From: Laspinema olomoucense D3d
GTDB taxonomy: Bacteria; Cyanobacteriota; Cyanobacteriia; Cyanobacteriales; Laspinemataceae
Strand: one strand, 5' to 3'
Assembly (NCBI RefSeq): GCF_025370715.1
Contig: NZ_JAMXEY010000002.1
DNA: 14,566 bases
The notes under the pieces were generated by a model. It searched no databases and had not been told where the DNA came from. It saw nothing but the letters and a program-made list of their open reading frames with translations. The position numbers and the translations under genes are program-made. Positions 1 to 14,566 of the stretch are shown one piece after another. The number at the start of each line of letters is the position of its first letter. Position 1 is the first letter of the stretch.

Positions 1-1881
1 TTAAACCTAATTGCAGGGCTGGATCAACCCACCCGAGGGGGCATTATCTTGGAAGGTCGCCAGGTCACGGAACCGGGACCCGATCGCATGGTGGTCTTTC
101 AAAACTATTCTCTCCTGCCCTGGCTCACCGTGCGGGAAAACATCGCCCTAGCCGTGCAATCCGCTATGGGCGATCGCCCCAAAGGAGAACAACGGGGTAT
201 CATTGAACATCACATCGACCTAGTGGGCCTGCGTCATGCGGCCCATAAACGCCCCGCCCACCTGTCTGGGGGTATGAAACAACGGGTGGCGATCGCTAGG
301 GCCCTAGCCATCCGCCCCAAACTCCTCCTCCTGGATGAACCTTTTGGAGCCCTAGATGCCCTCACCCGAGGGGGACTGCAAGAACAACTGATGCATATCT
401 GTGAGGAAAGCGAAGTCACCTGTATCATGGTCACCCATGATGTCGATGAAGCCCTCCTCCTGAGCGATCGCGTGGTTCTCCTCACCAACGGGCCGGGCTC
501 CTACGTGGGACAAATTCTCGATGTTCCCATAGACCGTCCCCGCACCCATGTCTCCGCCGTCAAAGATCCCCACTACTACAGTCTGCGCAACGAGATCGTC
601 TATTTCCTCAACCAACAGCGACGGGCCAAGAAACGCCAAAGCCAACCCCAACCCCAACCCCAACTCATCCAAGTCCACGAAAACGGCTTAGAAGGCTTAG
701 AAAAAGTCAACCTCAACCTCGGCTTCATCCCCCTCACCGACTGTGCCCCCCTCGTGGTGGCGAAAGAACTAGGGTTCTTCCAAAAACATGGCCTAACCCA
801 AGTTAACCTCAGTCGCGAACCCAGTTGGGGCGCGATCGAGTCGGGCATTCGAGAACAACGCCTCGACGCTGCCCAAATGACCGCCGGAATGCCCCTGGGC
901 ATGACCCTCGGTCGTCAAGACCATTCCCCCCTACCCGTGGTCACGGGTATGACCCTCTCGCGCAACGGCAACGCCATCACCTTCCATCGTCACTTCTACG
1001 ACGAGGGCATCCGGACCCTCGCCGACCTCAAAGGCTTCATCGCTGGCGATTCCGACCGACGAATCACCCTCGGGGTCGTGCATCCGACCTCCATGCACAA
1101 CCTGATCCTACGCTACTGGCTGGCCTCGGCGGACATCGACCCCGATCGCGATGTGGACCTAGTGATGATCCCCCCCGCGCAAATGATCCCCAACCTCAAA
1201 GCGGGTAACATCGATGGCTACTGTGTCGGCGAACCCTGGAACTCCCGCGCCGTCCACGAAGGCATCGGCTTCGTTATGGCCACCGACCCAGAAATCTGGC
1301 CCGGTCATTGCGAAAAAGTCCTGGGAGTGCGGGAAGACTGGGCTAAAGCCCACCCCAACACCCATCTCGCCCTGATCCAGGCCCTTCTCGAAGCCTGCGA
1401 ATACTGTGACGATATGCGTCATCGGGAGGAAGTTTTAGACCTCATCTGTCGTCCCAAGTACATCGGATCCGATCCCATCTACACCCGTCCGGGCTTCATC
1501 GACGCCTATAACAAAGGCATTGGTAAACCCGAACCCATTGCCCGTTATCACCAATTCTTCTTCGACAAAACCAACTGTCCCGATCGCACCGAAGCCCTCT
1601 GGATTCTCACCCAAATGGCCCGATGGGGCATTACCCCCTTCCCCCGCAACTGGATTGAGGTCCTTGATCGCGTTCGTCGCCTAGACCTCTTCTCCCAAGC
1701 CGCCCAGGGGTTAAATATGATGGACCTAGGCCGCGATCGCCACCCCGTCATTCTCTTCGACGGGGCCATCTTCAACCCCGACGATCCCATCCACTACCTA
1801 GAACAACTTCAAATCAAAACCAACCTAACCATCAAAGAAATCGATCTCAACCTAGCTTCCCTAGAAAGGTCCGCCGCCTAA
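1..1881 (+). CDS. nrtC: Nitrate/bicarbonate ABC transporter ATP-binding protein with a C-terminal NrtA-like solute-binding domain (NrtC/CmpC type). It is 5'-truncated by the window edge: frame 1 is open from nt 1, and the track's 'M' at 49 is a TTG inside the ORF.
   Basis: The translation shows the ABC signature LSGGMKQRVAIARAL, a Walker B LLLLDEPFGALD, and the H-loop VTHD. After a QPQPQPQ linker comes a ~400-aa domain with periplasmic-binding-protein character (LGFIPLTDCAPLVVA...), as in NrtA. The ATPase part parallels the downstream NrtD-like ORF (EPGPDRMVVFQNY in both). A fused ATPase plus NrtA-like domain is known only for NrtC/CmpC. nrtC versus cmpC cannot be decided from the sequence. 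Confidence 0.85.
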   Translation, partial: LNLIAGLDQPTRGGIILEGRQVTEPGPDRMVVFQNYSLLPWLTVRENIALAVQSAMGDRPKGEQRGIIEHHIDLVGLRHAAHKRPAHLSGGMKQRVAIARALAIRPKLLLLDEPFGALDALTRGGLQEQLMHICEESEVTCIMVTHDVDEALLLSDRVVLLTNGPGSYVGQILDVPIDRPRTHVSAVKDPHYYSLRNEIVYFLNQQRRAKKRQSQPQPQPQLIQVHENGLEGLEKVNLNLGFIPLTDCAPLVVAKELGFFQKHGLTQVNLSREPSWGAIESGIREQRLDAAQMTAGMPLGMTLGRQDHSPLPVVTGMTLSRNGNAITFHRHFYDEGIRTLADLKGFIAGDSDRRITLGVVHPTSMHNLILRYWLASADIDPDRDVDLVMIPPAQMIPNLKAGNIDGYCVGEPWNSRAVHEGIGFVMATDPEIWPGHCEKVLGVREDWAKAHPNTHLALIQALLEACEYCDDMRHREEVLDLICRPKYIGSDPIYTRPGFIDAYNKGIGKPEPIARYHQFFFDKTNCPDRTEALWILTQMARWGITPFPRNWIEVLDRVRRLDLFSQAAQGLNMMDLGRDRHPVILFDGAIFNPDDPIHYLEQLQIKTNLTIKEIDLNLASLERSAA

Positions 1882-1921
1882 CCCCGAAGCGATGCATTCC
1901 GGCAAGCGTTGCGCTCAGGCT

Positions 1922-1975
1922 ATTGCCTATTGCCTTCTCTTGCCTCTTGCCTTTTGCCTTTTGCCTTTTGCCTTC
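1922..1975. repeat. Degenerate heptamer tandem repeat with a (TTTTGCC)n core, ~7 units, in the nrtC-nrtD spacer
   Basis: TGCC recurs at 1925, 1932, 1942, 1949, 1956, 1963 and 1970, a period of 7 with one 10-nt unit. Three perfect TTTTGCC units lie at 1953-1973. This is STRR-like. Confidence 0.7.
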
Positions 1976-1985
1976 CCTTTAACCC

Positions 1986-2816
1986 ATGCAAACCTTAACA
2001 ACCTCCAGCGGCCATCCCCACAGCACCAATGACTCCTACCTCGTCATTGACGGTCTCAGTAAAACCTATGCCACCCCAGAAGGTCCCTATCCCGTTCTCG
2101 ATAACATCCAACTCACCATCCGCGAAGGAGAATTTATTTGCCTGATTGGTCACTCCGGCTGTGGCAAATCGACCCTCCTAGATATGGTGTCCGGTTTCCG
2201 TCAACCCAGTGAAGGAGTAGTGCTCCTCGAAGGACAACGGATTGAGGAACCCGGTCCCGATCGCATGGTGGTCTTCCAAAACTACGCCCTCCTCCCCTGG
2301 CTAAGCGCCTACGATAATATCTTGCTGGCCGTCAACTCCGTCTTTCCCAAACTCAAACAACGGGAGAAATCGGCGATCGTGCGAGAACATCTGGAACTCG
2401 TCGGATTGAGTGACGCTGCCGACAAAAAACCCAAAGAACTCTCCGGAGGCATGAAACAACGAGTCTCCATCGCCCGCGCCCTGGCCGTGCGCCCCAAAGT
2501 TCTCATTCTCGACGAACCCTTCGGTGCCCTCGATCCCATCACCCGGGAAGAACTCCAAGAAGAACTCTTAAGAATCTGGGCCGATCACAAAGTCACCATC
2601 CTGATGATTACCCATGATATCGACGAAGCCCTCTTCCTGGGCGATCGCCTCGTCATGATGACCAACGGCCCCGCCGCCCGCATTGGTGAAATCCTAGACT
2701 TACCCTTCCCCCGGCCCCGCGATCGCGCCCGACTCACGAAACAGGTGGAATACTACGACTTACGCAACGAAGCCCTCGACTTCCTCTATGGTCGTTACGC
2801 CCATGACGACACTTAA
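1986..2816 (+). CDS. nrtD: Nitrate/bicarbonate ABC transporter ATP-binding protein (NrtD/CmpD type)
   Basis: The translation shows Walker A GHSGCGKST, the signature LSGGMKQRVSIARAL, Walker B VLILDEPFGALD and the H-loop ITHD. The gene is 276 aa and lies 104 nt downstream of the nrtC-like gene on the same strand. No Shine-Dalgarno is visible (the upstream stretch is pyrimidine-rich), which is common in cyanobacteria. Confidence 0.85.
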   Translation: MQTLTTSSGHPHSTNDSYLVIDGLSKTYATPEGPYPVLDNIQLTIREGEFICLIGHSGCGKSTLLDMVSGFRQPSEGVVLLEGQRIEEPGPDRMVVFQNYALLPWLSAYDNILLAVNSVFPKLKQREKSAIVREHLELVGLSDAADKKPKELSGGMKQRVSIARALAVRPKVLILDEPFGALDPITREELQEELLRIWADHKVTILMITHDIDEALFLGDRLVMMTNGPAARIGEILDLPFPRPRDRARLTKQVEYYDLRNEALDFLYGRYAHDDT

Positions 2817-2911
2817 GCCATTGAGGAGTCTTTGGCCGTCTTATGAATGGGGATTTCAATCAAAAAACTGATACCCACCCCCGGTTCCCAGGTGCAGGTC
2901 AGACTGCTATA

Positions 2912-2952
2912 GGGAGGATTGAGGAGATTGTTCGTAGTAACGACTTCAGTCG
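2912..2952. repeat. Left terminal inverted repeat of the MITE-like element
   Basis: Its reverse complement is found at 3238-3278, with 3 mismatches. Confidence 0.7.
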
Positions 2953-3237
2953 TTGCTCTCTTGTGATGGCGGACGCCATGACACTTATCCCTGAGCGGAT
3001 TAAGTACCTGTTGTTTGGGGACTGGCGCGATCGCCTCTTTAAGGATCGCGTTACTTGGAGTAATACCAAATCCGGTTTTTAAAAGTCGGTTTTCTCTTCA
3101 GCCCGCCCGCGCTTCTCGGGCTACCCTTCACCGAAGCCGCTAGCGCGTCTACGTCTGTGTAGCCTCCGGGCTTGACGCTGCAGGTTTTTATAGACCTATC
3201 ACAACCGGATTCCGTATAAAGGCCAGTAAGGCGGAAA

Positions 3238-3278
3238 CGACTGAAGTCGTTACTACGAACAATCTTACCAATCCTCCC
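3238..3278. repeat. Right terminal inverted repeat of the MITE-like element
   Basis: It is the reverse complement of 2912-2952. Confidence 0.7.
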
Positions 3279-3318
3279 CATCTCCCCCATCAACTAAGGA
3301 CAAAGGACCAATGACCAA

Positions 3319-4416
3319 CTACCTAGGCGATCGCCGAGGGGGAAAAAAATCAGGAAGGTCCAATCCGGGCCAACTTTGAGGCGGTATCTCGGGTTGAGGT
3401 GTGGGGGTTGGAGGTTTGGCAACCCGATATTGAGGGGGGGGAGTCGGGACTACCCGGGTTTGAGGAAGAGAAACCTGCGGTTCATTGGAAAATCCAGTAG
3501 CGATTAAGGTCATTCTCATCTCTCCATGCAGGCGATCGTCAATCACTGCACCGAAAATAATATTCGCATCCGGATCCACTACGTTATAGACTTCTGCTGC
3601 TGCTACATTCACTTCATGTAAGGTGAGATCCATGCCGCAGGTAATATTAAAAACAACCCCTTTGGCCCCGTTAATTGAACACTCTAAAAAGGGCGAAGAC
3701 ATCGCCGAAATCGCAGCTTGTCTAGCGCGAGATTGTCCTTGACCAATTCCTATCCCCAGTAAAGCGGTTCCGGCGCGACTCATCACCGATCGCACGTCGG
3801 CAAAATCCACATTCACTACCCCGGGAATCACAATTAAATCAGAAATCCCTTGTACCCCTTGGCGCAAGATATCATCCGCCACGCCAAAGGCATCCTGAAC
3901 CGGCATATTGTCAGAAATCACGGACAACAATTTCTCATTAGGAACGGCGATCGCCGTATCCAAGCGAGTCTGTAATGCCGTAATCGCTTCCTCGGCAAGA
4001 TGACTGCGCCGTTTCCCCTCGAAGGCAAAGGGACGAGTCAAGACTCCAATCGTGAGTGCCCCTTGTTGTTTGGCAATTTCCGCGACAATGGGTGTGGCCC
4101 CTGTGCCGGTTCCGCCTCCCATCCCTGCGGTAATAAAGACTAAATCACTCCCTTCCATCGCTGCGGCAATTTGACTTCTGGCATCTTCCGCCGCTTTTTG
4201 TCCGATGAGGGGATTTCCCCCAGTTCCTAACCCCTGGGTGAGTTTCTGCCCGATTTGAATGCGGCGATCGGCACGGCATTGGGCTAAAGCTCTAGCATCG
4301 GTGTTAATCCCTACAAATTCAACCCCAGACAGATCACTGGCAATCATCCGGTTGATGGCATTGCACCCGCCACCCCCGACGCCGATCACGGTAATTTTAA
4401 TGAGACTATCGAGCAC
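3319..4416 (-). CDS. ftsZ: Cell division GTPase FtsZ, apparently GTG-initiated at 4416 with an AGGAG Shine-Dalgarno 9 nt upstream
   Basis: The translation shows the tubulin/FtsZ signature GGGTGTG ([15 protein letters not shown]), the GTP-binding N-terminus [17 protein letters not shown], a Pro-rich linker, and the conserved C-terminal peptide LDLPDFF. On the minus strand ACTCAGGAGTAACGAGATC precedes the GTG. An in-frame stop lies 6 codons upstream, so there is no long N-terminal extension. Confidence 0.95.
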
Positions 4417-4479
4417 GATCTCGTTACTCCTGAGTTAATTCTGATTCCAGAGGGGCTGCGAATGCATCTCCATCTTTTT

Positions 4480-6999
4480 TTACCTCACGATAATAACCCA
4501 CATCCCCAAAGCTAGTCCGAGGGTGGCTAAATGTTGGGGAAGCAGCGATCGCAGGGACTCTCGGCCAATTTTTTGCGTTAACAGAATGCTCAACCCCACT
4601 CCAGCAATTAAGGTGGTTCCTTGCAAAAAGGTAATCACTGCTGGATGTGCAATCCACACGGGCAACCCTTCCCCACTCAACCCAAAGGTGGCAAAGGTGA
4701 CGGGTAAAATGCGTCCCGCTTCTCCTAATCCCAAGCGCAAATAATGAGCTAAACTTCCCCCTAAAACTAAGGGCAAATATCCGTATGCTAATTGGACAAA
4801 GGGTTTAGATTTGAAGGTGCGGTTTAGTCCAACAATGGCCACCCCGGCAAGTAATACCCAGGCGGCAGGAATCCCTAATGCGGCCAATGACAATCCCAAA
4901 TGCGGCCAAAATTGGCTTAAATCAATGCCTAATCCCAGGACTGTATTAATTTCGGGCAATCGATGCAAAAATATTCCCCCTAAAAGTAACAGCAACAAGG
5001 CGACTTCATAGCTACGAGGCTGATGAGTGGTCCACAAATCAATTCCCGGAGGTCGTAGATTGAATTCAACGGACCGATGGGGACAGGCTTTTAAACAGGT
5101 CATGCATAAAACACAATCCCGGTTATCTTCTAACTGGGCGGGATGAGAATAGAGCGGACAGCCATTGGTTTCCATCCCTTCCCCTTTTTGCGGACCGCCT
5201 TTATAACATTGATAGGTGGTGCATTCGGCGGAACAGGTTCCTTGTTGTGCTCTTAATTCGGTCATGGAAAGTTTGGCAAACAGTCCATTCATGCCGCCAA
5301 TGGGACAGAGGTAGCGACACCAAAACCGCCGTTCAAAGATGGCGGAACAAATCATCGCCCCGGCAGTGATTAAGAGGAGTAACCAGGCGGAGAGATAGGC
5401 CGTATTCTGTAAATTCCAGAGTTCTTCCCACAGGAAAATTAGGGTAAATAAGCCGAACAGAAACCAGCCGCCCCATTTTTCGGCTTGCTGTCGCGGCCAG
5501 GGTTTGAGGTTATGTTTTAATAATTTTTCGGAGATTTTTTGGGTAATTTCTCCATAAATCATAAAGGGACAAACGGCACACCACAAGCGACCGACAAAGG
5601 GAAAGGCGAATAGAATTAACGGCCACCACCAGGCCCAAAAGAAGTTGAGGGCAAAGTTGCGATCGCGAGTTTGCGGACCCAGAAATAAGATGGCAACGAC
5701 TAGGGCGAAGGCAACGACGGTAAAACCATAGTTAATGCGATCGGGCCACCAAGGACTGCGAAGAAAATGGCGCAATTGGGGATAAGCATTCAGTAAATTC
5801 AAGCGGAATCGTTTTTTCTTCCCTTGGGCTGCCCAAAAAATTTCTTCCGTTAATTCTCGGGCGCAATCTGACTGGACGATCGCCCGTTCTACTAAGTTTT
5901 GCAATTCCCGAATATTGCCGGGAAAATCATAAGATTGTAGCCGACGGAGAGCTTCTGGGGTGAGTTGGGGTTTGCTCAGCGCTTTGGCGCGACAGTACAA
6001 GCTAATATAATACTCGACTTGAGCGCTAATGTCGGCTTTTCGGACTCGCAGGGGAGGAACTTTGAGGGTTTGGTCCAGATGCGGGGCGATCGCTGGAAGA
6101 TGTTTTTCTGAGATGGCTAGAATTTTGGCAGGGGTGGATTTAGGGGCTGCGGGATCATCCCCTTCTCGGGTGACGGGTCTATAAGTGGCGGTTTTGCATA
6201 GGGTGGCGACTGCCTCAACCAGTTCCTCGGGCAGTTCATCAATGTTGTTGAGAATCAGGGTCCCTTCTCCCAACCATTCGATCAGTCCTGGTTTCCCTCC
6301 CGCCCGTCCAAAGAGTTCTGCCCCCCCTTTTTGGAGAATCCCACAGTTGATTTTGACGATCGGTTGCTGACGGTGGGGGGAACCATAGTGAATCAGGGCA
6401 GCAATATTATCTTTTTCTAATCCCGGTTCCCCGAAAATATAGACCGATCGCCTATCCGACCCCGCCTCTCTAATCTGCTGTCTGAGACGTTGAGCATAGC
6501 GACTTCTGCCCACAATTCCCCGTTTTGCTTTGGTGACAAAATAAGGCCGTAAAGCATCTTGTCGTTGTTGTTCATAAGTCAGCGCACTCGACACCTCGGC
6601 AAGTTCTTGGGCGAGTTGTCGGGTCAAGGTTTGGGTGATTTCTGGGTATTGCCGGACTAATTCCCGAACTCGGTCCGCTGGGACAAACCAGAATTTAGAT
6701 TCGGTGACGGTAGAAATCGTCTGTTCTGGAGGTTGGTCTAAGAGTAATGCCCGTAAGTTAATCGTGCAACCGGGGCTCAATTCATCCGAGGAAGGCGGGG
6801 CATTTTTCAGGGAAGTTTGTAACTCTCCTTCCCGGAGGATGTAGAATCCGGTGGGGAATTTCTCCGGTTCGGCGATCGCCTGATTTGCAGGTAAAATTTG
6901 CTCCTGGAGGACTTGGGCGATCGCTGTTAATACAGGTTCCGATAAACGATTTAATGCCGTTCGTTCCTGCAACCAAGCTACTGGATTGATCTCTGCCAT
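4480..6999 (-). CDS. 839-aa multidomain membrane protein. The N-terminal region is cNMP-binding/CAP-effector-like (aa ~30-125). The central domain is of sigma-54-activator (NtrC-type AAA+) type, with degenerate ATPase and sigma-54-contact motifs (aa ~160-375). The C-terminal half is polytopic membrane, with NapH/MauN/FixG-like Cys clusters (aa ~420-839).
   Basis: The ORF is a single open reading frame with the Shine-Dalgarno AGGAAA 5 nt before the ATG at 6999. The central domain aligns block by block with the NtrC central domain: IVGRS, GEPGLEKD (in place of GESGTGKE), ELFGRAGGKPGL (in place of ELFGHEKGAFTGA), GTLILNNIDELP (in place of GTLFLDEIGEMP), PPLRVRKADI, and YDFPGNIRELQNLVERAIV (versus YDWPGNVRELENAIERAVV). 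The C-terminus has at least 6 hydrophobic helices plus the motifs CAVCP, FWCRYLCPIGG, CSAECTTYQC and CVLCMTCLKACP. Confidence 0.85.
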   Translation of the reverse strand: MAEINPVAWLQERTALNRLSEPVLTAIAQVLQEQILPANQAIAEPEKFPTGFYILREGELQTSLKNAPPSSDELSPGCTINLRALLLDQPPEQTISTVTESKFWFVPADRVRELVRQYPEITQTLTRQLAQELAEVSSALTYEQQRQDALRPYFVTKAKRGIVGRSRYAQRLRQQIREAGSDRRSVYIFGEPGLEKDNIAALIHYGSPHRQQPIVKINCGILQKGGAELFGRAGGKPGLIEWLGEGTLILNNIDELPEELVEAVATLCKTATYRPVTREGDDPAAPKSTPAKILAISEKHLPAIAPHLDQTLKVPPLRVRKADISAQVEYYISLYCRAKALSKPQLTPEALRRLQSYDFPGNIRELQNLVERAIVQSDCARELTEEIFWAAQGKKKRFRLNLLNAYPQLRHFLRSPWWPDRINYGFTVVAFALVVAILFLGPQTRDRNFALNFFWAWWWPLILFAFPFVGRLWCAVCPFMIYGEITQKISEKLLKHNLKPWPRQQAEKWGGWFLFGLFTLIFLWEELWNLQNTAYLSAWLLLLITAGAMICSAIFERRFWCRYLCPIGGMNGLFAKLSMTELRAQQGTCSAECTTYQCYKGGPQKGEGMETNGCPLYSHPAQLEDNRDCVLCMTCLKACPHRSVEFNLRPPGIDLWTTHQPRSYEVALLLLLLGGIFLHRLPEINTVLGLGIDLSQFWPHLGLSLAALGIPAAWVLLAGVAIVGLNRTFKSKPFVQLAYGYLPLVLGGSLAHYLRLGLGEAGRILPVTFATFGLSGEGLPVWIAHPAVITFLQGTTLIAGVGLSILLTQKIGRESLRSLLPQHLATLGLALGMWVIIVR

Positions 7000-7485
7000 A
7001 ACTTTTCCTGTTTATGCACCCTTTTTTTAGATTATTTATCTCCCTCATTCCTGCTAGTTTTATCTCTCTTGCTGAAAAAAATCTCAATTTGGATTAAATA
7101 ATCCTTCATAAATTGGGGTTTTTCAGAGTAGAGTATTCTGAAACAGGAATTACCTCTTTTGCCTCCATCTTACCAGGGCAGCCTTACAGCCTTACATCCC
7201 AGGAATGGTTACCGGCTTTCTTGACAAAATTTGTAGCCCTCACCACCAAGGAAAGGGCCATAATCTGGGTAACTGTCTCCGACTAAATCCCATTGTCAAA
7301 GACCTGCTTGATGTTGACAGCCGTAGCTGGGGCAGGCTTTGTCAGCAAACCCCAGACTCTTGATGGGGCAGATTTAGCCGACCCAGGTAAACCAGATTCC
7401 GTCTTTTTGAGGGAATAGGGGAGTCGCATCCTCGGGGGATTTTCCGACCCAGGCCAGACCGTGATTTCTAGTCTAAATCATTGGG

Positions 7486-7510
7486 GTCGTTTTGAGTCGC
7501 AAACTGACTC
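7486..7510 (-). terminator. Perfect 9-bp-stem palindrome (TTTTGAGTC-gcaaact-GACTCAAAA) ~60 nt downstream of the HAD gene stop. It is a possible terminator or protein-binding site.
   Basis: The inverted repeat is seen directly. The stem is flanked by A/T runs but lacks a clean poly-U tail, so function as a terminator is uncertain. Confidence 0.3.
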
Positions 7511-7567
7511 AAAATTTGACCTTGAAAAAGTATCCTCGAATCCTCGGGATAATCGAGGTCTGCTAGA

Positions 7568-8206
7568 TTACTGTAAGCGGGCGATCGCCTCAATCAAGTC
7601 TTGGGGGTTATTAATCGCTATATCAGGGTTATGTTTAGATAAAACCGTTTTAGAATTAAATCCCCAACTCACCGCGATTACTTTAATTTTAGCTTTCTTA
7701 GCCGCCTCTATATCTCGGGTTTCATCTCCAATATAAATTACATTTTCCGGGGGAATTCCTTCTTTTTTCAAAAAGTTTTTAATGACTTTGTTTTTCCCAA
7801 ACAAGGTGGAACCCGCATGAATAAAGCTGAAAAGTTTAGTCATTTCATTTCTTTCTAAAAATCCTTTAACATTTTCCAGAGAGTTAGAAGTTACAATGCC
7901 CAGCTTATATTCTTTATGGTTTAAAATTTGCAAGGCTTCTACAATACCGGGAATAGGTTTTAAGTTTTGAATCTCATGATTTAATTCTAGCTTAACCATC
8001 TGCAATAAAAAAGGAACTTTAAAAATAGGAATACCCGAGGTTTTAATAATTTGCATTGAATTCATATTCCTCAAATACTCCACATCTTCTTGAGTTGTTT
8101 TTTTATATCCAAACTCTCCAGCCAAGCGATTGGTAATTTTTACAATAGAATCTAGGGTATCCGCAATTGTCCCATCAAAATCAAACAAAATTATTCTCAC
8201 CGTCAT
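7568..8206 (-). CDS. HAD-superfamily hydrolase, subfamily IA (phosphatase / beta-phosphoglucomutase-like)
   Basis: The translation shows motif I ILFDFDGTIADT (DxDGT), motif II GIVTSN, and motif III/IV K...IYIGDETRDIEAA. The Shine-Dalgarno GAGGAAG lies 5 nt before the ATG at 8206. The gene is ~30-35% GC against ~50-58% in flanking genes. Confidence 0.85.
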   Translation of the reverse strand: MTVRIILFDFDGTIADTLDSIVKITNRLAGEFGYKKTTQEDVEYLRNMNSMQIIKTSGIPIFKVPFLLQMVKLELNHEIQNLKPIPGIVEALQILNHKEYKLGIVTSNSLENVKGFLERNEMTKLFSFIHAGSTLFGKNKVIKNFLKKEGIPPENVIYIGDETRDIEAAKKAKIKVIAVSWGFNSKTVLSKHNPDIAINNPQDLIEAIARLQ

Positions 8207-8231
8207 CGACTTCCTCTATCATTTTTCTACA

Positions 8232-8259
8232 ATTTATAGAACCCCAATGGACCCGGCAA
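8232..8259 (-). promoter_or_regulatory. Candidate sigma-70-type promoter for the HAD gene (TTGCCG -35, 16 nt spacer, ATAAAT -10, read on the - strand)
   Basis: The minus-strand sequence is cTTGCCGggtccattggggttctATAAATtgtagaaaaatgatagaggaagtcgATG. Spacing and position relative to the start codon are plausible. It is unverified. Confidence 0.25.
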
Positions 8260-8740
8260 GACCCTCCCCTCGGGCAACAGTTGGGCGACTGAAGAGATAA
8301 AAAAGTCAAGATTAAGAAATTTTCACCTTTTAAGTCGCCCCTCCTCGAATCACCAAGATTCAACCCCCGTCTATCCAATTCCGAAACATTCCCCACCCCG
8401 ACTCAATAAAATTATCAGGAGTCGTATCGCAACCGGCATGGAACACCAGCGGGTTTTCTCCCTTGCTTTTAATTTTACGTTAGATAATGTCCCCACCTAG
8501 CCATCGGGGAAACTTGTCCAAAAATCAACCTGGAGACAGACGCCGATCTAGACTTCAGGAGTTAAATCCCGTTACCTCTGCCCTCCGTAACTCAATTGGG
8601 GGTGAGCCCTGCCGCCCAAAACCTGAGTTAGTCCCCTGTGTAAATTTCAGACATTGGGGCTTTTCTTCAGAACCCTTGCCATTTTAAAAATTTTGTACAT
8701 AATAGGGAAAAGCGTTGTCATTTCTTTTAAAAAATTGCTG

Positions 8741-9109
8741 ATGAAACCTAAGCACGTTTTAGCGGGAATTCTTTCTACTGCCGCTGTTGCCACAGGAATT
8801 TTAATCACCTCCGAGGCCCAGGCATCAGGCTGTCCCTTTGCGAAAGGACTAAATCAATCCACTCAAAACCTATCCAATGCTACAGGATTTCATAACGGAA
8901 CGACGAAAGCTGCTTTTCTAGGCGGTGCAGTATTGGCAGCCGGTGCTAGTATTTTGGCAATCCGTCGTCTGGCAGGCGATCGCAGTCCCGAACATCCAGA
9001 ATTTTCCTCAACGGATGAGTTGATTCCCTCATCAGAAGTGTTCCCCACGGAAGTCACCGAACCCCAGGCATCGGTTGTGGAAGAAAAAGAGCTAACTTTA
9101 GTGCGCTAA
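8741..9109 (+). CDS. Small secreted/membrane-anchored hypothetical protein of 122 aa. The start is probably the internal ATG at 8741; the track ORF begins at 8654.
   Basis: MKPKHVLAGILSTAAVATGILITSEAQA|SG is a classic Sec signal peptide with an AxA cleavage site. A second hydrophobic stretch, AAFLGGAVLAAGASILAIRR, precedes an acidic Ser/Pro/Glu-rich tail. No family was recognised. Confidence 0.5.
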   Translation: MKPKHVLAGILSTAAVATGILITSEAQASGCPFAKGLNQSTQNLSNATGFHNGTTKAAFLGGAVLAAGASILAIRRLAGDRSPEHPEFSSTDELIPSSEVFPTEVTEPQASVVEEKELTLVR

Positions 9110-9545
9110 TGCCATCCTAGCCGGGTTATCCTTGAAACTTATCCATCCATTTGGATTCCTCATAAGTTTGAGGAGTCAACCCGGTTAAAACTGCATCATC
9201 AATAACATTAAACCCCTAAATTGCGGTTAATCTATTTATCAAGAGGCTGAGTCGAGACAGTCAGCTATTTTTTAACCCTTTGAAGGGGTGACTTTCCTCC
9301 AGGTTGACTCAATCGATGAGTCTTCAGATCCAGCCTCACGTTATAAGACTGCGGGCCAAATTCTAACAGGCCCCCTAAGAATTAAATATTTATTCCTCTT
9401 GCTTCCCCTATATCCTTTTTTCTGTGGCGATCGCCATTCTGATCGATTCAACCGGGCGTCGGGTTTACCGAGAGGACATGGGCGGTTCTGCGGCAGGTCC
9501 ACGGAGTCAGAACATAGAAACCAGAATTACTGCGAGTGAAATTTT

Positions 9546-10994
9546 ATGCAGATTTCGGTCAGTCGGTTTATTGCTATAGGTTTCTGTGGGCTGTTAGCGC
9601 TATTTACAGGCGGCTGTATTACGAAGGTTGACCCCAACCAGCCAGGAATTGATGCGGGAATTCCTGATGGTAAACCGCCCAACTCTGCACAAGCGGCATC
9701 CCCTCAAGAAATTGTGCAATCCAACGTGGTGCGATCGCTTCCCGGTGGATTAGATCAAGTCCCCATGTTTAATAGTAACAGCCCCGAATGGGTCAAAGTT
9801 GAAGGCATTTTACTCTCCACCTTTCCCCCAGAAGGCAAACAAGTCCCCGCTGCCCATCTTAACTTTGTCTTTAACGATAAATTTGAGCTATTTGCTCATC
9901 ACTTTACCCATACTCCCCCCAATTTACAAACCCTCTATATCGGGATTATAGTTAACAATCCAGGCCCGGAACCTGTTACGGTAACTGTACCGGAAGGTGC
10001 TAGTTATTTACTAGAACCCGATGCTCCCTTTCAAGAGAAACCCGCCATGAGTGATAATCCTAATGGGGAGATTTATTCAGGTCCAGGAATTCGTGCCGTT
10101 GATAACGTATTGCGGGGAATTAGACAAGGGGATTTACCAGAAACCTTAGTTATTCCCCCGGGAGAAAGTCGGATGTTGATGAATCATCCGATTCCAGTCA
10201 AAGGCTTAGAAAAACCGATTAATGGTCGTTCTACTTTTCTGCGCTTACAGAGTGATGGGCCGGTATATTTAGCATCCTTAGCACTATATGCTAAAACGGA
10301 TTCTAAGGGAACTGAACGCGCACCTAATCTTGAAGAATGGCAGCAACTTTTAACTAGGGGAAATCTAGCTTTACCCCGAGATAAAACCCCTAGTCCACCG
10401 GAACAAGTCAGCGGTCAACTGATTTATAGCCGGGTTGCAGGAGTTCAGGAAGGGTCAAAATGGCAGGCTAATTTAGTGGATGAAGGAAGTGAGTATTTAG
10501 CGCTTCCTGAACCGGAAAAAGCCGTTTCTTATGTAATTAGTACCTTACGCGCTGGGACATTAGGAACAGGTCAAATTCAAGCGGCCAAGCTGTTAGTTCG
10601 ATATCCAGATACGGCTTATGAATCCCATGCGAACTATGGGGTGCATTATGATTTAACCCTCCCCCTACGAAACGAGAGCGATCGCCCGCAAAAAGTGGCA
10701 GTTACCTTAGAAACCCCGATGAAAGAAGAACGGTTATCTAAAGGTGGATTAATCTTTCGTCAACCCCCGTGGGATTATCCCTTTTTCCGCTCAACGGTCC
10801 GCTTGCGATACACCGATGATAATGGAGAAAACATTACCCGTTATCTACATTTATGGCATCGTCGGGGACAGATTCTTGACCCATTAGTAACCTTAAATTT
10901 AGCCCCCAATGAGGTGCGATCGGTCCAGGTTGATTTCCTTTATCCTCCGGATTCCGTCCCGCCTCAAGTCTTGACAGTTAAGACGTTAGAATAA
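9546..10994 (+). CDS. Conserved hypothetical exported protein or lipoprotein of 482 aa
   Basis: The N-terminus MQISVSRFIAIGFCGLLALFTGGC is a signal peptide ending in a lipobox-like LFTGGC. The ORF is long and clean with HIP1 sites inside it. No catalytic motif was recognised. Confidence 0.75.
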   Translation: MQISVSRFIAIGFCGLLALFTGGCITKVDPNQPGIDAGIPDGKPPNSAQAASPQEIVQSNVVRSLPGGLDQVPMFNSNSPEWVKVEGILLSTFPPEGKQVPAAHLNFVFNDKFELFAHHFTHTPPNLQTLYIGIIVNNPGPEPVTVTVPEGASYLLEPDAPFQEKPAMSDNPNGEIYSGPGIRAVDNVLRGIRQGDLPETLVIPPGESRMLMNHPIPVKGLEKPINGRSTFLRLQSDGPVYLASLALYAKTDSKGTERAPNLEEWQQLLTRGNLALPRDKTPSPPEQVSGQLIYSRVAGVQEGSKWQANLVDEGSEYLALPEPEKAVSYVISTLRAGTLGTGQIQAAKLLVRYPDTAYESHANYGVHYDLTLPLRNESDRPQKVAVTLETPMKEERLSKGGLIFRQPPWDYPFFRSTVRLRYTDDNGENITRYLHLWHRRGQILDPLVTLNLAPNEVRSVQVDFLYPPDSVPPQVLTVKTLE

Positions 10995-11016
10995 AGAGGT
11001 CTAATTTACCCCAGCC

Positions 11017-11574
11017 TTAAAGTAGGGATTTGAGTGCTAAGGTAAACCCCGGGACAATATTTTCACCATTTAAGATTGCGGTTGCGGGATATGGGGTAAT
11101 GGAACCGTCAGCGCGATAAACGAACCCCTGTTGATTTTGGCGATCGATTAACCATCCCAACTGCACCCCATTTTCAATATATTCTTGCATTTTATCCTTA
11201 AGTTTTTCTAGCCCGTCAGTTTTGGAGCGAATTTCTATGACAAAATCGGGAGGGAGATTTAAAAATTCATCGGTTCCCTGATCCCATCCTTCGGGTAAAC
11301 GTCCTTTTGCCACAAACGCAGCATCAGGCGATCGCACTGCACCATTGGCTAATTTAAACCCACAACTTGAACTAAAGACTTCCCCCAAATCGTGCTGTTC
11401 TACCCAATACAAAAGATAGGCCCCTGCTTTCAGTTCTCGATTACTAGAAATTCCTCCAGTGGGTGGCATAGTCTCTAACGTTCCATCTGCATTCCGCTCA
11501 AATCTCAATTCAGGGTTTTGTGAACTGATTTGCATCAGTTCTTCATCGGTTAAGGTATAAAACTTTTGGACCAT
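11017..11574 (-). CDS. Uma2-family (DUF820) PD-(D/E)xK putative endonuclease. The start is probably the ATG at 11574 (MVQKFYTLTDEEL) with a GAGGT Shine-Dalgarno 8 nt upstream; the track ORF starts at 11598.
   Basis: The protein is ~185 aa with the characteristic Uma2 organisation. PDFVIEIRS carries the PD...E.K-like core and a C-terminal GF motif is present. The family is highly expanded in cyanobacteria. Confidence 0.8.
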   Translation of the reverse strand: MVQKFYTLTDEELMQISSQNPELRFERNADGTLETMPPTGGISSNRELKAGAYLLYWVEQHDLGEVFSSSCGFKLANGAVRSPDAAFVAKGRLPEGWDQGTDEFLNLPPDFVIEIRSKTDGLEKLKDKMQEYIENGVQLGWLIDRQNQQGFVYRADGSITPYPATAILNGENIVPGFTLALKSLL

Positions 11575-11696
11575 TATTTTACCTCGAAACACTCCCATTC
11601 AATGGGATATTCTTTAATTTAATATAACAATTTTTACCCCCTATTTTACTGCGGTATGGAAGAAACGACGGCAGTTGTGACTATGAGCAATAAAAA

Positions 11697-11721
11697 AAGC
11701 CCGCTCAGGAGGGCTTTTTTC
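11697..11721. terminator. Bidirectional rho-independent terminator: AAAAAAAGCCC-gctcagga-GGGCTTTTTT
   Basis: A 5-6 bp GC stem is flanked by A7 on one side and T6 on the other. Read on the - strand it gives a hairpin followed by a U-tract just downstream of the GHL10-like gene (stop at 11771). A second hairpin, TAGCCCC-N14-GGGGCTA, lies at 11725-11752. Confidence 0.5.
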
Positions 11722-11770
11722 TGATAGCCCCGCCTTTGAGGGTGGGGGGCTAATTTAATCCAATTTAAAG

Positions 11771-13507
11771 TTATAAAGAAACCACAACTCCAGGGCTTTC
11801 ATTTGCCATGCGGTCTACGCTACAAACGGCATAACTTCCCGGTTGTAATCCGGTGAGGGAATTGGTGGCGGAATTCAGAACTTTGACCAGTTGCCATTCA
11901 TTCCCGTTGCGACGATAAACGCTCCAGTAGCGAACATCATTATTACCAGAATCCCAGGCGATCGCATTCTCACTGGCACGAACACCTGTGGGAACTGCCG
12001 GTGGAACTGCATCTAACCAAGGCATAGTAGGAGGCAGTGCCTGGGAAGGATAGACTGCTGCTCTAAAACGCTCGTTGATTCCTAACCAATTTTCCTTAAA
12101 CACTTTCATGCTAAAGAAAATATTACCCAGGGACAGTTGATCCACCGCTTGGCGAGAAATTTCCACCTGTCTTTCAAACTCAGAAATTGGCCACCCACTG
12201 CCATCAAGTTTGCTCAGATAGTTTCCGGCATAAATATGACGGCGCAGGGGATTATTTTGACTCCACCAGTTTAATAACACGGGATAGCTTTGTTGAGGGG
12301 GGTCAATCCGCCAATAGAGTTGAGGAGCCAGATAATCTAGCCACCCTTCATCTAGCCATTTTTTAACGTCGGCATAGAGTCCATCAAATTGGTCAAATCC
12401 GACAATTCCCTCAGCTTTGCCCGGACGATAAATTCCAAAGGGGCTAATTCCAAATTTAACGTAGGGTTTTTCGGTTTTGATCCCGTTCCAAATCCGTTCG
12501 ATCGCATCATTGACGTTTTTTCTGCGCCAATCTGCCAGAGAAAGCGTTCCGCCACTGTTTTGATAGGCGCCATAAGTGGCGGTATCGGGGAAGCGCACCC
12601 CTTCTTGTGGATAGGGGTAGAAATAGTCATCAATATGAATGCCATCGATATCATAGCGACGGACCACATCCATAATCACGTTATAAGCCCGGTCTTGGAC
12701 TTCTTTTGCCCCGGGGTCCATCCAGAGTAAATCCCCATATTGATAGGCATATTGGGGAAACATGGAGGCCATGTGATTAGGAGTCAGGCCATATTTTTCT
12801 CCTGGCATTTTAGCGCGGTAAGGATTAAACCAAGCATGAAGCTCGATATTGCGCTTGTGACTTTCAGCGATCGCAAACTCCAGGGGGTCATAAAAAGGTT
12901 GGGGCGCTTGTCCCTGAGTTCCCGTTAGCCATCCACTCCAAGGCTCAATTTGCGACGCATAGAAGGCATCTCCATTGGGCCGAATTTGGAGTACCAGGGC
13001 ATTCAAATTTAATGATTGTATCTGGTCCAGGATTTCCAGCAGTTCCGCTTTTTGCTCGTCTACGGACAAATTGCTCGCGGAGGGCCAGTCAATGTTGGCC
13101 ACCGAGGCCACCCAGACCCCTCTAAATTCGTGCTGATGGCCGACACTGACGAGCTTTTGAACCCGATCATCGCCTTGGAGTGGAAATTGGAGTTGTGTCA
13201 TTTCAGGGGATCTGCGCTCACCTCCCGGGTTGTTGATGGGTGCAGGGACTGCAGTGGGGGGAGCAACCGCAGGCGGCATCACTGGGCGGGGATACTGCGC
13301 GGTCCCCGGTGGAACGTTGAGCAATAACAAGAGTAAACAACCCCAGACTGCAAACTGGATTTTGAGTGGATTTCCCGTGAAAAAAGTACGCACGATGCGC
13401 TGACATAGGGACCACAGGTTTGTTGATAACTGACCTGTGGCACCCATGCGGCGCTTCGGTTGTCTTTGCTGGAAAATTCGGAATACTAAGCGCATCAATT
13501 TCATCAT
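11771..13507 (-). CDS. Glycoside-hydrolase-like family 10 (GHL10 / YngK-YddW-like, DUF187) secreted protein. The start codon is uncertain; alternatives are ATG 13507 or ATG 13447.
   Basis: The hydrophobic segment IQFAVWGCLLLLLLNVPPGTAQ forms a signal peptide. It is followed by a Pro/Ala-rich linker and then EFRGVWVASVANIDWP...NLNALVLQIRPNGDAFY...HAWFNPY, which is typical of the GHL10 TIM-barrel family. The C-terminus has a beta-rich tail. Codon usage is normal and HIP1 sites are present. Confidence 0.8.
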   Translation of the reverse strand: MMKLMRLVFRIFQQRQPKRRMGATGQLSTNLWSLCQRIVRTFFTGNPLKIQFAVWGCLLLLLLNVPPGTAQYPRPVMPPAVAPPTAVPAPINNPGGERRSPEMTQLQFPLQGDDRVQKLVSVGHQHEFRGVWVASVANIDWPSASNLSVDEQKAELLEILDQIQSLNLNALVLQIRPNGDAFYASQIEPWSGWLTGTQGQAPQPFYDPLEFAIAESHKRNIELHAWFNPYRAKMPGEKYGLTPNHMASMFPQYAYQYGDLLWMDPGAKEVQDRAYNVIMDVVRRYDIDGIHIDDYFYPYPQEGVRFPDTATYGAYQNSGGTLSLADWRRKNVNDAIERIWNGIKTEKPYVKFGISPFGIYRPGKAEGIVGFDQFDGLYADVKKWLDEGWLDYLAPQLYWRIDPPQQSYPVLLNWWSQNNPLRRHIYAGNYLSKLDGSGWPISEFERQVEISRQAVDQLSLGNIFFSMKVFKENWLGINERFRAAVYPSQALPPTMPWLDAVPPAVPTGVRASENAIAWDSGNNDVRYWSVYRRNGNEWQLVKVLNSATNSLTGLQPGSYAVCSVDRMANESPGVVVSL

Positions 13508-14050
13508 CTATCCCGCTGGATACCCCGCGTTGCATCAACAATCTTAATAACGTTAGCGTAGATTGGGAATTCCATCATCCTGGTATCTACTCTAAATTCT
13601 GAGGGATTCGAGATGCTGACCGACCCGATTAGGCAGCAGTTCCAGGCGTTGCTTACCGTTTCCCAGTCGGGCAAGCGATCGCCAGAAAGAATCCAGTGAT
13701 TCGCTCAGGGAATCGCGCTTCTCCAAGTTTGGTGGCATTCTCGTCTGGATTAGCAATACGCCAGAACAGTCGGTCTATCCCGATCTTTTCCTAGAATTGA
13801 CTCCCTTGAAAATTTAAAGCGTTTCCCGCTGTTTGGCCTCTGGGGGATGATAACGGGGTCTGATTCGGGGGCTGCTTTTCGGTTTTCGGTGATGCAGATC
13901 ACAAGTGATATCTGATCCGATCCCCTGTTGCCCTGGGCTTTAAATCACCGCCCACTTTGACGATTATCACGAGCTACCCACCCTTGCGATCGCTGTAAAA
14001 GCTGGAATTTCAGGAGATATTAAAAGGGTAGAGTTCAACCACACCTCGCC

Positions 14051-14251
14051 ATGCAAGTACCCACCCTTTACTCCACCTCCCTGATTGCTGAAGTCTTCGG
14101 TCAAGCCTGGAATGCCGGTTCCCTAACGCTCAATCAACGGGAAGGTCTGATGGCTGCCCTTGTGGAAAATACCCTCAATTCTGAAGACTATGCGGCGATC
14201 GACCGTCTACAGCACGCCGTGCGCCGGGGATGGATTAAAGTCACCGAGTAA
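14051..14251 (+). CDS. Hypothetical small protein of 66 aa
   Basis: The ORF is clean and carries an internal HIP1. No Shine-Dalgarno is visible and no family was recognised. It could be non-coding. Confidence 0.3.
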   Translation: MQVPTLYSTSLIAEVFGQAWNAGSLTLNQREGLMAALVENTLNSEDYAAIDRLQHAVRRGWIKVTE

Positions 14252-14413
14252 TCAACCGAACCCTTAACCTTTGCTCCCCTGATGCTTTCTCAAAACAATT
14301 CAAAATTTAAACTCTGACCGTCTTTATCTCTGGATTCAAACATTAAATTCCCTCATCAATTCCACTTTAAATTACTTCTTAAATTAACAATTTAGTGAGA
14401 TATTTGGGTTCTA

Positions 14414-14442
14414 ACTACACGAACATCGTGTAGTTTTTTTTT
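14414..14442 (+). terminator. Rho-independent terminator: ACTACACG-aacat-CGTGTAGT followed by T8-9
   Basis: A perfect 8-bp stem with a 5-nt loop and a poly-T tract is seen directly. It lies ~165 nt downstream of the 66-aa ORF, after a very AT-rich stretch. Confidence 0.6.
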
Positions 14443-14483
14443 AGAGTTCCGGGTTCCATTATCAATTGACAATGGCTCTTTAT

Positions 14484-14566
14484 CACTTGTCACTTGTCAC
14501 TTGTCACTTGTCACTTGTCACTTGTCACTTGTCACTTGTCACTTGTCACTTGTCACTTGTCACTTG
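14484..14566. repeat. STRR-type heptanucleotide tandem array (CACTTGT)n, ~12 perfect copies, running off the window edge
   Basis: Perfect 7-nt periodicity from 14484 to the end of the window. Short tandemly repeated repetitive (STRR) heptamers are a known feature of filamentous cyanobacterial genomes. Confidence 0.9.

Follow-up and report, generated by a model that had tools for sequence, protein, structure and literature searches.

The region described here belongs to Laspinema olomoucense D3d and was analysed within a stretch of 14,566 nucleotides, which is referred to as the window. The genes nrtD (positions 1986–2816, plus strand; TIGR01184, 397 bits) and ftsZ (3319–4416, minus strand; TIGR00065, 407 bits) converge in this window, and a repeat feature lies between their 3′ ends. 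A first-pass annotation had described the feature as a non-coding element of 367 bp between nrtD and ftsZ, with 41-bp inverted arms that each carry a mini-palindrome, and had read it as either a MITE or a structured non-coding RNA. The descriptive part of this account was borne out. A repeat search of the window returned an inverted pair of 46-nt arms (2909–2954 and 3236–3281), 91% complementary and separated by 281 nt, within which the 41-bp arms (2912–2952 and 3238–3278) fall; all other inverted repeats of at least 20 nt in the 14.5-kb window were at most 71% complementary. The 29-nt arm core GATTGTTCGTAGTAACGACTTCAGTCGTT occurred exactly twice, once on each strand, with 0.00 occurrences expected from shuffled sequences (n = 200), and the mini-palindrome AACGACT-TC/GA-AGTCGTT was present in both arms. 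The convergent placement agrees with the two gene family matches, and the two open reading frames tested that overlap the feature (2843–3082, plus strand; 3051–3293, minus strand) had no NCBIfam family match, in keeping with the non-coding claim. An identical copy of the window locus was found in two other L. olomoucense strains (L120 and L121), and the NrtD encoded in the window matches the L. olomoucense protein at 100% identity.

Two observations concern other parts of the window. A weak 30-nt inverted repeat (10893–10922 and 11329–11358) is 70% complementary, contains a HIP1-like CGATCG, and covers the end of the reading frame at 9546–10994 and part of that at 11017–11598. Positions 4480–6999 (minus strand) encode an 839-aa protein with cNMP-binding, sigma-54-activator-type AAA+ and NapH-like 4Fe-4S ferredoxin membrane domains, which is kept beside ftsZ in Laspinema and has an architecture unusual for the phylum. 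To our knowledge, the host phylum is not known to use sigma-54.

The inner part of each arm is a short hairpin unit. The left unit (2930–2954, plus strand) reads GTTC-GTAG-T-AACGACT-TC-AGTCGTT and thus comprises a GTAG tag, a 7-bp stem and a 2-nt loop; as a single-stranded DNA hairpin it folds at −5.9 kcal/mol (z = −3.3). The right unit (3236–3260) has the minus-strand sequence GTTCGTAGTAACGACTTCAGTCGTT, and the GTAG tags of the pair thus face outwards; GTTCGTAGTAACGACTTCAGTCGTT is contained in both arms, and the right unit occupies the same place in the sister loci L124 (L. palackyanum D2a) and L125 (assembly JAMXFE, annotated as Laspinema sp. D1). In both arms the GTAG tag is invariant, unpaired and directly beside the short palindrome, as in a GTAG-tagged REP. 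Across loci, GTAGT and the stem apex ACT-tY-AGT are constant and the rest of the stem covaries (GCGACT/AGTCGC, AACCACT/AGTGGTT and GAGGACT/AGTCCTC). With its constant GTAGT and covarying stems, the arm unit fits the definition of GTAG-tagged REPs given by Di Nocera et al. 2013 (PMC3733652), a paper that covers their dimers, tandem clusters and association with RAYT genes, Cyanobacteria and Chloroflexi included.

The REP unit is dispersed well beyond this locus. The pattern GTAGTAACGACTNNAGTCGTT was found in at least 119 genome stretches in a scan of 185,579 species genomes; among the matches listed, about one quarter belonged to Oscillatoriales cyanobacteria and the remainder mostly to Anaerolineae/Chloroflexota. 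The Oscillatoriales among these listed matches included Laspinema palackyanum D2a, L. olomoucense D3b, an uncultured Laspinema, Oscillatoria sp. HE19RPO, Phormidium pseudopriestleyi and several MAGs. A GTAG-tagged REP is expected to be small (20–40 bp) and to have many, mostly extragenic, copies per genome, and close relatives agree with this: exact units numbered 42 in the loci fetched from Oscillatoria sp. HE19RPO (70 kb in all) and eight in those from L. palackyanum D2a. The fetched loci of L. olomoucense D3b gave two; for the host species, the window and the fetched loci together hold two units in the window and two in L082. The units occur as singletons, as head-to-tail arrays with a period of 31–36 bp (the longest, in L023, has 11 consecutive units) and as inverted doublets with covarying stems. 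The 31–36-bp arrays were considered as CRISPR and rejected, given that the period is too short, unique spacers are lacking and the repeated unit is the REP itself. A blastn search of PLSDB plasmids with the element gave no match.

Between the two REPs lies the body of a larger family unit. The canonical unit is about 172 bp long and consists of a REP on the plus strand, hairpin B (GTGTCATGGC-nnnn-GCCATGACAC), a core of about 60 nt that contains TTTGGGGACTGG and, in most copies, the HIP1 palindrome GCGATCGC, hairpin C (CGTTACTTGGC-nnnn-GCCAAGTAACG) and a REP on the minus strand. In the window, hairpin B is found at 2961–2984 as TTGTGATGGC-GGAC-GCCATGACAC and is kept in all eight copies of the family alignment, where two of its pairs have changed in a compensatory manner (GC to CG; UA/CG/GC). 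The core (2985–3046) holds TTTGGGGACTGG, carries HIP1 GCGATCGC at 3027–3034, and aligns with L086, the two copies of L015, L104, L124 and L125. Hairpin C is split here: its left half, CGCGTTACTTGGAG, is at 3047–3060, and its right half, AGGCCAGTAAGGCG, lies with a 2-nt linker at 3220–3235. In L124 and L125 hairpin C is intact as CGCGTTACTTGGC-loop-GCCAAGTAACGCG, and two of its pairs show compensatory changes.

The spread of this unit among the fetched loci was followed with an nhmmer profile built from five copies. The full-length copies all came from L. palackyanum D2a: L015 has two in tandem, and L104 and L086 have one each. The copy in the window is interrupted, those in L124 and L125 are without the left REP, and L021, L028 and L065 have partial copies; shorter combinations, such as a REP with one hairpin, were many. 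By blastn, the 367 bp matched other loci piecewise, with 2909–3056, 3061–3106 and 3149–3262 matching different places; the first of these segments is 84% identical to L086 in a local alignment. In the eight-copy alignment, 87.9% of the cells were in standard pairs, against 23–49% in slid controls, and compensatory changes were seen at four pairs, all in hairpins B and C; the eight copies are a small and partly related sample. Such covariation would be compatible with selection at the DNA level or the RNA level alike and cannot separate the two. The family copies are only about 80–84% identical and the window copy is common to the sister species, so that nothing points to recent activity.

The outer 21 nt of the arms (2909–2929 and 3261–3281) lie outside the 172-bp unit and consist of degenerate GGGGAGAT-type octamers in mirror orientation. 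The left part (2909–2929) is built of degenerate GGGAGGAT/GAGGAGAT octamer units, and its mirror on the right extends over 3261–3291 as the octamer-like units AATCTTACC-AATCCTCCCC-ATCTCCCCC-ATC; the right array is longer in L124 and L125. Other copies have longer flanks, (GGGGAGAT/GGGGAGGAT)n on the left and (ATCTCCCC)n on the right (L104, L086, L021, L023 and L061), and in some loci heptamers of the TTGGTCA type replace the GGGGAGAT-type octamers around the REPs. In L082 (7200–7400) and L119 (7030–7230), REP clusters are enclosed by TTGGTCA-type heptamer arrays that mirror each other, CATTGGT... to the left and ...ACCAATG/AAATGAC to the right, and this places the REPs at the centre of long palindromes.

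Cyanobacterial short tandemly repeated repetitive (STRR) heptamers, and very small dispersed repeats that lie one inside another, were reportedly described by Mazel et al. in 1990 and Elhai et al. in 2008. The heptamer and octamer arrays that flank the REPs here (GGGGAGAT and TTGGTCA types) resemble STRR, and a MITE within a hairpin loop, together with another MITE copy within a REP (both described below), resembles the nested small dispersed repeats; those families were defined in Nostocales, and the likeness is one of kind, not of sequence comparison. Two other STRR-like arrays were observed in the window, namely a perfect 12-copy TCACTTG heptamer array at its end (14483–14566), which may extend beyond the window, and a 7-copy TTGCCTT array between nrtC and nrtD (1923–1974).

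The interruption of hairpin C is a mobile element in its own right. [quoted passage not shown] Related copies of about 125 bp were found in Oscillatoria sp. HE19RPO loci, namely L066, L021, L084 (two copies), L028 and L055. Counting the one in the window, seven copies are bordered by TNA duplications; those of the related copies are TTA in L066, TCA in L021, TGA at both copies in L084, TAA in L028 and TGA in L055. The L066 copy is inserted within a REP unit (GTCG|TTA|CTAC), and the window copy has about 33–40 more internal bases than most others. The element has terminal repeats and a target-site duplication, exists in multiple copies, and is present or absent at the same site in sister species; 3064–3216 is a classical MITE. 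Among the fetched loci, which sample the genomes in part, no long element bearing the MITE ends was seen as a parent IS.

Some IS5-family groups, like Harbinger/Tourist elements, typically duplicate a 3-bp TNA target. By the type of its target duplication alone, we take the inner element, and only the inner element, to be of IS5/Harbinger type. It shares with IS5-derived Tourist/Harbinger-like MITEs the short terminal repeats, the 3-bp TNA duplication, a length of about 125–153 bp and the many copies. The evidence for it is also of the same kind as that for Nezha, a cyanobacterial MITE (PMC3184786), such as filled versus empty sites in sister species; this likeness of 3064–3216 to Nezha is by features, not by sequence comparison.

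The whole feature could also be regarded as one MITE of 367 bp, with terminal inverted repeats of 41–46 bp and mobilised by a DDE transposase in trans. The long terminal inverted repeat, the non-coding and intergenic nature of the feature, and the related sequences in related genomes all speak for such an element. However, no target-site duplication was found immediately outside 2909/3281 or 2930/3260, and the copies in L015, L104 and L086 likewise have none at their ends. No full 367-bp copy was seen in the fetched loci outside the identical L. olomoucense strains, the matches being modular, and no IS with ends matching the arms was seen. The arms are built on REP units, which are also found singly or in tandem, and the sister species has the right arm and the core without the left arm or the centre. 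The single-MITE explanation is largely refuted by these results, and we regard it as highly improbable. Of the mobile-element reading in the first-pass annotation, what stands is that the sequence belongs to dispersed repeat families derived from mobile elements and holds a genuine MITE at 3064–3216; what falls is that the whole 367 bp forms one MITE.

Comparison with the sister loci shows how the spacer has changed. The nrtD-ftsZ synteny is kept in both L124 and L125, and the spacer is 191 bp there versus 502 bp in the window. Both retain the right arm and the core and are without the left arm and the central 153 bp; the window has about 156 extra bases where L124 and L125 have an intact hairpin C. 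Moreover, both are without 141 bp corresponding to window positions 2814–2954, which take in the stop codon of nrtD, the roughly 90 nt of 3′ flank behind it and the left arm. This 141-bp deletion fuses nrtD to the repeat element, so that NrtD reads into the element and reaches 279 aa (...HDDTALV; L124 at 3826–3840, and L125), versus 276 aa (...HDDT, then the stop) in the window. The direction of the change can be read from relatives. The approximately 90 nt after the nrtD stop (window 2817–2905), absent in L124 and L125, are kept in Laspinema sp. A4 and three metagenomic relatives (L122, L123, L126 and L127), in which the 276-aa end of NrtD is also kept and the downstream genes differ. Since the flank and the 276-aa end are conserved in these relatives, it is the sister species that suffered a deletion, and the window keeps the ancestral, complete unit. 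Positions 2817–2905, which had no Rfam match, may be a conserved nrtD 3′-UTR element.

The position of the feature also raises the explanation of a locus-specific structured RNA, that is, a long-stem non-coding RNA or a bidirectional terminator or 3′-UTR stabiliser for nrtD and ftsZ. The fold is very stable (−165 kcal/mol, z = −8.9 against shuffles on the plus strand; −169 kcal/mol, z = −10.0 on the minus strand), the feature lies at the 3′ ends of two convergent genes, hairpin pairing is kept across copies, and REPs downstream of genes are reported to act as RNA elements (PMC3733652). Against this explanation, the window gave no match to Rfam 15 at gathering thresholds, and at E values up to 10 over 2700–3500 the one match was a spurious snoRNA outside the element. 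No U-tract follows the REP or outer stems. The one weak terminator-like site found (3072–3089, plus strand) is inside the MITE and none is at the REPs or outer stems; the count of one compares with 1.2 expected, and promoter-like and terminator-like sites in general were at chance frequency. L. palackyanum is missing one arm and with it the long outer stem, which therefore cannot be essential, and the same modules occur at many unrelated loci. A dedicated RNA at this locus is therefore unlikely, and the structured-RNA half of the first-pass reading was not upheld: the unit has no Rfam counterpart, is not kept whole between sister species, and shares its modules with unrelated loci.

The GTAG-tagged REP reading leads to a possible mobilising enzyme, the RAYT (REP-associated tyrosine transposase). 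With an approximate E. coli YafM sequence serving purely as bait, tblastn on the fetched loci gave RAYT-like genes about 200 bp or less from the motif in L112, L017, L116 and L101; a query with the L112 protein added L018. An approximate IS200 TnpA seed had no match in the fetched loci. Against NCBIfam NF047646 ('REP-associated tyrosine transposase', cutoff 80 bits), the L017 and L116 proteins scored 87.1 and 91.0 bits and the L112 protein 78.6 bits, and the best solved-structure match of all three was E. coli TnpA-REP (4ER8, E = 3e-8). Pfam returned nothing for the RAYT candidates at the default threshold, and Y1_Tnp only as a sub-threshold match (E up to 10); it was the NCBIfam and solved-structure results that decided what these proteins are. 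Units of the GTAGT-hairpin family cluster on both sides of the RAYT genes in L112, L017, L116, L101 and L018, and likewise around two further cyanobacterial RAYT homologues, L128 and L129. Six of these seven loci have the exact AACGACT-stem unit, and L128 has stem variants only. L112 (Oculatellaceae), L128 and L129 are cyanobacterial, and L017, L116, L101 and L018 belong to Anaerolineae/Chloroflexota.

Several side observations were made on these RAYT loci. In three of the seven, the RAYT gene adjoins type III restriction-modification genes (L112 356–3480, L128 1–3708 and L116 244–4068); the gene orders are Mtase-RAYT, Mtase-RAYT-XisH-XisI-ResIII and ResIII-RAYT, and both cyanobacterial and Anaerolineae genomes are represented. 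Within the DNA methyltransferase reading frame of L112 (356–2509), positions 2090–2200 hold in-frame REPs that are translated as ...VTTNKARSEDF(R/S)PQ... repeats, an example of intragenic REPs. Anaerolineae RAYTs (P0177 and P0212), 57–62% identical to the L112 RAYT, interleave with cyanobacterial RAYTs among the matches listed, and an identical 21-nt REP occurs in both Cyanobacteria and Anaerolineae. The interleaving and the shared REP together suggest either an exchange between the phyla or MAG bins with contaminating sequence.

The RAYT family is widespread in cyanobacteria, with 1139 homologues at E < 1e-10, several of which are named REP-associated tyrosine transposase by NCBI. None of the best 120 of these 1139 homologues was named as a Laspinema protein, and no RAYT was found in about 40 fetched Laspinema- and Oscillatoria-type loci, which cover a few percent of each genome. 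The proteins P0134 and P0123 were considered as Laspinema RAYTs and rejected, being from other assemblies.

These results bear on a further explanation, in which the repeats form a cluster that arose without a transposase. Hairpin-prone units and heptamer arrays would grow and invert by slippage, template switching and gene conversion, and a RAYT would play no role in Laspinema. The tandem arrays with a 31–36-bp period, the mirrored heptamer arrays around REPs, and the lack of a RAYT in the sampled Laspinema or Oscillatoria loci agree with such a process; the last is weak evidence, because only a few percent of each genome was sampled. Slippage, however, leaves unexplained how 25-nt and 172-bp units were dispersed to many unlinked loci and genomes, and also the consistent placement of the REP unit around RAYT genes in two phyla. 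We therefore hold this explanation to be very unlikely for the feature as a whole, although growth of tandem REP arrays by slippage rather than transposition could occur and counts against the RAYT-based account.

Taken together, the feature is probably a set of layered selfish non-coding repeats, in which a family unit of GTAG-REP doublet type, likely spread by a RAYT, was followed by a later MITE, rather than one element. Points against this account are the failure to find a RAYT in the Laspinema loci sampled, the wide spacing of the REPs, the modest identity of the family copies, the few and partly related copies behind the covariation, and the lack of a parent IS among the fetched loci. 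The outer layer is an inverted doublet of GTAG-tagged REPs, tags outside, that bounds a unit of about 172 bp within mirrored short-repeat arrays. The REP units were most likely made and spread as single-stranded DNA by a RAYT of the HUH/Y1 type, a step that for the host genome we infer. Such an enzyme would recognise the hairpin and cut at the GTAG tag of single-stranded GTAGTAACGACTTCAGTCGTT, and cutting there would explain why the outer ends are without a target-site duplication. After the split from L. palackyanum, the second and unrelated element, the 153-bp MITE, entered the loop of hairpin C with duplication of a TNA triplet, in the manner of IS5/Harbinger-type DDE transposases; its insertion accounts for the increase in the distance between the two inverted REPs from about 122 bp in the canonical unit to 281 bp in the window. 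In L. palackyanum, the 141-bp deletion took away the stop codon of nrtD, the conserved sequence behind it and the left REP.

Several likenesses and differences place the doublet among known systems. As in GTAG REP/REPIN systems, a tag stands beside a short palindrome in a unit of 21–25 nt that is extragenic and often downstream of genes, and the arrangements here, as singletons, inverted dimers, tandem clusters and clusters inside longer palindromes, are those given for GTAG REPs in PMC3733652. As in the REP-RAYT systems of E. coli (REP/BIME with TnpA-REP) and Pseudomonas (REPINs), RAYT genes are flanked by the same units, in this case in other genomes. The REPs of most dimers in PMC3733652 are 20–100 bp apart, whereas the spacing here is 122 bp in canonical form and 281 bp with the MITE. 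Unlike known REP doublets, the present unit carries a conserved cargo, namely two more hairpins and a core with HIP1. The AACGACT-TY-AGTCGTT stem family was not found named in the available text of the paper on the cyanobacterial GTAG-12, -15 and -16 families (PMC3733652).

A more ambitious version of the RAYT-based account is that the unit of about 172 bp is a long-spacer REPIN whose cargo is the two covarying hairpins and the HIP1-containing core, a single replicator mobilised by a RAYT, and that the REP-RAYT system, which adjoins type III restriction-modification genes in three of the seven RAYT loci, is shared by filamentous Cyanobacteria and Anaerolineae. We consider this version speculative and rather doubtful. 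If true, it would imply transfer of REP-RAYT systems between phyla; published abstracts regard these systems as almost strictly vertically inherited.

Returning to the layered REP doublet and MITE, selfish repeat DNA is the best-supported account of what the feature does. Any present-day function would be secondary: where nrtD and ftsZ transcripts end, stable hairpins in the convergent 3′ regions could either stabilise these mRNAs or limit them, and such a side effect is plausible by analogy with REPs elsewhere (PMC3733652).

The layered account requires no new mechanism, and it accounts for both the conspicuous 46-nt inverted repeat and the spurious open reading frames in the nrtD-ftsZ spacer. 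It also traces the stepwise remodelling of a cyanobacterial spacer by repeats, with a REP doublet and then a MITE, and with a deletion that rewrites the NrtD C-terminus of the sister species. Our analysis documents a GTAG-REP family together with candidate RAYTs in Laspinema- and Oscillatoria-type cyanobacteria, and this family could serve for strain typing or for studies of REP-RAYT biology outside Proteobacteria.

What the first reader, a model, noticed from the sequence alone, without database searches (positions are those of the whole stretch)
4400..7000. ftsZ is immediately preceded by the 839-aa redox/sensor-like gene, with no ftsQ-like gene at that position
In many bacteria, including cyanobacteria, ftsQ (divIB) lies directly upstream of ftsZ. 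Here the co-oriented gene 63 nt upstream of the ftsZ GTG start encodes the 839-aa multidomain membrane protein. It shows none of FtsQ's hallmarks: a single TM helix, a POTRA domain, and ~250-300 aa length. The short same-strand gap suggests possible co-transcription. That would place a putative redox or cNMP-sensing membrane protein in the division gene's transcriptional unit. The ftsZ product also lacks a long N-terminal extension: it starts at a GTG with a good AGGAG Shine-Dalgarno, 6 codons after an in-frame stop.
Basis: partly seen in the sequence, partly recalled or inferred. Interest (0 to 1): 0.55.

Follow-up and report, generated by a model that had tools for sequence, protein, structure and literature searches.

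The report
A second, divergent FtsZ in Laspinema
The ftsZ in this window is not the cyanobacterium's main division gene but a second, fast-evolved yet strongly conserved FtsZ copy that sits behind a pan-cyanobacterial membrane iron-sulfur protein, while the ordinary ftsQ-ftsZ pair lies elsewhere in the same genomes; cyanobacteria are usually said to have one FtsZ.

Summary
An 839-aa gene (4480-6999, minus) ends 63 nt before a 365-aa FtsZ gene (3319-4416, minus). That gene starts at a GTG with an AGGAG 10 nt upstream and an in-frame TAA six codons upstream. No POTRA/FtsQ gene is in the window.

The premise that this is "the" division ftsZ is wrong. Laspinema olomoucense and Oscillatoria acuminata PCC 6304 carry a normal ftsQ (POTRA_1) followed by a 427-428-aa ftsZ at another locus. 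The O. acuminata genome is complete.

The window gene belongs to a small paralog clade found only in Laspinema-type genomes and in Phormidium sp. CCY1219.
- It is monophyletic in 200/200 NJ bootstraps.
- It is about 73% identical to canonical cyanobacterial FtsZ cores, which are about 90% identical to each other.
- It lacks the cyanobacterial N-terminal peptide but keeps the GTPase motifs and the C-terminal peptide.
- It is under strong purifying selection (dN/dS 0.02-0.07).
- In every carrier it lies directly downstream of the 839-aa gene. Non-carriers have that gene without any ftsZ nearby.

It is most likely a functional accessory FtsZ with an altered subunit interface. Co-transcription with the 839-aa gene is plausible but unproven. 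I found no published description of this paralog.

The parts
3319..4416 (-). Second FtsZ gene (paralog, here called FtsZp), 365 aa, GTG start. It has the GTPase core and the C-terminal peptide [13 protein letters not shown], and no cyanobacterial N-terminal peptide.
   Evidence: ORF. Pfam Tubulin plus FtsZ_C. TIGR00065 407 bits. 99% identical to L. olomoucense WP_261199940 (366 aa), while the canonical 428-aa FtsZ of the same species is 68% identical. dN/dS 0.02-0.07.
4417..4479 (-). 63-nt spacer between the 839-aa gene and FtsZp. It holds AGGAG (4431-4427) and the in-frame TAA (4437-4435). No terminator-like or consensus promoter-like site.
   Evidence: Sequence. Scan. 75-100% identical among Laspinema-clade loci, against 38-71% for the 300 nt upstream of the 839-aa gene. 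RNA folding is no better than shuffles, z = -0.73.
4480..6999 (-). 839-aa pan-cyanobacterial membrane protein. It has an N-terminal cNMP-binding-like domain, a degenerate sigma-54-type AAA+ module and a NapH/MauN-like polytopic 4Fe-4S domain with two CxxCP motifs plus a CxxCxxCxxxCP motif.
   Evidence: Pfam. NCBIfam hits are all far below cut-off. About 70% identical across cyanobacterial orders. Motifs read from alignment A1.
7000..7567 (-). 568-nt AT-rich intergenic region upstream of the 839-aa gene. By inference it is the likely place of the promoter that would drive 839-aa gene plus FtsZp.
   Evidence: Sequence. Composition. No consensus promoter found. Poorly conserved among relatives.
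7568..8206 (-). HAD-family hydrolase gene (212 aa), the conserved upstream neighbour of the 839-aa gene in both paralog-bearing lineages.
   Evidence: Pfam HAD_2. Synteny. GC 0.338 against about 0.5 for neighbours.

Best explanation
Shown:
- The window carries a second FtsZ gene (FtsZp), not the canonical division ftsZ. The same genomes keep an ordinary ftsQ-ftsZ pair elsewhere.
- FtsZp belongs to a small clade found only in the Laspinema / Oscillatoria acuminata group and in Phormidium sp. CCY1219.
- In all carriers it lies in the same slot: HAD gene, then the 839-aa gene, then FtsZp, then a convergent DUF928 gene.
- It has lost the cyanobacterial N-terminal peptide. It keeps the G-box, the T7 loop and the C-terminal peptide.
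- It has evolved about four times faster than the canonical copy overall, yet it is now under purifying selection as strong as the canonical gene.

Inferred:
- FtsZp arose by duplication of the resident ftsZ in the common ancestor of these lineages and then neofunctionalised.
- It is a polymerising GTPase whose longitudinal interface has been remodelled on the nucleotide face (T2 and T3 loops) and on the bottom face around T7, H8 and S9.
- It most likely acts as an accessory subunit that co-assembles with, or works beside, the canonical Z-ring and changes its assembly dynamics or partner binding. This would be analogous to the second FtsZ of chloroplasts. It is not a stand-alone division FtsZ.
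- In Laspinema it is probably expressed by read-through from the 839-aa gene across the conserved 63-nt spacer, with its own Shine-Dalgarno sequence and GTG start.
For: Two copies in one genome:
- O. acuminata PCC 6304 chromosome CP003607 encodes AFY82610 (365 aa, next to the 839-aa AFY82609) and AFY81336 (427 aa).
- The canonical copy follows a POTRA_1 gene in O. acuminata and in L. olomoucense.
- Laspinema sp. D2d, L. palackyanum, Oscillatoria sp. HE19RPO, Phormidium pseudopriestleyi FRX01 and Phormidium sp. CCY1219 also have both copies.

Separate clade:
- Monophyletic in 200/200 NJ bootstraps.
- Over 305 core columns, paralog-canonical identity averages 0.73 (max 0.774). Canonical-canonical identity averages 0.897 (min 0.843).
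- O. acuminata versus CCY1219: canonical 0.951, paralog 0.813.
- Melainabacteria to canonical 0.672, to paralog 0.595.
- The nearest canonical sequence to every paralog is the Laspinema-family type.
- Only three 90% clusters among 5.8 billion belong to the clade in the top lists of two searches.

Functional gene:
- dN/dS 0.024-0.072 at dS 0.2-0.74, against 0.034 for the canonical gene.
- TIGR00065 407 bits. E = 1e-110 to solved FtsZ structures.
- GGGTGTG and NVDFAD are intact.
- GC3 0.478, against 0.494 for the canonical gene.

Remodelled sites:
- 27 of 247 canonical-invariant columns are replaced in all nine paralogs, while Melainabacteria keep the canonical residue at 19-20 of the 27.
- These include E. 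coli-numbered Q47 to R/K, A70 to T, L205 to V, a cluster at 215-233, and 266 G to C.
- E. coli Q47K does not support division on its own (PMC5405962). A70T is the classical ftsZ1 allele named in PMC12661307.

N-terminal peptide:
- It is present in 96 of 97 cyanobacterial FtsZs.
- Anabaena FtsZ lacking it polymerises but cannot be the sole FtsZ and does not bind SepF (PMC6175996).

Linkage:
- The 839-aa gene is directly upstream in all nine loci.
- The spacer is conserved and has no terminator-like site.
Against: - There are no expression, localisation or biochemical data, so co-assembly and altered dynamics are inferences from sequence.
- The NJ tree does not resolve where the paralog branches. 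'All canonical monophyletic' is found in only 102/200 replicates. An old duplication or transfer from another cyanobacterium cannot be excluded.
- The whole neighbourhood is syntenic between the two carrier lineages: HAD, 839-aa gene, FtsZp, DUF928 and a pirin gene further on. The adjacency may therefore be inherited gene order rather than selected coupling.
- In the CCY1219 lineage the gap is 213 nt, enough for an independent promoter.
- Threonine in the T3 loop also occurs in apparently ordinary FtsZs of other bacteria (loci L089, L106, L136). It is therefore not by itself a sign of altered function.
- The retained C-terminal peptide differs from chloroplast FtsZ1, which lacks it.
Confidence: 0.55

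Rival explanations
1. First reader's reading. This is the organism's division ftsZ, which has lost its ftsQ neighbour and N-terminal extension and has been placed in the transcription unit of a redox or cNMP sensor.
For: Within the window alone there is no ftsQ, and the gene is a bona fide FtsZ.
Against: A canonical ftsQ-ftsZ pair with a 427-428-aa FtsZ exists in the same species and in the complete genome of O. acuminata PCC 6304. The window gene is only about 73% identical to canonical cores, which are about 90% identical to each other.
Confidence: 0.02
2. FtsZp is a condition-specific alternative or back-up FtsZ, for example for rapid reductive divisions, trichome fragmentation or stress. 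It has its own regulation, and its position behind the 839-aa gene is a historical accident of where the duplicate landed.
For: The whole region is syntenic between carrier lineages, so adjacency need not be selected. The gap is 213 nt in CCY1219. FtsZp has its own conserved SD and GTG. It retains the C-terminal peptide needed for membrane tethers.
Against: In Laspinema the spacer is short, lacks a terminator-like or consensus promoter-like site, and is more conserved than nearby intergenic DNA. Loss of the N-terminal peptide and changes at Q47 and A70 argue against simple replacement of the canonical protein.
Confidence: 0.22
3. FtsZp has left cell division and forms a separate cytoskeletal or membrane-remodelling filament that works with the 839-aa membrane iron-sulfur protein as a two-gene module.
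For: Adjacency to the 839-aa gene holds in all nine loci across two subclades whose paralogs are only about 76-81% identical. The spacer is conserved. Many surface and interface residues are replaced. Non-division FtsZ-like proteins exist in other bacteria (PMC2875224, listed).
Against: The 839-aa gene is present at about 70% identity in essentially all cyanobacteria without any ftsZ next to it, so its function does not need FtsZp. FtsZp keeps the divisome-type C-terminal peptide. There is no direct evidence of interaction.
Confidence: 0.18
4. FtsZp is a redundant duplicate drifting towards loss.
For: Its overall rate is about fourfold higher than the canonical copy. Its taxonomic range is restricted.
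Against: dN/dS is 0.02-0.07 over dS up to 0.74. The reading frame is intact in every locus. Catalytic motifs are invariant. Within Laspinema it is more conserved than the neighbouring 839-aa gene.
Confidence: 0.03

Closest known systems
Canonical cyanobacterial FtsZ (ftsQ-linked; e.g. O. acuminata AFY81336, Anabaena FtsZ)
   Same: Same family (Tubulin plus FtsZ_C, TIGR00065). GGGTGTG and NVDFAD motifs, a proline-rich linker and the C-terminal GLD[IL]P.F...RR.PR peptide. Its nearest relatives are cyanobacterial FtsZs.
   Different: No ftsQ upstream. No 20-80-aa N-terminal peptide. 27 canonical-invariant positions replaced. About 73% rather than about 90% core identity. It coexists with the canonical copy in the same genome.
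Chloroplast FtsZ pairs (FtsZ2/FtsZ1 in the green lineage, FtsZA/FtsZB in red algae)
   Same: A duplicated cyanobacterial-type FtsZ retained beside the structural copy. In chloroplasts the core region of the second copy raises Z-ring turnover (PMC12343686; PMC9975276). Probable green-algal FtsZ1 genes found here share GLGTGGNP and several H8/S7 states (T222, L225, Q231 in E. coli numbering) with FtsZp.
   Different: FtsZ1 lacks the C-terminal core motif, whereas FtsZp keeps it. The shared residues number only 5-6 of 26 once the selected position is excluded, and the algal sequences were picked because they carry the threonine. The origin is independent. No functional data exist for FtsZp.
Truncated FtsZ duplicates of Hyphomicrobiales (e.g. 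Agrobacterium FtsZ1)
   Same: A lineage-restricted extra FtsZ GTPase maintained by selection and proposed to tune division rather than drive it (bioRxiv 10.1101/2025.09.29.679267).
   Different: Those paralogs are usually truncated after the GTPase domain. FtsZp is full length at the C-terminus and shortened at the N-terminus. The phylum and the genomic context are different.
Engineered Anabaena FtsZ lacking residues 2-51 (delta-N-FtsZ)
   Same: A cyanobacterial FtsZ without the N-terminal peptide. It polymerises with normal GTPase activity, interacts with full-length FtsZ, does not bind SepF, and cannot serve as the sole FtsZ (PMC6175996). It is the closest experimental proxy for what FtsZp may do.
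   Different: It is a laboratory construct with an otherwise canonical core. FtsZp additionally has a remodelled core.
Bacterial enhancer-binding proteins and NapH/MauN polyferredoxins (for the 839-aa gene)
   Same: AAA+ core plus lid domain of the sigma-54 activator type. Two CxxCP motifs and a 4Fe-4S ferredoxin motif in a polytopic membrane domain, as in NapH.
   Different: No GAFTGA loop and no HTH domain. Walker A and Walker B are degenerate. All equivalog scores are far below cut-off, for example NorR 94 vs 476 and napH 53.5 vs 213. From general knowledge, cyanobacteria have no sigma-54.

Membership tests
FtsZ (TIGR00065; Pfam Tubulin + FtsZ_C) | N-terminal tubulin/FtsZ GTPase domain followed by the FtsZ C-terminal domain, scoring above the curated cut-offs | tested here: met
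   PF00091 154.9 bits and PF12327 113.2 bits. TIGR00065 407.2 bits against a cut-off of 295.2. E = 1.6e-110 to B. subtilis FtsZ 2vam.
FtsZ (TIGR00065; Pfam Tubulin + FtsZ_C) | Nucleotide-binding signature GGGTG[ST]G and catalytic T7 loop NxDxxD | tested here: met
   GMGGGTGTG and VNVDFAD are present and invariant in all nine paralogs.
FtsZ (TIGR00065; Pfam Tubulin + FtsZ_C) | GTP-dependent polymerisation and GTPase activity | not testable with these tools
   Needs purified protein.
Canonical (orthologous) cyanobacterial division FtsZ | Encoded next to ftsQ, the usual arrangement in cyanobacteria (PMC7714070) | tested here: not met
   The upstream gene is the 839-aa protein, which has no POTRA domain. 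The other FtsZ copy of the same genomes does follow a POTRA_1 gene. Literature statement.
Canonical (orthologous) cyanobacterial division FtsZ | N-terminal variable peptide of 20-80 aa (96 of 97 strains, PMC6175996) | tested here: not met
   An in-frame stop lies 6-9 codons upstream of the conserved GTG in all loci. Literature.
Canonical (orthologous) cyanobacterial division FtsZ | Groups with the single-copy FtsZ of other cyanobacteria at about 84-95% core identity | tested here: not met
   It forms a separate clade in 200/200 bootstraps. Core identity to any canonical sequence is at most 0.774.
Chloroplast FtsZ1-type 'dynamics' paralog | Lacks the conserved C-terminal core peptide | tested here: not met
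   FtsZp ends in [16 protein letters not shown], close to the canonical PGLDIPDFLQKRRPPR.
Chloroplast FtsZ1-type 'dynamics' paralog | Co-assembles with the structural FtsZ and increases its turnover | not testable with these tools
   There is only sequence resemblance at the T3 loop and H8/S7.
FtsQ/DivIB (asked of the 839-aa gene) | Single transmembrane helix plus POTRA domain, about 250-300 aa | tested here: not met
   No POTRA hit. The protein is 839 aa with a polytopic membrane domain.
Sigma-54-dependent transcriptional activators (asked of the 839-aa gene) | Intact Walker A and Walker B, GAFTGA loop, C-terminal HTH; equivalog score above cut-off | tested here: not met
   GEPGLEKD and LILNN replace Walker A and B. 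ELFGRAGGKPG replaces the GAFTGA region. There is no HTH. The best equivalog, NorR, scores 94 bits against a cut-off of 476.
NapH/MauN ferredoxin-type membrane proteins (asked of the 839-aa gene) | Family score above cut-off; CxxCP motifs plus 4Fe-4S clusters | tested here: inconclusive
   The motifs CAVCP, CRYLCP and CVLCMTCLKACP are invariant. However, TIGR02163 scores 53.5 bits against a cut-off of 213.

The most novel reading that the evidence does not exclude
FtsZp and the 839-aa membrane iron-sulfur protein form a functional module. A redox-responsive (or nucleotide-responsive) membrane protein would control, or anchor, a second FtsZ cytoskeleton in these gliding filamentous cyanobacteria. 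This would make FtsZp a natural free-living counterpart of the chloroplast two-FtsZ system, with a physiological input.
Probability: 0.12. Interest if true: 0.8.

Novelty: new variant of a known kind. Interest (0 to 1): 0.55.

Why it matters
Reviews and primary papers state that bacteria, and cyanobacteria in particular, use a single FtsZ, and that two-FtsZ rings evolved only after endosymbiosis (PMC11285052; PMC9975276).

Here a culturable group carries a second FtsZ. The group includes the complete-genome strain O. acuminata PCC 6304 and several Laspinema isolates. The second copy is full length at the C-terminus, strongly constrained, and altered exactly at the nucleotide-contacting and subunit-contacting loops.

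A survey of 131 cyanobacterial genomes listed only the canonical copy for O. acuminata. This suggests the paralog has gone unnoticed.

The system offers a free-living model in which to ask why a second FtsZ is kept and how it changes Z-ring behaviour. It is also a caution for annotation: 'ftsZ' in these genomes is not one gene.

Tried and rejected
- Consensus scans between 3000 and 7700 found no promoter-like or terminator-like site at the junction, and totals were at or below shuffle expectation. RNA folding of the junction gave z = -0.73. Rfam and tRNA scans of the whole window found nothing.
It returned six paralog loci and then only non-cyanobacterial FtsZs, so it could not show absence in other cyanobacteria.
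- A metagenome scan for the paralog's T3-loop motif ([13 protein letters not shown][DE]) found no further cyanobacterial paralogs. It did find probable green-algal FtsZ1 genes and ordinary FtsZs of other bacteria carrying the same threonine. This weakened my initial idea that A70T alone marks altered function.
- The apparent convergence with FtsZ1 is modest and biased by how the sequences were chosen. I keep it only as a lead.
- The NJ phylogeny could not place the duplication. No ML software was available.
- I recalled that E. coli A70T (ftsZ1/ftsZ100) confers SulA resistance with reduced GTPase. The library confirmed only the allele name FtsZ1(A70T), not the phenotype.
- I recalled that Synechocystis slr0593 ('cAMP binding membrane protein') is the ortholog of the 839-aa gene. 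I could not verify this. Only one expression table mentions slr0593.
- No paper describing the 839-aa family was found.
- I rejected a mobile-element or recent-transfer origin. No integrase or tRNA is nearby, and GC3 matches that of the canonical ftsZ and the neighbours.

Full report
**The observation**

On the minus strand an 839-aa ORF (4480..6999) is followed after 63 nt by a 365-aa ORF (3319..4416) that starts with GTG.
- The junction reads TAA CTC AGG AGT AAC GAG ATC GTG. AGGAG lies at 4431-4427, 10 nt before the GTG. An in-frame TAA lies six codons upstream.
- Pfam gives Tubulin plus FtsZ_C for the downstream product. It gives cNMP_binding, Sigma54_activat/AAA_lid_14 and Fer4_5 for the upstream one.
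- No ORF in the window has a POTRA domain.

**What the ftsZ really is**

A search of 5.8 billion protein clusters shows a sharp break.
- Two clusters are 96-99% identical to the window protein (366-371 aa, Laspinema). One is 70% identical (P0123, 379 aa). Thousands of ordinary cyanobacterial FtsZs of about 420-430 aa are 64-70% identical.
- One of those ordinary proteins, P0145 (428 aa, 68%), is also from Laspinema olomoucense.
- Cluster membership shows that the complete chromosome of Oscillatoria acuminata PCC 6304 (7.69 Mb) encodes both AFY82610 (365 aa, adjacent to the 839-aa AFY82609) and AFY81336 (427 aa).
- L. olomoucense, L. palackyanum, Laspinema sp. D2d, Oscillatoria sp. HE19RPO and Phormidium pseudopriestleyi FRX01 likewise have both.
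- The long copy is preceded by a 297-298-aa POTRA_1 gene, that is ftsQ, in L. olomoucense (L001) and in O. acuminata (L088).
- So the ordinary ftsQ-ftsZ pair is intact elsewhere. The window gene is a second copy, here called FtsZp.

**Distribution and synteny**

- Six species-level genomes in the GTDB-based collection carry FtsZp at 94-98% identity.
- In every locus long enough to see, the 839-aa gene is immediately upstream.
- The divergent member P0123 (Logan run SRR17165156, L083) and Phormidium sp. CCY1219 (L084) have the same order, with a 213-nt gap.
- Phormidium sp. CCY1219 also has a canonical FtsZ (P0338).
- The ancestral arrangement is HAD hydrolase, 839-aa gene, FtsZp, then a convergent DUF928 gene.
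- In the window and in L002 an nrtABCD cluster has been inserted between FtsZp and DUF928.
- Orthologs of the 839-aa gene in Picosynechococcus PCC 7003 and in a Nostocales genome have unrelated neighbours and no ftsZ nearby.
- A second homology search seeded with P0123 found no further paralog clusters in its top list.

**Evolution**

- In an NJ tree of 9 paralogs, 23 canonical cyanobacterial FtsZs and 2 Melainabacteria, the paralogs are monophyletic in 200/200 bootstraps. They sit on a long branch.
- Their position relative to the canonical sequences is unresolved. 'All canonical monophyletic' is found in 102/200 replicates.
- Identities over 305 core columns:

| Comparison | Identity |
|---|---|
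| canonical vs canonical, mean (min) | 0.897 (0.843) |
| paralog vs canonical, mean (max) | 0.73 (0.774) |
| O. acuminata vs CCY1219, canonical | 0.951 |
| O. acuminata vs CCY1219, paralog | 0.813 |
| Melainabacteria vs canonical | 0.672 |
| Melainabacteria vs paralog | 0.595 |

- The closest canonical sequence to every paralog is the Laspinema-family type.
- GC3 of FtsZp (0.478) matches the canonical gene (0.494) and the 839-aa gene (0.486).
- The simplest reading is a duplication of the resident ftsZ in the common ancestor of Laspinema and Phormidium CCY1219, followed by accelerated change. This is an inference.
- The gene is not decaying. Pairwise dN/dS within the Laspinema clade is 0.024-0.072 at dS 0.20-0.74. 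The 839-aa gene gives 0.087-0.137 and the canonical ftsZ gives 0.034.

**What changed in the protein**

- All paralogs lack the N-terminal peptide. Corrales-Guerrero et al. found this peptide in 96 of 97 cyanobacterial FtsZs (PMC6175996).
- GGGTGTG, NVDFAD and the C-terminal peptide are kept. The peptide reads [14 protein letters not shown], against PGLDIPDFLQKRRPPR in the canonical protein.
- Of 247 columns that are (near-)invariant in canonical sequences, 27 are replaced in all nine paralogs. Melainabacteria keep the canonical residue at 19-20 of them, so the changes are derived in the paralog.
- I mapped the changes to E. coli numbering with a recalled E. coli sequence. Its residues V208, L169 and F268 agree with allele names quoted in PMC3961180.
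- The changes include W/F40 to V, Q47 to R/K (T2 loop), A70 to T (T3 loop) and E83 to D.
- They also include L205 to V (just before T7) and a cluster at 215, 218, 219, 222, 225, 231, 233 and 238 (H8/S7).
- The remainder include I244 to M, L248 to F, and G/A266 to C, two residues before the F268 position.
- From established knowledge of FtsZ filament structures, the T2 and T3 loops line the nucleotide on the top face, and T7/H8/S9 form the bottom face that inserts into the next subunit.
- The replacements therefore concentrate on both sides of the longitudinal interface. This is an inference, and no coordinates were analysed.
- E. coli Q47K does not complement an ftsZ null without suppressors (PMC5405962). 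A70T is the ftsZ1 allele (name confirmed; its phenotype is from memory only).
- Anabaena FtsZ lacking the N-terminal peptide polymerises with normal GTPase activity and binds full-length FtsZ. It fails to bind SepF, incorporates poorly into Z-rings, and cannot be the only FtsZ (PMC6175996).

**A parallel with chloroplasts, and a caution**

- A metagenome scan for the paralog's T3 motif found no more cyanobacterial paralogs.
- It did find probable green-algal FtsZ1 genes. These have transit-peptide-like N-termini and no C-terminal core motif. They share GLGTGGNP and the H8/S7 states T222, L225 and Q231 with FtsZp.
- In chloroplasts the core region of the second FtsZ raises ring turnover (PMC12343686).
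- The overlap is only 5-6 of 26 positions, and the sequences were selected for the threonine.
- The same threonine occurs in apparently ordinary FtsZs of other bacteria (L089, L106, L136).
- I therefore treat the parallel as a lead, not as evidence of mechanism.

**The upstream gene**

- The 839-aa protein is about 70% identical across cyanobacterial orders. It is a core gene.
- Alignment A1 shows an invariant but degenerate Walker A (FGEPGLEKDN) and a Walker B replaced by LNN.
- It has no GAFTGA loop and no HTH domain.
- The membrane domain is extremely conserved, with CAVCP, CRYLCP, a Cys-rich stretch and CVLCMTCLKACP.
- No NCBIfam model reaches its cut-off. NorR scores 94 bits against 476, and napH scores 53.5 against 213.
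- It is therefore neither an FtsQ substitute nor a sigma-54 activator. Its function is unknown.
- Some relatives (P0005, P0006, P0008; about 1120 aa) carry a second AAA+ copy with an intact GEAGVGK.

**Transcription**

- The 62-63-nt spacer is 75-100% identical across the Laspinema clade. The 300 nt upstream of the 839-aa gene is 38-71% identical, and third codon positions of FtsZp are 70-83% identical.
- The spacer has no terminator-like or consensus promoter-like site, no significant RNA structure and no Rfam match.
- Read-through from the 839-aa gene with independent translation initiation is plausible.
- It is not shown, however, and the 213-nt gap in CCY1219 leaves room for a separate promoter.

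**Literature**

- That survey's table lists only WP_015147980 (canonical) with WP_015147979 (FtsQ) for O. acuminata PCC 6304.
- Papers state that cyanobacteria have a single FtsZ (PMC11285052 abstract; PMC9975276).
- Searches for FtsZ paralogs or duplications in cyanobacteria, or for FtsZ in Laspinema or O. acuminata, found no description of this gene.
- FtsZ duplicates are known elsewhere: Hyphomicrobiales, archaea and plastids.

**Verdict**

- The window holds a lineage-restricted, strongly constrained second FtsZ, tied by conserved position to a pan-cyanobacterial membrane iron-sulfur protein.
- It is a new variant of a known kind, namely accessory FtsZ paralogs, and apparently undescribed in cyanobacteria. 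Interest is moderate.

Noticed in passing
window 4480-6999 (-); alignment A1: The 839-aa protein is about 70% identical across all cyanobacterial orders. Its sigma-54-type AAA+ module has invariant but degenerate Walker A (GEPGLEKD) and Walker B (LNN) motifs and no GAFTGA loop. It looks like a conserved pseudo-ATPase fused to a NapH-like polyferredoxin, and I could find no described function for it.
   Followed up: partly
proteins P0005, P0006, P0008 (relatives of the 839-aa gene, about 1115-1121 aa): Some cyanobacteria (e.g. Trichocoleus desertorum) have a longer version with a tandem second AAA+ module. The extra copy retains an intact Walker A (GEAGVGK).
   Followed up: no
window 1-2816 (+) versus loci L003, L005, L006, L008, L084: In the window and in L. 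olomoucense L002, an nrtABCD nitrate-transporter cluster lies between FtsZp and the DUF928 gene. In the other carriers DUF928 is directly convergent with FtsZp. The nrtC-like ORF at 49-1881 is cut by the left end of the window (677 aa in L002).
   Followed up: partly
window 7568-8206 (-): The HAD hydrolase gene has GC 0.338 (GC3 0.324), against about 0.49-0.55 for its neighbours. Yet it is the conserved upstream neighbour of the 839-aa gene in both paralog-bearing lineages.
   Followed up: no
window 4417-4479 (-): The spacer contains a 12-codon mini-ORF (ATG GAG ATG CAT TCG CAG CCC CTC TGG AAT CAG AAT TAA) in frame with FtsZp. An indel in L004 and L005 breaks it, so it is probably not coding.
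   Followed up: partly
GenBank/RefSeq records seen: Annotated starts of FtsZp differ among records (364, 365, 366, 370 and 371 aa, e.g. [10 protein letters not shown]... versus MLDS...). The conserved GTG with AGGAG 10 nt upstream fits the 365-aa form.
   Followed up: partly
loci L094, L110, L168 and similar (metagenome contigs): Marine and lake metagenome contigs carry probable green-algal chloroplast FtsZ1 genes. These share GLGTGGNP and several H8/S7 residues with the cyanobacterial paralog.
   Followed up: partly
window 8654-9109 (+), 9546-10994 (+), 11017-11598 (-), 11771-13507 (-): The flanking genes are a 151-aa ORF with no Pfam family, a DUF3370 protein, a Uma2-family endonuclease-like protein and a GHL10 glycosyl-hydrolase-like protein. 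All are conserved in order in Laspinema relatives, and none is related to cell division.
   Followed up: no

Follow-up and report, generated by a model that had tools for sequence, protein, structure and literature searches.

What does a protein do that combines the AAA+ domain of a sigma-54 activator with a polyferredoxin-type membrane domain? This question is raised by a gene in a 14,566-nt stretch of DNA from Laspinema olomoucense D3d (NZ_JAMXEY010000002.1; the whole stretch is referred to as the window). A first-pass annotation, which was made from the nucleotide sequence, had proposed that an exapted AAA+ scaffold couples a membrane redox module to a ligand-binding domain, and that the protein acts as a redox or second-messenger sensor. 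Our analysis retains the scaffold, is less favourable to the second messenger and places the iron-sulfur (Fe-S) module at the likely centre of the function.

Gene, domain order and names

The ORF at nt 4480–6999 (minus strand, as all features below) starts with ATG and represents one intact, complete gene for an 839-aa membrane protein. More than 100 orthologs of approximately 840–866 aa, which show 67–93% identity, are colinear with 99–100% of its length. Hence, neither a frameshift nor an artificial fusion accounts for the ORF, and the alternative of two genes can be dismissed. The nearest ortholog comes from the genus Laspinema (Cyanobacteria, Oscillatoriales). From the N- to the C-terminus, the protein comprises a cNMP-binding-like domain, a sigma-54-activator-type AAA+ domain with its lid, a NapH-like module of four transmembrane (TM) helices with a 2x[4Fe-4S]-type ferredoxin domain, and five more TM helices. 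This is the order that had been claimed before, and all Pfam matches expected from it were obtained. The claimed absence of a DNA-binding helix-turn-helix (HTH) agrees with Pfam, which gives no HTH match at E<=1; the lid is followed by the membrane domain. Thus, a 455-aa membrane Fe-S domain is found where the HTH would stand in bacterial enhancer-binding proteins (bEBPs). Judged from its sequence, the gene is cyanobacterial and its product joins an Fe-S electron-transfer module to a catalytically dead AAA+ domain of the activator type.

Databases hold this architecture thousands of times, as "sigma 54-interacting transcriptional regulator" or "nitrogen assimilation regulatory protein"; the latter name is also given to orthologs from Richelia, Volvox and Edaphochlamys. 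The statement that the architecture has not been described is therefore correct only insofar as no functional or mechanistic study of the family was found in the literature. The names themselves are misleading, as the sequence features described below contradict a sigma-54-dependent nitrogen regulation. This also applies to slr1529 ("ntrX") of Synechocystis sp. PCC 6803, which we take to be a probable ortholog from its annotated cNMP-binding and sigma-54 domains and from the nitrogen-regulator name that it shares with the orthologs just listed.

A degenerate AAA+ domain behind a cNMP-binding-like domain

The AAA+ alpha/beta subdomain (aa 161–315, nt 6055–6519; Pfam PF00158 and PF14532) and its lid (aa 316–380, nt 5860–6054) are of the sigma-54-activator type, as had been proposed. 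Sigma54_activat (PF00158) matched aa 162–277 with E 9e-12 (45 bits, cut-off 20.2) and AAA_lid_14 (PF25601) matched aa 318–378 with E 4e-15 (56 bits, cut-off 27). A phmmer search of the PDB related the domain to VpsR, PspF, NifA, LuxO and FleQ, with VpsR as best match (E 3e-22), and Foldseek placed the AlphaFold2 (AF2) model close to the AAA+ domains of NtrC1, FlrC, FleQ, PspF and VpsR (TM-scores of 0.66–0.76 on the target). The protein shares with bEBPs such as NtrC, NtrC1, PspF, NorR and NifA the fold of this AAA+ clade, the lid and the PGN(I/V)RELxNxVER signature; the family end signature FPGNIRELQNLVER noted earlier is found in the lid at nt 5878–5925.

However, the catalytic and sigma-54-contacting motifs of bEBPs are degenerate throughout, as judged by a HMMER alignment to PspF and a MAFFT motif table. 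The Walker A remnant GEPGLEKD (aa 190–197, nt 6409–6432), which was read correctly before according to both alignments, corresponds to GERGTGKE in PspF and deviates from the GxxGxGK consensus: Lys196 is retained and the preceding Gly is changed to Glu (E195). Among 48 cyanobacterial orthologs, G190–L194, K196 and D197 are invariant and E195 occurs in 45. With an invariant Lys196 in a strictly kept, altered P-loop, some ligand could still be bound there. Walker B is LILNNI (aa 248–253), as claimed, and we place it at nt 6241–6258; NN stands for the DE pair, N251 being invariant and N252 present in 43 of the 48 orthologs. At sensor I, Asn is exchanged for a likewise invariant Glu298 (nt 6106–6108). 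The helix with the arginine fingers (R162/R168 in PspF) is deleted and Q310 aligns with R168, while the sensor II position R364 is occupied by Arg and Lys in 24 orthologs each. Only the reading of the sigma-54-contacting loop had to be revised. The GAFTGA motif is not replaced by GGKPGL; the entire L1 loop is missing, leaving a gap of 8–10 residues relative to PspF and the soluble bEBPs in both alignments. The site of the deletion is GRAGGKPGL (aa 231–239, nt 6283–6309); it overlaps KPGLIE, which aligns with PspF HPGRFE beyond the loop. The nucleotides 6286–6303, formerly assigned to GGKPGL, spell AGGKPG and are offset by one residue.

These substitutions are themselves conserved. The string FGEPGL.KD does not vary among the 48 orthologs apart from its open position, and the AAA+ regions reach majority-residue frequencies of 0.79–0.83. 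That degenerate motifs hardly vary agrees better with a non-catalytic scaffold under selection than with decay, in line with the exaptation that had been suggested.

Activators that do without sigma-54 are known. VpsR, TyrR, HupR and Rhodobacter NtrC are not known to have a functional GAFTGA motif and act without this factor, but they are soluble and keep their DNA-binding domain, whereas the protein studied here is membrane-integral, lacks such a domain and has a non-canonical P-loop. Even VpsR, the best-scoring solved relative, keeps GESGTGKE. Distant relatives with the same architecture (27–33% identity) occur in Desulfobacterota, anammox Planctomycetota, Nitrospirota, Bacillota and Acidobacteriota. 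They have retained Walker A in most cases and lack the Walker B DE, the sensor I Asn, the arginine fingers and GAFTGA. At the phylum level, sigma-54 is common in these groups. Hence, the loss of motifs is family-wide and not explained by the lack of rpoN in cyanobacteria, which had framed the earlier reading, although that lack as such, a further difference between the host phylum and those of bEBPs, agrees with published surveys (sigma-54 absent from the 29 cyanobacterial genomes surveyed; PMC3162934). The occurrence of the same losses at such low identity in other phyla indicates that the non-catalytic state is old and has been maintained.

The cNMP-binding-like beta-roll (aa 36–118, nt 6646–6894) matched PF00027 with E 3e-9 (37.1 bits, gathering score 27.5) over profile positions 4–89 of 89, and AF2 models the region with pLDDT values mostly in the 80s. 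Its equivalent of the phosphate-binding cassette (aa 77–97) lacks both key residues of the G-E-x-x-L ... R-[ST]-A motif: Q93 stands for the Arg, whose loss had been noticed before, and A84 for the Glu. Among the 48 orthologs, E84 is found in 45 and R93 in 24, and the domain is the least conserved one (majority-residue frequency 0.65). It is absent from the orthologs of Volvox, Chlamydomonas incerta and Ostreococcus. The distant relatives carry a canonical cassette (GE..L....RSA), and at four of their loci a CHASE2-adenylate/guanylate cyclase adjoins the gene, which supports an ancestral cNMP input. We therefore regard the domain as an ancestral regulatory input that looks functional in distant relatives; with its key ligand-contact residues lost, the version in the 839-aa protein probably no longer reads cAMP or cGMP. 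A role as second-messenger sensor is doubtful for this protein, given also the variable Arg and the three algal orthologs without the domain. A linker helix (aa 120–153, nt 6541–6642; from the AF2 model) connects it to the AAA+ domain, the region aa 119–160 having a majority-residue frequency of 0.80. The order of N-terminal sensor, long helix and AAA+ domain is the same as in cNMP-regulated soluble bEBPs. Moreover, the soluble cNMP-AAA+-HTH_8 proteins P0428, P0438 and P0450 are 35–37% identical to a distant membrane-fused relative (P0156) over 41–43% of the latter.

The predicted iron-sulfur module in the membrane

The lid is followed by a juxtamembrane segment (aa 381–420, nt 5740–5859), which was delimited by conservation (LTEE..FW....K..RFR.NLLN..P.LR.FLRS.WWPDRIN; majority-residue frequency 0.86, many residues invariant) and forms a short strand and helices in the AF2 model. 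It leads into the NapH-like four-helix module (aa 417–570, nt 5290–5751), defined by Fer4_5 and NapH/MauN matches, AF2 (pLDDT ~90), hydropathy and charge bias, with TM1 at aa 417–440, TM2 at 449–469, TM3 at 503–527 and TM4 at 534–554. C474xxC477P (nt 5566–5580) follows TM2 and WC561xxxC565PIGG follows TM4 (C561xxxC565P, nt 5302–5319). Both Cys pairs would face the cytoplasm, as suggested by the charge bias and by the cytoplasmic location of the N-terminal domains. The adjacent ferredoxin-like domain (aa 571–660, nt 5020–5289; eight Cys, weak Pfam Fer4 match) contains one canonical CxxCxxCxxxCP motif (C629, C632, C635, C639-P) and an atypical first motif Cx3Cx4C...CP (C589, C593, C598, C614-P), from which two [4Fe-4S] clusters are predicted. 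All membrane and ferredoxin motifs of the first-pass annotation were thus recovered, and so was the NapH-type polyferredoxin character of the C-terminal half.

Pfam Fer4_5 matched two stretches of the module (E 3e-9) and TIGR02163 (NapH/MauN) matched aa 467–647 with 53–55 bits over positions 75–254 of 255. The curated cut-offs are missed by far (TIGR02163 55.3 versus 213 bits; NapH PRK09477 40.9 versus 234 bits). By its profile matches, the module is homologous to NapH/MauN over positions 75–254, but it is not a member at the family level. NapH is a quinol dehydrogenase subunit, and its relatives include NosH, the C-terminal domain of NosR, CcoG/FixG and YccM. With NapH/MauN the module shares the four-TM core and Cys-x(2,3)-Cys-Pro after TM2 and TM4, followed here by a putative cytoplasmic 2x[4Fe-4S] domain, and the published NapH topology equals the one predicted here. 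It differs in its first motif, which is CxxCP instead of CxxxCP, in the atypical first cluster motif, in the five additional C-terminal TM helices and in the approximately 400 N-terminal cytoplasmic residues. The similarity to NosR amounts to 20 bits only and that to CcoG (TIGR02745) to 8.6 bits (E 0.79).

Conservation is strongest in this part of the protein. In a set of 66 cyanobacterial, algal and distant bacterial sequences, C474, C477, C561, C565, P478 and E525 are invariant, and all 12 membrane and ferredoxin Cys as well as W560, H619 and R649 are invariant or conserved to at least 90%. The five further TM helices (aa 661–839, nt 4483–5019; AF2 pLDDT 83–98, hydropathy) span aa 663–679 (TM5), 697–725 (TM6), 734–771 (TM7), 786–812 (TM8) and 820–838 (TM9), and the C-terminus is predicted outside the cytoplasm. 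Four His residues of this part (H679, H700, H752 and H785) do not vary within cyanobacteria; their invariance does not extend to the distant relatives. No solved structure similar to the membrane domain was found in our searches, so that no mechanism can be read from a template, and no cofactor able to move electrons across the membrane is evident.

Distribution and possible function

Conservation of the family is strong across cyanobacteria and green algae. Orthologs encoded by intron-containing nuclear genes exist in the green algae Ostreococcus, Volvox, Trebouxia and Klebsormidium, and several algal orthologs have kept the AAA+ and membrane parts and dropped the cNMP domain. Land-plant sequences are missing among the named matches, which are only a part of all matches. 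Majority-residue frequencies among the cyanobacterial orthologs decrease from the ferredoxin domain (0.95) to TM1–4 (0.88), the AAA+ regions and the cNMP domain, and the identities to algal orthologs show the same order (ferredoxin 66–81%, TM1–4 54–62%, AAA+ alpha/beta 27–45%, lid 30–50%, cNMP 0–27%). This gradient suggests that the core of the protein is the Fe-S module. The genomic context differs from that of the NapH, NosH, MauN and CcoG systems: napG/napA, nos, mau and cco genes do not lie near the gene, and redox partner genes (napG/napA-like, mauM, nosZ etc.) were found neither in the window nor at seven other cyanobacterial loci, among which no partner is conserved. In the window, nrtC and nrtD lie near the gene on the opposite strand, without counterpart at the other loci examined.

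On balance, we favour with modest confidence that the NapH-type membrane redox module represents the functional core, to which the pseudo-AAA+ domain is attached as a scaffold. The protein would then be a polytopic protein of the inner or thylakoid membrane with approximately nine TM helices, a cytoplasmic N-terminus and a C-terminus outside. The analysis establishes the architecture, the states of the motifs, the pattern of conservation and the phylogenetic distribution. Fe-S binding, quinone interaction, oligomerisation and nucleotide binding are inferred from motifs, and the cofactor content, the topology, electron transfer and the direction of inter-domain control are likewise inferred. 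The Cys pairs, placed where TM2 and TM4 end on the cytoplasmic side, together with the two predicted clusters of the ferredoxin domain, would most likely mediate an exchange of electrons between the quinone pool of the membrane and a redox partner or substrate in the cytoplasm or stroma. The AAA+ domain has lost the hydrolysis motifs, the sigma-54 loop and, in this clade, the normal P-loop, which would leave it only a structural, oligomerising or allosteric role and no ATP hydrolysis.

The role suggested by the database names, an NtrC/NtrX-type transcriptional regulator working with sigma-54 or, as TyrR, VpsR and HupR, with sigma-70, can hardly be credited. It could appeal to the Pfam and NCBIfam matches, to VpsR as best PDB match, itself an atypical activator reported to work with sigma-70, and to the names and nearby nrtC/nrtD genes. 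Nevertheless, the NCBIfam regulator matches reach ~90 bits against cut-offs of 440–800, the nrt genes are on the other strand and missing elsewhere, and orthologs reside in green-algal nuclear genomes. Moreover, the DNA-binding domain is absent, the protein is anchored in the membrane by nine TM helices, the GAFTGA loop has been deleted, the residues of Walker B, sensor I and the arginine fingers are gone, and sigma-54 is absent from the cyanobacteria surveyed (PMC3162934). These features already refute this reading; on their evidence, the gene product does not act as a transcription factor. A role as docking platform at the membrane for PspA/Vipp1 (IM30)-type proteins, linking membrane stress or thylakoid maintenance to the redox module, appears very improbable as well. 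PspA binds the AAA+ domain of PspF, one of the proteins that match best in sequence and fold, and cyanobacteria and green algae possess PspA/Vipp1 homologs. However, the likeness is not specific for PspF, since VpsR, NorR and NifA score equally or higher; the position aligned with PspF Trp56, the PspA-contact residue, is Gln, and neither pspA nor vipp1 was found near the gene at the loci examined.

Two further readings likewise involve the Fe-S module. As a redox sensor or transducer, it would sense the redox state of the quinone pool, oxygen or NO and signal via the pseudo-AAA+ ring to soluble partners, without substrate turnover. We consider this unlikely, although some observations favour it: domains derived from bEBPs have their origin in signalling, the surface of the dead AAA+ domain is strictly conserved and would suit partner binding, and signalling genes adjoin some distant relatives (besides the CHASE2 cyclases at four loci, a SpoIIE-type PP2C phosphatase and an RsbW-like kinase at three) as well as the gene of Chroococcidiopsis, next to which a cNMP_binding+HATPase_c protein is encoded. 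Such neighbourhoods are restricted to few loci, though, with no partner conserved across cyanobacteria, and a ferredoxin domain conserved to such an extreme degree, including its loops, would rather be expected of an enzyme or of an interface used obligately for electron transfer. All roles known for NapH-family proteins are those of electron-transfer components. Improbable is a specific form of the enzyme reading, a cytoplasmic metal reductase resembling CcoG, which would reduce Cu2+ or Fe3+ so that the reduced metal can be exported to the lumen of the thylakoids or to the periplasm, e.g. for plastocyanin, cytochrome oxidase or cytochrome c6. CcoG/FixG, a reported cupric reductase, is another member of the NapH-like polyferredoxin superfamily, and the occurrence in cyanobacteria and green algae, which have these metal systems in common, is similar to that of the copper-controlled switch between plastocyanin and cytochrome c6. 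However, the CcoG match is not significant, copper-handling genes are missing near the gene at the loci examined, and the absence from land plants applies to the named part of the matches. The slr1529 transcript decreased to 0.29 after high copper, which counts only if slr1529 is the ortholog, and the paper places it with the carbon and nitrogen genes that stress represses in general (PMC4182526).

Starting from the Fe-S module as core, a broader picture may be drawn, tentatively and at less than even confidence: an ancient constituent of the membranes in which oxygenic phototrophs carry out photosynthesis or respiration, obtained by green algae from the plastid ancestor. This NapH-type Fe-S electron-transfer or redox-signalling device would have kept its dead sigma-54-activator AAA+ ring in a structural or allosteric role for more than 1 billion years and act on the redox poise of the plastoquinone pool or stroma, or on metal-cofactor supply. 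In expression tables for iron and copper stress, the probable ortholog slr1529 is listed together with an antisense RNA that is co-regulated with it; the gene was also included in a knockout screen of 32 regulator genes, in which its loss altered metabolite profiles at 72 h.

Reading frame, domain layout and membrane module

The gene at 4480-6999 (- strand) is a single reading frame with an ATG start and encodes a protein of 839 aa. In a large protein collection, more than 2,400 protein clusters match this protein at E<=1e-5. The best 120 of them align over 85-100% of the query with identities of 67-93% and are nearly all 828-891 aa long, the exceptions being three forms of 1115-1121 aa; the closest named ortholog among these 120 comes from Laspinema sp. 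A4 (93% identity), Laspinema being a cyanobacterial genus of the order Oscillatoriales. Between cyanobacterial orders the identity within the family is approximately 70%. Since the orthologs match over most of the query at similar lengths and are colinear with the one reading frame, a sequencing frameshift or a two-gene artefact could be ruled out, and the gene is one ORF, as had been assumed in the first-pass annotation.

The Pfam search returned cNMP_binding (aa 36-118, E 3e-9), Sigma54_activat (aa 162-277, E 9e-12), AAA_lid_14 (aa 318-378, E 4e-15), Fer4_5 in two stretches (E 3e-9) and weak Fer4 matches (aa 624-641); no HTH family was among the Pfam matches. In NCBIfam, NorR, NifA, PspF and other regulators of this kind matched only in part, at approximately 60-94 bits compared to cut-offs of 440-800, and the NapH/MauN family matched over aa 467-647. 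Apart from one correction to the motif alignment, the analysis confirmed what had been noticed by eye, namely a degenerate sigma-54-activator-type domain fused to a cNMP-binding-like domain and a NapH/MauN-type polyferredoxin membrane domain.

The full-length AF2 model has a mean pLDDT of 69.8, with the cNMP and AAA+ parts mostly in the 80s, and its comparison with solved AAA+ domains of sigma-54 activators gave TM-scores of 0.66-0.76. The Fe-S domain stayed below a pLDDT of 30 in this model, hence a second model of the membrane domain with a deeper alignment was used instead (aa 385-839; 66 sequences including algal and distant bacterial relatives; pLDDT 89.7, pTM 0.89). It consists of two short juxtamembrane helices, TM1-TM4, a small alpha/beta ferredoxin-like domain and five more TM helices. 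Given a cytoplasmic location of the N-terminal 400 residues and loops that obey the positive-inside rule, the predicted topology places both Cys-pair motifs and the ferredoxin domain on the cytoplasmic side and the C-terminus outside.

In the alignment of the 66 sequences from cyanobacteria, green algae and distant bacteria, 12 cysteines are either invariant or conserved to at least 90%: C474 and C477 after TM2 (C474xxC477P), C561 and C565 after TM4 (C561xxxC565P), and two sets in the ferredoxin domain (C589, C593, C598, C614 and C629, C632, C635, C639). No variation was seen at P478, E525 (close to the outer end of TM3), W560, G568, H619 or R649, and conservation of at least 90% was found for a W-W-P motif where TM2 begins on the outer side. 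Among 48 cyanobacterial orthologs, conservation within the protein peaks in the ferredoxin domain (0.95). The nearest curated family is NapH/MauN, followed by NosR (20 bits) and CcoG (8.6 bits); since the NapH/MauN match reaches 55 bits compared to a cut-off of 213, the membrane module is NapH-like, not a NapH ortholog. Foldseek detected no solved structure resembling the module at E<=1e-3, and a sequence search of the PDB returned weak 4Fe-4S motif matches only. Heme binding by the C-terminal five-TM bundle was considered as well, in which four His are invariant in cyanobacteria; it is not supported for the whole family, because these His are not conserved in the distant relatives.

State of the AAA+ and cNMP-like domains

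The AAA+ motifs were compared with those of the sigma-54 activator PspF using a HMMER alignment and a MAFFT motif table. Walker A reads GEPGLEKD instead of GERGTGKE and Walker B LILNNI instead of LFLDEL, the sensor I Asn is replaced by Glu298, and the helix that carries the arginine fingers R162/R168 in PspF is deleted, with Q310 aligned to R168; the sensor II Arg is present (R364). The L1 loop, HEAGAFTGAQKRHPGRFE in PspF, corresponds to RAGGKPGLIE with a gap of 8-10 residues exactly at GAFTGA. The earlier statement that a functional GAFTGA is missing is correct, but its equation of GGKPGL with GAFTGA is a misalignment, and both comparisons led us to reject it in favour of a loop deletion.

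Among the 48 cyanobacterial orthologs, F189-L194 (FGEPGL), K196 and D197 of the Walker A region, N251 of Walker B and E298 of sensor I are invariant, E195 is found in 45, N198 in 47 and N252 in 43 of them, and the sensor II position is split evenly between R (24) and K (24). From the motif states and this near-invariance, the AAA+ domain is non-catalytic yet strongly constrained by purifying selection, as is typical of a pseudo-enzyme that has kept a structural or binding role. A FleQ-style binding of c-di-GMP was rejected by eye, as the Arg following Walker A, one of the c-di-GMP contact residues of FleQ, is absent.

Some cyanobacterial homologs deviate from this pattern. Clusters P0005, P0006 and P0008 (1115-1121 aa, e.g. 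Trichocoleus desertorum) carry the linker-AAA+ module duplicated in tandem; in P0008, the P-loop of copy 1 is more canonical (GEAGVGKV), copy 2 has GEPGLGKD, and Walker B is degenerate in both. Cluster P0127 from Spirulina major (901 aa, 42% identity) is a divergent homolog with a canonical Walker A (GAPGTGKT), 'ISNA' as Walker B and the same L1 and arginine-finger deletions as the window protein; it may represent an intermediate form or a paralog.

An exhaustive HMMER scan of 1.84 billion cluster representatives yielded 423 clusters at E<=1e-30. Full-length bacterial relatives at 27-33% identity have the same architecture, and the genome scan located such distant relatives in Desulfobacterota (e.g. 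Desulfosediminicola flagellatus, Desulfomonile), anammox Planctomycetota (Scalindua, Brocadiaceae), Nitrospirota, Bacillota (Desulfotruncus, Thermincola, Desulfosporosinus), Acidobacteriota, Elusimicrobiota, Armatimonadota and Dehalococcoidia. Walker A is canonical in most of them (GERGTGKE). However, all are devoid of the Walker B DE, the sensor I Asn and both arginine fingers, and GAFTGA is reduced to the remnants GAIPSA, NAFPFS and TAFALA, whereas their nearest non-membrane relatives, soluble cNMP-AAA+-HTH_8 activators, have all motifs intact. Because the distant relatives miss the same motifs, the loss of ATPase activity and sigma-54 contact is a trait of the entire membrane-fused family. 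The cyanobacterial/algal clade has lost more, i.e. the P-loop Gly is replaced and the L1 loop and the arginine-finger helix are deleted. The view that the motifs decayed as a consequence of lacking sigma-54 was not upheld, given the same loss across the membrane-fused family; either the conversion of the AAA+ domain predates its cyanobacterial inheritance or it is independent of the sigma-54 absence there.

The cNMP-like domain is the least conserved part (mean majority frequency 0.65). The equivalent of the phosphate-binding cassette has the family consensus G77..L82-x-E84-LLL-x5-R93-T94, of which E84 occurs in 45 of the 48 cyanobacterial orthologs and R93 in only 24; the window protein has A84 and Q93 at these positions. 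In the distant relatives the cassette is canonical (GE.SLLTGEPRSA), and a CHASE2-adenylate/guanylate cyclase gene adjoins them in 4 of 51 loci (L006, L041, L058, L065), which supports a real cNMP input in these proteins. The cyclase loci belong to two anammox Planctomycetota, one Armatimonadota and one delta-proteobacterium. We infer that cNMP input is ancestral; in the window protein it has probably been lost, and its previous reading as a second-messenger sensor did not hold.

Green-algal orthologs and genomic neighbourhood

Orthologs with 42-55% identity are present in the green algae Trebouxia, Coccomyxa, Micractinium, Monoraphidium, Scenedesmus (source label only), Gonium, Volvox, Chlamydomonas incerta, Edaphochlamys, Picocystis and Ostreococcus tauri, as well as in the streptophyte alga Klebsormidium nitens. 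All evidence points to true nuclear genes in these algae: those of Volvox (7.8 kb, approximately 15 exon-like tblastn segments) and Klebsormidium (10.2 kb, approximately 11 segments) are located on large scaffolds with eukaryotic neighbours. The identity to the window protein amounts to 66-81% in the ferredoxin domain, 54-62% in TM1-4, 38-45% in the AAA+ alpha/beta subdomain (27-31% in two Ostreococcus-cluster sequences), 30-50% in the AAA+ lid and 0-27% in the cNMP domain. The latter is absent from the Volvox, C. incerta and Ostreococcus orthologs. In Volvox, the stretch ahead of the linker comprises approximately 85 residues and would not suffice for a cNMP domain; it looks like a transit peptide, making plastid targeting putative. 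The N-terminus of the Klebsormidium protein aligns poorly (9% identity).

The gene is flanked in the window by a HAD hydrolase gene (7568-8206, -) and ftsZ (3319-4416, -; 365 aa with Tubulin and FtsZ_C domains), which follows downstream after a 63-bp gap. The ftsZ product ends with the peptide LDLPDFF...RR, and its ORF gives us the impression of being N-terminally short for a cyanobacterial FtsZ. The same gene order was found at L089, the locus of an 88% ortholog, and at L086 (Phormidium sp. CCY1219), and it is absent at the Lyngbya, Chroococcidiopsis, Picosynechococcus and Tolypothrix loci. This synteny is confined to close relatives, and a conserved cyanobacterial operon partner was rejected, as the latter four loci differ. 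Among the 51 loci of distant relatives no general partner gene was detected; the Desulfobulbales loci show a lineage-specific housekeeping synteny (hisD-gidB-leuB-prs), and a SpoIIE-type phosphatase and an RsbW-like kinase are encoded next to the relative in 3 of the 51 (L004, L039, L040). These neighbours are echoed at L087 (Chroococcidiopsis sp. CCMEE 29), where the gene directly upstream, in the same orientation as the ortholog, encodes a 474-aa cNMP_binding + HATPase_c protein (4294-5718). In Picosynechococcus sp. PCC 7003 (L001), a 69-aa high-light-inducible-type gene (10738-10947; weak Chloroa_b-bind match) follows the ortholog directly downstream on the same strand.

The window further contains the gene for an NrtC-like ABC ATPase (49-1881, +), which carries an NMT1_2 (NrtA-like) domain at its C-terminus and whose ABC domain seems N-terminally cut (the Pfam match begins at profile position 62), and, after it, that for an NrtD-like ABC ATPase (1986-2816, +). 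Both look like part of a nitrate/bicarbonate-type transporter operon and may have encouraged the name 'nitrogen regulator'; they are not syntenic with the gene elsewhere. Other genes encode a DUF3370 protein (9546-10994, +; E 1e-191), a Uma2-family putative endonuclease (11017-11598, -) and a GHL10 glycosyl-hydrolase-like protein (11771-13507, -), the first and last of them being syntenic in L089. Three ORFs on the + strand are without Pfam match (8654-9109, 151 aa; 9288-9539, 83 aa; 7461-7736, 91 aa), of which the last overlaps the HAD gene in antisense and is probably spurious. Neither the Rfam nor the tRNA scan gave a match in the window.

Possible role and previous records of the family

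Constraint is strongest on the membrane Fe-S module and intermediate on the fused non-catalytic AAA+ domain, while the cNMP-like domain is dispensable. A classical role as transcription activator is excluded by the sequence features. The first interpretation of the AAA+ domain as an exapted scaffold holds, and we lean towards an enzyme in which the NapH-type module is the working part. This module would exchange electrons, with the quinone pool on one side and a partner or substrate in the cytoplasm or stroma on the other, and the pseudo-AAA+ domain would give oligomerisation or allosteric coupling. In the main rival reading, which is also compatible with the data and which we regard as less likely, information would flow in the reverse direction, with the Fe-S module sensing and the AAA+ ring serving as output surface. 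A CcoG-like metal reductase and a docking platform for PspA/Vipp1 are speculative ideas.

The identity of approximately 70% across cyanobacterial orders and the high similarity of the Fe-S domain to that of green algae, including the minimal-genome Ostreococcus, imply that selection on the function is strong in oxygenic phototrophs. Within a large family that is catalogued and without functional characterisation, the gene is an ordinary member, and the novelty belongs to the family rather than to the locus in the window. Thousands of database entries name its members 'sigma 54-interacting transcriptional regulator' or 'nitrogen assimilation regulatory protein'; to judge from its motifs, the window protein cannot be such a regulator. 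The family is a clear example from nature of an AAA+ motor turned into a non-catalytic module, and a candidate for a component still missing from the redox or metal biology of the thylakoid or plasma membrane. Moreover, it offers a tractable entry to the poorly understood NapH/NosR/CcoG membrane polyferredoxins, for which PDB searches found no solved structure. Its function is directly testable, because Synechocystis, Synechococcus PCC 7002 and Chlamydomonas are genetically accessible.

Our literature search, which did not reach most subscription journals, found no functional or mechanistic study of the family, and in a passage of a published account the sigma-54-activator-type domain in cyanobacteria went unrecognised. 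From its annotation and common source names, we take Synechocystis slr1529 ('ntrX') to be the probable ortholog. In the literature searched, slr1529 appears only in expression tables on iron and copper stress and in a knockout screen of 32 regulators. Its transcript falls to 0.29 after copper (PMC4182526), and the antisense RNA slr1529-as1 is reported as positively co-regulated with the mRNA under iron depletion (r = 0.92; PMC3516471). In the knockout screen, whose methods state that mutants were passaged until fully segregated, with PCR as confirmation, the slr1529 mutant ranked in the top six by size of metabolite change at 72 h.
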